NCBI GenBank assembly: GCA_963835575.1
Contig: CAWIGG010000004.1
Coordinates: 256,001 to 320,000, forward strand
From: an uncultured Spirochaetota bacterium
GTDB lineage: Bacteria; Spirochaetota; Brevinematia; Brevinematales; JAOACQ01
DNA: 64,000 bases
Direction: 5' to 3'
Shown: piece by piece, positions 1-64,000 of the stretch
How positions within the stretch are numbered: position 1 is the first letter of the stretch
Layout of the letters: each line of letters begins with the position of its first letter
Position numbers and translations under genes: made by a program
Notes under the pieces: model-generated
The model's input: the letters and a program-made list of their open reading frames with translations, nothing else
The model's database searches: none
Told to the model about the DNA's origin: nothing

Positions 1-144
1 AATAACACCGTCGCCGGCTAGCGCCGGGTAATTTTTCCCCTTTGTGTATGTGGTATGCGGGTTTTTAACGGCCGTCTTCGAAGAACACCCCGCGATTAAA
101 ATAAAAATAAACAAAGTGTATATTAATATGAATATTTTTTTCAT
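1..144 (-). CDS. Lipoprotein, 5' part only (runs off the window start)
   Basis: ATG at 144 with an AAGGAGG RBS. Translates MKKIFILIYTLFIFILIAG-CSSKTAVKNP..., a hydrophobic signal with an IAG-C lipobox. Lies 12 bp downstream of the M16 peptidase. Confidence 0.75.
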   Translation of the reverse strand, partial: MKKIFILIYTLFIFILIAGCSSKTAVKNPHTTYTKGKNYPALAGDGVI

Positions 145-156
145 ATACCCCTCCTT

Positions 157-2793
157 TTACTTCGCGCCGGCAATGCTGATAGTGAGCCTGTCCGGATGCA
201 GAAATTTCTTCGCGCATTCATTTACTTCTTCTTTTGTCACAGATGAAAGAATTTTCAGGTATTTATTAAGATAGTCCGGGTCCTGCCGGTAAAGGACAAA
301 ATTCTCAAATGTGTTCGCCTGGGAATTAATGGTTTCCAGCATGAAAGCGAAACGGGAAAGCATGCTGATCTTGGCCAGAAGGACTTCTTTTTCATAAACT
401 CCATCCTTCTGCACCTTTCTCAGCTCATCGATAAAAATTTCAATTGCCCTGTCGACAGTCCCCGGCGCGGTCTGGATATAGCCCTGGAACGGGCACTCGC
501 CGAGCGTTGATTCAAACCATGCTTCAGCATGATAGGAAAGGCCCAGTTTCACACGGATTGCCTGTATGAGCCGGGAGTTCATAAACCCTCCGTTCCCTAC
601 TATGGAATTCATAACGGCATTGGGAATATAGAGCGGGTCGTCATGCATCAAACCCTCCGCACCGAAACGGATGATCGACTGCTCCTTTTTGGGCATTTCT
701 TTCTTAACAACAATGGTTTTGTCCGGAAGCGTAAGGGGCGGTACAGATACAACATTTACTTTATCGCTTCCCTTCTTCCATGAGGAAAGGAATTTTACCG
801 CCTGCTGATACGCCTCTTCTTTTTTTATATTGCCGACGATGATCAGGACGGAACCGTTAGCCTGATAATATTTATCATAAAATTCCTGTACAGCCGGCAT
901 CATGATTTTATCGTAATCCGATTCAACGGCATCCTCTCTTTCACGGATGGGATGAAGAGGCGGATACAATAATTTATTCAGGTTTTTCTCGGCATGATAA
1001 TCCGGGTCATCGACATAATCGGAATGGATCACATCCCGCTTCAGGTCATTTTTTTCCATTTCCAGCACAAGAGGCATGAATTTTCTGTCTTTCAATGAAA
1101 GGCTGACCCATTCAATGATCCTTGACAGATGTTCCGGCATACCGTTCACGGAAAATGTCGCGTAGTCCAGCGAATTGCCCCATGAGCCTTGAGCCCCTTC
1201 AGCGTCGAGGTCATTCTTCAGCTTGATAAATGGACCGCCGTCAAAAACAAGGGAAGCTGTCAGGCCTGAAAGGTCCGGCTGCCCCGGCTTCTCAAAGCCG
1301 ATACCGGCATGGATTCCCAGCCGGATTGAAAGCTGCTCGTTCTGATGATTTTCCTTGATGATAATCCTGAGCCCGTTATCAAGTGTCCTGTCAAGAACAT
1401 CTCCTGAAAAGCGGTCGGCCGCGGCCTTGACGTCGAAGAGCATGTTTTCCACTTCTTTTTGATATTTTTTCAATTCTTCCTGCGAACCCTCGTTATTGAC
1501 GGAAACGGGCTCAGTCCTGACTGCGGCGTCATTCCTTGGTAATACAGGCTGAGATTCAATCCCGGCTTTCACGGAACTTACTTCCAGTATTCCTGTCACG
1601 GCGTTGGTCCTGTTCAGGTATTTATGGATAATGGATATTACCTCATCCGGAGTGATCTTTTTGAAATCATCCATTAATGCGTCATATGTCTTATAATCAC
1701 CTTTTCTCTCAAAGGCTCCGATGATATTTCCGATATCAGACAATCTTGAATAACTTGTTTTTTCCTGAGCGAAAAACTTTTTTGTCAGCCGAGGCAGGGC
1801 TTTTTTGATATAATTTTCATCTATGGTCTCATCAATATAATACGGTTTGTCCCCTCCGAAATCGGACCACATGACCGTATCATCGGGCGTTTCATAATAA
1901 CCCACCTCCCGTAAAAGATCGATGCTGGAAATGAACGAAAGCACTACCGAATCCACGTTTTTTATACTGGCCGGCGGCGCGTAATAGATGACGGAGCCGA
2001 AAGGGTCCGGCGCGACGCCCTGGACAATCACTATGTTTGTCGATCTATGAGCTGCCCTTAATACTTTTTCCTCCGCTATATTCTTTTTCTGAAGGCCGCC
2101 GAAGACATTCCTGATCTTAGCAAGAACATCCTGCGTCTTGATATCTCCGACTATAATCAAAAAAACATTGTTCGGCGCGTAAAATTTGTTATAGAATTTT
2201 TTCATATCATCGAAAGTCAGGCCGCTCACATCCTCTATTTCTTTTAATGACTCCTGTCTTCCCATCGGCAGACCATCAAAAGCCTCGCTGAACAATCTCT
2301 CATTCAGCAGGGAATCAGGCGAATTCCTGTTATTCCGTAGTTCGGATAAAACAACCATCCTTTCTTTCCGGAATTCCTCTTCATCAATTAACGCATTCTT
2401 CATTCTTTCCTTTTCAATATCCAGCGCAAGGTCCAGTTTCGAAGGCGAAAGAACTTCCCAGTAGGCTGTCGTATTGTATGCCGTCCAGCCGTTAGCCAGA
2501 GCCCCTGTTTCAGTCAGCAGTTTTGTTAGGTCGCCGCCGCGGTATTTTTTTGTCGAACGGAAAAGCATATGCTCCAGAAAATGGGCTGTCCCGACAATTC
2601 CGTTGGTCTCATTCCGCCTTCCGACTTTATACCACATGCCCACATAAACCAGAGGCGCGTTGTGCACTTCTTTTATCAATACCTTAAAACCGTTGTCCAG
2701 TTCATATTTATTCACTCCTTCCATAACGCTTATGGAATAAACAGAACCTGTGAATAATAGAAAAACAAAAAATAAACCCGTTTTTTTTATCAT
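157..2793 (-). CDS. Secreted M16 (pitrilysin/PqqL-like) zinc peptidase, four-domain form
   Basis: Signal peptide; inverted zinc motif GTAHFLEHMLF (HxxEH); NGWTAYNTTAYW; degenerate third domain; C-terminal RL..IR..LGLSY motif. Confidence 0.9.
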   Translation of the reverse strand: MIKKTGLFFVFLLFTGSVYSISVMEGVNKYELDNGFKVLIKEVHNAPLVYVGMWYKVGRRNETNGIVGTAHFLEHMLFRSTKKYRGGDLTKLLTETGALANGWTAYNTTAYWEVLSPSKLDLALDIEKERMKNALIDEEEFRKERMVVLSELRNNRNSPDSLLNERLFSEAFDGLPMGRQESLKEIEDVSGLTFDDMKKFYNKFYAPNNVFLIIVGDIKTQDVLAKIRNVFGGLQKKNIAEEKVLRAAHRSTNIVIVQGVAPDPFGSVIYYAPPASIKNVDSVVLSFISSIDLLREVGYYETPDDTVMWSDFGGDKPYYIDETIDENYIKKALPRLTKKFFAQEKTSYSRLSDIGNIIGAFERKGDYKTYDALMDDFKKITPDEVISIIHKYLNRTNAVTGILEVSSVKAGIESQPVLPRNDAAVRTEPVSVNNEGSQEELKKYQKEVENMLFDVKAAADRFSGDVLDRTLDNGLRIIIKENHQNEQLSIRLGIHAGIGFEKPGQPDLSGLTASLVFDGGPFIKLKNDLDAEGAQGSWGNSLDYATFSVNGMPEHLSRIIEWVSLSLKDRKFMPLVLEMEKNDLKRDVIHSDYVDDPDYHAEKNLNKLLYPPLHPIREREDAVESDYDKIMMPAVQEFYDKYYQANGSVLIIVGNIKKEEAYQQAVKFLSSWKKGSDKVNVVSVPPLTLPDKTIVVKKEMPKKEQSIIRFGAEGLMHDDPLYIPNAVMNSIVGNGGFMNSRLIQAIRVKLGLSYHAEAWFESTLGECPFQGYIQTAPGTVDRAIEIFIDELRKVQKDGVYEKEVLLAKISMLSRFAFMLETINSQANTFENFVLYRQDPDYLNKYLKILSSVTKEEVNECAKKFLHPDRLTISIAGAK

Positions 2794-2890
2794 AATGACT
2801 CCTCATTTATTTTAAAATTCCGCCGGGTAATGGTATCAGGGGCGGTTCTGTAAAACCTCACCCCGGGTTTTGGATTTCCGCACTTTAATA

Positions 2891-2919
2891 AATATACAAA
2901 CACAGTTCTATATTGTCAA
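2891..2919 (-). promoter_or_regulatory. Sigma70-type promoter for the M16 peptidase
   Basis: TTGACA-N17-TATATT on the minus strand, about 95 nt upstream of the ATG. Confidence 0.65.
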
Positions 2920-3061
2920 TAATTAAATCAATTAACCGCGGTTTTTGCGCAATTTTCATGCTTAACACTTTATTCATTAAATATGAGGCGGATATTAAAC
3001 TGTTTAATCCAAATGGAATGCGGTTGCTGGAATTGCCGCGGTATTTCTTTTTATATTCTAA

Positions 3062-4752
3062 CCTAAACTGAGCGATTCTTTATTAGCCGAATTATAAAAA
3101 ACCATGCTAAAATAGAATGGGGTAAGGAAATGGTTGCCGCCATCCTTACCCCGAAAAAACACCCATTGGGTGCAAAAGCAGGTTAATTATGGCTGAAAAA
3201 AATAAATATTGCAAAAATGAGATTTCTGAAATTGGAATAACGGATGATCTATTAAGCGGCAGGGGAGGATTGGCATTTTTTTGCAGATACCTCAAAGGGA
3301 CACACGTATTATCGCTGATTACTGGAATATTTGACGGCCTGCGGAAAAGTTCAAAAGGGCAAAAGATCGAGAATATACTAAAGCAGATATTCTGCTTTTT
3401 CGTTGACGGAAGCCAAAATACTATGACGAGGTTTGACGATCTGAAAAACAATATGGGGTATGCCGGGACAATTGAGTTCTCAAAGAATGAAATGGCATCC
3501 TCACATACAATGAAACGGTTCTTAGGCGCCGTAACGGAAAAAATGGTGAATGCTTTAGGTCATTTTTTACTGGAGTTGTTTATCTGGCGGCTCAAAATAA
3601 CCCGGCCAAAGGTAATTGTACTTGGTGTTGATTCGACGGTATTAGACAATAACAGCGCGCGAAAACGGGAAGGCGTAACTCTGACATATAAAATGGTAAA
3701 AGGGTTTCATCCTTTATTGTTCTATTGGGGGCCTTATGTGATTTATTCGCTGTTTCGGGAAGGGAGCGCACATTGTAATCACGGGAATGACCTGAACGAA
3801 TCGCTTGAAAAAATCATCGGAAAGATCCGTAAAGAATACGATAAAGACGTGCCGGTTATTGTTGTTTCAGATAGTGGGTTCAATGATCAGAAATACTATG
3901 AATGGATGGAAGAAAACGGACATTACTATATCTGCGGCGGTACAATGTACAACGACATCAAACTGGATTTGATCCGCAAGCTTCCGCAAGGCTGGAGCAA
4001 TTTTGAGAGAAAAGGCGATGTCTGGGAATATTGTGATTTTAGAGACAAACGGGAGAAATGGAGCAAAGGCCGCCGGGCGATTTACTGTAAAAGGGCAAAT
4101 AATGGAGATGAGTACCTTCTGGATTTTGCGAAACCGGATAATTTAATTTACACAAATTTATATAATCAGGAATTACTAAAAAAGGCAGGACTGGAAAAAT
4201 ACCTGGCGGCTAAAGAGATTATCGAACTTTATCTCTTAAGGGCGAAGGATGAATTGGTAAATCGGAGCGTGAAGGAGTTTGCGGATGAAACACTCCCTTT
4301 CAAAAGGTTTATCTCAAATGCCGCATACTATTTTCTGATGCTGATATCCCGCAATTTATTGATTGCTATGCAGGAAGACGCGCTTTCAGATAGCTTCCCA
4401 ATTGGCAGTTATCCGGACACTGTAAGACGGCTTTTTATTGACATAGCCGGAAAGATCGTAAGAAGAAGCAGAAAAATTGTATTGAAATTTCGGCATGAAG
4501 TAATAGACGAATTGGGGCTATTTAAAGTTTGGGACAAATGCCTGTTCGTTGTCCCAATATAAATTATTAAAGCTAAAAAACCGGATAAGGGGGTATTGCG
4601 CTCAAAACTAAAATTTCAACAAATAAGGACCTTTTCTAAAGGGTCTTGTACTTTAAATTGGATGGGTAATATCTCACTCCTTAAAATTTCTAAAACCCCA
4701 CCCGTTTAACAGGCCGATTTTTTGAATTAATAAAAGAATCGCTCAGTTTAGG
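3062..4752 (+). mobile_element. IS1380-family insertion sequence (~1.69 kb)
   Basis: Perfect 20-bp terminal inverted repeats CCTAAACTGAGCGATTCTTT at 3062-3081 and 4733-4752 enclose one transposase ORF. CC...GG ends and size are typical of IS1380. Target duplication is ambiguous. Confidence 0.9.
3189..4562 (+). CDS. IS1380-family DDE transposase
   Basis: 457 aa. Motifs SGRGGLA, VLGVDST, GFHPL, FREGSAH, VSDSGF, YLLRAKDE...KE, F..NAAY and R.LFIDIAGKIV match IS1380 transposases. Confidence 0.88.
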   Translation: MAEKNKYCKNEISEIGITDDLLSGRGGLAFFCRYLKGTHVLSLITGIFDGLRKSSKGQKIENILKQIFCFFVDGSQNTMTRFDDLKNNMGYAGTIEFSKNEMASSHTMKRFLGAVTEKMVNALGHFLLELFIWRLKITRPKVIVLGVDSTVLDNNSARKREGVTLTYKMVKGFHPLLFYWGPYVIYSLFREGSAHCNHGNDLNESLEKIIGKIRKEYDKDVPVIVVSDSGFNDQKYYEWMEENGHYYICGGTMYNDIKLDLIRKLPQGWSNFERKGDVWEYCDFRDKREKWSKGRRAIYCKRANNGDEYLLDFAKPDNLIYTNLYNQELLKKAGLEKYLAAKEIIELYLLRAKDELVNRSVKEFADETLPFKRFISNAAYYFLMLISRNLLIAMQEDALSDSFPIGSYPDTVRRLFIDIAGKIVRRSRKIVLKFRHEVIDELGLFKVWDKCLFVVPI

Positions 4753-4784
4753 TTATATTATATGCTTAAATTTCAGCAAAACTA

Positions 4785-4813
4785 TTGACAATTCATAATG
4801 CTTACATTAAAAT
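4785..4813 (+). promoter_or_regulatory. Sigma70-type promoter for the sugar ABC operon
   Basis: TTGACA(4785)-N17-TAAAAT(4808), 32 bp outside the IS right end. Confidence 0.7.
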
Positions 4814-4972
4814 TTACCCGTTTGGCAAGCTTTTGTATAATAAACACAATAAATACAGCAGAGGAAGAACTTAAAAGACGGGGACAATTTAAAAAGACCT
4901 TCTATTCAAAAGCCGGAGAAAAAGGATCTTTAAAAGTAAATCACTAAAAATATTTTTATAAGGAGAGAAAGT

Positions 4973-6277
4973 ATGAGGAAAAGTAGTCTGTTATCAGTTC
5001 TTTTGGCTCTAGTTGCAGTTGTGTTGATTGCAAGTGTTTCTTTCTCAGCAGTGAAACCTTACAACGGCGAAAAAGTGAACCTCACTATTGCCGTTTTCCC
5101 CAGCCTTGATGTCGCTTACAATGCTCTGCTGCCTGATTTTAATAAGAAATTCCCCAACATCACGGCAGAAGTGAAAGCTCTCGGTTACGGCGACCATCAC
5201 AACAACCTAATCACCGTTATCGCAGCCGGTAAAGGTGCTCCGGATGTTGCAGTTATCGAAATTGGTTTTATTGCACAGCTTGGCGCAGGCGGCGGATTCG
5301 AAAACTTATTAAAGGAGCCTTATAATGCCGGCCAGTACAAGAAGAATTTTACGCCTTACAAATGGGCCCAGGCTTCCACCAGTCCGACCGAACTTGTCGC
5401 TCTTCCTGTTGATATCGCTCCCGGATGCGCATTTATTTATCAGCCCAGCTGGACTTTAAAGAAAATCAATCCATCTAAAATCGCCACTATGGCTGATCTT
5501 CTTGAAGCCGGCAAAAAATTGACGTTTGATGCCAACAAAGACGGAAAAGTTGACCATTGGCTGTTGTCTCATGCTCAATATATTTTCAATATGATCTTCT
5601 GGTCTGACAAGCAGAGATATTTTGACAAAGATGGAAGACCCGCTCTCAATACTCCCAGAATCAAGACCGCTTTCGAATGGGCAAAGAAGTTCAGAGACGT
5701 CGGCCTTGATGCCAAAATCAACGACTGGTCCAACGAATGGTATGCTATGTTCAAAGAAGGTACAGCAGCTTATGTTCCTTCCGGCGCATGGCTTTGCGGC
5801 CATTTAAAATCATGGATCGCTCCTGATCAGAAAGGTAAATACAGAGTAGCTCTTCTTCCCGCTTTAAACAAAGGAGAAAAGCGTATGATGTTAAGCCAGG
5901 GCGGCTCTTTCCTTGCTATTCCTTCCCAGATTGAAGATGTAAATAAGGCAGCCGCATGGGAATTCATCAAATTTGCCTGCACAGAAGTAAAATCCCAGGT
6001 TATTTCCTTTGAAAAAGCCGACGCTTTCCCGGCCTGGATGCCTGCATGGCAGGACAAGATGTTCTCAGAAGGCGTTGACTATCTCGGCAACCAGAAAGCA
6101 AGATTATTGTGGATTGAAATCGCAAAAGCTATTCCCGAAGTTTATGTCAATCCAAAAGACAGTTTGGCCCAGAGTATTCTGACAACAGCTCTGTTCGATT
6201 GTCTTGATGGAAAGAAAGAAATCGCACCATCTTTAGTCGATGCTCAGAAAGAACTTGAAACAAAGATGAACCAATAA
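4973..6277 (+). CDS. Carbohydrate ABC transporter substrate-binding protein
   Basis: Sec signal without a lipobox; AAGKGAPDVAVIE, ALPVDIAP, GGSFLAIP and AAWEFIKF motifs; AAGGAG RBS. Confidence 0.9.
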   Translation: MRKSSLLSVLLALVAVVLIASVSFSAVKPYNGEKVNLTIAVFPSLDVAYNALLPDFNKKFPNITAEVKALGYGDHHNNLITVIAAGKGAPDVAVIEIGFIAQLGAGGGFENLLKEPYNAGQYKKNFTPYKWAQASTSPTELVALPVDIAPGCAFIYQPSWTLKKINPSKIATMADLLEAGKKLTFDANKDGKVDHWLLSHAQYIFNMIFWSDKQRYFDKDGRPALNTPRIKTAFEWAKKFRDVGLDAKINDWSNEWYAMFKEGTAAYVPSGAWLCGHLKSWIAPDQKGKYRVALLPALNKGEKRMMLSQGGSFLAIPSQIEDVNKAAAWEFIKFACTEVKSQVISFEKADAFPAWMPAWQDKMFSEGVDYLGNQKARLLWIEIAKAIPEVYVNPKDSLAQSILTTALFDCLDGKKEIAPSLVDAQKELETKMNQ

Positions 6278-6298
6278 TAGCATACAAAATTTAATAGC

Positions 6299-6332
6299 AG
6301 GGTTTGCAGGTTGACACCTGCAAACCCTTTTT
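6299..6332 (+). terminator. Intra-operon hairpin/terminator after the binding-protein gene
   Basis: AGGGTTTGCAGGT-tgac-ACCTGCAAACCCT followed by a T run. Confidence 0.8.
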
Positions 6333-6361
6333 AATATTTAATTTCTCTGGAGGTCATTACA

Positions 6362-7324
6362 ATGGCAACTAAAAAGTCTCTGGCGGTTAAAGGCGGCGGC
6401 GGATGGGGAACAATCGCCAGAAAGTCCGCTCCTTACGTCTTTATTGCCCCATTTTTCATATCGTTCATGATATTTTCCATTTACCCTATAGTGTACTCTT
6501 TTTATCTGAGCCTTGTGAAATGGAACGGTTCGGCCACCAACCTGCCGGATTTTGTGGGCGCTCAAAATTATCTCAATCTGCTTTTGAATGACTCACTTTT
6601 CTGGAAGTCGTTTGTTAACACCCTGGCCATGGCCGTCATCACCGCAATACCTCAGCACACCTTTGCTTTGTTTTTTGCCTTTATATTAAATCAGGGGTTT
6701 GTCAAATTTAAAGATTTCTTTAAAGGCATACTTTTTATGCCTTATGTCACATCCGCAATCGCGATCGGGCTGGTGTTCGGCGTAATCTATGGAAGAACAT
6801 ACGGCCTTTTCAATTACGGTCTGCTGCTTTTAGAAAAAATAGGCATAGTCGGTCCGGGAAATCTATTCCCCATATCCCCGCCTATTTTCTGGATCCGGGA
6901 TTTCTGCTGGCTTGCTATTTCTTCAATATCAATATGGCAATGGACGGGATGGAACGCGATTTTTTATTTTGCCGGACTCCAGGCCATTCCCGACAGCCTT
7001 TATGAAGCGGCCCGTATTGACGGGGCTAACTGGGGCCAGGTGTTCTTTCGCATCACGCTCCCTCTGTTAAGGCCTATCATATTTTTTGCCACAACAATGA
7101 CGATTATCGGGCAGATGCAGCTTTTCAACGAACCGATGATCCTTGTAGGAGGTGTGGACGCGATGCCCACGGTCTCAAACTTGGGCATGACGCTTGCCGT
7201 TTATCTTTATGCCCATGCATTTAAGTGGGGCAATTTCGGAACTGCCGCGGCGCTTTCTTATATTATGTTTGCATTCATCATCATTTTAACGGTTATTAAT
7301 AGAAGAGTCCTGAGAGAAAAATAA
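6362..7324 (+). CDS. Carbohydrate ABC transporter permease (MalF/UgpA-like)
   Basis: FVGAQNY; AGLQAIPDSLYEAARIDGAN (EAA loop); multiple transmembrane segments. Confidence 0.92.
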   Translation: MATKKSLAVKGGGGWGTIARKSAPYVFIAPFFISFMIFSIYPIVYSFYLSLVKWNGSATNLPDFVGAQNYLNLLLNDSLFWKSFVNTLAMAVITAIPQHTFALFFAFILNQGFVKFKDFFKGILFMPYVTSAIAIGLVFGVIYGRTYGLFNYGLLLLEKIGIVGPGNLFPISPPIFWIRDFCWLAISSISIWQWTGWNAIFYFAGLQAIPDSLYEAARIDGANWGQVFFRITLPLLRPIIFFATTMTIIGQMQLFNEPMILVGGVDAMPTVSNLGMTLAVYLYAHAFKWGNFGTAAALSYIMFAFIIILTVINRRVLREK

Positions 7325-7342
7325 CAAAGAGGTTTATGAAAT

Positions 7343-8260
7343 ATGGCGCATCTTAAAGAAACAGCTCAATCTAAAATTATACAGAAAGATCTGGCGGGCA
7401 GTCTTCATGTCAAACAGAATCCGGCCAGGATGTTTTTCAGGCTTTTATTGATGTATTCTCCTCTGATTATATGGACGATTATTACTATCTACCCATTCTG
7501 GTATATGATAGTCGTGGCCGGTAAAAGCCAGGACCAGATTTTTTCCTTCCCGCCGCCCATGTCCATCGGAAAGGATTATATAATCCAGTTCTTGAGTAAT
7601 TATCATAACTTGCTTGAAAGAATCCCCTTCTGGCGGAATTTGTGGAACAGCTTTTATATTTCTGCCATGGTCACTATCCTTTCGATCTTTTTCTGCTCTC
7701 TCGGCGGTTACGGCTTCGCGATGTATAATTTTAAAGGAAAAAATATCCTTTTCAGCTTTATGCTCATCACGATGATGATCCCGCCGCTGATCGGTATTGT
7801 GCCCTATTTTCTTATGATGAAAGCTTTCGGCTGGTATAATACGGCAAAAGCCATCTATATACCCGGCATCGCCAACGCTTTCGGTATTTTCCTTATGCGC
7901 CAGTACATTGAGGCCGCTATTCCCCTCGATCTTGTCGACGCGGCCCGCGTGGACGGAGGAACCGAGTTCTCCATTTACTGGAAGATCGTTTTTCCTTTGA
8001 TCGCGCCGGTGATCGGTTCTTTCGGCATCATTACTTTCCTGGGCAGCTGGAACAATTTTTTGGCCCCGCTTATTATTTTTAACTCGAAGGAAACCTATAC
8101 CATTCCCGTCTCTCTTAACGCGCTCAGAGGGCTTCAAAGCGTAGACTACGGCGGAATCATGGTCGGGACCTGTATTTCAGTTCTGCCTTTGATATTTGTA
8201 TTTATCCTGATGTCAAGGCTTATCATTTCCAAAGTGACAGAAGGCGCTTTAAAGGGGTAA
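7343..8260 (+). CDS. Carbohydrate ABC transporter permease (MalG/UgpE-like)
   Basis: FGIFLMRQY, DAARVDGG (EAA loop), WNNFLAPL and a GALKG C-terminus. Confidence 0.92.
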   Translation: MAHLKETAQSKIIQKDLAGSLHVKQNPARMFFRLLLMYSPLIIWTIITIYPFWYMIVVAGKSQDQIFSFPPPMSIGKDYIIQFLSNYHNLLERIPFWRNLWNSFYISAMVTILSIFFCSLGGYGFAMYNFKGKNILFSFMLITMMIPPLIGIVPYFLMMKAFGWYNTAKAIYIPGIANAFGIFLMRQYIEAAIPLDLVDAARVDGGTEFSIYWKIVFPLIAPVIGSFGIITFLGSWNNFLAPLIIFNSKETYTIPVSLNALRGLQSVDYGGIMVGTCISVLPLIFVFILMSRLIISKVTEGALKG

Positions 8261-8293
8261 AAAATACCCTGTAAATTCAATTTTTTTGTATAG

Positions 8294-8323
8294 AAAAACC
8301 CCGCTTTATAAGCGGGGTTTTTT
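8294..8323. terminator. Bidirectional rho-independent terminator
   Basis: AAAAACCCCGCTT-tat-AAGCGGGGTTTTTT between convergent genes. Confidence 0.88.
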
Positions 8324-8343
8324 ATTGCATAATTAAAAGTAAC

Positions 8344-9129
8344 TCATACCTTTCTTGCATACACCTCGAAAGTATCACCCAGACGCAAAGCTTTCTGAAT
8401 CATTCTTATCATAAGCCAATCCGGCAGTTTTATCCTTTCCGGATGAAGTCCGAAAAACTCAATTCTTTCTATTCTAAAGCCGTTTTCTTTCAGAAGTGTT
8501 TTTATTCCTTCCGGAGAAGGCTCAAAATAGTGCTCTTCAGGCCTCTTTTTAAAATAATCCTTTTTATTGAATAATGCATAGGCGCCGGCGGCGTTCGGCA
8601 CAGCCAGGGCCAAAATTCCATTTTTATTCAGCAGTTTTACCGCTTTCTTTATCCAGGATCGCGGGTCCTCCATATGCTCAAGACAATACCAGAGCGTCAC
8701 GGCGTTAAACCTTTCATTAATTTTTTCAATGCCGCTGTAACTGGAAATATTGAATCTCTTCTTCGCGAAATCCCTGGCGTATTTTGATATCTCAACGCCT
8801 TTTGAATGAAAGCCCTGAAGTTTCGCCTCGTGACAGAAAATACCCAGGGCAGAACCGATATCCAGATTGCTTTCACCGGATGGCAGTATTTTCCTTAAAA
8901 TCCGCAGCCTTCGTCTTGAAATTATGCGTATACTTTTCTCATCTTCCAGATATGTTTTCCCGTATGCCTTGACATGATTATTTTGAAAATAGTCCTTTTT
9001 GTATTTTTTTGATGACTTACCCTTCCTCTCCTGATAGTTAGACCGGCAATTCAGGCAGAGATGAAGCATGTAAAAACCGCCTTTATAAATAACCTTGTTC
9101 TTTTGATTGCCGCATAGGGGACATTTCAT
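8344..9129 (-). CDS. Class I SAM-dependent methyltransferase with an N-terminal zinc ribbon
   Basis: CPLC...CLNC; LDIGSALG; GVEIS; LEHMEDP; LAVPN. Start moved to ATG 9129 (GGAG RBS); the ORF track starts at 9150. Confidence 0.8.
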   Translation of the reverse strand: MKCPLCGNQKNKVIYKGGFYMLHLCLNCRSNYQERKGKSSKKYKKDYFQNNHVKAYGKTYLEDEKSIRIISRRRLRILRKILPSGESNLDIGSALGIFCHEAKLQGFHSKGVEISKYARDFAKKRFNISSYSGIEKINERFNAVTLWYCLEHMEDPRSWIKKAVKLLNKNGILALAVPNAAGAYALFNKKDYFKKRPEEHYFEPSPEGIKTLLKENGFRIERIEFFGLHPERIKLPDWLMIRMIQKALRLGDTFEVYARKV

Positions 9130-9315
9130 TTTAACTCCAAAATTTTTCATATAAAGGCACCGTTCGCAAAGGCAACTAAAATTTTCATATTTTGTTTATC
9201 GGTTTTTTATTTTGATATTACCAGCATCTATTTTATATTCATACAATATATTGTTTTATCCTGGTATTAGCCAACTATTTTTTCTTTCCATGCATCGTCT
9301 TTTTTATATTCTTCC

Positions 9316-9870
9316 TTAACGAATTATCAGGAGATTTCCTTTCTCCAGCGGAATTAACTCATACTGCTCCAGTCCCGTTTCTTTCAACTCCTGTTCAAGC
9401 TGCTCTTCCCTGCCCTTTAATAAAAAAAAACTTGTTCTCTCAGGCGCGTGCTTTTCAGACCATTCAACAATGTTTTTCACAGACGAAAAAGCCCGGCTGA
9501 TGATCACGCACTCCTTTTCAAAACGAAAACCCCGGTTCATATCGATCACATCCGCGTTCAGCTTGAGCTTTTTCGTGATGAATTCCAGAAATGCGAGCTT
9601 TTTAGAATCGACATCCGTCAGGTAAAAATGCCTGTCCGGCATGAGAATGCTGAGGGGCACTCCCGGAATCCCGCCGCCGCTTCCTATGTCGATGATGTCA
9701 GGAATATTCTCTTTCTTAAGATATTGATAAAGCGCCAGACAGTCCTTGATGTGGATTTCCTTAAAATCCTTCTCGGTCGACCGACCGATAAGGTTCATGC
9801 CTTTGTTCCATTTGAGGAGTTCTTCGGTGTAGATCTTCAGCTGAAGATCGGCCCTGGTTTTGTTGTCCAT
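9316..9870 (-). CDS. rsmG: 16S rRNA m7G527 methyltransferase RsmG (GidB)
   Basis: LLKWNKGMNLIG, HIKDCL, DIGSGGGIPG, KKLAFL, SRAF, LKG. Confidence 0.9.
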   Translation of the reverse strand: MDNKTRADLQLKIYTEELLKWNKGMNLIGRSTEKDFKEIHIKDCLALYQYLKKENIPDIIDIGSGGGIPGVPLSILMPDRHFYLTDVDSKKLAFLEFITKKLKLNADVIDMNRGFRFEKECVIISRAFSSVKNIVEWSEKHAPERTSFFLLKGREEQLEQELKETGLEQYELIPLEKGNLLIIR

Positions 9871-10100
9871 AATGTCTTCCTGTTGGGTTTATTCTGTCCT
9901 CGGCAATGCGTTTTTGTATGCATATTACTTATATATTACCATATTATTTCAATATTTTACAATTATAGAAAATGTCTATTTTGGACTGGTTGAATTGCAT
10001 TAAAAAAGAAATAAAAAAATAGTGCTTTTATCTAAAATAATATAAAATGTATTTCAAAACTTCAATTATTGATATGATTTTCATATAGAGGGTTAAAAAT

Positions 10101-10601
10101 ATGAAAAAAATTAATAAGGAAAACCGGCTTGTTCAATTTTCAATTGATGGAATCATCATTACAATTGTCATTTTGAACAATATGATCCAGGGCATTGATA
10201 TCAACCTTCTCAAAAAGAACGCTAAAAAAATAAAATGCCCGAGAGCTTTTTTGCCTGTTTACAGGCAGTTCAACGACTATTTGCGGGGGAAAAGGGCTTC
10301 CATCGACATACCGTTGGATTTAAAAAAACTCACACCTTTTCAGAAAATGGTTTATAAGGCGGCCGTTAAGATCCCATATGGTAAGACGGCATCTTATCAG
10401 GATATCGCACTAAAAGTCGGCGGGAAAAAATACGCTAGGGCTGTCGGAATGGCGCTGGGCAGGAACCCATTCCCCATAATCATTCCATGCCACCGTGTTC
10501 TTTCCAAGAACGCCGACAGCCGTCATTTCGGCGGCTTCTCGAGCGGACTTGAACTTAAAAAAAAGCTCTTAATTATGGAAAATCCCAATATCTGGGAATA
10601 A
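10101..10601 (+). CDS. ogt: Methylated-DNA-protein-cysteine S-methyltransferase
   Basis: TPFQ..VY, IPYGKTASY, ARAVG, NPFPIIIPCHRV active site. Confidence 0.92.
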   Translation: MKKINKENRLVQFSIDGIIITIVILNNMIQGIDINLLKKNAKKIKCPRAFLPVYRQFNDYLRGKRASIDIPLDLKKLTPFQKMVYKAAVKIPYGKTASYQDIALKVGGKKYARAVGMALGRNPFPIIIPCHRVLSKNADSRHFGGFSSGLELKKKLLIMENPNIWE

Positions 10602-10627
10602 AGAAGAATAAAATTCGGGAGAGTGTT

Positions 10628-11344
10628 GTGTTTGTTTACGGCAGAAATTCAATAGAAGAAGCTCTAATAGATAGAATCCCTCTTAAGAAGATCATCATCG
10701 AACGCGGAAAGGAAATGAAGTTCGAAGGTCTGATCAGAAGGTTGAAGGAGTTGGGAATTCAGGTTTCCTATCAGCACGAAAGCCAGCTGAACCAGCTTTC
10801 CCGCTCTCAGAAGCATCAGGGCATCATCGGCGAGATGGAGCTTCCGGCCAATGTCATCGATGACGAAAATGCAGTCATCGACTGGTCTTCCATGAAAGCG
10901 CTCATAACACTGGACGGCATTACAGACACAGGCAACCTCGGCGCGCTGGTCCGCTCGGCGCTTATGTTTGATTTCGATGCCGTTGTCCTGCCCCGTGATA
11001 ACAGCGCCAGGATAACCCCGCAAACCATAAAAGCTTCCGCCGGGGCCGTTTACCGGCAGAAAATCATCTATATCAACAGCTTGAATAATTTTATGGAAGA
11101 AATAAAGACTGCCGGTTTCTTTATTTTCGGCCTTGCCGGTGAGGCAAAAGATTCCATCAAAGGGCTTGATTTTACGGAAAAAATTTGCTATATTATTGGC
11201 TCTGAAAAAAAAGGTATCCGGAAATCAGTGAAAAAAAAATGCGATAATCTTGTCCGAATACCCACAACAAGAAAAATCAACAGCCTGAACGCTTCCGTCT
11301 CAGGCGCCATTGCCATGTGGGAATATTACCGGAAAAACAGTTAA
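10628..11344 (+). CDS. rlmB: 23S rRNA Gm2251 2'-O-methyltransferase RlmB (TrmH/SPOUT family)
   Basis: VYGRN, HQGI, LDGITDTGNLGALVRSA, IGSEKKG, SLNASVS. Confidence 0.85.
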   Translation: MFVYGRNSIEEALIDRIPLKKIIIERGKEMKFEGLIRRLKELGIQVSYQHESQLNQLSRSQKHQGIIGEMELPANVIDDENAVIDWSSMKALITLDGITDTGNLGALVRSALMFDFDAVVLPRDNSARITPQTIKASAGAVYRQKIIYINSLNNFMEEIKTAGFFIFGLAGEAKDSIKGLDFTEKICYIIGSEKKGIRKSVKKKCDNLVRIPTTRKINSLNASVSGAIAMWEYYRKNS

Positions 11345-11424
11345 GAATTTGATTTTTTAAACCGATACTTTGTGCGGTAATTGGGGCTTTTTCGGGGGAA
11401 TTTACATTTCATAAAGGTAACTTT

Positions 11425-13425
11425 ATGAAAAAATTCACTCACAGCAGGCAATTAATGAATCTATCGTTTTTCAAGAACTCAAAAAAGAGACTGTTTTTGT
11501 CTATATTTTTGTGCTATATCTTTGTATCAATTATTGTTGTCTTCTCTTTTTATATTTTTGAGGATAGAACAACACTTCAAAATATTAAAGAGGATTCGGA
11601 TAGAATTTCGCAAAATCTCCGTCAGAACCTTATTTTACCGATCAGAAACCAGGACCTGTCCCTGATCAAAAAGAATCTGATGGCGGAATTTACCCAGAAG
11701 AATATCCAGGGCGCTGTCCTTAAAACCGTCAATTCAATCCAGGGAACAAATATTATCGCTATTATAAAAGAAAAGGATGGAAAGATAGTTGAATTTTCAT
11801 CTCTGGATTTTAGTAATTCCATTCCGATGTTTTCTTATGCCGATAAAAAAGACGTATTAAATGACAATCACTTTGTCGGATCTCTCGAAATTTATTCCAT
11901 GAACCGGCAGAAACAGCAAGGGACTATAAATTTTTCTTTATTACTTTTGGCGGAGCTTCTTATTCTGGGTACGGCGTTAATAGTTCTATTAATTAGAATT
12001 CTCGATAAAAGGATATGGCTTCCTCTGACAAACCTCAATGAAGCCATCATCAGTATTGCCAACAAGAATTTTTACGCCAGGGCAAATCACTATCATCCCA
12101 ATGACGAAATGGGTTTGATATATAAAAATTTTAATAATATGGCTGATACCCTCAAGGATTTTGTAGAGGAATCAACATCCCTTATCTGGACAGACATGGT
12201 GACAAACCTGCCCAACAGGGACAGGATCCTGATCGATATTGAAAGAACCGAAAAACCTTTGCTGATCCTGATCAATATAGATTTTTTCAAGGAAATCAAC
12301 GACTGTTACGGGAACAAGATCGGCGACCTGATATTGAAAGAAACGTCATACCGCCTTCAAAAACTGCAGGAAGAACTGCAATACCAGCTCTACCGGATGC
12401 CTGCCGATGAATTTGCCCTTCTTTTCGATAAAGAAATGGAAAAAGATAAATTGATCGGGATCGTTAAAATGCTCAGCAACATAATCAATGAAAAGCCTTT
12501 TGTATTGAACGGCCATGAGATCAATGTCCGCGTGACGCTCGGTATCGCACGGTGCGGCGACATACAGGATGAGCAGATTACCGAAGGAAAATGGAGAAGG
12601 CTTGCCACCAATGCCGATATGGCCCTGAAGCGCGCAAAACGGCACCAGAAAAACTTTATCATATACGACGAATCTATGGAAATACCTAAAGAATATGAAA
12701 ACAATATTATCTGGAAGCAAAAACTCAAAGACGCCATTCATCATCAGAGGATCATTCCGTTTTTCCAGCCGATTGTCAACAATACAAACGGCAAGGTCGA
12801 AAAATATGAAAGCCTGGTCCGCCTTATCGACAGGCAGGGGTCTGTCATACGGCCTCATCATTTTCTGGACCTGGCTAAAAAATCGCACCTCTATGATAAT
12901 ATCACAAGGGCCATGGTCACAAAATCATTTGCCACTTTTGAAGACCAGAACTATGATTTCTCCATCAACCTGACCGTCAATGACATTCTTGACGAGGAAA
13001 TTAACGGTTTTATAATGAAAGAGCTGGACAGAAATAAAGAACTGGCGGGCCGTGTTGTTTTTGAAATCCTGGAATCGGAAGGCATTGAAAATTATAAAGA
13101 AGTAATGATCTTTATTGAGGAAGTCAAAGACCTCGGCTGTAAAATAGCCATTGATGATTTCGGTTCCGGATACTCCAACTTTGAGCATATCATGCGCCTT
13201 GATGTGGATTATATCAAAATAGATTCCTCTCTGATAAAAAATCTGCCTTACGACAAAAACGCGCAGATAATCACAAAGACCATAGTCAATTTCGCGAAAG
13301 AATTGAAGCTCAAGACCATTTCGGAATTTGTCCATTCCCGAGAAGTATACGAAAAAAGCGTTGAACTCGGTGTCGATTATTCCCAGGGCTACTATTTCGG
13401 CGAACCAAAGGAATTCATTCTCTGA
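11425..13425 (+). CDS. Membrane HAMP-GGDEF(degenerate)-EAL c-di-GMP phosphodiesterase
   Basis: Two TM segments; HAMP (DEMGLIYKNFNNM); GGDEF signature replaced by PADEF; EAL motifs ESLVR, SINL, FEILESE, DDFGSGYS, IKID, QGYY. Confidence 0.88.
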   Translation: MKKFTHSRQLMNLSFFKNSKKRLFLSIFLCYIFVSIIVVFSFYIFEDRTTLQNIKEDSDRISQNLRQNLILPIRNQDLSLIKKNLMAEFTQKNIQGAVLKTVNSIQGTNIIAIIKEKDGKIVEFSSLDFSNSIPMFSYADKKDVLNDNHFVGSLEIYSMNRQKQQGTINFSLLLLAELLILGTALIVLLIRILDKRIWLPLTNLNEAIISIANKNFYARANHYHPNDEMGLIYKNFNNMADTLKDFVEESTSLIWTDMVTNLPNRDRILIDIERTEKPLLILINIDFFKEINDCYGNKIGDLILKETSYRLQKLQEELQYQLYRMPADEFALLFDKEMEKDKLIGIVKMLSNIINEKPFVLNGHEINVRVTLGIARCGDIQDEQITEGKWRRLATNADMALKRAKRHQKNFIIYDESMEIPKEYENNIIWKQKLKDAIHHQRIIPFFQPIVNNTNGKVEKYESLVRLIDRQGSVIRPHHFLDLAKKSHLYDNITRAMVTKSFATFEDQNYDFSINLTVNDILDEEINGFIMKELDRNKELAGRVVFEILESEGIENYKEVMIFIEEVKDLGCKIAIDDFGSGYSNFEHIMRLDVDYIKIDSSLIKNLPYDKNAQIITKTIVNFAKELKLKTISEFVHSREVYEKSVELGVDYSQGYYFGEPKEFIL

Positions 13426-13482
13426 AACGAACATTATTTTCATACTCATTCATGTTTAAAGATAATTTGGAAAATTGGGTAA

Positions 13483-13619
13483 TCCGCTAATTCACGCGAA
13501 TTGGATCAAATAAAATGAAAATCCGCCGATGCATGCTAAACGCCAAGAAACAAGAATTGAAATAAGGGTAGAATAATAATAAAACATTTTATTAGCGTTC
13601 ATTCGCGTGGCTTCGCGGA
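13483..13619. repeat. Short non-coding element with ~35-bp imperfect terminal inverted repeats (MITE/REP-like)
   Basis: Left arm TCCGCTAATTCACGCGAAT...AATAAAATG (13483-13517). Right arm CATTTTATT...ATTCGCGTGGCTTCGCGGA (13585-13619). Outer 19 bp match 16/19 and inner 9 bp match 9/9. Confidence 0.7.
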
Positions 13620-13700
13620 AGATTAAACAGTTATTAAAGCGGAACTACCTTTATTCGCTCGTTAAAAACCTTTTAATAACCATATTGTCATTTCAATAAC

Positions 13701-13729
13701 TTGACAAAATCAAGGTTTTTCCCTAAAAT
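13701..13729 (+). promoter_or_regulatory. Sigma70-type promoter of the rpsF operon
   Basis: TTGACA-N17-TAAAAT. Confidence 0.8.
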
Positions 13730-13738
13730 CTCTACCTA

Positions 13739-13790
13739 TCCTTCCTGCTACTACGCAGGCGTGCCGTTAGGCAATTAGTCCATAAGGAGG
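13739..13790 (+). promoter_or_regulatory. Putative S6:S18 autoregulatory leader RNA
   Basis: TCCTT pairs with the SD (AAGGA). Internal hairpins CCTGC/GCAGG and TGCC/GGCA. Unpaired CC (13780-13781) just before the SD, as in the rpsF leader motif. Confidence 0.6.
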
Positions 13791-13795
13791 AAAAA

Positions 13796-14086
13796 ATGGT
13801 CAGAAAGTATGAGATCGCCTTTGTTATTAAAGAAGGCGAGATCGCCAAAGCAACAGTCGAAAGGATAAAAGAGTACTTTTCAAAACTCAAGGCGAAAGTT
13901 CTGAAAGAAACCGACATGGGTACACGTCAGTTAGCCTATCCGATCCACCGGAACCGGGAAGATTTCAAAAAAGCTTTCTATTTCATCGCGAATGTGGAAA
14001 TGGATACAAAACATATCCCTGAATTTGAACGGCTCATGAAGTTCGATGAAGATGTGATCCGTCATATGCTCCTTGTTGGAGAATAA
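13796..14086 (+). CDS. rpsF: 30S ribosomal protein S6
   Basis: RKYEIAFV, MGTRQLAYPI, DEDVIRHML; position in the operon. Confidence 0.93.
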   Translation: MVRKYEIAFVIKEGEIAKATVERIKEYFSKLKAKVLKETDMGTRQLAYPIHRNREDFKKAFYFIANVEMDTKHIPEFERLMKFDEDVIRHMLLVGE

Positions 14087-14087
14087 A

Positions 14088-14576
14088 ATGAGCTGGGATA
14101 TCAATAAAGTTATCCTTGTCGGAAGACTTTCCGGAGACGTCGAACTCAAATATATTCCCAGCGGCACGGCGGTAGCCCGTTTCGGCATTGCGGTCGGCGG
14201 AAAGCCGAAAACCGACGGGGCCGACAGCGTTTCTTTTTTCAATGTTGTTGTCTGGGGCAAACCAGCGGAAAACTGCAGTAATTATCTTTCAAAAGGAAAG
14301 CAGATTGCCCTCGACGGCAGGCTTGAACAGCGCAGCTGGACGGCTCAGGACGGTTCAAAGAGAAGCGTTGTGGAAATCATAGCCGATAGAGTGGAATTTC
14401 TGGGTTCTCCAACGGGCGCGAAAGCAGGGACCGGAGCGGCTCAAAATCAGGGCGCCGCTAAAACTGAAACTGCCACTTTTGAAGATAATTTTTATGATAA
14501 TACTGATTTCAATCCGGCGCCAGTCGATCCTGATTTTAAAACTGAGAGTAATAATAGCGAAGAACCCAATTTCTAA
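14088..14576 (+). CDS. ssb: Single-stranded DNA-binding protein
   Basis: [32 protein letters not shown]; acidic tail ending EEPNF. Start at ATG 14088. Confidence 0.95.
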
Positions 14577-14602
14577 TTAAGCAAGAAGAAAGGAGAAAAG
14601 TT

Positions 14603-14998
14603 ATGTCTGAAGAAACAAAGATTGAAAACCCTGATGCGATAGAGCCTGAAGCGGCCGTAGTTCCCGAAATGCCTGAAGCGGCTGTAGCTCCTGATATGCC
14701 TGAACCGGCTGCCATAGATGTAGTGGAAATAAAGAAATTTAAAGAAGGGGCTCCCGCAGGCGGACAGGATAGGAAGAAATTCTTTTATACAAAGAAAGTA
14801 TGCAAATACTGCACACGGCAGATAGAAGAAAAAGCGATCGATTATAAAAACATAGATTTGCTCAAGCGTTATGTTATGCCGAGCGGAAAGATTCTTCCCA
14901 GAAGAATCAGCGGCAACTGCGCGAAGCATCAGAGAAAGATCGTAACGGAAATAAAAAAAGCACGGATTATAGCTTTACTTCCCTTTCTGGACAGATAA
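14603..14998 (+). CDS. rpsR: 30S ribosomal protein S18 (zinc-binding form) with an acidic repetitive N-terminal extension
   Basis: [39 protein letters not shown]. Confidence 0.95.
14644..14717 (+). repeat. 27-bp tandem repeat (about 2.7 copies) inside the rpsR 5' extension
   Basis: GCCTGAAGCGGCCGTAGTTCCCGAAAT / GCCTGAAGCGGCTGTAGCTCCTGATAT / GCCTGAACCGGCTGCC..., encoding [23 protein letters not shown]. Confidence 0.85.
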
Positions 14999-15009
14999 GA
15001 GGGATAAGA

Positions 15010-15867
15010 GTGGAATTCTCCTTTTTCTGGATTCTGCTTTCATTATCAGGCTATGCCGCCTTTTATTGCGGGCAGTTCCTGCTGAAACCGGTCTTGAAAA
15101 AAAAGGAGGTCCTTTATTTACTGCTTTTTTTATCAGCCGGTGTGATTTTTTTTATTCCTGTATTAGGCGCTGTTTTATTAGTTAATTTTACAGCCGTTTT
15201 TTTATTCCGGCATGTTTTAAGAAATAAAAAAAGACTCTATACCGGTTTATTGGTTTTTTTCCTAATAATACTGGTTGTGTTCTGCTTGTTTTATCTGCCC
15301 CGGGCGGATAAAATATGGATGATTTTGAATGAGAAAATTACTATCTGGATTAAACCGGTTCTGGCATTCATGTTCCGGTTCATGGAAGTTTTTTATGTGG
15401 CGGAATATTTCCGTTATATTTATCCGCCGGTTCTGACAGCCGGGGCGGCTTTGTTTTTTTATTTTACACTGGACAAACACCCGAAAAGCTTTCTGGGCCG
15501 GTTTCTGGGCCGGTTTGATCATAAGCTGGTTTTTGCTTTAATCGGGTTCTGGATCGTGTTCGGGGTTTTTGAGTTTTTGATCGATTTTTATAAAATTAAG
15601 ACCGGTTATTTGTTTTTTATAGAAACAGGAATTTTAAATATCTGTCTTTATTTTTCTTTTTTTTATATGATTTATGGTTTCTTATTATTGCTCTATTTCC
15701 TAAAAAAAAAGGGAGTGCTGTATTTAATATCCTTCCCGGTTATTATCGGGAGCCTGATCATTTCCGGGGGATTTATACTTTATTTACTCATACTTTTATT
15801 GGGGATAGGAGTTTCGGATATCTGGATGGATTATACAAAAAAGAGAATAAAAATACGTCCTGTTTGA
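15010..15867 (+). CDS. Polytopic membrane protein (DUF2232/YybS-like position)
   Basis: Highly hydrophobic; C-terminal LGIGVSDIWMDY.K; lies between rpsR and rplI like YybS/DUF2232. Confidence 0.65.
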   Translation: MEFSFFWILLSLSGYAAFYCGQFLLKPVLKKKEVLYLLLFLSAGVIFFIPVLGAVLLVNFTAVFLFRHVLRNKKRLYTGLLVFFLIILVVFCLFYLPRADKIWMILNEKITIWIKPVLAFMFRFMEVFYVAEYFRYIYPPVLTAGAALFFYFTLDKHPKSFLGRFLGRFDHKLVFALIGFWIVFGVFEFLIDFYKIKTGYLFFIETGILNICLYFSFFYMIYGFLLLLYFLKKKGVLYLISFPVIIGSLIISGGFILYLLILLLGIGVSDIWMDYTKKRIKIRPV

Positions 15868-15880
15868 AAAGGAGGGTTCC

Positions 15881-16321
15881 ATGAAAGTCATTCTACTTGA
15901 TAATGTCGTCGGGCTCGGCAGAGCGGGCGATATAAAAAATGTAAAAGACGGATTTGCCAGAAATTATCTTCTTCCGCAAAAATTAGTCGAACTCGCTACA
16001 AAAAGCAAGGAAAAACATCTGCAGAAAATCACGGCAAGACTTATGGAAAAGGCCAAGAAATACTTTGATGACGCTGTCGTTCTTAAAGAGCAGATTGAAA
16101 AAGAAGAAATAGAAATCCACGCGAAAGCCGGCGAAGAAGGAAAGCTTTTCGGATCCATCACCAATACGGATTTATCCAGGATTTTAAAGGAAAAGGGCTT
16201 CGATATCGACAAAAAGAAAATTCTTCTGGATCATATTAAAGAAATCGGAGAGCATACTGCCAGGATCAAGCTTGATGAAGGCGTCATTGCCGGTATCAAA
16301 ATAAACGTTATAGCTGAATAA
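15881..16321 (+). CDS. rplI: 50S ribosomal protein L9
   Basis: MKVILLDNVVGLG, VKDGFARNYLLP, GKLFGSIT. Confidence 0.96.
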   Translation: MKVILLDNVVGLGRAGDIKNVKDGFARNYLLPQKLVELATKSKEKHLQKITARLMEKAKKYFDDAVVLKEQIEKEEIEIHAKAGEEGKLFGSITNTDLSRILKEKGFDIDKKKILLDHIKEIGEHTARIKLDEGVIAGIKINVIAE

Positions 16322-16323
16322 TT

Positions 16324-17724
16324 ATGGCTGTAGACGATCTCTTAAAAAGGATTCCTCCCAACAACATGGAGGCGGAACAGTCCTGCATCGGGGCTATGCT
16401 GATGTCAAAAACCGCTATTTCAGCGATTCAGGAAGTTTTAAGAGACGACGATTTTTTTGATGAAAAAAACAGGACCATTTATAAATCAATAGATGAGCTG
16501 AGCGAAAAAAACCTCCCTGTCGACGCGGTCAGCGTTTCTGAAAGGCTGTCATCAGCGGGCCTGCTTCAGAAAATCGGCGGAAGCGCCTATCTCGCGAAGC
16601 TGATCGAAAATGTCCCATCGCTGTCCAATGTTCAATATCATGCGCGGATCGTTCTGGAAAAATCCATGCTGAGGGAACTGATTAATTCCGCCAGGACAAT
16701 TATCGATAATGTTTATGAAAACCAGTCCGATGTCGAGAAAATTTCCGATGAGGCGGAACGTCTGATTTTTGACGTGACTAACCGGAAGCTCCGTTCAAAT
16801 TACAGACTGCTTAAGGAAATCCTGTCGGAAACGCTTAAAGGCATCGAACGCGTAGCGCATTCCAAGCATATCTATACAGGCCTCCCCACCGGTTTTACGG
16901 ATTTTGACGACAAAACAAGCGGTCTGCAGGACGGGGACCTGATCGTTATCGCCTCCAGGCCTTCAATGGGAAAAACAGCGCTTGCCCTTAATATTGCGGC
17001 AAATATTGCAAAAATGAAGGAAGAAAACGCAGTCATTGTCTTTTCGCTCGAAATGTCGTTCCAGGAACTCGTTCTCAGAATGCTTTCCGGCGAGTCCCGC
17101 ATTGATATGCAGAGGCTGCGTAAAGGCCAGCTCAACGCGCCGACCGGGGAATGGGACCATCTTGTACACGCCGCTGGAGTGCTTTCACGCATGAAAATTC
17201 TCGTGGACAATACGCCAGCCATATCACTCAATGAAATCAGGGCCAAAGCCAGGCGCGTCAAATCGAAATACGGAATCAAGCTCATCATCATCGACCACCT
17301 GCAGCTTGTCACTACCGTGGATTCAAATAAAATGATTGTCAACAGAAACAATGAAATATCTTACATATCAAGAAGCCTGAAGGCTTTAGCAAAGGAACTC
17401 GGTATTCCGATAATAGTATTATCGCAGCTTTCCAGAAAAGTGGATGAACGGGGCGGCGACCATAAACCGATCCTCTCCGACTTGAGGGAATCCGGCGCTA
17501 TTGAACAGGACGCCGATATCGTCGCTTTTCTCTACCGCGAGGAATATTACAAGAAAGACAGTGATAAAATAGGGCGTGCCGAACTTCTACTTCAAAAGCA
17601 GAGGAACGGCCCTACGGGCGATATCCAGCTGGCTTTCAGTAAAGAAACTGTCCGATTTGACAACCTGGATATTCATTCTGTATATCTCGAAGCGCAGAAC
17701 GCTCCGGCCGAAGAGGAATTTTAG
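16324..17724 (+). CDS. dnaB: Replicative DNA helicase DnaB
   Basis: PPNNMEAEQ, Walker A ASRPSMGKT, FSLEM, LSQLSR, LSDLRESGAIEQDAD, KQRNGPTG; no intein seen. Confidence 0.97.
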   Translation: MAVDDLLKRIPPNNMEAEQSCIGAMLMSKTAISAIQEVLRDDDFFDEKNRTIYKSIDELSEKNLPVDAVSVSERLSSAGLLQKIGGSAYLAKLIENVPSLSNVQYHARIVLEKSMLRELINSARTIIDNVYENQSDVEKISDEAERLIFDVTNRKLRSNYRLLKEILSETLKGIERVAHSKHIYTGLPTGFTDFDDKTSGLQDGDLIVIASRPSMGKTALALNIAANIAKMKEENAVIVFSLEMSFQELVLRMLSGESRIDMQRLRKGQLNAPTGEWDHLVHAAGVLSRMKILVDNTPAISLNEIRAKARRVKSKYGIKLIIIDHLQLVTTVDSNKMIVNRNNEISYISRSLKALAKELGIPIIVLSQLSRKVDERGGDHKPILSDLRESGAIEQDADIVAFLYREEYYKKDSDKIGRAELLLQKQRNGPTGDIQLAFSKETVRFDNLDIHSVYLEAQNAPAEEEF

Positions 17725-17734
17725 GGGAAAAAAA

Positions 17735-18508
17735 ATGGATAAATTGAGGGCTTTTTTCCTTGATCTGGGCAAATTTACGCTTTTTTCGCTTGAGGCAATC
17801 CGTTATATCCCACGCAATATTGTAAAGCCTTCCGAAACAATCCGTAATATTATCATGATCGGCGTGCAGTCTGTACCTGTTGTGCTCATTACCGGCCTCT
17901 TTATGGGACTCATCATGGGCCTCCAATTGGGCGATGCCATGGAGTCAACTATTGCCGGTACGGCACAGTACATCAGCGGCGCTCTTTCAGTCAGCATGCT
18001 TAAAGAAATCGGCCCGGTTTTCACATCCCTGATCGTCGTCAGCAGGGTCTGCTCCTCTGTAACGGCGCAGATCGGAACGATGAAAGTAACGGAACAGATA
18101 GATGCCCTGAAAACATTCGCGGTCAATCCCATCGGTTTTCTGGTCAGTCCGAGGCTTCTTGCCGGAATTATTTCCCTGCCTATCCTGGGCTTTTTGTCCA
18201 TACTATTTTCCATGATAGGCGCCTGGCTGATGATCACAACAATCTATGATATTCCGACTCCCGTATTTCTGGAGGTCGCTCAAATCCCCTTGAAGCTGAA
18301 ATACATCTTTGAATCTTTTAGTAAAATGATGGTCATCGGGGGATTTATGCTTCTTGTCAGTACATACTGCGGGTTTGAAACAAAAGGCGGCGCCGCCGGT
18401 GTAGGTGAAGCGACAATCCGTTCCGTTGTAGTGAGCAGTTTTCTTGTAATACTATTGGACTATATTTTAGGCACCATATTTATTATGTTCACAGGCGGGA
18501 CACTCTGA
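17735..18508 (+). CDS. mlaE: MlaE-family ABC permease (lipid asymmetry/MCE system)
   Basis: KEIGPVFTSL, AQIGTMKVTEQIDAL, GGAAGVGEAT. Start at ATG 17735 after the dnaB stop. Confidence 0.9.
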   Translation: MDKLRAFFLDLGKFTLFSLEAIRYIPRNIVKPSETIRNIIMIGVQSVPVVLITGLFMGLIMGLQLGDAMESTIAGTAQYISGALSVSMLKEIGPVFTSLIVVSRVCSSVTAQIGTMKVTEQIDALKTFAVNPIGFLVSPRLLAGIISLPILGFLSILFSMIGAWLMITTIYDIPTPVFLEVAQIPLKLKYIFESFSKMMVIGGFMLLVSTYCGFETKGGAAGVGEATIRSVVVSSFLVILLDYILGTIFIMFTGGTL

Positions 18509-19332
18509 TGCCGAATAAAAAAGTGGAAGTTTATTCTCTCAGCAAAACTCTTAATAAGAAAAAGGTGCTGGATGGCGTCGATCTGGAGATATTTGAAGGG
18601 GAAACCTTTGCCATCATAGGCCAGAGCGGTGTCGGAAAAAGCGTTTTGATCAAGCATATTATCGGATTAATGTCGCCTGACAAAGGAGAAATATATATTG
18701 ACGGCGAGAAAATAAATTATGACGATGCCGAAGAAGCCGATAAAATCCGGAGGAAGTTCGGTATGCTCTTCCAGGGAGGGGCTTTGTTTGATTCCCTTAC
18801 AGTCGGGGAAAATATTCTTTTTGCCCTGGACCATCTACGCCCCGAATTGACGGAGAACGAAAAACAGGAAAAAATGCTCCGGTCGCTTGAACTGGTGGAA
18901 CTGCCTGGAATAGCAGACCTGATGATCTCTTCGCTCTCAGGCGGGATGATGAAGCGCGTCGCTCTTGCGAGGGCCATTGTCGCCGAACCTTCAATCGTGC
19001 TTTTCGATGAGCCGACAACCGGTCTTGATCCGATAACCACCGCCAATATAAATGAATTGATCATCAGCCTGAAAAAGAAACTGAATACAACATTTATTCT
19101 GGTTACTCATGATATTAAAAGCGCTAAATATGTGTCAGACCGGATCGGTATGCTTTATAAAGGGAAAATGATTTTTGTCGGAACACCGAAAAAGCTTGAA
19201 AAAACGGACAATCCTTATGTTCAGCAGTTCATCCAGGGAAAATATGAAGGACCTATCACCGAAGATTATAACACCATGATAGAGGGAATTTTAAAGAGTT
19301 CCGTTCAAATAAAAAGAAATGAAGTGAGGTGA
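18508..19332 (+). CDS. mlaF: MlaF-family ABC ATPase
   Basis: GQSGVGKS, FQGGALFDSL, LSGGM, DEPTTGLDP, VTHD. Confidence 0.92.
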   Translation: MPNKKVEVYSLSKTLNKKKVLDGVDLEIFEGETFAIIGQSGVGKSVLIKHIIGLMSPDKGEIYIDGEKINYDDAEEADKIRRKFGMLFQGGALFDSLTVGENILFALDHLRPELTENEKQEKMLRSLELVELPGIADLMISSLSGGMMKRVALARAIVAEPSIVLFDEPTTGLDPITTANINELIISLKKKLNTTFILVTHDIKSAKYVSDRIGMLYKGKMIFVGTPKKLEKTDNPYVQQFIQGKYEGPITEDYNTMIEGILKSSVQIKRNEVR

Positions 19333-19338
19333 TCTTAT

Positions 19339-20286
19339 ATGGAAAGAGGAAAAAAAATAAATAATGTGGCCCTGGGCGCTTTTATTTTTGCCGGGATTTT
19401 TCTCCTGTTTTTCTTTATTTATTTTGCCGGAAAATTCAGTTTTCTCCTGGGCGGCGGCTACAGCCTTTCAATTGAATATGATTTTGTCGATAATCTGCAG
19501 ATTGGCGCCAAAGTCCGCGTTTCCGGCGGGCCAGCCATCGGATATATTGATAAAATATCCTTTGAAACAGGAAAAATCGTTATCAGGGCCCTTTTAGAGG
19601 GAAAATACAGGATTAACAGGGGAGCTAATTTTTATATCTATTCCACCAGTCTTGTGGGCCAGAAGTATATTAATGTTTCCGGTTACAATCCTAACGCCCC
19701 TGAATTTTATACCAATAATGAATATATTATGGGCAGAAGCCCGATCGGTTTTGCCCGGACCATCGAACTGGCGGGTTCTGCTGTTAACAGCCTCATATCC
19801 TCCAATAATTCAGATACGATCAATCAGGTCAAGGAGACTTTTCAAAATACTATAGAGCTGATAGCTGGATTGAACCGTGTTATCCATGATAATGAGAAAG
19901 ATCTGCGGGATAGTATTCACAACCTTAATATGGGTTTGAAAAATTCAGCCGAAGTGATGAACCGTGTCAGCGCGACGATGCTGAACCTGGAGTCTTTTTC
20001 AAAGAAAATCAATAATAGCATGGATGCTTTCTCTGAAAATGATATGAAGGACCTTGTGAGCAATATCACAATATTAAGCTATAATCTGAAAGTCCTTTCG
20101 GCCGATATCAACACTCTTACCTACGATAAAGACAGCCCTCTCGGCCTGGTCCGGGACAAGGAAATGAGGACAAGGCTGGAAAATACCATTAAGAACTTTG
20201 AGGATTTCAGCAAGACAATCAGCGACAACCCGTCAAAGCTGCTCTTCGGAGGAAAGGAACAGCCTAAAAAAACAGATAAAAAATGA
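19339..20286 (+). CDS. MlaD/MCE-domain protein with a helical C-terminus
   Basis: N-terminal TM; LQIGAKVRVSG, IGYIDKI, SLVGQKYINV; NPSKLLFG near the C-terminus. Confidence 0.85.
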   Translation: MERGKKINNVALGAFIFAGIFLLFFFIYFAGKFSFLLGGGYSLSIEYDFVDNLQIGAKVRVSGGPAIGYIDKISFETGKIVIRALLEGKYRINRGANFYIYSTSLVGQKYINVSGYNPNAPEFYTNNEYIMGRSPIGFARTIELAGSAVNSLISSNNSDTINQVKETFQNTIELIAGLNRVIHDNEKDLRDSIHNLNMGLKNSAEVMNRVSATMLNLESFSKKINNSMDAFSENDMKDLVSNITILSYNLKVLSADINTLTYDKDSPLGLVRDKEMRTRLENTIKNFEDFSKTISDNPSKLLFGGKEQPKKTDKK

Positions 20287-20330
20287 ATGCCGGTCTCAAT
20301 TAATTTCAATATTCAAAAAAAGGATTTTCT

Positions 20331-21002
20331 ATGATACCATTAAAAGATGATAATCCGTCTCGCCATTTCCCGATTGTCAATACAATTCTGATTATTCTGA
20401 ATATAGTTGTTTTTATATTTCAGCTGACCGGACAGATGAGAAACCAGGAGCTTGTATTTAAATATTCTCTTATTCCCTCCCTTTTTTTCTCAGACCCGTT
20501 AACGAACTGGTACCGTCCCATCACATATGTTTTTCTTCATGGCGGTTTCATGCACATAATCGGCAATATGCTCTTTCTTTATATTTTCGGGGATAACATT
20601 GAGGATATCCTCGGCCATGTCCGCTATATATTCTTTTTCTTCCTGTCCGGTATCTGCGGAGGCCTGCTTCAGGCGGCTTTTTCCGCCCATTCCTCTATCC
20701 CGATCATCGGCGCTAGCGGCGCCATTTCAGGCGTAATAACTGCTTATATGATTCTATTCCCCCTTAAAAAAATCCTGACTCTTATTTTTCTTGGTTTTTT
20801 TATACTGCCGGTAAAAATACCCGCTTTTTTTTACATAGCCGTCTGGATTATCATTCAATTTTATAATGGTTTATTCAGCATCACAAACATAGGAGACAAA
20901 GGCGGGGTTGCCTATCTTGTCCATGTCGGCGGGATATTATTCGGATTTTTTTATATCTTATTGAGAAAAAGAAAATTACAGCAAAGATATGATAACGGAT
21001 AA
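20331..21002 (+). CDS. Rhomboid intramembrane serine protease
   Basis: MIPLKDDNP, FLHGGFMHIIGNM, catalytic GASGA, GGVAYLVHVGG. Confidence 0.93.
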   Translation: MIPLKDDNPSRHFPIVNTILIILNIVVFIFQLTGQMRNQELVFKYSLIPSLFFSDPLTNWYRPITYVFLHGGFMHIIGNMLFLYIFGDNIEDILGHVRYIFFFFLSGICGGLLQAAFSAHSSIPIIGASGAISGVITAYMILFPLKKILTLIFLGFFILPVKIPAFFYIAVWIIIQFYNGLFSITNIGDKGGVAYLVHVGGILFGFFYILLRKRKLQQRYDNG

Positions 21003-21064
21003 GGATTTACTCTTGAAACTCAAGCATTTTTTAAACAATATAAAATTTTTACTTCCCTTCCTTC

Positions 21065-21091
21065 GCTAATAGCTAATAGCTAATAGCTGAT
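21065..21091. repeat. Heptamer tandem repeat (GCTAATA)x3 plus a partial copy
   Basis: GCTAATAGCTAATAGCTAATAGCTGAT immediately after the purD stop. Confidence 0.8.
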
Positions 21092-21092
21092 C

Positions 21093-22373
21093 CTATTTTT
21101 CCATGAATTTAAGGCCCTTTTTACCGATGTCCCTCCGGTAAGTGACTCCCTGAAAATCTATTTCAGTCGCCTTGGTATAAGCTCTTTTGATTGATTCGCG
21201 TAATGTCGGTCCCAAAGCCGATACGCATAAAACCCTGCCCCCGTCAGTTACAATAGTACCGTCCGGAAGCTTTTTTGACCCGGCATGAAAAACATAAATT
21301 CCCTGTTCGTCAGGCAGATTGCCTTTGATTTCGAAACCTTTTAAATAATCATCCGGATAACCCTGCGAAGCAAGAACAACACCCGTACAGTACCCTTCAT
21401 GATGCTCAAGTTTAAGCTCGCCAAGCCGGTTTTCTTTAACAGAGAGTACAATATCCAGAAAATCTGTTTTTAATAAAGGCAGAACAACCTGGGCTTCCGG
21501 ATCGCCGAACCTCACGTTATATTCTATGACTGATGGTCCGCTTTTTGTCAGCATCAATCCCAGATAGAGAAAACCGGTATAGGGATTTCCTTCTTTCTGC
21601 ATTCCGTGGATTGTGGGACGTATGATATTTTCTATAATGATCTGTTTCAGATTATCATTTAAAAATGGGACCGGCGCATACGCACCCATACCGCCGGTAT
21701 TCGGCCCTTTATCATTATCATAAATCCTCTTATGGTCCTGGGCTGAAGCAATCCATTTGAAATCAACACCGTCTGTAATAATAAAAACACTGACTTCGAT
21801 TCCTTCAAGCAAATCTTCAATTATAATTTTATCGCCGGCGCTTCCGAACTCCTTTTTCAGCATTATCCTGTTCACAGCTGTCAGAGTTTCCTCAACAGTA
21901 CTGCTGACTATTGAACCTTTTCCGGCCGCCAGGCCGTCGGTCTTTACCACAAGCGGCCTGTTAATTTTCCTGACAAAATTGATAGCTTTTTGAGGATCAT
22001 CAAAAATCTCAAACTTCGCGGTGGGTATATTATACCTGGCCAGGAATTCTTTCATATAAGCCTTGCTGCCTTCCAGCCGCGAGGCTTTCTGCGTAGGACC
22101 GAAAACGGCTGTTTTTGTTTTTCTCAGGATATCAACGACGCCGTCAACAAGCGGCTGTTCCGGGCCGACAATAACCAGGTCAATCTTCCCCAGTTCAACA
22201 AATTCCAGCAGGTCCGCAAAGGGATGGCTGATATCCGCCGGTACATTCCTTCCGTACTTGGATGTTCCGCCGTTTCCAGGTATAATAAATAAATTCCGGC
22301 ATTTAGGGCTTTTAGAAACAGCCCATGCAATCGCGCTTTCTCTGCCTCCATTCCCGATAACAGCGATATTCAT
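21093..22373 (-). CDS. purD: Phosphoribosylamine-glycine ligase
   Basis: IGNGGRE, PGNGG, VGPEQPL, LEGSK, DGLAAGKG, QDHKR, GPNTGGMG, RFGDPE. Start at ATG 22373 with a GAGGAG RBS. Confidence 0.96.
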   Translation of the reverse strand: MNIAVIGNGGRESAIAWAVSKSPKCRNLFIIPGNGGTSKYGRNVPADISHPFADLLEFVELGKIDLVIVGPEQPLVDGVVDILRKTKTAVFGPTQKASRLEGSKAYMKEFLARYNIPTAKFEIFDDPQKAINFVRKINRPLVVKTDGLAAGKGSIVSSTVEETLTAVNRIMLKKEFGSAGDKIIIEDLLEGIEVSVFIITDGVDFKWIASAQDHKRIYDNDKGPNTGGMGAYAPVPFLNDNLKQIIIENIIRPTIHGMQKEGNPYTGFLYLGLMLTKSGPSVIEYNVRFGDPEAQVVLPLLKTDFLDIVLSVKENRLGELKLEHHEGYCTGVVLASQGYPDDYLKGFEIKGNLPDEQGIYVFHAGSKKLPDGTIVTDGGRVLCVSALGPTLRESIKRAYTKATEIDFQGVTYRRDIGKKGLKFMEK

Positions 22374-22571
22374 ATGCATGCTCCTCAGAATATTTTTTGA
22401 ATATTTAATTATATGTTCAACCATTCAAAACAGCAATTTTTTACAGAAATTAAGACCTAATTAAGTTAATATGGGCACTTTAATATTCAATAATATTGAT
22501 TTAAGCTCCTGATATTCTTATAATAATCACTGTAATAAAAAAAGAGGGTGCGGGATTTTTCCTGTTTAAAA

Positions 22572-23189
22572 ATGAATTTAAAAAAATATTCCCTGCCGAC
22601 TATCTTACCTTCTCTTAATACAGTTCTCGGACGATTGGGTTATAATTTCAAAAAAAGCATACTGGATGAAAAAACAGAGTTGATGATAAAAAAAGAAATT
22701 GAGTCTGCTTCTCACTTTATCAAACCTTCCGGTCACAGCCTGGATTGCCGGATTTTGAATCAAACCGATGATGCCGTAACACTGGACAGCGGCATCTCGT
22801 TACAATCTAAAAAATTATCAAAAATACTGGAAAATGCCGAAAAAGTTACTCTTTTAATCTGCACGATCGGGAAATTACTGCCTGATGAAACAGCCCGCCT
22901 CATGAAAAATGAGGAAATAACAAGGGCTGTCATTCTGGACGCAATCGGCAGCGAAGCGGTTGAAGCCTTTGCCGATTATATGACCGGTGTGCTGATGCAG
23001 GAAAATACCGTTTTCGGCCTGAAACCTTCCATGCGCTACAGCCCTGGATACGGAGATCTCAATACGGAGACACATAAAGAAATTCTTCCACTTCTCGAAG
23101 CGGATAAAATCGGAGTCGGCTGTCATAAAGAGAGCTTTATCCTCATTCCTGAAAAATCCATATCAGCCATTATCGGGTGGCTCCAATAA
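22572..23189 (+). CDS. Stand-alone B12-dependent methionine synthase activation-domain protein
   Basis: CTIG, LDAIGSEAVE, RYSPGYGDL, LIPEKSISAIIG. Alternative GTG start at 22548. Confidence 0.82.
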   Translation: MNLKKYSLPTILPSLNTVLGRLGYNFKKSILDEKTELMIKKEIESASHFIKPSGHSLDCRILNQTDDAVTLDSGISLQSKKLSKILENAEKVTLLICTIGKLLPDETARLMKNEEITRAVILDAIGSEAVEAFADYMTGVLMQENTVFGLKPSMRYSPGYGDLNTETHKEILPLLEADKIGVGCHKESFILIPEKSISAIIGWLQ

Positions 23190-23487
23190 ACTCATGATTC
23201 AAAGTCCCTGATCCGGTTCAAAAACCAGGCGCCGCCAGACTTACGGCAGATGTAATACTTAAACATGAGCTATTAAATGATAACTTTCGACTTTCGGCTA
23301 TTGTCAGCCGGTTATTTAGCTTGTACCTTATGAATTGATTTTTTTATAATTATCAGTTAGAATATATGGCTGTTAGATATTTACCGCAATATAGTGTTTT
23401 ATTTATTTCTCTGCCCCTTAGACAGGCCCGGAATCCGGGTTGGATCCGGCGGAGGAGCGGAGAAAATATTTTTTCGGGGTTGGAGGG

Positions 23488-24507
23488 ATGGAAAATATAG
23501 AATTAAAAAAAAACATCTATCAGAACCTCCGTATCGGCGAATTGGGCGGTGCTGAAGATTTAACCCTGAAAGGCATGGAAGAAGATATTCATAATACGGA
23601 TTATGAAAAGATATTAAAAATCATAAAATTCTGGCAGAACCGTAAGGAGTTTTTTCAGTATGACGACTCTAACGGCGAAAAATTAATAGAAGAATGGGAC
23701 AAATTCCTGGATTTCTGTAAAGATCAGCGGATAGATAATAAAAAGGCCGTTTTATCCATTAAAAATTTTATTTTCAACAGAGTTATCGAGATCCTGATCG
23801 AATCGTACAGGCTTTCACCGGTGCCGGAAAGAGAAACCCTTGTTCTTCTGGGGCAATCATTTTATGAAATCGGTATGCTGGATAAATCCATTGAGACGCT
23901 CGAATACGCCATGTCCCTTGCTTCCGGAGATGATGATATCCGCATATATTCTATACTTGGTAATCTTTACTATGAGTCAGGGGAAAATGATTCGGCAATG
24001 GTTATGTTTAATGAGGCTTTCTTAAAATTTCCCCAGCTTGTGAATATAGAAAATATAGAGTATCCGCCTATCCGGAATTTAAAGAAGGTCATTGAAGAAG
24101 ACGGATTCAAGGACAATGAAATTCTGGAATGGATCGCGGTTTACGGTTATTTATATGAAGGCCTGACAGCCCGGCGGAAATTAGAATATAATGACTATAT
24201 GGAACTCAAAGAGAAAATAATTGATTATGAAAAATCCCTAAAAATTGATAAAAAAGTGAGGAATATCATCATTCCCCGTCTGATCAATTTCTATTTATGG
24301 GTCCTTGATTATTATCTTTTTCAGCTTGGGGCATTTGAAACCGCTGAAAATGTCAGTAAAAGGGTGATTGATCTTCTGGACCAGGTCAGCTGTAAAGAAG
24401 ACACAAAAAACAAATTGATCAACAGGGCGTCCCTGTTATTTAAAAGCTTACTCACAAAAAAAGATGATAAAAAGAGCGCAATTGAACCGGTAGAAAAGGC
24501 TAACTGA
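23488..24507 (+). CDS. TPR-containing hypothetical protein
   Basis: TPR-like helices LGQSFYEIG...LEYA and ILGNLYYESG...FNEAF. ATG 23488 after GGAGG. Confidence 0.7.
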   Translation: MENIELKKNIYQNLRIGELGGAEDLTLKGMEEDIHNTDYEKILKIIKFWQNRKEFFQYDDSNGEKLIEEWDKFLDFCKDQRIDNKKAVLSIKNFIFNRVIEILIESYRLSPVPERETLVLLGQSFYEIGMLDKSIETLEYAMSLASGDDDIRIYSILGNLYYESGENDSAMVMFNEAFLKFPQLVNIENIEYPPIRNLKKVIEEDGFKDNEILEWIAVYGYLYEGLTARRKLEYNDYMELKEKIIDYEKSLKIDKKVRNIIIPRLINFYLWVLDYYLFQLGAFETAENVSKRVIDLLDQVSCKEDTKNKLINRASLLFKSLLTKKDDKKSAIEPVEKAN

Positions 24508-24524
24508 CGGCAAAGGATGGATTT

Positions 24525-25439
24525 ATGTCTATTGTCGCTGTAGGTTCCCTGGCTTTTGACAGCATTAAAACCAGCGAAGGGGAAAGAGAAAAAATCCTGG
24601 GGGGATCTCTTACTCATTTCACCAATGCGGCATGTTTTTTGTCAAAACCGCATCTTGTCGGCGTGGTAGGGAATGATTTTAAAGAAAGCCACTGGAATTT
24701 TATTCAATCAAAATCAAAAAGCATAGAAGGCATTGAGGTTCTTCAGGATGAAAAATGCTTTTTCTGGGAAGGCGTTTACTCCGATGATTTCGATAACAGG
24801 GACACAATAAAAACCGAACTGAATGCCTTCGCCAAATTCGATCCCAGAGTGCCGGATAGTTATAAAAAGGGGCGGTATATCCTTTTTCTGGCTAATATTG
24901 ACCCGAGCACTCAGAAAAAGGTTGTTCTGCAGAGTAAAAACAGCTCGTTTAAAATACTTGATACGATGAACTTATGGATTGAAAAAAGACGCGATAATCT
25001 GGAAGAAGTTCTGCGGATGGTTGACGGCATAATTATTAATGAAAGCGAGGCTTTTTTATTAACCGGGGAAAAAAGCCTTTTAAAGGCCGCTCAAAAATTA
25101 TTCCGGCCGAATTTTAAATTGATTATTGTTAAAAAAGGGTCAAACGGAGTTATGATTTTCGGCAGGGATTTTATCGTCACTCTGCCCGCTTATCCGGTCA
25201 GGAATGTTATTGATCCTACAGGGGCCGGGGATAGTTTCGCCGGTGCTTTTATCAGCTATATTGATCATTACGGGATAAGGAAATTTAACCAGAAAAATAT
25301 TAAAAAAGCCGCCGCTTACGCGGCTGTTGTGGCGTCTTTTGCCGTTGAAGATTTCGGGGTTGACGGCATTAATAAAATTACGAAAAAAGATATAGAACGG
25401 CGGTTAAAAGAATTTGAAAAAATGGCTGCATTCAAATAA
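24525..25439 (+). CDS. PfkB-family carbohydrate/nucleoside kinase
   Basis: GSLAFD, LGGS, VGVVGNDF, INESEA, KKGSNG, DPTGAGDSFAG. Confidence 0.92.
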   Translation: MSIVAVGSLAFDSIKTSEGEREKILGGSLTHFTNAACFLSKPHLVGVVGNDFKESHWNFIQSKSKSIEGIEVLQDEKCFFWEGVYSDDFDNRDTIKTELNAFAKFDPRVPDSYKKGRYILFLANIDPSTQKKVVLQSKNSSFKILDTMNLWIEKRRDNLEEVLRMVDGIIINESEAFLLTGEKSLLKAAQKLFRPNFKLIIVKKGSNGVMIFGRDFIVTLPAYPVRNVIDPTGAGDSFAGAFISYIDHYGIRKFNQKNIKKAAAYAAVVASFAVEDFGVDGINKITKKDIERRLKEFEKMAAFK

Positions 25440-25458
25440 ATGAGAGGAGAAAAAAGTC

Positions 25459-28170
25459 ATGGCTGACACGATTATCAAAAAGAAAGAAGATATATTGCTT
25501 GATATTGAGGAAAAATTAAAGGAAGAGAAATGGACAAGGGCCGCCATAGAAAGCTACAGCGTCAAGAACTTTGTTGAACTTGACAGCGTCATACGGATGT
25601 CAATAGATGAAAATTTCAAGGATGAACTGAAGAATCTCTGTAAGGAAAACCTCAAGCATTATCAAAACAGTGTCGTGGGACTGTATATCATCGGGGTTCT
25701 TTCCCTTGAGGAATCATCCGTGGACGACACTCATATACCTCAGATCATCAAGCTTTTTATGGATAATAAAAAGCTTAAGATCGCCGAATTTCTGGCGGAA
25801 AAAATACTGTCATTTCGGGAAAATAAATTCGCGCTCAAAACCCTGGAGACTGTTTATGAAGATTACGGCAACCAGGATGAGCTTTTTAACATAAAAAAGA
25901 GACTGGTCCTGATCGACAGCCGGGACGCCGGCAACGCCAAATATCTGGGCGAGTTTTATGAAAAAGAGGATGATAAAGACCAGGCCATGTTTTACTATAG
26001 ACTGGCTATGGAACGCTATATAAAGGCAAAAAGCGTTAAGATGGTCGAAGAGCTCTGGAATAAAGTCATCAAGCTTAATCCCGAGGACGCGGACCTTGTC
26101 ATTATTATGTCCAGAAAGATCATAGACGTGCTTGGAGAAGAAAGAACGGCGGACATGGTCTTTAATGATTTTATCAGGCAGGCAATCAAAAATGAGAAAT
26201 ATAGAGAAGCCTTAAAAGTGCTGAAGGTCATAATCGATTTCAAGCAGGGAGAAAAGCAGTTCAGGAAAGCAATAGAAGACTGCTACAGAAATATTTACAA
26301 AGACCACAGCCAGCTTGAAAAATATTTAAAATTATCAGCTATCGGTCAGAGCTGGAAACCCCACAAAGAAGCTATACGGCTCTTTGAGACACATATCGCC
26401 TTCGACCAGGGTGTCTATATTTCTCATAAAAGCTGGGGAATAGGCCGGGTAAAGGAAATATCGAATGATAAAGTGATTATTGATTTTGAACAAAAGAAAA
26501 ACCATGAAATGTCCCTGGAAATTGCCCTGAGGGCCCTGGATATACTCGACCAGAACAATATCATAATCTGGAAGAAATTCAAAACAGAGGAATTAATAGC
26601 CTTACTCAGCGAAGATCCTCTTAAAGTTATTGAAATCGCGCTCCGCAGTAATAAAGGAGAAGTTTCAACTTCCGAAATAAAGAATTACTTTGTGCCGGAT
26701 TTAATGAAAGAAAGCGAATGGAATAAATGGTGGCTTCAAACCAAGAAACTGCTGGAAGGCAACGAAACCATTATTCAGAACCCGACAAAACGTAATATGA
26801 TTGAACTTCGCGATAACGAGCTCAGCATTGTCGAGGAGATTATCAGCAAATTCAAGAAAACAACGACATTTGAAAACAAAGTCAAACTTTTTGTGGACTT
26901 TGTACTCCGCGGAGGGAATGTCAATTCGGAATCGTCAGCGGCCCTTGTCAATTATTTTACAGAGATCATCAAGGCTTCCAGCGAGTCCAATGATAAGCAG
27001 CTTGTATCATTGGTTGCCCTTAAATATTCCAACTATGAAAAGTATAATGATAATGATGTGGACAGCTCCATTATTTTTGAAATTAAGAACCTCAATGATC
27101 TTTACGAATTAATTGATTCTGAAATTAAAAAACCTTTTCTCCAGCTGCTGATGAAGAAATTAAAGGACTGGGACATTAAATTTGCCGATATTATCATTCA
27201 TTCATCCGTGACTAAACTGAACCGCTATATGCTCAATGAACTGGAAATGTTTGAGAAATTCGATGTGATCAACAGTATTTTTGTCGCATCGATGAACTCT
27301 TTTCATGAAAACCCGGAATTATTCCTCTGGATTTCCAAAGTTCTTTTTGAGGAAAGCTCTTCAAACTTAAAGGATAAAATCGGGGTTAAAGAAAGCGAGG
27401 TTATGTTCCGGCTTCTTTCACTCATCGATATATTAAATGATGAAATTGATTCAAAAACGAACATCGCGAGAAACAAAAAAATCATTCAGGGGATCTATGA
27501 CCTTATATTCAAGAAAAAAATGCTTTCTGCTTTAATTGAACACTCTGATGAAACAACGGCAAAATCGGTCCTTTCGCTCCTGTATTCAACATTGACCCTG
27601 GAGGATGAAACAAGAGATGAATTTGTCAACCAGATTATCTCTCTCTTTCCTTCCCTCAAAAAGATCGACAAACAGGAGAAAATTTTCATCCGTCATCCGT
27701 TCCTTGTAACAAAAAGCTCTCTGGAAACAAAAAAGAGGGAAATGGCAAGGATTATGTCCGCGGATATTCCTGAAAACAGCCGGGCTATCGGCGAGGCTAT
27801 GGAGAAAGGCGATTTGAGGGAAAATGCCGAGTACAAAGCGGCGCTTGAAAAACAGGACCAGCTTAAGGCGGCCGCGTCCAAACTGGAAACTGAAATCAAT
27901 CAGGCCAAAGTTCTTGAGAAAAATAAGGTCAATAAAGCAATTGTTGATGTCGGCGTTAAGGCGATAGTGAAAAACCAGGAAGGCAAGCTTGAAGAATATC
28001 AAATCCTGGGACAATGGGATGTGGATTTTAAAAGAAATATCATTTCCTATCATTCGCCTCTCGGCAAAGCCCTGCTGGATAGAAAGATAGGAGACAAAAT
28101 TGATTTTGAATACAACGGAGAGCTGAAAAAGTTTGAGATAGTCAATATAGAAATGGCTGATTTTGATTAG
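25459..28170 (+). CDS. greA: Transcription elongation factor GreA, long multidomain form
   Basis: C-terminal Gre domain (ENSRAIGEAMEKGDLRENAEYKAA, ISYHSPLGKALL) after about 740 aa of helical/TPR-like sequence with an HKSWGIG motif. Confidence 0.9.
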   Translation: MADTIIKKKEDILLDIEEKLKEEKWTRAAIESYSVKNFVELDSVIRMSIDENFKDELKNLCKENLKHYQNSVVGLYIIGVLSLEESSVDDTHIPQIIKLFMDNKKLKIAEFLAEKILSFRENKFALKTLETVYEDYGNQDELFNIKKRLVLIDSRDAGNAKYLGEFYEKEDDKDQAMFYYRLAMERYIKAKSVKMVEELWNKVIKLNPEDADLVIIMSRKIIDVLGEERTADMVFNDFIRQAIKNEKYREALKVLKVIIDFKQGEKQFRKAIEDCYRNIYKDHSQLEKYLKLSAIGQSWKPHKEAIRLFETHIAFDQGVYISHKSWGIGRVKEISNDKVIIDFEQKKNHEMSLEIALRALDILDQNNIIIWKKFKTEELIALLSEDPLKVIEIALRSNKGEVSTSEIKNYFVPDLMKESEWNKWWLQTKKLLEGNETIIQNPTKRNMIELRDNELSIVEEIISKFKKTTTFENKVKLFVDFVLRGGNVNSESSAALVNYFTEIIKASSESNDKQLVSLVALKYSNYEKYNDNDVDSSIIFEIKNLNDLYELIDSEIKKPFLQLLMKKLKDWDIKFADIIIHSSVTKLNRYMLNELEMFEKFDVINSIFVASMNSFHENPELFLWISKVLFEESSSNLKDKIGVKESEVMFRLLSLIDILNDEIDSKTNIARNKKIIQGIYDLIFKKKMLSALIEHSDETTAKSVLSLLYSTLTLEDETRDEFVNQIISLFPSLKKIDKQEKIFIRHPFLVTKSSLETKKREMARIMSADIPENSRAIGEAMEKGDLRENAEYKAALEKQDQLKAAASKLETEINQAKVLEKNKVNKAIVDVGVKAIVKNQEGKLEEYQILGQWDVDFKRNIISYHSPLGKALLDRKIGDKIDFEYNGELKKFEIVNIEMADFD

Positions 28171-28186
28171 GAGGAAGGAGCGCTTT

Positions 28187-29950
28187 ATGGAAGATACTGC
28201 AATCAAAAAAGAAAACAACATTTTTCAATTTTTATATCCGTCCGGCTATAATCCCTATAAAATCAAATGGTTTGATATTACCATTGCCTTAGCATTATTC
28301 TTAATTACTTTTATCGCTTATATGCTGACCCTGACGCCTTCCATGGGCGCCGGCGACAACGGCGAATTAACGACCACACTTTATAATATGGGCGCGGGCC
28401 ATCCGCCGGGATACCCTCTTTACGGCATATTGGGAAAACTTTTTACTTATCTTCCTTTCGGGGATATCGGCTACCGCGTGAATATATTTGTCGCTGTGGC
28501 CGGCGCGGGCGCTATTTTCTTTCTCTATTTATTGATTGTCAAACTGGCCGGTTTAAACCGCGATAAAGGCCGGATATCCCTGGATATCCATCTGCCTGCC
28601 ATCGCGGCATCATTTTTATTTGCCTTTTCCTATTCGCATTGGGGCCAGTCAACCGGCGGCGAAGTTTATCCGCTTAACGTGTTCCTGGTTTCTTTTATGC
28701 TTTATATCATGGTCCTCTGGTATGAGGAGATTATTCTGTTCCGCGGTGAGGAAAATCACCATTTCGCCGAAAGGATGACCCTGTTCCTGGCGTTTGTAAT
28801 GGGCCTTTCACTGACAGACCATATGCTTCCGTTATGGTATATTGTGGCATACTTTGCTGTACTTTTACCATTCTCAATTTTTATTATCTTTCAGGCCGGT
28901 TCCGGAAGGTTTAAAAAAGAATTCTCGGCGCGGATGCCCGGAATCGTTATTATGGGGTTTTTATTCCTCATCAGTGTCCTGATACTTATGAATTTTGCCA
29001 TCAGGAACAGGCTTCTCTATCCGCTGCATATGCCGATGGTTTTGATCGGTATTTTCCTGGTACCCGCCTATATTTCCCTTTACACAATAATTTTAAAAGT
29101 TAAAAAATCTTTTGGGATCAGCACAGCCGCAGTGGTATATGGGATATCCGTAATAGCCGGCATTGCGTCTTTTATAGCATTTTCCATTTTTGTGAATAAT
29201 AATCAGATCGTCCCTCAAACCAATCAGTACTTATTCGGTTTCAGTACGGCTGATAATTCCGGTCTTCAGCAGGGAATGATGCAGCAAACCCAGATAGATC
29301 CGATCATTGTCATCCTTGCCGCATTAGCCGTTGTTGTCATATTCTTCTTCGGGGTTTATGATTCCGTCATAAAGAAATCCGACATTGAATACGGGTGGGC
29401 GGATAAACTGATTGAAATACTGACCTACAGCGGCTGGCTTTTTATTTTTGCCATGACCATCTATCTCTACTGCATGGTCAGGGCCATCGCCATCGCGCCT
29501 CTTCCCGACCCGAAGCCGTTAAGCTGGGGGGATACTCAAACCCTGGATATCCTGCTCAATCATATGCTCCGGAAGCAGTACGGGCTGGGCGGCGGCAATG
29601 AACTCATTAATTTCACCGGTCAATTAAAGGCGCTCCTGGATTTTAATATCGAACAATTCGGCATTATCAATCTGGTTGTCGCTTTTATCGGGCTGATTTA
29701 CCTCTTTTTTAAAGAGCGTGTCTGGGCGATTTTCACATTTATCGCCATAGTATTTCTGGATGTGGCTTTGATTAAATTCATCAACTTTGAGCTGGACCCG
29801 CGCACCGTGTCTTTTCAAGAAGTATTTTTTATCCAGCAGTTTTTTATAGCGGCTGTTTATGCCGCTTTCGGTTATCAATTGATCTTGGATCTTTGCAGTA
29901 ACGGCATTTCCTGGTATAAAAAGAGAATAGTCAATAAAACTATAAAATAA
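28187..29950 (+). CDS. DUF2723/TMEM260-like GT-C membrane glycosyltransferase
   Basis: GAGDNGEL, HPPGYPLY, EVYPLN, WGD, RKQYG; many TM segments. ATG 28187 after AAGGAG. Confidence 0.8.
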   Translation: MEDTAIKKENNIFQFLYPSGYNPYKIKWFDITIALALFLITFIAYMLTLTPSMGAGDNGELTTTLYNMGAGHPPGYPLYGILGKLFTYLPFGDIGYRVNIFVAVAGAGAIFFLYLLIVKLAGLNRDKGRISLDIHLPAIAASFLFAFSYSHWGQSTGGEVYPLNVFLVSFMLYIMVLWYEEIILFRGEENHHFAERMTLFLAFVMGLSLTDHMLPLWYIVAYFAVLLPFSIFIIFQAGSGRFKKEFSARMPGIVIMGFLFLISVLILMNFAIRNRLLYPLHMPMVLIGIFLVPAYISLYTIILKVKKSFGISTAAVVYGISVIAGIASFIAFSIFVNNNQIVPQTNQYLFGFSTADNSGLQQGMMQQTQIDPIIVILAALAVVVIFFFGVYDSVIKKSDIEYGWADKLIEILTYSGWLFIFAMTIYLYCMVRAIAIAPLPDPKPLSWGDTQTLDILLNHMLRKQYGLGGGNELINFTGQLKALLDFNIEQFGIINLVVAFIGLIYLFFKERVWAIFTFIAIVFLDVALIKFINFELDPRTVSFQEVFFIQQFFIAAVYAAFGYQLILDLCSNGISWYKKRIVNKTIK

Positions 29951-29962
29951 TAGGAGTTTCAT

Positions 29963-30229
29963 GTGGATATAATGTTTATAATCGGAATTTTAATTCAAAT
30001 AGCTGTAGGCATTGCTGCCGGATACTTTTATATAAAAGTAGTTAAACGGCCGGTATTGGGGAATTTCTGGGGCGCAGCTATCGTCGGCATCATAGGCGGC
30101 GTGCTGGGCGGTTTTTCGCTTAAATATATAACCTATTTTTTGGTCTTAAATCCGCTGGCTGTTGACTTTGTAGCCACATTAGCAGGTTCTTTTTTCCTGA
30201 TCTGGCTTTTTTCCAAACTCGCTCATTAA
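29963..30229 (+). CDS. Small membrane protein, GlsB/YeaQ/YmgE-like
   Basis: GIAAG, IVGIIGGVLGG, ATLAGSFFLIWL glycine-zipper pattern. Confidence 0.7.
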   Translation: MDIMFIIGILIQIAVGIAAGYFYIKVVKRPVLGNFWGAAIVGIIGGVLGGFSLKYITYFLVLNPLAVDFVATLAGSFFLIWLFSKLAH

Positions 30230-30251
30230 TTAAATTCTGGAGGTTCCATAT

Positions 30252-30656
30252 ATGGCGAATGAATTAGATGATGTAAAGGTTGGTACAATCGGTATTAAGA
30301 AACCTTTTACCGTCACTCTTGAAATGCCGGTTTCAAAAGCGGCAGAGAAAATGCTGAGGGAAAAGGTCCATAGTTTAATCGTTGTCGACAAAACAGGCAA
30401 ACCGGTTGGCGTTGTTTCAGCCTGGGATGTTCTTAAAATAACTTTTTTATCTGAAAGCGCCCGTGAAATGCCTGTGACAAAACTCATTGAAGGACAAAAG
30501 CTCCTGTTTGTTTATACGGAAGTCAGCGTCCGTGACGCGCTCAATCTGATGATTGATAAGGGAATAAGAGCCCTTCCGATTTTAGACGAAGGCGATAATC
30601 TGGTCGGAAAAATCAGCCTGACCGATATTGCCCGATTTGTAAAAGAAAAGCTGTAA
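30252..30656 (+). CDS. CBS-pair protein
   Basis: Two CBS repeats (LIVVDKTGKPVGVVSAWD and LPILDEGDNLVGKISLTD). Confidence 0.88.
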   Translation: MANELDDVKVGTIGIKKPFTVTLEMPVSKAAEKMLREKVHSLIVVDKTGKPVGVVSAWDVLKITFLSESAREMPVTKLIEGQKLLFVYTEVSVRDALNLMIDKGIRALPILDEGDNLVGKISLTDIARFVKEKL

Positions 30657-30662
30657 AGTACT

Positions 30663-30689
30663 AAGGGCGCAAAATAATGCGCCCTTTTT
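30663..30689 (+). terminator. Rho-independent terminator
   Basis: AAGGGCGCA-aaataa-TGCGCCCTTTTT. Confidence 0.75.
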
Positions 30690-30710
30690 ATTCCTTTTTA
30701 AGGAGAAAAC

Positions 30711-32759
30711 ATGGGAAGATATCTTGTGACATCAGCGCTGCCTTACGCCAACGGGCCGATCCACCTGGGCCATCTTGCCGGAGCCTATCTGCCGGCCGAT
30801 ATTTTCGTCCGATACAGAAAGCTTAACGGTGATGATGTTGTATACATCTGCGGCAGCGATGAACATGGCGTGCCCATTACAATCCGCGCTGAAAAAGAAG
30901 GCGTCAGCCCCCGGGCTATCGTGGACAAATACCATAAGGAAATGCACGAAAGCTTTAAAAAAATGCGCATAGACTTCGATAATTTCTCGGGAACCGCGCG
31001 GCCGAAGCATTATGAGATTTCCCAGCGCTTTTTCCTTGATTTATATGAAAATAATCATATAATGGTAAAAACAGAAGAACAGTTTTTTGATGAAAAGCAG
31101 AAACGTTTTCTTCCAGACCGCTATATTGAAGGCAATTGCCCGCATTGCGGCTACGACAAAGCGCGGGGCGACCAGTGCGACAAATGCGGCCGCCTGCTCA
31201 ATCCTGTGGATCTTATTAATCCAAAAAGCGTTTTATCCGGGGAAAAACCTGTTATTAAAAAAACCCAGCACTGGTATCTCAAGCTTCAGGACTTCGAGGA
31301 TAAAATTATTACCTGGATTAAATCCAAGGAAAATTGGAAAGACAATGTCCGCAATTTTGTCCTGGGCTGGATTGATAAGGAAGGCCTCCGGGAAAGGGCC
31401 ATCACGCGCGACATCGACTGGGGCATTCCGGTCCCTTTAAAAGACAAGGAAGCCAAAGGAAAGGTTTTGTATGTCTGGTTTGACGCCCCGATCGGCTATA
31501 TTTCCTCAACGGTTGAATGGGCGGAAAAAACAGGCCAGCCTGAAAAATGGAAGGAATACTGGTTAAACCAGGATACCAGGCTGATCCATTTTATCGGCAA
31601 AGACAATATTCCTTTCCATGCCGTGATATGGCCCGCGGTATTGATGGGACAAAATCAGGGATATGTGCTTCCATATGATATACCCGCCAACGAATACCTG
31701 ACGCTTGAAGGCGAGAAATTATCAACTTCTCAGAATTGGGCCGTCTGGGTTGATGAATACCTGGAAAACTTTCCTCCCGATCCTCTCCGTTATTTTCTCT
31801 CATCCAACGCCCCTGAAACAAAAGACGCGGATTTTTCCTGGAAGTCTTTTCAGGCAAGGAATAACGATGAACTATCCAATATTCTGGGTAATTTTGCCAA
31901 CAGGACGCTGACCTTTATAAAAAGTAACTGCAAGGGGGTTATACCCGCCGGGGAATATTCATTTGAAGATGAAACAACATTTTCATTCCTGGATAAAAAA
32001 ATCAATGAATTGCGGAATAATTTTGAAACTTACCATGTCAGGGAAGCCGCTAAAACACTCATGGATATCGCGAGAATCGGAAATAAATATTTCGACGAGT
32101 TGAAACCATGGGCATTAAAAAAGGGAAATCCTAAAAAAATGGACACATCGATGAATGTCTGCATGAATATTTTGAGGGTCCTCTCTGTCGCCATGTACCC
32201 CTTTATGCCGGATTCAGCTCAAAAGCTCTGGAAAATGATCGGTGAAGAGGGCAATCTTGTTGATGAAAAATGGGATAAACTTGCCTCCGCACGCATTAAG
32301 CCGGGGCAGAAGATCGGAGAACCGGAAATACTCTTTGTGAAATATGAAGATAAAATTATTCAAGAGCAGATCGACCATCTCCTGAAAAAATCAAATAGAG
32401 CTTCCAAGCCTGCTTCTGAAAAAGTTTCTGAAACTGTAACAATAGATGATTTCAAGAAATTAGATTTAAGAGTCGCGGAAATTATAGAGGCGGCGCCCCT
32501 TGAAAAATCCAACAAATTACTCAAATTGAAAGTCCGCGTCGGAGGGAATGAAAAGCAAATTCTTGCCGGGATAAAAGCTCATTATGCTCCCGAACAGCTT
32601 GTTGGAAGAAAAGTCATCATCATTAATAATCTGGCGCCGGCAAAGCTGATGGGCGAAACGTCCGAGGGAATGCTTTTGGCCGCGAGCAGCGACGATCATA
32701 CCAAAGTTATCTTCCTCACGCCTGAATCGGATATAGAAAGCGGCGCTAAAGTAAACTAA
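30711..32759 (+). CDS. metG: Methionine-tRNA ligase with a C-terminal tRNA-binding domain
   Basis: ALPYANGPIHLGH, GSDEHG, CPHC/CDKC knuckle, YVWFDAP, KLSTS (KMSKS-like), C-terminal TIDDFKKLDLRV. Confidence 0.97.
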   Translation: MGRYLVTSALPYANGPIHLGHLAGAYLPADIFVRYRKLNGDDVVYICGSDEHGVPITIRAEKEGVSPRAIVDKYHKEMHESFKKMRIDFDNFSGTARPKHYEISQRFFLDLYENNHIMVKTEEQFFDEKQKRFLPDRYIEGNCPHCGYDKARGDQCDKCGRLLNPVDLINPKSVLSGEKPVIKKTQHWYLKLQDFEDKIITWIKSKENWKDNVRNFVLGWIDKEGLRERAITRDIDWGIPVPLKDKEAKGKVLYVWFDAPIGYISSTVEWAEKTGQPEKWKEYWLNQDTRLIHFIGKDNIPFHAVIWPAVLMGQNQGYVLPYDIPANEYLTLEGEKLSTSQNWAVWVDEYLENFPPDPLRYFLSSNAPETKDADFSWKSFQARNNDELSNILGNFANRTLTFIKSNCKGVIPAGEYSFEDETTFSFLDKKINELRNNFETYHVREAAKTLMDIARIGNKYFDELKPWALKKGNPKKMDTSMNVCMNILRVLSVAMYPFMPDSAQKLWKMIGEEGNLVDEKWDKLASARIKPGQKIGEPEILFVKYEDKIIQEQIDHLLKKSNRASKPASEKVSETVTIDDFKKLDLRVAEIIEAAPLEKSNKLLKLKVRVGGNEKQILAGIKAHYAPEQLVGRKVIIINNLAPAKLMGETSEGMLLAASSDDHTKVIFLTPESDIESGAKVN

Positions 32760-32761
32760 AA

Positions 32762-33730
32762 CTAAATATAAGCCGCTAAAGCCCTTTCAAGTCTTTTGAT
32801 ATCATGCTCCGTGTGAAGCGTGCTGATAAAACCGGCATCTCCTTTCATTATAATTCCATATTTAAGAAGCTCAGTCGGAGTAAAAACCCGCTTTAATTTA
32901 AAAATGCTTTTGTTCTGAAACGAAACTGCCGGGGAATGAATACTTTGGGTATTATAATTGAAAGGCCGCGTTCTAAAAAAATATTTCATTGTTTCCAATA
33001 TGGCAAGGGCTTTATAGGACGGGATATTTTCGCCTGGTATTTCCATGGCAGAGATAATTACTGCCGCGTCCATCCCATTCGCTATATTATTCGCGCTGAG
33101 TATAATTGGAATATCCTTTAAATTTCTGATGAAGCTTTTATTTAATCGGAAAGCGGCCCTGCTTTCAAAAGAACATTTCAATTCGGCCCGGCAGATTGAA
33201 TAATCGTATTCACTCAAATCCCCGTCAAAATCCAGGGGTTCAAAAATGAAGAGGTCATATACTTTATCTGCTTCGGCTTTTTCGATTTTCATTCCCGGAA
33301 AAATAACATTAAGCAGCCTCAGTAAAAAAACGGTATTGACCCCGGTTGATTGGGGTTTCAATGTATTGAAGAGCGAAATGAGAGCTGTCTGGATTGAATT
33401 ATAGAACGAAATACAATCAAATAAAGCGATTTCTTTAAATTGTTTTACCAGAGAATTATAAAACTTGCTTAAAAAACAGGTTGATGTCCCGGCAGAAATC
33501 CCATTCTTAATATAAGCCGTAAGAAGCGGGTTATTGTGCCCGCAGATAACCGAACCGTTGTTTAAATAAAAATCCGCATACTTGTTCCCGTCCAGATCAT
33601 AAACATACTGATTCTTTTCTTTTTTGACCACAACAGGCAGGCTTTTATCAAACAAAGAGTTTTTTAAAGAATTGATATGACTTTCCGAAAACCGGGTCAA
33701 AAAACTCTCGATTTGAGGAAATTCGGACAT
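32762..33730 (-). CDS. Divergent class-III aminotransferase (HemL-like), probably catalytically inactive
   Basis: N-terminus YVYDLDGNKYADF...ICGHNNP and C-terminus FISTLHTEHDI resemble HemL. The FDEV and GK motifs appear replaced by FESR and ANN. Only 322 aa. Confidence 0.6.
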   Translation of the reverse strand: MSEFPQIESFLTRFSESHINSLKNSLFDKSLPVVVKKEKNQYVYDLDGNKYADFYLNNGSVICGHNNPLLTAYIKNGISAGTSTCFLSKFYNSLVKQFKEIALFDCISFYNSIQTALISLFNTLKPQSTGVNTVFLLRLLNVIFPGMKIEKAEADKVYDLFIFEPLDFDGDLSEYDYSICRAELKCSFESRAAFRLNKSFIRNLKDIPIILSANNIANGMDAAVIISAMEIPGENIPSYKALAILETMKYFFRTRPFNYNTQSIHSPAVSFQNKSIFKLKRVFTPTELLKYGIIMKGDAGFISTLHTEHDIKRLERALAAYI

Positions 33731-33753
33731 CTTTTCTCCCGTATCTTAATATT

Positions 33754-33790
33754 GTCATTTCTAAAAACTTAAAAAGTTTTTAGAAATGAC
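33754..33790. repeat. Dispersed palindrome, family P copy 1
   Basis: GTCATTTCTAAAAACTT-aaa-AAGTTTTTAGAAATGAC, 17-bp perfect arms. Confidence 0.85.
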
Positions 33791-33806
33791 TGTTATACCA
33801 AATATA

Positions 33807-33845
33807 GCAGCCGCTACATATGCTCCGCATACTTCACGCGGCTGC
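33807..33845. repeat. GC-rich nested hairpin between two family P palindromes
   Basis: GCAGCCGC...TATGC-tcc-GCATA...GCGGCTGC. Confidence 0.6.
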
Positions 33846-33870
33846 GTCGTTTTTATTTTCCTGAAGTTCA

Positions 33871-33924
33871 TTTTATTTAGGCAGTTCCAAAAAATTTTAA
33901 GTTTTTGGAACTGCCTAAATAAAA
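33871..33924. repeat. Dispersed palindrome, family P copy 2
   Basis: TTTTATTTAGGCAGTTCCAAAAA...TTTTTGGAACTGCCTAAATAAAA, 23-bp perfect arms. Confidence 0.85.
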
Positions 33925-33954
33925 AAAGGGGCTGTCCGGAATAGAACAGCCCCT
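33921..33954 (-). terminator. rny terminator
   Basis: Minus strand AGGGGCTGTTC-tattcc-GGACAGCCCCT plus a T run, 8 bp after the rny stop. Confidence 0.8.
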
Positions 33955-33962
33955 GAGTATGA

Positions 33963-35495
33963 TTACTTTGCGTATTCTATTACACGCGTTTCTCTTATGA
34001 GGGTCACTTTGATCTGACCGGGGTATTTCATCTCGTTCTCTATCTTATGCGCTATATCCTTGGCTAATATATAAGCCGTTTCATCATTCACGACTTCGCT
34101 CGCAACAAATACGCGCACCTCTCTTCCGGCCTGAATTGCATATGCCTTTTCAATCCCCTGGAAAGAAGTCGCGATATTCTCCAGGTTCTGGAGCCGCTTC
34201 AAATATTCTTCAAAGGATTCACGCCGCGCACCCGGCCTTGAGGCAGAAATGGCATCAGCAGCCATCACAATGGACGCTTCAATATACTTGAGTTCGGCTT
34301 CTCCATGGTGCGCCGCTATTGCGTTAACAATATTATCAGGCATGCCGTATTTGTGGGCAACTTCCGCTCCCACAAGAGAATGGACTCCTTCTCCGGTTGT
34401 TTTAATTCCTTTTCCAATATCATGGAGAAGTCCCGCCACTTTAGCATGATCGACATTAGTACGCAATTCACCGGCTATCATACCGGCAAAATTCGCGACT
34501 TCAATCGCATGATAATAAACATTCTGCCCATAGCTCGTTCTGTACTTAAGCCTTCCAATATAAGGATAAAGCTCTCTCGGCAGGCTGACTTTTAAATCAA
34601 GGCAGGCCTGTTTTCCGGCCTCAATAATCTCCTGAGTCATATCCTTTTCAACTTTAGCCGCAATCTCCTCAATCCTGGCAGGATGAATCCGCCCGTCTAC
34701 AATCAGTTTTTCAAGCGATTGCTTGGCTACTTCTCTCCTGTAAGGATCGAAGGAGGATATGATCACTACTTCCGGCGTATCGTCAATAATTAAATCCACA
34801 CCGGCGATGGATTCAAAGGCTCTGATATTTCTTCCCTCTCTACCGATGATTCTGCCTTTCATCTCATCATTGGGCAAGGTAACAGTAGAAATGGTCTTTT
34901 CCGCGGTGACTTCAGCCGCATTCCTCTGAATAGCAGAAACAACAATCTCACGCGCCTTTGATTCGCCCTGATCCCGGGCTTCATCTTCAATTTTCTTAAT
35001 AATATTGATAGAATCTCTCTTGGCTTCTTCAGTCATTTCCAATATGAGCTGTTGTTTTGCTTCGGCGGCCGTCATCTGCGCAACCCTCTCCAATTCATGA
35101 AGATGGCGCTCATAAGCTTTCTTTAACTCTTCCGACTTCCGCTTAAACTCCTTTTCCTCATTTTCCAGCTCTCTTTCTTTCTTCTCCAGAGATTCTATTC
35201 TTTTGTCCAGTGCATCTTCTTTCTGCACCAGACGGCGCTGAGCTTGCTGAAGTTCAAAATTCCTTTCTTTAAATTCTCTGTCTAACTGCTTTCTTTCTTC
35301 AATTACCTTGTCTTTGCCTTCAAGTAAAACTTCTCTTTTTCTGGCTTCCGCTTCCCTTTCCGCAGATTCCAGAATTTCCTTTACTTTTTCTTCGGCAGAT
35401 TCTAACCGGTACTTTGCGATGAGCTTCCTCACAAAGTAACCGGCAATACATCCAACTAAAAGAGAGGGGAGAGCCGTCAAAAATACGATCCACAT
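33963..35495 (-). CDS. rny: Ribonuclease Y
   Basis: N-terminal TM and coiled coil; KH domain KGRIIGREGRNIR; HD domain LLHDIGK; SRPGARRE; YPGQIKV. Confidence 0.97.
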   Translation of the reverse strand: MWIVFLTALPSLLVGCIAGYFVRKLIAKYRLESAEEKVKEILESAEREAEARKREVLLEGKDKVIEERKQLDREFKERNFELQQAQRRLVQKEDALDKRIESLEKKERELENEEKEFKRKSEELKKAYERHLHELERVAQMTAAEAKQQLILEMTEEAKRDSINIIKKIEDEARDQGESKAREIVVSAIQRNAAEVTAEKTISTVTLPNDEMKGRIIGREGRNIRAFESIAGVDLIIDDTPEVVIISSFDPYRREVAKQSLEKLIVDGRIHPARIEEIAAKVEKDMTQEIIEAGKQACLDLKVSLPRELYPYIGRLKYRTSYGQNVYYHAIEVANFAGMIAGELRTNVDHAKVAGLLHDIGKGIKTTGEGVHSLVGAEVAHKYGMPDNIVNAIAAHHGEAELKYIEASIVMAADAISASRPGARRESFEEYLKRLQNLENIATSFQGIEKAYAIQAGREVRVFVASEVVNDETAYILAKDIAHKIENEMKYPGQIKVTLIRETRVIEYAK

Positions 35496-35536
35496 ATACT
35501 TCCCCTACAAAATATTTACCATTTTCTTACTGTAAT

Positions 35537-35565
35537 AATTTAAAATCAATTTCAATTACTGTCAA
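35537..35565 (-). promoter_or_regulatory. Sigma70-type promoter for rny
   Basis: TTGACA-N17-TAAATT on the minus strand. Confidence 0.6.
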
Positions 35566-35646
35566 GGTATTGAACCTTTTTTTTGTTAAAAAGTTATTAA
35601 AACCATGTGCGCTTTTCCATCACAAAAGTCATTCCAGAATAGTCTC

Positions 35647-36246
35647 TTATTTATCAAGAACAGACCATATGCCGATTTTATGCTTCTGAGCGTATTTTTC
35701 AGCTTTTTTGAACTCTTTTTTATAGAAACGGACAGCATCAGAACCGGTTTCCCCAATAAAATAAGTTCTGGCCAGTCCGCTTTTTACCAGGTAAAAGTTT
35801 ACATTTGTCTCATTTAAAAAGATCAATCCCAGTAATCTGTTATAAATATCCTTTTGTTCCGTTAGCGGAAGTATTAAATCAATATCCTGATGAAAAGGCA
35901 AAAGCTCTTGAAGAGAGACTTTTGCCATTTCTCCCAGCTTTTTAATTTCAGATTTTTTGATTGTATTTCCCCTGGAACGAAGCGAAAGCATTCCGCGCTC
36001 AAGGCGGGAATTATTCCATGTTTCCAGAGTATCAATGAATAAAAACCTTACATAATTAGTCTCAAATTGAGCGCCATTGCTTTCATTATTATGCTCAATA
36101 ATAATGGTATCACCGTCAATGACGCGCAAAACCCTGGCTTTCATACTGATTATACCTGGAGAAGGATATTTAATATTCAAATCATCAGAGAGGCCGCTGT
36201 TTAGAGAACTTATTAATATTATAAATAAAAAGATTAGAAACTTCAT
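35647..36246 (-). CDS. Thermonuclease (SNase-family), secreted or membrane-anchored
   Basis: Signal/TM segment; RVIDGDT, VRFLFIDTLE, DIYNRLLG, LVKSGLA, AQKHKIGIWS. Confidence 0.88.
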   Translation of the reverse strand: MKFLIFLFIILISSLNSGLSDDLNIKYPSPGIISMKARVLRVIDGDTIIIEHNNESNGAQFETNYVRFLFIDTLETWNNSRLERGMLSLRSRGNTIKKSEIKKLGEMAKVSLQELLPFHQDIDLILPLTEQKDIYNRLLGLIFLNETNVNFYLVKSGLARTYFIGETGSDAVRFYKKEFKKAEKYAQKHKIGIWSVLDK

Positions 36247-36261
36247 CCCGCAGAGTATCTA

Positions 36262-37137
36262 TCAATCTTTATTTTTAAAAAATATATTCATGAATTTCTG
36301 CCATCCGGTATGATCATCCGAAACTTCCATATTCAATACCCTTCTCGCAATATGGTTGACGCAAACCGCAACATTTGAATGCGGATCCAATACGACAAAA
36401 GGCGTCTGCTTCCGGACCGCTTCGCCGATCAGAGGGTCTTCGTATATAAAGCCGAAATTATCTATTTTAATATTCAGGAACTGGGCGCAGATATCGATGA
36501 TCTTTTTTGATACTTTATTTGCCTCGATATTGGTCCTCACCCGGTTTAAAACCAGCTTGATATTTGGGCTTTCGGATTCAGTCACAATCGCTTTTATAAT
36601 ACCGTAAGCGTCGGTCATGGAAGTCGGTTCAGGCGTTGTTATAACTATGGTTTCATGCGCGGCCAGTACAAATGACAGTACATTTTTCGATATGCCCGCG
36701 GACGTATCAATTATAATATAATCCGCGTAGCTGATCTCTTTGAGCGCGTCTATCAGGTTCTGCTTTTCCTCATCTTTAAGATTGGCAAGCTGGGTAAAGC
36801 CGGAAGCGCCGCCGATAATATCCACGCCCACCTCTGTTTTATAAATAATTTCAGACATCTTCTTCTGCCCTTTCATGACATGATAAAGGTTATGTTTCGG
36901 AATCAGTCCTAATAAGACATGAATATTGGCAAGCCCGAGATCGGCATCAAATACGATCACTTTTTTAGGATGATCTTTCATATTGGCCAGGCTTATTCCC
37001 AGGTTCAGGGCAAAACTGCTTTTTCCCACGCCGCCTTTACCTGAAGTAATGGAAATAATCTGCGTGTTTGATCTGGGAAAACCACCCATCATCCGCCTTA
37101 ATCCCTCAGCCTGATCCGGCCCCAGAATGGTTGACAT
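36262..37137 (-). CDS. flhG: MinD-like flagellar number regulator FlhG/FleN
   Basis: DQAEGLR N-terminal motif, SGKGGVGKS, DADLGLAN, TPEPTSMTDAY. Confidence 0.93.
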   Translation of the reverse strand: MSTILGPDQAEGLRRMMGGFPRSNTQIISITSGKGGVGKSSFALNLGISLANMKDHPKKVIVFDADLGLANIHVLLGLIPKHNLYHVMKGQKKMSEIIYKTEVGVDIIGGASGFTQLANLKDEEKQNLIDALKEISYADYIIIDTSAGISKNVLSFVLAAHETIVITTPEPTSMTDAYGIIKAIVTESESPNIKLVLNRVRTNIEANKVSKKIIDICAQFLNIKIDNFGFIYEDPLIGEAVRKQTPFVVLDPHSNVAVCVNHIARRVLNMEVSDDHTGWQKFMNIFFKNKD

Positions 37138-37191
37138 AACGGTACCTCAAAGTATTATTTATTTACAAAAAAAAGCTTTTGTTCAGAGTCA

Positions 37192-37230
37192 TGCTGCCGC
37201 CCGAGTTCTTGCGAACTCTACACGGCAGCA
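37192..37230. repeat. GC-rich nested hairpin next to family P copy 3
   Basis: TGCTGCCG...GAGTTC-ttgc-GAACTC...CGGCAGCA. Confidence 0.6.
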
Positions 37231-37264
37231 GAATTAACATTATCCAAAAAGTCATTTATAACAG

Positions 37265-37301
37265 GAACAATTTCAAAAATTATTAATTTTTGAAATTGTT
37301 C
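37265..37301. repeat. Dispersed palindrome, family P copy 3
   Basis: GAACAATTTCAAAAATTA-t-TAATTTTTGAAATTGTTC, abutting the flhF stop. Confidence 0.8.
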
Positions 37302-38597
37302 TTATTTTAATGAATCGGCAATTAACCGATCTACATTAGCAATTTCAAAGTCTTCCGGCACTCCCTGGCCGTTTGTTATGAATGAAAGCGGTTTTTTAGT
37401 CTGGTAAAGCGAAGAAACGATTGAGCCCAGGTATACTGTCTCGTCCAGCTTTGTCGCGATGATGTGAGAAAAATCAAGGCATGAATAACTGTTCACGACC
37501 AGATCCAGGTCTTTAGGCTTGGTGGTAGCGCTGACGACAAGATGAATGTCAAATTTATGTTTTGCTTTTTTCAGCCAATCCGACAGCTCTTTAATCACAA
37601 CGGCGTCTTTCGGGCTTTTCCCGGCGGTATCGATAAAAGTATAATGCGTCTCATCCTGCTCCAGAAGCTCATAAAACTGATCTTCCTTATTGATCGGGTA
37701 AAAAGGCGCTTTCATCAGGTCTGAATATGTTTTAAGCTGTGAGTCCGCCCCAACTTTGTATCTGTCGATGGAAATAAAACGGAGAGACTTCTGGCGTATT
37801 ACGGCTATATGGGCCGCCATTTTGATAATGCTCACGGTTTTTCCCACACCGGTTGGTCCCACAAAGAGAATATTTTTGCCGTTATTATAATTCTCCATCA
37901 GGATATCTTCCCTGTTGATATTTGCCTTCAGGAAGTCGCGGATCGTTGTCAGCACCTGCGCTTTATCAATCAGGACATCATTTTTCTGCATTTTCAGATA
38001 TTCCTGGATATCATGAATAACCTGGGGATGAAATTCCCTTTCCCTGAGGAATTCCTCGGCCCATTGAATATTTTTCTGCGAAATCTCCAGGTCCTGCATG
38101 ATCTTTTTTTTGTTTTCAAGGGACGTGTTCCTGGTATTTTTCATCAATCCCTCTTTGATCTCATCAAATTCATTCTTGATATAACTCTGGATCTGTTCTA
38201 GCGAGCTCTTCAGGTTCTGGACTTCTTCCTCCAGTTTCTTGTTTTTTTCGGCTTCTGCAAGAATATGCTTCGCGTTTAAAAGAGAAGATGATGGCGCCGG
38301 TCTTTTATAATTTGCCATCATGTCGGCGGTATTACTCTCGTCATCTTTAAAAAGAGTGGGCTGGAGCACATTTTTCTTAACGCTTGATCTTTTCTCCCTT
38401 TCAAGTATCCTGGTTTCGTCTATACATGCCGTGGCAATCCAGACTGTTTCCTTTCTTAAGCCTAAAAATCTTCTCCTCTCCTCAGGATAAGTCCTTATGA
38501 GCATGGTTTCTTTGATTCTGTTTTCTACCCGGGCGGCCATAAACATTTTATCAACAGCTTCCTGCTTGGTCTTCCCTTCATAAATGGCATACCTCAT
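37302..38597 (-). CDS. flhF: Flagellar SRP-type GTPase FlhF
   Basis: GPTGVGKT, DRYKVGA, DTAGKS, TKLDET, NGQGVPED; lies between flhA and flhG. Confidence 0.92.
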   Translation of the reverse strand: MRYAIYEGKTKQEAVDKMFMAARVENRIKETMLIRTYPEERRRFLGLRKETVWIATACIDETRILEREKRSSVKKNVLQPTLFKDDESNTADMMANYKRPAPSSSLLNAKHILAEAEKNKKLEEEVQNLKSSLEQIQSYIKNEFDEIKEGLMKNTRNTSLENKKKIMQDLEISQKNIQWAEEFLREREFHPQVIHDIQEYLKMQKNDVLIDKAQVLTTIRDFLKANINREDILMENYNNGKNILFVGPTGVGKTVSIIKMAAHIAVIRQKSLRFISIDRYKVGADSQLKTYSDLMKAPFYPINKEDQFYELLEQDETHYTFIDTAGKSPKDAVVIKELSDWLKKAKHKFDIHLVVSATTKPKDLDLVVNSYSCLDFSHIIATKLDETVYLGSIVSSLYQTKKPLSFITNGQGVPEDFEIANVDRLIADSLK

Positions 38598-38618
38598 AAA
38601 AACAACTCCTCAAGAATT

Positions 38619-40694
38619 TTACATGACAATATTAATGATCCCAATCTGGTCCAGCGTATAATTAGTCGGTATCTCGGAATATGATAAAACCCCGATAGTC
38701 GGGAAAGATCTTTCTATGAGTTCCCTTACCAGCCTCCGTATCTTCTGGGAAGAAAGAATGACCGGCTGACGGCCTGTTTTAATGACTCCTTCTATAACCT
38801 GGCTCGCTTCCGTAATAAATCTATTGACGACTTCCGGCTCGAGTGTCGAAACAAGGCCCTGGGGCGTTTCATGGATCGAATCGGTAAAGATCTGCTCAAG
38901 CTCCGGATCTATAACAATGGCCCTGAGGCTGTTTGTTTCATCCACATAATTTGACGAGATCTGCTTGCCGAGGGCCTGCCGCACATATTCAGTAATCAGA
39001 TCAATATTCTTGATGCTCCCGCCGTAATCCGAGATTGTTTCCAGGATCGTCAGCATATTTCTGATCTTAACGCCTTCCTTAAGCAGATTCTGGAGCACTT
39101 TCTGTATCTCCCCGACGCTGGAATGCTTTAACGCTTCTTCAGTCACGACAGGATATTCCTTTTGAAGCGCGTCAATCATCGATTTTACATCCTGCCTTGT
39201 CAAAAGCTCTCCGGCGTTCTTTTTGATAATTTCGGTAATATGGGTCGCTATAACCGACGGCGGGTCAAAAATATCAAACCCAAGGGATTCCGCCTTTGCC
39301 CTTTCCTCATTTGCGATCCACTTGGCATCCAGCCCGAATGCCGGCTCCTTAACCTCGATGCCCTCAATCTGCTTTAAATCCAGCTTGGGATTCATTGCCA
39401 GAAAGCGGTTTACATAGATTTTCCCGCGGGCTACTTCCGAGCCCCTTATTTTTAAAATATACTCCGCCGCATCAATCCCCACGTTATCTATGATCCGGAT
39501 CGGGGGCACAAGAATACCCAGGTCAAGCCCGATACGCCGCCGGATAAGTTTTATCCTGTCCAGCAGGTCGCCCCCTTGTTCTTTGTCAACCAGCGGAATG
39601 AGATTGTATCCGATCTCGAGGTTCATCGGGTCTATCCTGACAATATCCTCAACCGTTGTTGTCTGATCCGTTGCCTGCTTTGATTTTGAGCTTTCCACTT
39701 CCTTTTTCTTTGTATTAGCACGGATGGAAGCACTCATTGAATAACCAATACCTAATAATAATCCGCCTATCGCAAGATTTGTGATTATCGGGAAACCCGG
39801 CAGGAAACCCAGGAATGCTATAAAACTGCCGGCTATGTACAGGACTTTCGGCGCTATGCCGATCTGGGTCACCACATCCCTTCCGAATTTCTCTCTCGAA
39901 GCCGTCCTTGTCACTATTATACCTGTTGCTGTCGCCACCAGAAGGGAAGGTATCTGCGAAATAAGTCCATCTCCAACCGTCAGAAGTGTGTAAGTTTGCG
40001 CGGCTGTACCTATATCTTCACCGCGAATAACAACACCGGTTATCAAACCGACAATGATATTGACAAGCGTAATCACAAAGGCGACTTTCACATTACCGGA
40101 AACAAATTTGGACAAACCGTCCATGGCTCCGTAAAAATCCGCTTCCAGCCTGATCTCGTCCCTTCTTTTACGCGCTTCATCCTCTGTTATCAAACCGGCA
40201 TTTAAATCCTCGTTTATAGAAAGCTGTTTGCCGGGAAGCGCATCAAGCGTAAAACGCGCAGCGACTTCTGAAACACGCGAAGCGCCTTTTGTGATGACAA
40301 GGAACTGTATTGCTATTAAAACAATGAATATGGTAATACCAACTATATAATTGCCGCCGACAACAAATTCACCGAACGCCCTGATAACCCTGCCGTCAAA
40401 AGCAGCCCCCAGCGTCAGAATCAGACGCGTCGCCGAGACATTCAGCCCCAGGCCGAAAATAGTTGTCAGGAGAATCAGCGAAGGAAAAGCGGAAAAGTCG
40501 GACGGTTTCTTGACATACATTGTGCTGAGAATAATCATTATGGAAATGGCCAGATTTATAATGAGCAGTATATCCAGGACAAATGTTGGGATCGGAATGA
40601 TCAGCATCATGACAACCACAATAAGGGAAATCGCCACAAAAATATCAACATTATCCTTGAGCCTGATCAAACCCTGCCCGGGTGTTGCCGCCAT
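38619..40694 (-). CDS. flhA: Flagellar export protein FlhA
   Basis: FSAFPSLIL, RVSEVAARFTLDALPGKQ, ADFYGAMDG, GDGLISQIP. Confidence 0.97.
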   Translation of the reverse strand: MAATPGQGLIRLKDNVDIFVAISLIVVVMMLIIPIPTFVLDILLIINLAISIMIILSTMYVKKPSDFSAFPSLILLTTIFGLGLNVSATRLILTLGAAFDGRVIRAFGEFVVGGNYIVGITIFIVLIAIQFLVITKGASRVSEVAARFTLDALPGKQLSINEDLNAGLITEDEARKRRDEIRLEADFYGAMDGLSKFVSGNVKVAFVITLVNIIVGLITGVVIRGEDIGTAAQTYTLLTVGDGLISQIPSLLVATATGIIVTRTASREKFGRDVVTQIGIAPKVLYIAGSFIAFLGFLPGFPIITNLAIGGLLLGIGYSMSASIRANTKKKEVESSKSKQATDQTTTVEDIVRIDPMNLEIGYNLIPLVDKEQGGDLLDRIKLIRRRIGLDLGILVPPIRIIDNVGIDAAEYILKIRGSEVARGKIYVNRFLAMNPKLDLKQIEGIEVKEPAFGLDAKWIANEERAKAESLGFDIFDPPSVIATHITEIIKKNAGELLTRQDVKSMIDALQKEYPVVTEEALKHSSVGEIQKVLQNLLKEGVKIRNMLTILETISDYGGSIKNIDLITEYVRQALGKQISSNYVDETNSLRAIVIDPELEQIFTDSIHETPQGLVSTLEPEVVNRFITEASQVIEGVIKTGRQPVILSSQKIRRLVRELIERSFPTIGVLSYSEIPTNYTLDQIGIINIVM

Positions 40695-40708
40695 ACTTTA
40701 ATCCTCCG

Positions 40709-41875
40709 CTATGCCGCCACGCTCTCGCGCATCTGATAAACGAGAGAGAGCACTTTCGCCACAGCCATAAAAAGCTCCGCCGGTATTTCCTGGCCGACCT
40801 CGACTTTTTTATAAATCTCTCTTGCCAGCGGTTTATTTTCTATTACATAAACATTATTATCCTTTGCGATCTGCTTGATCCTTTCGGCAATCGGGCCTTC
40901 GCCTTTCGCTATAACAAGCGGCGCGTTCATAAAGCTCGGTTCATATTTCAAAGCCACGGCTATATGCGTCGGGTTGGTTATGACCACGTCCGCCTTCGGT
41001 ATTTCCTGGATCATCTTGCGCGATAGAAGTCTTCTTTCCAGTTCACGGATCTTCGCCTTTATTTCAGGGTCTCCTTCCATTTCCTTAAACTCTTCCTTGA
41101 TTTCCTGTTTGGTCATCCTTAATGATTCAATATAAATCCAGCGCTGAAAAGCGTAATCCCCGACGGCGAAAATAAGCAGGAGAATCCCTGAAAAACTGAC
41201 AAACTGGAACATGATCGACCAGATCAGTTTAAAAGCGTCCAGAACATCCATCCTGGCGATTGAGATCATCTCCGAGAGCCTCTGATTTATAATAATAAAA
41301 GCAATGACAAAAACACCAGTCACTTTCAGGATCGACTTAGCAAGATTAAAGATCGCTTCTCTTGACCAGAACATCTTGATAAAATTGGGGCCGATATTTG
41401 AGAAAATCTTGCCGATATTAAAATTGATCTTTTTTGTCGAAAATACAATCCCGCCCTGGATAAGACTTCCGGCGACCGCCGCCACAACACCGACAAGCAT
41501 CAGAGGCAGGACGCTGGAAGAGGAAAGCCAGAGCATATCAAGAAAGAACGGCATGACGCTGTTGACGCTTACTTTTATAGTGAGAAGATTTTCAACATAG
41601 TAGCGCATGATCCGGATGAGGGAATTAAAAATAAACCCGCCGATAATGCATACGGTCCAGAAACCCATCAAAAAAACTATGATCGCGGTGAGTTCCTGCG
41701 ACCGCGGGATATTTCCTTCCTCACGGGCTTTCCGCTTTTTATATTCTGTGGGTTCTTCGGTTCTTCCCTCATCTTCAGCGGCAAAAAGCTGCAGGTCAAA
41801 TTCAAAGTTATTTAAGTATGCCTCATCATAAAGCATCAGCCATTTTAATTTTTCACTATATATCATAATCCTCAT
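40709..41875 (-). CDS. flhB: Flagellar export protein FlhB
   Basis: RTEEPT, EMEGDP, autocleavage motif VITNPTH. Confidence 0.96.
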   Translation of the reverse strand: MRIMIYSEKLKWLMLYDEAYLNNFEFDLQLFAAEDEGRTEEPTEYKKRKAREEGNIPRSQELTAIIVFLMGFWTVCIIGGFIFNSLIRIMRYYVENLLTIKVSVNSVMPFFLDMLWLSSSSVLPLMLVGVVAAVAGSLIQGGIVFSTKKINFNIGKIFSNIGPNFIKMFWSREAIFNLAKSILKVTGVFVIAFIIINQRLSEMISIARMDVLDAFKLIWSIMFQFVSFSGILLLIFAVGDYAFQRWIYIESLRMTKQEIKEEFKEMEGDPEIKAKIRELERRLLSRKMIQEIPKADVVITNPTHIAVALKYEPSFMNAPLVIAKGEGPIAERIKQIAKDNNVYVIENKPLAREIYKKVEVGQEIPAELFMAVAKVLSLVYQMRESVAA

Positions 41876-41878
41876 CCA

Positions 41879-42661
41879 TTACGTCGCTTTAATATACCTA
41901 ATCAGTTCCGATGTTTCTTTCAGCATATTATTTATAACACTCCCTCCCAGATCCACAAGCGAAGGCAGTAAAAGCCAGATAACGAAAAACCCTATAAAAA
42001 GCTTTAAATTAAAGCCCATGATCATAACATTAAACTGCGGCGCAACCCTTGATATAATACCCATTGCCATATCCATTAAAATGGTCACCCCGATGATGGG
42101 CAATGAAACTTTAAGACCGATATCAAACATGGTCATAACCGCAGAAACAAAACCCTTCATCAAAACCCCGAATGACTGCAGGGTTAATACCTGCGCTGTT
42201 TTAAAACTGTCCACCATTAACTGGAGCATAAAGAAATGGGCGTCAACCCTCAAAAGCAGCAGTAAAATAAGGACTCCAAACACATTGCCGATGGCCGGTA
42301 CCTGTGTCTCAGAAATCGGGTCAAACACTTCATTCATTCCAAGGCCCATCTGAATGCTGAATATCTGCGCCGAAACCTGAAAAGATGAAACAATGATATA
42401 GATAAACAAACCAATTCCCGCCCCAAAAACAAAACTTGTGAGTGTCTTAATACCGAAATCCATCAAATCGGCCGGTAATTTGACGCCCATTCCTATAACC
42501 AGAGGAACAGCAATCAGGCTTGTAAAAAAGCCCAGCGCCAGCTTGAAGCGCATAGGCATGGCAAGGCCGGAGAAAAAAGGCGCAGTGACAAACAAACCGA
42601 TCATCCTCACCAGAATAATGAGGAACAGCTCAAAATATTTTACAACATACTCATAAAGCAT
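41879..42661 (-). CDS. fliR: Flagellar export protein FliR
   Basis: RMIGLFVTAPFF, QMGLG..FDP, RVAPQFNV. Confidence 0.93.
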   Translation of the reverse strand: MLYEYVVKYFELFLIILVRMIGLFVTAPFFSGLAMPMRFKLALGFFTSLIAVPLVIGMGVKLPADLMDFGIKTLTSFVFGAGIGLFIYIIVSSFQVSAQIFSIQMGLGMNEVFDPISETQVPAIGNVFGVLILLLLLRVDAHFFMLQLMVDSFKTAQVLTLQSFGVLMKGFVSAVMTMFDIGLKVSLPIIGVTILMDMAMGIISRVAPQFNVMIMGFNLKLFIGFFVIWLLLPSLVDLGGSVINNMLKETSELIRYIKAT

Positions 42662-42698
42662 ACTAAATTATTTCCTCTCAATGCCCTGCCTGCCCCCT

Positions 42699-42968
42699 CT
42701 ATATTTTAGCCCTCGCGATCAAATCAAAAAGATTTTTTGTAAAGTCCACCATATTATTCACAAAAAAAGGCCCTGCGACTACCATCAGGAGAAGTATGAC
42801 AATCATTTTGGGCACAAATGTCAGCGTCTGCTCCTGGATCGAAGTCGTCGCCTGGAAAATACTGACTATAAGCCCCACAACCATGGCGGCCCCCAGGAGG
42901 GGCACGCTCAGGATAAGTATCTCATACATGGTCTGGTTCAGGATGCTTAAAACCAATCCCTGGCTCAT
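42699..42968 (-). CDS. fliQ: Flagellar export protein FliQ
   Basis: FQATTSIQEQTLTFVPK. Confidence 0.95.
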   Translation of the reverse strand: MSQGLVLSILNQTMYEILILSVPLLGAAMVVGLIVSIFQATTSIQEQTLTFVPKMIVILLLMVVAGPFFVNNMVDFTKNLFDLIARAKI

Positions 42969-42978
42969 ACTTCCTCTC

Positions 42979-43746
42979 CTATGTCCTGAAGCTTAAAATC
43001 AGTTTTTCCACCAACAGGTCCCAGCCGTCTACAAGGAAGAACAATAAAATCTTCAAAGGGAATGATATCATGATCGGGGGCAGCATCATCATTCCCATCG
43101 ACATCAAAACGCTTGCAACAACAACATCAATGATCGTAAAAGGAATCAGTATCAGCATGCCCATGTAAAAAGACAGGGTCAATTCATTTAAAATAAAAGC
43201 GGGTATCAGCACATAAGTCGGCACATCTTCCGGCCCTTTGGGCCTTTCAACCTTGGACATTTTTATAAACCGGTAAATATATCTTTCCGCTGTTTGATGG
43301 AACATAAATTCCCTGACCGGCTGAATCGCCTTGGTAAAACCGTCATTGAGCGTCATCTTTCCATCCAGATAAGGCCTCACGCCCTCCTGGTATGACCTGT
43401 TAAACACCGGGAACATAACAAACAGGCTGATAAATAGGGAAAGGCTGATAATGATCTGGTTAGGGGGAATATTCTGAGTGGCCAGGCCTCTGCTGACAAA
43501 AGAAAGAACAATGAAAATACGGACAAAACTTGTTAATACAATCAGTAAGGTCGGGGCCAGGCTGATGACTGTGATAAGGAACAATACCTGAAGTGATAAC
43601 GCAACCTGCCTGGGCGTTTTGGCCTCTTGAATGTTAAAATTAAGCGTCGGGATCGGTATATTCTGACCGGCTCCCGTCTGTTGAGCGTTTACAGGCGCTG
43701 TGAATAAGAAAAAGGAGAATAGAAAAAACACCGCACTTTTATTCAC
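42979..43746 (-). CDS. fliP: Flagellar export protein FliP
   Basis: TSFVRI, PPNQI, LIPAF, MGMMMLPP, LVDGW. GTG start at 43746 with a GGGAGG RBS and a signal peptide. Confidence 0.95.
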   Translation of the reverse strand: MNKSAVFFLFSFFLFTAPVNAQQTGAGQNIPIPTLNFNIQEAKTPRQVALSLQVLFLITVISLAPTLLIVLTSFVRIFIVLSFVSRGLATQNIPPNQIIISLSLFISLFVMFPVFNRSYQEGVRPYLDGKMTLNDGFTKAIQPVREFMFHQTAERYIYRFIKMSKVERPKGPEDVPTYVLIPAFILNELTLSFYMGMLILIPFTIIDVVVASVLMSMGMMMLPPIMISFPLKILLFFLVDGWDLLVEKLILSFRT

Positions 43747-44150
43747 AAATCCCCTCCCAATCCTGCAAACCCAAAAAGCACAGGCAGTGCGTAAATGTGC
43801 AAAACAAAGCATATAGTAGAATTTTTACTACTACTACATTATATTATTACTTATGTCAAAAAAAAATGCAAGGGTTTTGCAAGAAATATTTTTAATGAAA
43901 ATATTGGGGCGAAAGGAGATAAAGAGGGAGAGGTTTTTATGTAGAAACAGGTTCAAAGAGCGATTTTGAGAAAATTTAAAACTTTTTATCAAATTCTATC
44001 AAAGAGTCCTTTTTGCAACTCATTTTATTATATAGAATTAAGAAATTTGCCGTATCATCATTAAAAACCCCCGCCTCCATTAGAAAACAGACAGACATGC
44101 TCCGCAGGGGACAGGGAATATTTATGATATTCAATCTGTATGGAATTATT

Positions 44151-45116
44151 TCATTTAAATTGAATATTTTTTATATAAAGTTTTCCTGAAACAGCGGATA
44201 TCGGCTCAAAACGGATGCACTTGATCTTTGTGAAATCCACTCCGGAAAACTAGCTCAAACTGACTGTACAATTTGTGTATGAGCTTGCCGGAATACCAGC
44301 AACCGTGTTTGTTTTAGTTGAAGTTCCATCGGTAAAATAACGTCCACACTGCCGGTATCACACTGTATGCTGAATATAACGCTTGTGTAAGCAGATATAT
44401 TAACGACAGTGCTGTAATCCTCGGCAGTTTTGTTCAATATGAAACCCAGTCCATTAGCATTGGCTCCGTTATTATAGTCTAGCTCGTCATTATATATTGT
44501 TTTACTTAATGATGTATTTGCATACCACATAACTGTTCAATCCTGCTATCCTGTTTGTTGCAGAACTGCCGGTATTATAGAAAAAAATATTTGAAATTGA
44601 AAAACTATATGGATTGCCTGCTGTATGAAATAGAACTATATTTGTAATCTTAGTGCTGTCATAACCAGAACCAGGAACAAAGCTGCCTAACGCAATTTCA
44701 TAACTTGCAAAACCTGTTGTGTTGATTTGAAAATTAGAATATGCATTAGTAGTACCTAAAGCATCATTGCATAAATTAATTCCACCGTATCCTAACTGTG
44801 AACTCTTAATCTCAAAGTGAATACGATTAAATGGTGTTAAATCCAGGCCTAGACAGGAACCGTTAGAATATTTGTCAATATATTTAGTCAAACCAGCATA
44901 TGTATTAGTAGTTGAGTTGAAATTCAATCCCTGCTAAACATAGCAATGGTAATTTGCCGGATAAGAATAAATTTTATCACCTGTTACATAGTAAGTGTTG
45001 TCAACCGGGCCCGAAGAAGAACTGGATCCTGAGCTCGATGGGCCGTTTTGGCACCCCGACAGCAGGACCGCCGCCAGAGAGCACAGCAACAAACTAATTA
45101 ATGATTTCTTCATCAT
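44151..45116 (-). pseudogene. Disrupted lipoprotein with two carbohydrate-binding-module-like domains
   Basis: AAGGAGG RBS, LLSG-C lipobox and Ser-rich linker. In-frame TAG at 44936-44934, frameshifts near 44525 and 44340, second TAG at 44252-44250. Both domains end in a D.TKI..I.F...I.NI.F pattern. Final TGA at 44153-44151. Confidence 0.75.
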
Positions 45117-45347
45117 ATGCCTCCTTTATTTTACTATCCAGAATACATTTATAAATAATATACCTCTGGAGTTCAATAAAATTGCAATGCAAGTCAAAAT
45201 AAATTCTCATAGAAATCCCGAATGATAAAAAAGTTGATCTTGAATAATAAGTTGATTGAAAGTTTTATTTTATCCGAGAGGCCTCTTCAGAAGAAAAGAC
45301 AGGCAACCGGAATTTATATAATTTACCGAAAAGATTTATTCCTTAAA

Positions 45348-46198
45348 CTAAACCATTTCCTTTTCAAATATTTCTTTCCAGGGTATGCCTGGGCTGAGCG
45401 TACCCGATTCTAAATGCGTTCCGACAGCCGGTACCGGCACCCAGAGCCTCCATTTTTTCCCAAAAAGATTCTGCTTCCAGCAATGTATCCAGGAATTCTT
45501 GATCATTCCCAAAAACAACTTTTCACCGCCCAGCCAGCGGAAAAAATAACGTAAAACAGCAAATGGATTAAGTATATGGCTTTTAGTCAGGCTGATCCAG
45601 ACGGCATTGTCCAGATTTCCTTTAAAATAGGTCATAAACACATTTTTTGTCTTCGCAAGAACTTTCTTTGAGGTTAGAAACGTGAGGCAGGTCGTCGCAG
45701 CGGTCTGCCAATGTTTATTCCCGTAAAACAGGATGTTTTTATTCAGGGTCACATGAAAATCCATAAAATAATAATCATTATGGTCGTACGGAGTAACAAA
45801 GTGCGCTTCTGGACAATTCTTCGCAAAAAGCACCATCTGTTCAAACTCATCAGGCAGATAAAAATAATCATCTTCGGCAAAATACACTAATTCCGAATAT
45901 TTCTGTTTGAGAAGAAGCTCAATCTGCATTTTGAAAGTTCCATGATTGCCGCAATGATCCAGACTGATCAGATCCAATTCTTCAGATGTGAAATATTTTT
46001 TAAATAAACTCATATATTCCGGCGGACAGGAATCCAGCAGAACAATCATTTTGACTTTCAAACTTCCCAGGGACCTGCGGAGAGATTTTAAACAGAACTC
46101 GGACAATTTGAGCTTATCCTTGGGATAGACTTCCGGTGTTTTTGATACTTTGGGATATATTCTATAGGCTATGGTAATGTCTCTTTTTTTTCTGACAT
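45348..46198 (-). pseudogene. Glycosyltransferase (GT-A-like), frameshifted in an A8 tract after codon 2 (phase-off or sequencing indel)
   Basis: ATG 46198 has an AAGGAG RBS but reads ATG TCA GAA AAA AAA GAG ACA TTA CCA TAG. One extra A restores MSEKKRDITIAYRIYPKVSK..., in frame with the 252-aa ORF containing YFAEDDY. Confidence 0.7.
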
Positions 46199-46255
46199 AA
46201 ACGGCTCCTTATTAAATTATAAATAGTAAAACTATTCCCTGAGACACATCGTCCA

Positions 46256-47719
46256 TCAGCCTTTAAGCTGGGCATTCAAACCCTGGATTTTTCTTATAAT
46301 CATAATTGCAAAAACATCCCTTCTGAATAATAAAAATAATCCGTAAGTCAGCAAAGTGAAGACACCGGCCGTCCCCAGAATAATAAAAGGATTCATGCTG
46401 ATCAAACGGGCCAGGATGACGCCGGCAATGACAAATAAAATGCCGGCGAAGTAATTGAAGCTCATAGGATTAATGAACCGGAAATTCAAGTATTTCCTGC
46501 CCAGATAAAGCTGGCTGAAGAAAACCGCCGTTTCCGAGATGAGAATGGCAATAGCGGTCCCATTCTGCTGAAAACGGGGAATGAGCAGCAGATTGCAGGT
46601 CAAATTCACAACGGCCCCGATACAATTTGAGATCAGCATCTTTTTTTCCTGGCTGTTCGGAATCAGCACCTGGAAACCCAGGAATGAATCCAGACTGGTA
46701 ATAAGCAGGATCGGACAGATGAGCATCAGGGAAAGCGACCCGCCGATGAATTTATCTCCGCCGAAAACACTGAGTATTTCATTGGATAATAACAATATCG
46801 CCGTAATCGCCGGAATTGACAGAAAGTATATAAAATTGATGGATTTCTCCGCCAGATCCCGGTAATCCTTTGAACGGTTGTTTTTTATATAATAGGACAG
46901 CCGGGGCACAAGCACTGTTCCCAGAGATACCACAAATGTTATCGCCAGCGTAGTGAGCTTCCTATCCATCACATAGTAGCCGACAGCTTTATCATTGCTC
47001 ATAAAACCGAGCAGCGTTGTATCCAGAATATTATAGACGCTCCCGACAATTCCGGTCAGTATTAAAAAAAGCAGGGGTTTGAAATGCTTTCTGAATTCAA
47101 GGCTTTTCAATTTCAAATCCGCATATTTGCCTACCATAAGCATGTTCCATATATTAGAACCGCTCAAGGCCAGCACCAGTATTCCCGCATACCAGACATA
47201 ATCGGCCGCTTTATGGATACACAGGAATATCAGTATAAATGAGACCAATTTAAAAACCAGGCTGCGTACAGTTATGAAACCATAATTTTCCATCCCCTGA
47301 TAAAACCAGTCAATTGAAAACGCCGTTAAAATTATGTTGACGCCAAAGACAATATAAAGAGATAGTTCGGAGCGCATTTTTTCCACAAATAAAAACATTC
47401 CCGCATACATTGTCAAAGAAACAAGTGTCGAAGCCAGCCCGATCATAAAAAGACTTGAAAAAACACGGCTTCGCGCCGGCCGGTCTTCCCGGTAAAACGC
47501 TATTTCACGGGTCCCATAAAGCGGTATCCCGAATGTTGCAAGCATAATAAAGTAATTGGAAATTGAATTAGCCAGGCCGAATTTCCCCAGTCCTTCCGGG
47601 CCGATTATCCTGGATATATAAGGAAAAGTAACCAATGGAAAAAGGATATTCATAACAGTCAATAATGTATTGAATATATAATTCCGGCTGATGGAAGGCT
47701 GTTTTTTACTGCTGATCAT
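46256..47719 (-). CDS. wzx: Wzx-type oligosaccharide flippase (MATE/MOP superfamily)
   Basis: FPLVTFPYISRIIGPEGLG, FGIPLYGTREIA, DWFYQGMENY, VLVPRLSY; about 12-14 TM segments. Confidence 0.88.
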   Translation of the reverse strand: MISSKKQPSISRNYIFNTLLTVMNILFPLVTFPYISRIIGPEGLGKFGLANSISNYFIMLATFGIPLYGTREIAFYREDRPARSRVFSSLFMIGLASTLVSLTMYAGMFLFVEKMRSELSLYIVFGVNIILTAFSIDWFYQGMENYGFITVRSLVFKLVSFILIFLCIHKAADYVWYAGILVLALSGSNIWNMLMVGKYADLKLKSLEFRKHFKPLLFLILTGIVGSVYNILDTTLLGFMSNDKAVGYYVMDRKLTTLAITFVVSLGTVLVPRLSYYIKNNRSKDYRDLAEKSINFIYFLSIPAITAILLLSNEILSVFGGDKFIGGSLSLMLICPILLITSLDSFLGFQVLIPNSQEKKMLISNCIGAVVNLTCNLLLIPRFQQNGTAIAILISETAVFFSQLYLGRKYLNFRFINPMSFNYFAGILFVIAGVILARLISMNPFIILGTAGVFTLLTYGLFLLFRRDVFAIMIIRKIQGLNAQLKG

Positions 47720-48528
47720 ACATTTTTCCTAATTGTAATATAAATCAGAAATACCCTGCGCATAAGCCATTTTTTTGTCCTTTCCCATAAGCTGATTTTT
47801 TTGGGATGGCTCATCTCTTTTGAATCGGGATGGATGTAGACAGCTTTTTTATACACAATCCTGAATTTCGAATGAGTCCGCATATAGCTATCCACCCTGC
47901 TTTCATAGATTCGGTTTATATAAACCAGCAGATATCTCAGGCTCATCAGATGAAAATAACGGTAGATTGGCCTGTAAAAATCCGCTTTTCTACCCAGATA
48001 TATCTGATCTGAAAACCCATAACCGATCAGGAAATCCCCGGTTTCCTGAAAAGATTCCTTTCTGCAATCATCCAAATTTTTCGTCCAGGCTGGACAGGCG
48101 GTAAAATAACTTGTTTCTCTCTCCATTTCTATTATCGAGGGAGAAATCCAGTCTGTTTTCTTCGCCAGAGCAATATCGCTGTCCCAGTGCAGAAAATATT
48201 CCGAACGGCACACCTGGAGCATAACATATTCCCAATCGGAGTACCAGGGAATCCTACCCAGTTCTTTTTTTTTCAACCCTACTTTTTTAAGCGCCGTCTC
48301 TATATGATCTTCAACAAAATAAAAGTCATTAATAACTTTTTTCCTCACAATTTTTTCCGCCAGTTTAGAAACCGCCATCCGGTCGCTTACATTGCCGATG
48401 ACGACAAAAACATTCTTGAATGAAAACCTGTTCCTGTCTATTATGTTTTTTATAAAATCCGGGTCTAAAACTTTCCTGTAAGTTTTTTCATAGCAGTTTA
48501 TAATCAGATCCACATCATAGCGGCTCAT
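47716..48528 (-). CDS. Putative glycosyltransferase-like protein of the polysaccharide cluster
   Basis: DxD motif LHWDSD; ATGA overlap with wzx. Start at ATG 48528 (ORF track 48564). Confidence 0.55.
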   Translation of the reverse strand: MSRYDVDLIINCYEKTYRKVLDPDFIKNIIDRNRFSFKNVFVVIGNVSDRMAVSKLAEKIVRKKVINDFYFVEDHIETALKKVGLKKKELGRIPWYSDWEYVMLQVCRSEYFLHWDSDIALAKKTDWISPSIIEMERETSYFTACPAWTKNLDDCRKESFQETGDFLIGYGFSDQIYLGRKADFYRPIYRYFHLMSLRYLLVYINRIYESRVDSYMRTHSKFRIVYKKAVYIHPDSKEMSHPKKISLWERTKKWLMRRVFLIYITIRKNV

Positions 48529-48907
48529 TTTTAATTCACCATCCTCTAAACGAAAATTTATCATTTATTTTATTGAAAAAACAAAACCCCGGCGCATATT
48601 TTAATGCTAAAGGAAAAAATCTGTCAAAAAAAGAGGTTTTTACAGATTTAGTTCTTTATTGCCTGAATAGAACTTAAGAAAATTTTAATAACTATAATCT
48701 GCAAAAAACAGCCGCCCAATTACATGGAACAGTACAGAATTCAAGTTTTTTGTGTTTTCAGGGGGAAAGTTTTTCATCCAGCGGATCATCTATTTTTGCG
48801 TCCTTTAAAGATTCCTGATCAGCTTAAGAATGCAGCCGAATAATCACAAAGCAATAATAAATTGAGCTAAATTTAAAATGACCGCTTTTCTCTGTTATTA
48901 TATTTTT

Positions 48908-49543
48908 TTATATTTCGCGGATCACAGCCCGGGCCGGCGCTCCGTCGCTGTTTAGAATCCTCAAGGGAAGACAGATCATTTCATAATTGCCGGCCTTAAT
49001 CCCGCATAAATTCAAACCCTCGATGATCCAGACCCCGGTTTTTAAAAGCGCTTGATGTGTTTCCAGACTTTCCTTTTCAAACCCTCCGACAGATAGATAA
49101 TCTATCCCGATGACTCGGACTTTGATTCGGGCCAGATATTCCGCAGCTTCTTTTGAGACATAAACAAAATCTTCCACAAACCTGTTTTTCTTCCAGCATC
49201 TTCCGGAATTCAATGTCTTGAATAAAATCCGTTCGCCTTTTCCGATTTTATGCTTTTTGAGCTCAGAGGGTATAATTGATTTTCTGTTATTAATCTCGAT
49301 CACCCTTGCCGGACCTATTACCGCTTCCAGCGGCAGCTTATCCAGGCTTTTGCCTTTTTTTAGAAAATGCAAGGGCGGATCCATATGGGTCCCGGTATGC
49401 GAACACATTGAGATAAGAGAAACATTGCATGGAGAACCTTTTTTAATATCCCATATCCGCTCGCTGTAGAAATCCTGGTCGCCCGGCCAATGGACCATGT
49501 CGTTATAAAGCGGAACACTGATATCTTTCCACTCCCGGCTCAT
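48908..49543 (-). CDS. Cyclase-family protein (kynurenine formamidase-like)
   Basis: DISVPL, WPGD, HTGTHMDPPLH, GIDYLSV, THQALL, IIEGL, DGAPARA. Confidence 0.9.
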   Translation of the reverse strand: MSREWKDISVPLYNDMVHWPGDQDFYSERIWDIKKGSPCNVSLISMCSHTGTHMDPPLHFLKKGKSLDKLPLEAVIGPARVIEINNRKSIIPSELKKHKIGKGERILFKTLNSGRCWKKNRFVEDFVYVSKEAAEYLARIKVRVIGIDYLSVGGFEKESLETHQALLKTGVWIIEGLNLCGIKAGNYEMICLPLRILNSDGAPARAVIREI

Positions 49544-49720
49544 ATTTGCGCACCCCTTTGATTCCATTATTTTATACTGTATCATTTATAAATATACATA
49601 AACCTTTCCATATTGTAAAGAAAGATCTGATTATAACTGTCCGAAAATATAAAGAAAACTGACTGCTATTTCAAAAAAAATATAAAAAGCGGTTCTAATT
49701 CATTCAGTATAAGCATCCAG

Positions 49721-52207
49721 TCAGAACCTGCTCGAAAAGAAACTCTCCGCTTCGCGGATGATCTGTTTTAAACTTCCGCTGATCAATTTTGCCGGCGGCA
49801 GGGAATTAAGAAAGATCGGCCCGTAGCGCTTTGTTTTAATGCGGTGGTCCATTATGGCGATCACGCCCTTGTCGGTCTTGCTGCGGATGAGCCGGCCCAT
49901 TCCCTGCTTCAGCCGCAAGACGGCCCTCGGGACGCTGTAATTGATAAAGGGGTTCATGTCCTTGAACTCCAGCAGATTGACCTTGGCCTTATAGATCGGA
50001 TCGGCCGGCGAGTCGAAAGGCAGTTTTTCGATGATGACGCAGCGGAGATTGTCGCCCTGGATATCGATCCCTTCCCAGAAGCTGGACGTGGCGAAAAGGA
50101 CCACATTGGGATTTTTGCTCATCTTTGAAAGAAGCTCGTCCCTTGGAAAATCGCCCTGCTTGAGCGGGAGCAGCCCTTCATCGCTCAATTCCCCGTTTAA
50201 AATCTCGAATGTTTTATTCAGCCGGACATAGGATGTGAAGAGGATCAGAACGCCGCCCTCGCTCATCAGGGACAGCTCTTTGATCAATAGGGTTTTTTCC
50301 TCCGTGACACTGCCATGGTCCAGGTCTTCCTCGAGGATATAAATTTCCGCCTGCTTTGTATAATCAAACGGGGAAAGAAGCCGGACCTCAATTTTCTCCT
50401 TGTTGGTCGCGAGCTGCAGCCCGACGCTGGTTTTAAAATAATCGAACTTATTATTGATCATCAGAGTGGCGGACGTAAAGACAGTAAAATCCTTTCTTGA
50501 GAAAAGGGAATTGGCCAGAAAATCGCCTACTTCCAGCGGGCTGTAATGAAACCGGATATTTTTCTTTGTCAGCTCTATCCACTTGACAAAATTGATCTCA
50601 TTCTCTGTATTAAAGATCAGGTCATACACTTCCCGGGCGTTCACAAGGCTTTTCATCCGGTAGCCGATGGACTGGATCACTTCCAGCGCCTCATGATGGA
50701 CCGCAACATCCTTCAGCCTTCCCGCGAACTGCTCAAAATGCGTCGTAAAATGTCCGATCTGCTTGAAAAGCAAGGAAGCCGCGTCAGATAACGCCTCATA
50801 GGCCGGGCTTTTTATAAACTCCTCATCCAGGCCGACCGAATTGGATTCCTTCGTCCATTCTTTTAAAAGCTCCACCGCGTCAAACATAAAATCCGCCAGC
50901 GCATGAAGCAGGTCCTTATGCATCTTTAAAAGCTCCTCATAAGCCTGCGCCAGTTCCACATGGGCATCTATATTCCCTTTCCTGTTCAAAAGGACAAACA
51001 GGCCGTACCCTTTCCCTTTTTTTAATGTGTAGAGTTTTCTGAGCTGATAGAGAAGCGACTGGATGGAAAAATCCTTGGAGAGGGATTTCAGCGCCACATC
51101 CTCCAGGTGATGCGCCTCGTCAAAAACGATGCCGGAAAAAAAGGGGAGCATGCTCCGATGGCTTGCTTCATCGATCATGCTGAAGACAAGGGAATGGTTG
51201 ACAATGACGATGTTGGACTTTTCAGCCTGAAGCCTCGCCCGGTAATAAAAACAATCCCCGTAGTACTGGCATTTTCTGCGGCTGCAGATGATCGAATCGC
51301 AGGCCACTTCCTCCCAGACTTCATCGCTGACATAGCTTCCGAATTCGCCGATCGTTCCTTCCTGGCAGGTGCCGCTCCATTCCTCGATATCAAAAATAAT
51401 CCGCCAGTGCTCATCCTCGCCGAAAAGCGTGTCCTGCTTTTCCTTGTCTCTGATGAGGTCCTGAATCTTCTTTTTACAGAGATAATTTCCCTTTCCGATC
51501 AGCACGGAATAGTGAACATCTTTTTTCAGGTATTGATAGACAACCTTCTCCACAATGAGCATGTCCTTTCCGGCTATCTGCTGCTGAAGATTGATCGTCT
51601 GCGTGGAAACGATCACTCTCTTTTTATTCTCAACGGCCCAGATGGCCGCCGGAATAAGATAGGAAAGCGACTTGCCGGTCCCTGTGCCGGCTTCAGAAAT
51701 AAGAATATCCGATTCATTCACCGCTTCAATTACTCCCGACACAAGCTTGATCTGTTCCTCACGCGGCTCAAAATAGGCGATATTTTTGGAAAGGAGCCCG
51801 TCCTCCTCGAAAATATTTTTTATTTCCTCATCCTTGATATAAACGCGCGCCTCTGGCTTGAATACGATGTTGACATACTTGCACTGATTATCGATGATGT
51901 AAAAGCCGATCTTTTTATTGGCCAGTTCCGTGGCCAGCTGGATGTCGTTTTCAGAGGCCCTGAGGTTGTCGCCGTCGCTGTCGTCGCCCGGGTGGTTATG
52001 GATCAGGACATCCCCCTGCAGGGTGTCCATCAGAATGACCGGGGTCGAATTCTCATTGCCGTAGGCAAGCGGCTCGACCTCATAAACGGCGCCGGACCTG
52101 TCGACATTCCCGACAAACGAGACTTCCTGTCCGGCGTTTTTTTCAATCTCGCCGGCGATATAGTCAATCGCTTCAGGCGTAAAGCATTCTACGGCAAGCT
52201 TTTTCAA
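49721..52207 (-). CDS. DinG/YoaA-family Fe-S helicase with an N-terminal JAB/MPN-like domain
   Basis: N-terminal QEV...HNHPG...ASEND; EAGTGTGKS; Cys cluster; DEAH; SATL; FWEGID; QGMGRLIRS. Confidence 0.9.
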   Translation of the reverse strand: MKKLAVECFTPEAIDYIAGEIEKNAGQEVSFVGNVDRSGAVYEVEPLAYGNENSTPVILMDTLQGDVLIHNHPGDDSDGDNLRASENDIQLATELANKKIGFYIIDNQCKYVNIVFKPEARVYIKDEEIKNIFEEDGLLSKNIAYFEPREEQIKLVSGVIEAVNESDILISEAGTGTGKSLSYLIPAAIWAVENKKRVIVSTQTINLQQQIAGKDMLIVEKVVYQYLKKDVHYSVLIGKGNYLCKKKIQDLIRDKEKQDTLFGEDEHWRIIFDIEEWSGTCQEGTIGEFGSYVSDEVWEEVACDSIICSRRKCQYYGDCFYYRARLQAEKSNIVIVNHSLVFSMIDEASHRSMLPFFSGIVFDEAHHLEDVALKSLSKDFSIQSLLYQLRKLYTLKKGKGYGLFVLLNRKGNIDAHVELAQAYEELLKMHKDLLHALADFMFDAVELLKEWTKESNSVGLDEEFIKSPAYEALSDAASLLFKQIGHFTTHFEQFAGRLKDVAVHHEALEVIQSIGYRMKSLVNAREVYDLIFNTENEINFVKWIELTKKNIRFHYSPLEVGDFLANSLFSRKDFTVFTSATLMINNKFDYFKTSVGLQLATNKEKIEVRLLSPFDYTKQAEIYILEEDLDHGSVTEEKTLLIKELSLMSEGGVLILFTSYVRLNKTFEILNGELSDEGLLPLKQGDFPRDELLSKMSKNPNVVLFATSSFWEGIDIQGDNLRCVIIEKLPFDSPADPIYKAKVNLLEFKDMNPFINYSVPRAVLRLKQGMGRLIRSKTDKGVIAIMDHRIKTKRYGPIFLNSLPPAKLISGSLKQIIREAESFFSSRF

Positions 52208-52300
52208 TTATGGCTCCTATGGGATAGATGTTCTTGAAATGCTGTTTATATTATAAAGGATTTCGTTTGGATTTGCACTATTTGTAATAGCCCAATTAAG

Positions 52301-52508
52301 CAGGATCAGCAGGATAACGCAGGATTTTCAGGATTTTATAATTCCTTTATGTAATATCCGATTGTTCACGCGGATGACACGGATAAGTCGGATTTTATAG
52401 GATTTAGTTTTACTTTTAGGAACCTTATTGCTTTTACTCAATTTACGGAATTTAATAGGACACTCGGGGACGGGGATTTTAGGGTGGCTACGCCAGTTAT
52501 ACAAAAAG
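52301..52508 (+). repeat. Left repeat complex: (CAGGAT-N3/4)x4, block A (52365-52461) and block B (52480-52508)
   Basis: CAGGATCAG CAGGATAACG CAGGATTTT CAGGATTTT. Blocks A and B each have an inverted counterpart at 54971-55151. Confidence 0.75.
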
Positions 52509-52509
52509 C

Positions 52510-52565
52510 GTCATTGCGAGTCAAAAAACCCGAACAATGCCAATATTTGTCATACGAAGCAATCT
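52510..52565 (+). repeat. Degenerate GTCATTGCGAG...CGAAGCAATCT REP-like element
   Basis: GTCATTGCGAG (52510) and CGAAGCAATCT (52555) recall a widespread bacterial palindromic repeat. The second arm is not clearly retained. Confidence 0.45.
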
Positions 52566-52740
52566 GTCTGCAAATTAATGATTCTAAATTCATTGGCAAG
52601 ATTTCGCCTGCGAACAAATGGTTGAGCAGAGAGTATGACTCTTAAAATACAGCTTTCCTTTTTTTTCCCTGTCTGGCATAAGATTCCTTTCTTATTTTGA
52701 AAATATTATTTTTTTATCCGACAGGCTGCCGGGGGGGTTA

Positions 52741-53032
52741 CGATATTTCTTTCTTTTCGAAAAGAAAGAAATATCGCGCTAAAGAAAGAAAACAGGTCGA
52801 GGCCATTTTCATTCGAAGCAGCCGGAATGTACGGAGGTGTGTCATCCGGCTTTTAAAAAACCAATTCCTTATTAAAATAGCCTCCTATGTCGCCGTCCAA
52901 TGGCTTTATGCGTCGGTTGCGGCTTCCGTGCCGCAAGCTTGTGCTTCTTTTCATTTATTATAACAGCGGATAACACGACTTGATATGGAGTTGATTGGTA
53001 TTCTGATTAAAGTCAGGAGGAAAATGGCCTCG
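52741..53032. repeat. Structured non-coding element: 36-bp perfect palindrome plus a ~235-nt nested fold-back
   Basis: CGATATTTCTTTCTTTTC|GAAAAGAAAGAAATATCG (52741-52776). 13-bp IR CGAGGCCATTTTC (52798) / GAAAATGGCCTCG (53020-53032). Internal hairpins AGCCGGA/TCCGGCT and TTGCGGC/GCCGCAA. Confidence 0.7.
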
Positions 53033-53059
53033 GGAAAGGAAAAAAACTAATTGCTATTA

Positions 53060-54952
53060 TTAAACTCCATGTCGTGAATAATCAGGTTTGAATCTAAATA
53101 ATAAATATAATTCTTCAGGAGTATAAATTTTAAGGATAAAAACTCCATATAATAGATATAAATGTAATTCTGATTTTTCTAAAAGTTTCATTATATATTC
53201 AGTTATCTCAAATGAATATGATATAAAACTCTCTTTTTTATAAATTTCATTTGAATTATAATACTCTCGACCAACATACATTATACCAACAAGCAACGCT
53301 AAAAATTCTTTTTTCTGTAATCTAAGATAACTTATAAAATTATTTTTTATTTTTCTAGATTCTAATAAATAGTCTGAACTCAAATTTGATAACTCTATAC
53401 CAGTTCCAAGATTATATTTTTTATGTAGTATATTTCTATCAGATTTCAATTTTATTGCAAGATTTATTGTATTATATATTATTTTATTCTCATCGGATAA
53501 TGAACTTAAGAGTAACTTTCTATTATTTTTCATCTCAATATCTTTATTTTCTTTAATAATTTTCCTAACATTTTTATAAATATAGTTTCTAAATTCATTT
53601 GTATTCATTTTATTATGTCGCCCATCATACGTTGATGCGTCCTTATTATAAAGAGATTGTTTTGCAAATATTACTAAAGCACCTTTTTGTATTCTACTGA
53701 CCAATCTTGCTCCTTTTGGCAAGGGACCATCATAATAATAACCCGAATCCCAAACTGATCTATCTACATATTCATTTGGTTTAATTTCTGTTAATTCTTC
53801 AATTATACTTTCATAGATAATTGCTTTAATGGGTTTAGTTTCTATTCTTAAATAGTTCCATTCTGGCACATAATGAAAATTTTCATAGATCAATCTTTTT
53901 GGTTTTATGATATAACAAGAACCATTTAAATCTAAATCAAGGCAGCCAGGTTCATTAGATTTTTTAACTCCTATTAAATCTAGTCCACCACCTCTTGGTA
54001 AAAATAGATGATTTAAATTTTCTGTTTCACATAGAAATGATAAAATAGATATTATATCATCTATATTATTCCAAACCATACGTGCCGGTTTATTAATTTT
54101 ATGTACATGGTCATCAAAATAATTCCATTGCAATATATTCTGAATGCTGAAATCTTTTGAGGCGGTTAGCCACTCTTCAATTTTATTAATGAATATATTC
54201 ATTGTTGGTCTTAATGATGGATTTTCATTTGTACAATCACGTAATAAATTATCTATTGGGAAAAGAAAATCATTTTTTATAAATCTTTTTAATGAAATAT
54301 TTTCATCTGAAGCATCATACCTACCATCAAAACCATCATAAACATTTGTTAACAATATCCAGAATGTTTTTGATAATGAATATACGTCAGCTAATCTACC
54401 ATCGGAATTTTGAGGTGATCTCCTCATTTCTGGAGCAATAGTCCATATTGGCCCTAATTTTTTTTCTTTTGTTATCTTAGATTTATGAGGAAAATCTACT
54501 AAACCAAAATCACCAATACACCAATTATTATTATAATAATATAAATTTTCAGGCTTTATATCTCTATGAGAAATTCCAATATTATGAAAATATATTAAAA
54601 CTTTTGCTATACTAAGAATAGCTTTTGCTATTTCATAAATATCAGTTTTGCTAATTTTTTCAATGATGGGCGTCGCAATTGGCATTACATACCAATAAGG
54701 AATGTCTTTAGTTGATGCTTGAAGAAAAGAATCTAATATAGGAATTATACCTATAAGATTATTATTATCTTTTACAGTTTGAATTTCATATTTAAATCTC
54801 TTAAATAAAATATTATTTTTAATAAAAATATTTTTTAATATCTTCATTGCATATTCTTGCTGATTTTGATCTTTTACTTTCCAAACTTCTGAATTTCCCC
54901 CAAAACCAAGTTTTTCAATTAATGTATATTTATCAATTTTTTTAATTTTCAT
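53060..54952 (-). CDS. Hanks-type Ser/Thr protein kinase, very AT-rich, Stk2-like, with a long C-terminal region
   Basis: LGFGGNSEVW, AMK, HRDIKPEN, DFG, APE, DVYSL. No TM or PASTA domains. GC about 20-25% by eye versus much higher flanks. Confidence 0.88.
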   Translation of the reverse strand: MKIKKIDKYTLIEKLGFGGNSEVWKVKDQNQQEYAMKILKNIFIKNNILFKRFKYEIQTVKDNNNLIGIIPILDSFLQASTKDIPYWYVMPIATPIIEKISKTDIYEIAKAILSIAKVLIYFHNIGISHRDIKPENLYYYNNNWCIGDFGLVDFPHKSKITKEKKLGPIWTIAPEMRRSPQNSDGRLADVYSLSKTFWILLTNVYDGFDGRYDASDENISLKRFIKNDFLFPIDNLLRDCTNENPSLRPTMNIFINKIEEWLTASKDFSIQNILQWNYFDDHVHKINKPARMVWNNIDDIISILSFLCETENLNHLFLPRGGGLDLIGVKKSNEPGCLDLDLNGSCYIIKPKRLIYENFHYVPEWNYLRIETKPIKAIIYESIIEELTEIKPNEYVDRSVWDSGYYYDGPLPKGARLVSRIQKGALVIFAKQSLYNKDASTYDGRHNKMNTNEFRNYIYKNVRKIIKENKDIEMKNNRKLLLSSLSDENKIIYNTINLAIKLKSDRNILHKKYNLGTGIELSNLSSDYLLESRKIKNNFISYLRLQKKEFLALLVGIMYVGREYYNSNEIYKKESFISYSFEITEYIMKLLEKSELHLYLLYGVFILKIYTPEELYLLFRFKPDYSRHGV

Positions 54953-54970
54953 TAAAAACCTTCCACTCTC

Positions 54971-55191
54971 GTCCTATTTTATTCCCGGCATCGAGTATTA
55001 GAATAAGGCAGCTCAATGTAAAACTAAATCCTAAAAATCTGTCCCAATCCGTGAAATCTGTGTGAAATTGGGGTCTATAAATAAGCTTTAATAAAGTAAA
55101 CAAAGGATTGTGAGTCAGAATTTTATGTATTACCGGCGTAGCCCGCACCCTATTCGCGTATCTTCGCGTATCTTCGCGTATCTTCGCGGAA
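54971..55191 (-). repeat. Right repeat complex: inverted block A (54971-55066), inverted block B (55121-55151) and (TTCGCGTATC)x3
   Basis: The reverse complement TTCACACAGATTTCACGGATTGGGACAGATTTTTAGGATTTAGTTTTAC...CCTTATT...ACTC...GGAAT..AATAGGAC aligns with 52365-52461. 10-mer tandem at 55153-55191. Confidence 0.78.
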
Positions 55192-55204
55192 GCCCAGTCC
55201 TGCC

Positions 55205-57781
55205 TTAAACCGGCTTCTCCTGCCTATTCATGAAGTTATTCAATTCTTCCGCCCCGAACAACACCTCCCGCGGCTTGCTGGAGCCTGTCGACGGGCCAAG
55301 GGCCCCCATTTTATCCATCGCCTCGATCAGCCTGGAAGCGCGGTTGTAGCCGATGCGGAAGCGGCGCTGGAGGGACGAAGCCGAAATCTCGCCGTTTTCC
55401 ACGGCCGCCTTGAGCGACTCGATAAAGAGCGGGTCGTCGCGGTAATCGACTGAAAAAGCCGAATCCGTTTCCGAGGCGGGGCTTGCCATCAGGCCCTCGA
55501 CATCGATCACATAATCCGCCTTTCCGTTCCTCTTGAGGTCTTTTACAAGATTTTCGATGTCCGAATTGGAAACATAGGGCGACTGAATGCGGAGCATATC
55601 GATAAAATTCGGCGTCATAAAAAGCATGTCTCCCTTTCCCAGGAGCTTTTCCGCCCCGCTTTTATCCAGAATGGTACGGGAATCCGTCTGCGAGCTGACG
55701 CGGAACGCGATGCGGGAAGGGAAGTTCGCCTTGATGATCCCGGTAACGACATCCACGCTCGGCCGCTGTGTCGCCACAACCAGATGGATGCCCACGGCCC
55801 TGGCCATCGCCGCTATGCGGGATATGACCTTTTCCGTTTCCTTCGGAAGCCGGAGCATCAGGTTCGCGAACTCATCTATCACGATAACAATATAGGGAAA
55901 GTATTCATAGGTTTTTTCGGCGTCATCCCTGGCGGCGGTTTTGATCTTTTTAACCTCGCGGTTATAATCGTCCATGTTGCGCACGCCGAAATCGCTGAGC
56001 ATCTTGTATCTTTTATCCATTTCGGCGGACGTCCATTCCAGCACGGCAATGGCCTCTTCCGGGCTGGTTATGACCGGCGCCAGCAGGTGCGGAATGCCGT
56101 TGTAAAGCTCCAGCTCCACCATTTTGGGATCGATAAAAATAAACTTCACCTCTTCGGCTGTCTTTTTGAATGTCAGGCCGCCGATCAGGGAATTGACATA
56201 AACGCTTTTTCCGCTGCCGGTCGTACCGGCGATCAAAAGATGCGGCATTTCCGTCAGGTCTTCAATCACGATATTGCCAGCTATATCCTTCCCGAGGATG
56301 AGCGGAAGCTTCGCCTTTGTTTTTTTATATTCTTCGCTTTCTATGATCTCGCGGAGGACAACCGTTCTCCTGAATTTGTTGGGCACTTCCACGCCGACGA
56401 TGCTTTTGTTGCCGATCGGCGCGACAATGCGGATGTTGCGCGTGCCGAGGTTCAGCGCCAGGTCGTCCGTCAGGTTCACGATATTTTTGAGCTTCAATCC
56501 TGTGGGGGGAATTATTTCATAACGGGTGATGGCCGGCCCTCTCGAGTGACCGGAGACCCTGACGTCAATTTTAAAGCTCGCAAACGTATTCTCAATGATC
56601 TTGGAGACCCTGTCGATCTCCTCGTTCTCCTCCGCGCGGGAAAAGCTTTCAAGCCCTTTTTCCAGAATATTCAAATCCGGAAAAACATAATCCGGATGGG
56701 TTTCTTTTTCAGTAAAAAGCTCCTGTTCAATGTCTTCCCTGCTCCGCCTGGACTGCGCCAGCTCGGCGTAATCAGCCTCGCCGACAATCTCTTCTATTTC
56801 CAGACCGTTCGATTCGTTCAATAACTCAGGTTCCGGTTTTTCTTTTTGAATGATTATCTCCTCTTCCGGCTTTTTTTCACTCACTTCCTCTACAGGAATT
56901 TCTTTATCCATAATAGAAATATTAGCTGCAGAAATGGCTTTCTCACCCTCTCCCAGCTCCTGATCAAAAAATTGATTGATTTCTGATAAAATATCCCCGG
57001 CGGCCTTTTTCTCTATAAGCCACAGCGGCGCTTTCTGCGCTTCCCGGGACAGCGAAGCGACATCGACAAATTCCCTGCCCTCATCTTTCCGCGGAGTATG
57101 GTGGAGATACTCCGGCTCCTTCCGCTCCGCCCATTTTTCTTCCTTTTCCATATTCCGGCCCGGATGATCTTGGGTATTCCGGCCTTCCCCCTGATAAGCG
57201 AAGACTTCCCTTCCGCTGACAGGCTCTTCTTTTGTTTTTGCCAGAAGGCCGAACATCTGGAAAGGCGCGAGTACAATCCATCCCAGAAGCCTGGCCAGTC
57301 CGTAAGTCATCTGCTGGAAGAGCTTCATGGCTGAAACCAGGGAAAGCAGTAAAATAAGGGAAAATATGCCGATTATGATATAGGGATGCAGAACTTCCTG
57401 AAGGCTTTTGGAAATGGCAAGGCCGAAAAGTCCAGATTCTATATAGGTTGCCGCGGGCATGAGGACTGCCAGTATGACAGACAGGCAGATTGTCGCGATA
57501 ATGAACAGGGTTGCTTTTATAAAAATCCTTCCGATTTTCGCGCCGACCAGAAAATTGATCCCGATGACAAAAAAACCGAAATTAAGGGCCAGAGAACCGT
57601 ATTTTCCATACAAGAGGACCAGGGGGGAAGAAATCCAGACTCCCAGGATCCCGGCCATATTTTCAAGAGGCTGGTTGACCTTTGACGCAAGAAAGGCCGA
57701 ATCCATAGGATTAAAACTGAGGAGCGCAATCAGTAATACCGCGGAAAAGGCAATCAATGTATAGCCCAGAATAATTCTCAT
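55205..57781 (-). CDS. ftsK: DNA translocase FtsK
   Basis: N-terminal TMs, acidic linker, PHLLIAGTTGSGKS, IDPKMVEL, VIDEFA, ATQRPSVDV, gamma domain LQRRFRIGYNRA. Confidence 0.96.
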   Translation of the reverse strand: MRIILGYTLIAFSAVLLIALLSFNPMDSAFLASKVNQPLENMAGILGVWISSPLVLLYGKYGSLALNFGFFVIGINFLVGAKIGRIFIKATLFIIATICLSVILAVLMPAATYIESGLFGLAISKSLQEVLHPYIIIGIFSLILLLSLVSAMKLFQQMTYGLARLLGWIVLAPFQMFGLLAKTKEEPVSGREVFAYQGEGRNTQDHPGRNMEKEEKWAERKEPEYLHHTPRKDEGREFVDVASLSREAQKAPLWLIEKKAAGDILSEINQFFDQELGEGEKAISAANISIMDKEIPVEEVSEKKPEEEIIIQKEKPEPELLNESNGLEIEEIVGEADYAELAQSRRSREDIEQELFTEKETHPDYVFPDLNILEKGLESFSRAEENEEIDRVSKIIENTFASFKIDVRVSGHSRGPAITRYEIIPPTGLKLKNIVNLTDDLALNLGTRNIRIVAPIGNKSIVGVEVPNKFRRTVVLREIIESEEYKKTKAKLPLILGKDIAGNIVIEDLTEMPHLLIAGTTGSGKSVYVNSLIGGLTFKKTAEEVKFIFIDPKMVELELYNGIPHLLAPVITSPEEAIAVLEWTSAEMDKRYKMLSDFGVRNMDDYNREVKKIKTAARDDAEKTYEYFPYIVIVIDEFANLMLRLPKETEKVISRIAAMARAVGIHLVVATQRPSVDVVTGIIKANFPSRIAFRVSSQTDSRTILDKSGAEKLLGKGDMLFMTPNFIDMLRIQSPYVSNSDIENLVKDLKRNGKADYVIDVEGLMASPASETDSAFSVDYRDDPLFIESLKAAVENGEISASSLQRRFRIGYNRASRLIEAMDKMGALGPSTGSSKPREVLFGAEELNNFMNRQEKPV

Positions 57782-58000
57782 TTCCCAAACCCCTTTTTAA
57801 TAAAAAGCAAGGGCTATTATACCTATTATAAAGTAATAAATAGAAAAATTAAATAATTTCAATTCAATAATTATTATCCGACTTTTATTCTAATAAACAA
57901 CTCATTTTTTATCAAGTAGAGCTCAATCAGTTAAATCTTAACGGAATAGTTTGACTTTTTTTCCTATTTGTAATAAAAATATGGAGACAGGAGAGATTCT

Positions 58001-60694
58001 GTGACCAAAGCCAAAATACTTATAGTAGAAGATGAAGTCATTGTTTCAAAAGACCTGGAATCAAAACTGAATAAACTTGGTTATGACGTGGCCGGCAGCG
58101 CATCCACCGGAAAGGATGCCGTGGCAAAGACAAAAATAATAAACCCGGATATTATTCTGATGGATATAGCCCTGAAGGGCTCCATGAACGGTATTGAGGC
58201 CTCAAAAACCATCAGGGAACATCATGATATCCCCATTATTTACCTTACCGCGTCATCCGATGAATTGACCATTCAAAAGGCCGAAAAAGGCAATCCTTTC
58301 GGATATATCATCAAGCCTTATGGGGAAAAGGAGCTGCAGACCAATATTGAAATCGCGCTGTCCCGCTATCAGCTGGAAAAACGGTTAAAAGAGAGCGAAG
58401 GATGGCTCACGGCCACTTTCGACAGCATGGGAGACGCCGTTATAGCCGCCGATAAAAACGGCATCATCAGGAAAATGAATGCCCAGGCTGAAGACCTGAC
58501 CGGATGGAAGAAAGACGCCGCGATCGGGAAAAAAATTACCGAAGTCTTTCAAACCAGGGATGAAAAAACAGGGGAAGACCTTACCAAAAGCCTTTTAAAA
58601 GGAATTGAAGACAGCGCCAGCGAGAAGCTTATCAACACTGAAATACTCATATCCAGAAGCGGCTCAACCATTTATATCGATAAAAGAGCGGCCCCTATCA
58701 AGACCGGGGACGGGAATATTCTGGGCGTTGTAATGATCTTCAGGGATGTCACGGAAAAAAGAAGGCTTCAGCAGCAGATTTTTGATTCGGAAAAAAAGTT
58801 CCGCCATATCTTTGAACAGGCAAATGACGCGATTTTTCTTATGGAAAAAGGCATTTTCAGGGACTGCAACGCAAAAGCCGAAAAAATAGTCGGCCGCAAA
58901 AAAGAAATGATCATCAACAAAAAACTGGGCGATTTGTTTGATTTTATGCAGCTGGAATATCCGCAGGACCCGCCGGCTAAAATTTATGAGGAAATAAAAA
59001 AAGACCTGCAGAAGGGAAATGTAACCAGGGAATTCATTTTAAAAAGAAAAGACGGCAAGGAAATTATTGCCGAAGTCAGTTTCAGTTCTATTGTTATTGA
59101 TAATAAGCTTATGGAACTGATTTTCATCCATGATATCTCCGACAGGAAGAAGCTGGAAAAAGCTTTTCAGGAAAGCGAAAAACAATACCGGCAATTGGTG
59201 GAAATGGCGCAGGAAGGCATCTGGTCCATTAATGCGAATTATGATACTGTTTTTGTCAATCCGCGCATGGCGGAAATCACTGGTTTTACAGTTCTTGAAA
59301 TGATAGGGTCTCATTTTTGTTCTTTTTTTCATCCGGAAGACTCAAAAAAATGCATCAATAATATTGAAAAAGCTAAAAAAAATATGGAAAAGAGCTTTGA
59401 AGAACGGCTTATCCGCAAAGATAAATCACTCATTTATGTCAGGATAACCGTTTCGCCCATATTAAATGAGACAGGCGCATTATCCGGGCACATATTTGTC
59501 GTAACAGATATCACCAACCTCAAAAAAGAGGAAGAGGAGATCCGCAAGCTTTCCTCCGCCATTGAACAAAGCCCTTCATCCATAGTCATAACTGATATAA
59601 AGGGCAATATTGAATATGTTAATCCCCATTTCATAGAACTGACGGGCTACTCAAAGGATGAGCTTCTGGGTAATAACCCAAGGGTACTCAAGACAGACTA
59701 TACGCCCCGGGAAGAATATGTTAAACTCTGGAAAATCATTTCAGAAGGCGGGACCTGGCAGGGCGTTTTCCATAATAAGAAGAAAAACGGCGAGCTTTAT
59801 TGGGAATTGGCCTCAATCTCGCCGATTAAAAACAGCGGCGGTACGATCACTCATTATATCGGCGTAAAAGAAAATATCACTGACAGAAAAAAAGCCGAGG
59901 ACGCCCTTTCAAAAACCCTTATGGAACTTGCCAGGCTTAATGAGAATCTGGACAAAAAGGTGAAAGATGAATTGAATAAAAACAGGGAAAAGGACCAGCT
60001 TCTCATCCAGCAGTCGCGGCAGGCCGCGATGGGCGAGATGATCGGCAATATCGCCCATCAATGGAGACAGCCGATTAACGCCCTCGGCATTGTGATACAG
60101 AATATTGAGCAATCCTTTGTTCATGAAAAACTCACAAAAAAATACCTTGAGAATACCGTCAATAAAGCCATGTCAATTATCCGCCATATGTCCCAGACGA
60201 TCGATGATTTCAGGAATTTTTTTAAGCCTGATAAGGAGAAAGAGGATTTCAGTATAAAGGAAGCAGTTAACAAAACCATCTCATTTATGGAAACCAGCTT
60301 AAGAGAATATAATATTTTAATTATTTTTAAAACTGAAAAAGACATAATCCGTAATGGTTTTCCCAATGAATACTGCCAGGTCATTATGAATATTTTCAGT
60401 AATGTAAAAGACGCTGTTCTCGAAAGGAAAATCCATCAGTCAAATATTGTCATAGAATTAACAGAAAACAACGGGAAATCAATACTGACAATCCGGGATA
60501 ATGCCGGCGGTATTCCTGAAAATATCATAGACAGGGTTTTCGACCCCTATTTTTCCACAAAGGAGCATGGTTCCGGCATCGGCCTTTATATGTCCAAGGT
60601 CATTATAGAAAAAAATATGGGCGGAAAACTTACTGCCGGGAATATTGGGAAAAAGCCCGATTCGACCGGAGCGGAATTTAAAATAGAACTTTAA
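58001..60694 (+). CDS. Cytoplasmic hybrid sensor: REC-4xPAS-histidine kinase
   Basis: REC (VEDE, MDI, LTA, KP); four PAS/PAC repeats; H-box IAHQWRQP; DNAGG, FDPYFSTK, GSGIGL. Confidence 0.92.
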   Translation: MTKAKILIVEDEVIVSKDLESKLNKLGYDVAGSASTGKDAVAKTKIINPDIILMDIALKGSMNGIEASKTIREHHDIPIIYLTASSDELTIQKAEKGNPFGYIIKPYGEKELQTNIEIALSRYQLEKRLKESEGWLTATFDSMGDAVIAADKNGIIRKMNAQAEDLTGWKKDAAIGKKITEVFQTRDEKTGEDLTKSLLKGIEDSASEKLINTEILISRSGSTIYIDKRAAPIKTGDGNILGVVMIFRDVTEKRRLQQQIFDSEKKFRHIFEQANDAIFLMEKGIFRDCNAKAEKIVGRKKEMIINKKLGDLFDFMQLEYPQDPPAKIYEEIKKDLQKGNVTREFILKRKDGKEIIAEVSFSSIVIDNKLMELIFIHDISDRKKLEKAFQESEKQYRQLVEMAQEGIWSINANYDTVFVNPRMAEITGFTVLEMIGSHFCSFFHPEDSKKCINNIEKAKKNMEKSFEERLIRKDKSLIYVRITVSPILNETGALSGHIFVVTDITNLKKEEEEIRKLSSAIEQSPSSIVITDIKGNIEYVNPHFIELTGYSKDELLGNNPRVLKTDYTPREEYVKLWKIISEGGTWQGVFHNKKKNGELYWELASISPIKNSGGTITHYIGVKENITDRKKAEDALSKTLMELARLNENLDKKVKDELNKNREKDQLLIQQSRQAAMGEMIGNIAHQWRQPINALGIVIQNIEQSFVHEKLTKKYLENTVNKAMSIIRHMSQTIDDFRNFFKPDKEKEDFSIKEAVNKTISFMETSLREYNILIIFKTEKDIIRNGFPNEYCQVIMNIFSNVKDAVLERKIHQSNIVIELTENNGKSILTIRDNAGGIPENIIDRVFDPYFSTKEHGSGIGLYMSKVIIEKNMGGKLTAGNIGKKPDSTGAEFKIEL

Positions 60695-60756
60695 ATGAAA
60701 GAGCTTTAAATTTTCTCAAAATAGGTGTAATATATATCAAAGAACTTTTAATTAAG

Positions 60757-60807
60757 GGCATTCCCAAAAACTACCATGAAAATCAAATTGGTGTTTTTGG
60801 AAATGCC
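60757..60807. repeat. Dispersed palindrome, family P copy 4
   Basis: GGCATTCCCAAAAAC...GTTTTTGGAAATGCC with a 21-nt spacer. Confidence 0.75.
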
Positions 60808-60903
60808 TAAAATCTTATACTTGGAGAATAAGATGTTCTAAATTCCTTAATATTTTGTCGGTTTTTAAAACTACCCTTAAAATTATAAATTTAGGAGGAA
60901 TTC

Positions 60904-61731
60904 GTGATGAATAAATGGTATCTGATATGTTTTTCGCTATTATTCTGCTTTCTTACGCGGGATATTTTTCCTGATGATAAAATGGCATATTCCGTAAGTC
61001 TTTATGTCGGCATTGTAAAATATTCCCAGAACAACGGCTCAAGCTGGAAAAAGGTTTTTCCCGATCTCGCGCTCATCGAACAGGCCCTTCTTAAGACAGG
61101 CCGGAATTCATACTGCGATATTCTCATGCCGAACAGGGGGGTTTTCCGCGTAATGGACAATACCCTCGTTCAGATCAAGGAATTGAAAAAGCAGGTGGAA
61201 GAGATCAAGGTAAAAAAAGGCAGGGCCATGTTCAGCGTTAACAGAAAGCTTGAAAAGGATGAAAGCTTTATGGTTGAAACATCCGTTGCCAACGCGGCAG
61301 TGCGGGGCACAAAGTTTGAAATCGACGCCGACAGCACGGACCTCGATGTTTCCGTTGCCGAAGGCACGGTCAGCATAACAAGGAATGTCAATATCCCGGA
61401 TGAATACAAAGACGATGAACAGGTCCAGAGCCTCCTGACGGTGGATGCCGCGTCAAACCAGACAATCAAGCTGACAATGGAAGAAAATAAGGAACTGGAA
61501 GACCACATCAACAGGGTGAAAAATAATAAGGATGAAGTACTGAAAGCGCTTCAGGATTCACATGACGCCACGGCGAAAAAGCTCCAGATCATGAAGCGGA
61601 ACATCAACCGCGTCTTTGACGAGCTTGAAAAATCTGACGAAAAACAGAATACGGATTTGAATAATAACAATAATAATGATGATGATGAAACGCAGAACAC
61701 AATAGATAAAGTCAAAAAGCACGAAAAGTAA
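60904..61731 (+). CDS. Secreted FecR-domain protein (LipL45-like)
   Basis: Signal peptide; LKTGRNS, VET..ANAAVRGTKF, VSVAEGTV; coiled-coil tail. AGGAGG RBS; the start may be ATG 60907. Confidence 0.8.
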   Translation: MMNKWYLICFSLLFCFLTRDIFPDDKMAYSVSLYVGIVKYSQNNGSSWKKVFPDLALIEQALLKTGRNSYCDILMPNRGVFRVMDNTLVQIKELKKQVEEIKVKKGRAMFSVNRKLEKDESFMVETSVANAAVRGTKFEIDADSTDLDVSVAEGTVSITRNVNIPDEYKDDEQVQSLLTVDAASNQTIKLTMEENKELEDHINRVKNNKDEVLKALQDSHDATAKKLQIMKRNINRVFDELEKSDEKQNTDLNNNNNNDDDETQNTIDKVKKHEK

Positions 61732-61747
61732 ACTTATAATAAATAAT

Positions 61748-61816
61748 AAAGGCGCCCCTCACCATTTTGCCCGGCTTAACCGGAGCAGCTGACAAAATGG
61801 TGAGGGGCGCCTTTTT
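61748..61816. terminator. Long bidirectional terminator/hairpin
   Basis: 22-bp perfect stem AAAGGCGCCCCTCACCATTTTG / CAAAATGGTGAGGGGCGCCTTT between convergent genes. Confidence 0.85.
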
Positions 61817-61831
61817 ATTTGTAATATTCAG

Positions 61832-63163
<1,332 letters not shown>

Positions 63164-63172
63164 TTATTTAAT

Positions 63173-63210
63173 ATACCGTAGAGACGCTGCTTGCGGCGTC
63201 TCTACGGTAT
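63173..63210. repeat. GTAG-type REP palindrome
   Basis: ATACCGTAGAGACGC-tgcttgcg-GCGTCTCTACGGTAT, with the GTAG...CTAC signature of RAYT-associated REPs. Confidence 0.7.
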
Positions 63211-63280
63211 GAATTGATATCCATATATGATACCGATAATTATCAGAAAAGTCAAAAGATGCGGGTATTTCCGCTATCTT

Positions 63281-63472
63281 TTAAGCGGTTGTTCTCATCC
63301 CCGCCTTGAACTGCCCCAGTACCGCGATGTCCAGATATCCGCCGCTACGCCAGGCGAAATTCATGACGCTATCCAGCGGTTTTCTCAGAGCGTCCAGGCC
63401 GAACTTTTTACAGGCTGATTGAATATCATTTAAAATTTCACCGGCTTTCTTGACAATATTTCTCAAAACCAT
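63281..63472 (-). pseudogene. Truncated dynamin-family GTPase (N-terminal 63 aa only)
   Basis: The ATG overlaps the usp stop (TGATG). The protein ends ...YLDIAVLGQFKAG-MRTTA*, breaking inside the P-loop (expected GQFKAGKS). Confidence 0.65.
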
Positions 63473-63888
63473 CACTTTATAACCATAACGGAACAGGGCG
63501 CGAGTCTCACAAGACTCTGGCATGTGCTTCCCATTACCCGGTCATAAAGCGCGGAATGCCCCATTGAACCGATGACAAGCAGATCATACCCATGTTTTTT
63601 AATAAACTCGATTATCGTTTTCACTTCATGCCCGATAATCACATGCGTGTGTATTTTTACCCCATGGGCTTTAGCCATCTCCTTAGCTTTCCTGATCGCG
63701 CTTCCATATTTTCCGTCCTCCGCTTTTTTTTCTTCCACAATTTCGCCGATCGTATCCGAAAAATTGGGTATTTCCTCAACCGACACGGTCTCGATTTCAG
63801 AGCCGAAGCTCTTTGCCAGATTAACCGCTTCATTTAAAGCCTTGATGGAACCGGCAGAACCGTCCACTCCCACCAGTATTTTCTTCAT
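63472..63888 (-). CDS. Universal stress protein (UspA family)
   Basis: KKILVGVDGS, DLLVIGSMG, VMGST, APCSVMVIK; AGGAGG RBS. Confidence 0.92.
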   Translation of the reverse strand: MKKILVGVDGSAGSIKALNEAVNLAKSFGSEIETVSVEEIPNFSDTIGEIVEEKKAEDGKYGSAIRKAKEMAKAHGVKIHTHVIIGHEVKTIIEFIKKHGYDLLVIGSMGHSALYDRVMGSTCQSLVRLAPCSVMVIK

Positions 63889-63909
63889 AGACTGCCTCCT
63901 TCCTTTTCC

Positions 63910-64000
63910 TTATTCTTTTTCATTCCGCCCGCGCTTAAAAGCCTGCCCCAGGCGTTCATAACACTTGTTTCAGGCTGAAAGAACTGCTGTGCTATCAGCG
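63910..64000 (-). CDS. 3' end of a gene, probably a cation:proton antiporter
   Basis: Reads ...LIAQQFFQPENKCYERLGQAFKRGRNEKE*. Resembles the last helix of CPA antiporters that precede usp genes; only 29 codons are visible. Confidence 0.45.

Follow-up and report, generated by a model that had tools for sequence, protein, structure and literature searches.

Inward-facing word-array arms around an AT-rich kinase gene and other foreign genes in an uncultured Spirochaetota genome

Integron cassettes (attC) and pdif modules carry single foreign defence or toxin-antitoxin genes that have no mobility gene of their own, and MITEs and MITE-bracketed composites place non-coding inverted ends round passenger genes. 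MITEs are defined in PMC3733652, which, with PMC6006769, also treats the REP/REPIN-RAYT systems, among them REPtrons, TIRtrons and the TnpA-REP classes. ORF-carrying IVS of 23S rRNA (PMC4990558) combine a horizontally acquired ORF (S23p, a four-helix bundle) with inverted repeats able to form an RNA stem. Published work bearing on the genes and repeats considered here lists the PDDEXK_3 family as having an unknown function and multiple transfers (PMC3424549) and describes arrays of the heptamer TAACTGA with no mechanism evident (PMC4679880). The term 'GxxExxY', in the portion of the literature covered, occurs just in works on other subjects. Here we describe an element family built on word-array arm repeats, which is real and was not found in print within the titles and abstracts of the open literature, and whose arms are organised like a REPIN-RAYT system but lack the features that define one.

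The locus lies in a window of 64,000 nucleotides (C4:256001-320000, the whole stretch of DNA analysed) of the genome of an uncultured Spirochaetota bacterium, hereafter G000. A gap of 2997 bp separates ftsK (55205..57781, minus strand) from a gene for a DinG-type helicase (49721..52207, minus strand). The corresponding gap measures only 15-38 bp in nine of the 14 relatives examined, including all four congeners, and these are the empty alleles that the preliminary description of this DNA had proposed to look for. Four other relatives carry one small or host-like gene in the gap, and the last (G008) a different, unrelated 2.3-kb insert without word arrays, which, as read from its motifs, would consist of a PIN toxin-antitoxin pair, a hairpin-flanked nuclease and an AT-rich ORF; the gap therefore tolerates insertions anyway. 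Word arrays were found in it in none of the 14. The insert of G000 is co-oriented with the tight ftsK-dinG gene pair, begins approximately 10 bp past the ftsK stop and leaves intact the ribosome-binding site of dinG, which is common to the congeners and preserved just left of the insert. As had been stated, the enclosed gene is far more AT-rich than its flanks (24.9% GC, with a GC3 of 0.14, against 49.2% for dinG and 50.6% for ftsK), and no transposase, integrase or resolvase adjoins it: ORF calls and a domain scan found no transposase or recombinase ORF within the bracket, and none of the 23 tyrosine recombinase matches in the genome falls in the window. A single DNA run, with contigs at a depth of 2-4 that is too thin to count, contained parts of the kinase gene and the right arm at 99-100% and no excision joint. 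Cargo near xerC/xerD-like genes as well as near ftsK has a suggestive look, post hoc.

The inverted pair reported at the outset was recovered as block A, with a left copy at 52365..52461 (plus strand) and a right copy at 54971..55066 (minus strand), both facing inward and matching at 74.5% over 98 columns (blastn E 2.5e-8 against the genome); the exact stretch named in the preliminary description is a 16-mer common to both. The 9-10-nt periodicity that had been ascribed to the blocks holds for their first ~40 nt, a head of four xGAT words spaced 9, 9 and 10 nt apart in the left copy and 9, 10 and 9 nt apart in the right, and not for the rest, a lineage-specific tail of 55 nt that is not periodic. 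That description had also missed that the blocks form single modules within longer arms, in which three recurring kinds (A, B and C) meet at two anchors, with block A ending in TCCGATT or CCCAAT. At this locus the left arm reads C-A-(decayed B): an outer module C (52291..52364, plus strand), in which a CAGGAT word array is followed by an AT-rich tail closing in the TCCGATT anchor, then block A, then the decayed start of a module B (52481..52508, plus strand; GGCTACGCC motif, E 2e-5 on a 540-nt slice). The right arm reads CGCGAA array-B-A, its module B running from the GGCTACGCC motif to the GACCCCAAT anchor (55067..55150, minus strand) and its outermost CGCGAA word array (55163..55195, minus strand) starting approximately 10 bp past the ftsK stop. 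Likewise absent from the preliminary description are two repeats, D and E, which are unrelated to the arms and fill 600 bp inside the left one. Repeat E (52507..52642) is a palindromic passenger outside the arm family, present in 116 copies that cluster round a GIY-YIG gene at C4:1026468; repeat D (52710..53041, plus strand), also a separate passenger, is a hairpin-rich dispersed element of ~335 nt (62 hits, 26 near full length) that ends 19 bp from the kinase stop.

A search of the full genome for block A, proposed earlier and carried out here with an iterated profile, returned 80 copies, 38 of them near full length, and module HMMs found 53 copies each of B and C. Copies of block A are diverged (mean identity 61%, maximum 87%); the right block A and its module B have their closest relative not in the left copy but at C2:100808-100987 (79% over 182 nt). 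Matches from blastn and nhmmer are intergenic, with no one IS family consistently adjoining them. In 34 other genomes of the order just short matches (19-55 nt), mostly to the word head, were obtained, and 94 pattern matches in metagenomes included no real copy. G000 itself has 29 occurrences of the head pattern, and 4 of 400 other genomes of the phylum have one to three each; the tail is limited to G000 among the genomes searched. Two other identities for block A were rejected: as a structured RNA, 25 aligned copies gave no consensus pairs or hairpin and the block has no Rfam match, and as a site of adenine-biased variation of DGR type, conservation was alike for all four bases.

The heads of the blocks belong to a larger class of word arrays. 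Heads of three words number 404 in the genome against 7-12 in controls, 376 of them being intergenic, and when paired at less than 300 bp they face inward in 81 cases and outward in 8. These 81 inward doublets are empty, are of the same word-array class as the block arms and are mostly matched by family (68 of 81, against a shuffle mean of 25.6). The relationship to GxxExxY genes, raised in the preliminary description, stands at the level of this class: inward 9-10-nt arrays, read by eye, occur at all nine GxxExxY loci of the genome, whose ORFs include six at full length (123-134 aa) with a D...ExK motif, and each of the three proteins tested matches Pfam PDDEXK_3, of the PD-(D/E)xK type. At the level of the individual arms, the outer CGCGAA array belongs to a family that also flanks three GxxExxY genes of this genome, while A/B/C arms were found at none of the 30 GxxExxY loci scanned and a GxxExxY gene at none of 14 loci with the block A head pattern. 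Among 30 relatives, which as kin are not independent, all ten genomes positive for GxxExxY have at least 16 heads; of the 20 negative ones, 16 have five or fewer and the other four 10-48. Cargo near heads in the relatives includes an AbiEii-type ATPase, Mrr, AIPR, GmrSD, Fic and BrnT. No relatives of GxxExxY were found in viral contigs, and of five plasmid GxxExxY loci two have clear inward word arrays, one has single words and two are ambiguous.

The likeness to REP/REPIN-RAYT systems, with their enzyme gene within inverted repeats, their intergenic non-coding doublets of that repeat, which number in the hundreds, and their several repeat families per genome, each with its own gene copy, extends to the many intergenic inverted doublets found here. 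However, tandem 9-10-nt words take the place of palindromes tagged with GTAG or CGTC, a PD-(D/E)xK nuclease that of the HUH Y1 transposase as the product of the partner gene, and the shells often hold unrelated genes. Neither of the two Y1_Tnp matches in the genome is flanked by arm repeats, one being a RAYT-like gene with different palindromes of its own and the other lying inside a restriction-modification protein of 1207 aa. With MITE composites the brackets have in common non-coding inverted ends around foreign genes and the lack of an enzyme inside, but the two arms have separate histories, and neither near-identical terminal repeats nor a target-site duplication nor, among the blastn and nhmmer matches of block A, an IS end was seen. 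As in the ORF-carrying IVS of 23S rRNA (PMC4990558), an acquired ORF lies within inverted repeats that could pair as an RNA stem; here, however, the insert sits between the protein genes ftsK and dinG and not in rRNA (no Rfam match), would form a stem just 74% matched, and belongs to a family whose cargo is variable and up to several kb, and the single four-helix-bundle gene of the genome is associated with a different, 7-nt array. Integron and pdif modules likewise concern foreign single genes with no mobility gene of their own, but here a single pair of inverted arms encloses the gene, which is not set between directly repeated sites, no attC R boxes (RYYYAAC/GTTRRRY) occur at the ends of block A, which faces its partner, and no tyrosine recombinase gene lies within the window. 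The kinase bracket shares with the word-array elements of GxxExxY genes the presence of inward 9-10-nt word arrays at both ends.

The cargo of this bracket is an intact gene (53060..54952, minus strand) for a Hanks-type Ser/Thr kinase of 630 aa, with a Pkinase domain at residues 9-252 in which the GxGG, AxK, HRDxKxxN, DFG and APE motifs are all present, followed by a conserved region at ~285-460 and a helical tail. A structure model (pLDDT 88) has PknB as its best fold match (Z 23.5, rmsd 3.4 over 241 residues), the fold matches listed being to the kinase domain. Like the single-gene defence kinases Stk2 and PD-T4-6 it is a lone AT-rich Hanks kinase, but its PADLOC matches to both span just the generic kinase domain (residues ~6-266). 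Neither Pfam nor PADLOC has a model that matches the C-terminal part, for which there was also no Atlas match. The gene is judged to be foreign because it is AT-rich, because the gap is empty in relatives, because its family occurs in just 2 of 401 genomes of the phylum and because its best homologues, 34-44% identical, are named from several phyla. A genome scan for the kinase returned 79 loci, just one of them well covered past the kinase domain. The right block A ends 18 bp before the kinase ATG at 54952, as reported previously, and the intervening linker (54953..54970, minus strand) is purine-rich with a Shine-Dalgarno-like GGAAGG; we infer that it derives from the arm. A promoter or leader role, the latter suggested earlier for the right copy, found support at chance level only, with one promoter-like site in each arm against 2.5 and 0.9 expected.

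The arms are not only modular but polar, and they are biased to enclose foreign genes. Using a measure free of annotation, the GC content at 200-1200 nt from each repeat end, 67 of the 80 copies of block A have their lower-GC flank on the inner side (binomial p 6e-10), and flanks below 35% GC number 33 on the inner side against 1 on the outer, where the background is 10.9% of 2152 intergenic flanks. Module B follows the same pattern (23 inner against 0 outer flanks below 35%, n=53), module C more weakly (inner side lower in 43 of 53; 13 against 3) and repeat D slightly (10 against 2, n=62), and the control repeat E has no polarity (inner side lower in 56 of 116; 7 against 5). Counts of genes, which rest on our own ORF caller, agree: the inner side of an A/B/C module holds 28 of 159 genes below 30% GC against 47 of 1767 host-like genes (odds ratio 7.8, p 5e-13), and the outer side 1 of 159 against 97 of 1767. 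The majority of these AT-rich genes (131 of 159) are not on the inner side of any such module. Inward brackets below 7 kb with A/B modules number 40, of which 21 contain AT-rich cargo, 15 are empty and 4 contain host-like genes only, as compared with AT-rich content in 4 of 82 outward pairs; simple doublets are empty in 93 of 104 cases. The link between the repeat and foreign genes that the preliminary description proposed is thus genome-wide and directional, copies of block A are not randomly oriented, and the kinase was not found without arms at this site in the relatives.

For a domain scan of the bracketed genes, 40 loci of G000 with 62 AT-rich ORFs were chosen, and 57 of these ORFs were scanned. 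Around 19 of the 57 proteins are toxin-antitoxin, restriction-modification or other defence-like, which bears out the earlier expectation of defence or accessory cargo, as a count that covers the bracketed genes alone. Among the matches are PIN (3), RHH, YafQ, DUF2442, Panacea, IrrE with DUF4411, and a nucleotidyltransferase, together with two DNA methylases, GmrSD, Schlafen, a PycC-like cyclase, SEFIR, DUF2971, an AbiTi-like protein and a second kinase. Small-molecule methyltransferases, a hydrolase and a cupin also occur, another bracket contains a type ISP restriction-modification enzyme, and 24 of the 57 have no Pfam match. Cargo orientation is mixed (21 against 18), and recent IS copies lie inside many brackets.

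A congener, G002, provides a view of shells in which the contents differ. The left and right arms of its GxxExxY element can be told apart, and left-type and right-type arms also stand round unrelated AT-rich ORFs at five loci (L295, L296, L297, L300 and L305), with the same arm pair present in part at three more (L293, L294 and L298). The cargo starts within ~100-200 nt of arms that are intact on both sides, at the place expected for the nuclease ORF. At two of the G002 loci, on different contigs, left arm and cargo align in register at 66.5% over 403 nt, and the right arms match at 76.9% over 117 nt between unrelated flanks; a third locus has the same cargo family reversed. The 40 regions examined were picked around heads, many for their paired look, so that the polarity seen there (48 of 59) is biased and was not counted as a test. 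The elements exist in three states, with the nuclease gene inside, with nothing inside and with foreign genes inside.

The preliminary description inferred a non-autonomous cassette mobilised in trans; in general form, this explanation has arm-cargo-arm cassettes excised or copied and inserted as a unit, with block A as the terminal inverted repeats of the kinase cassette. The G002 loci with arm and cargo in register between unrelated flanks, together with the one reversed, speak for it, as does the placement of the insert just past the ftsK stop with the dinG ribosome-binding site spared. Against it, no target-site duplication was detected: the longest common flank word averages 4.88 nt at the 81 doublets against 4.86 nt when shuffled, figures under which an old duplication could have decayed, and is 5 nt at the kinase site. 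Arm loci cease to match each other within ~270 nt, and in no case does the match extend into non-IS cargo; no non-IS cargo protein is among the 40 largest multi-copy protein clusters listed, and partner arms are not each other's closest copies, left and right similarities being uncorrelated across 19 brackets (rho 0.008). Two loci with full-length kinase homologues (L056 and L334) carry no word heads or arms, and none of the 30 GxxExxY loci scanned has A, B or C arms. Movement of the kinase cassette as a unit is not supported, and we regard unit transposition in general as improbable; given the single-arm relationships and the absence of cargo in common, the arms seem, from sequence comparison, to spread one at a time, with the cargo entering at the site itself. 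Still less probable, to a degree that makes it very doubtful, is a role at the level of RNA, for which the arms would be kept: transcribed with the operon, they would base-pair as one long stem, and its cleavage by RNase III might remove or stabilise the insert and so spare the host operon. The duplex of the two blocks is computed at -82 to -88 kcal/mol against -25 +/- 4 in shuffles, the insert is co-oriented within a tight gene pair, and the terminal repeats of the Coxiella IVS form a stem cut by RNase III (PMC4990558); but such a duplex is a trivial consequence of any inverted repeat, partners are no more alike than other copies, so that pairing is not co-maintained, and 30 of the 81 doublets sit between convergent or divergent genes.

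If cargo arrives in place, the arms may either take part in its arrival or simply mark where it can persist. We favour, at about even odds, capture in place, the kinase having entered as incoming DNA when a nuclease cut in a GxxExxY-type shell was repaired. The starting state would be a resident arm-bounded shell in the ftsK-dinG gap; a GxxExxY nuclease, presumably made elsewhere in the genome, would bind the word arrays and cut the shell, the cut would be repaired with incoming DNA so that cargo entered without a transposase, single arms would spread via copying or gene conversion to build multi-module arms, and the cargo may serve in defence. We infer every enzymatic step of this model; the architecture, the polarity and the replacement of shell contents are observed. 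Against capture stand the absence of A/B/C arms from all 30 GxxExxY loci scanned and the 10-48 heads in four relatives negative for GxxExxY; polarity would also result if DNA entered the spacer of an existing doublet by any other route. The passive counterpart, which we consider rather unlikely, is that the arms are hollowed GxxExxY elements and nested leftovers marking dispensable AT-rich spacers, in which foreign genes and IS arriving by ordinary routes (illegitimate recombination, or IS or phage since lost) persist. The IS copies and repeats D and E inside many brackets, the unrelated insert of G008 in the same gap, the age and divergence of the arms and the 131 AT-rich genes lying elsewhere are in its favour. 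It accounts poorly for the difference between simple doublets, mostly empty, and A/B brackets, mostly loaded, for the lack of polarity in the more abundant repeat E, and for G002 cargo beginning at the position of the nuclease ORF between intact arms. Extending the capture reading, a PD-(D/E)xK nuclease of ~125 aa might recognise arrays of 9-10-nt words and use the hollowed shells of its own elements as capture sites dispersed over the genome. Such sites would take up single foreign defence or toxin-antitoxin genes, exchange or invert them and at times move them together with the arms, and block A would mark a lineage-specific, cargo-specialised shell; this we offer tentatively, with more doubt than belief.

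Were that extended reading true, it would define a new class of gene acquisition, a distributed counterpart of the integron that uses neither transposase nor recombinase. If the shells do capture genes, they would represent an unrecognised route of gain for foreign single genes that have no visible mobility gene, and the uncharacterised GxxExxY family (Pfam PDDEXK_3) would acquire a testable job. Even without a mechanism, inward-facing arms offer a practical marker for candidate defence genes, including those among the cargo proteins that no Pfam model matches.

Repeat D, a hairpin-rich dispersed repeat of ~335 nt that lies between the left copy of block A and the kinase gene (window 52710-53041) and has 62 hits in the genome of the window (G000), is itself a repeated target of insertions. 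Near its position 197-204 it is interrupted at several G000 loci by an IS encoding a 434-aa protein, and near position 230-232, in four hits, by a 455-aa reverse-transcriptase-like element. An Rfam search of repeat D returned no match. The IS load of G000 is very high, comprising at least a dozen families, each with 5-33 near-identical copies.

The window also carries an empty, short inward-facing pair of the CGCGAA word-array family (13483-13619). In the relative G008, the ftsK-dinG gap (in the region G008:C12:3500-7600) holds an independent 2.3-kb insert that differs from that of the window and contains, as judged from motifs, a PIN-type pair, a small nuclease with hairpins of the CCCCTCCC type on either side, and an AT-rich ORF. 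Brackets loaded with AT-rich genes, at L019, L051, L016, L032 and in the window, directly adjoin xerC/xerD-like genes, ftsK, dnaN, polA and dprA, an association that may be due to chance.

Other arrangements of genes and repeats were also observed in G000. A four-helix-bundle (23S IVP) gene (C6:1990-2620) is flanked by arrays, in inverted orientation, whose words are 7 and 14 nt long; left of the gene there are about ten copies. A 1207-aa restriction-modification protein (C5:408849-412472) contains an in-frame Y1_Tnp (RAYT-like) domain with short repeated peptides on both sides; this is apparently an element that entered in frame. Inside a block-A-type bracket at C2:667062-667467 lie nested word arrays, together with the 5' remnant of a GIY-YIG gene, which is broken and contains three stops. 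A further GIY-YIG gene (C4:1026200-1027450) is ringed by a cluster of palindromes of repeat E, which is present in 116 copies; together, gene and repeat are a second enzyme-plus-repeat system of this genome.
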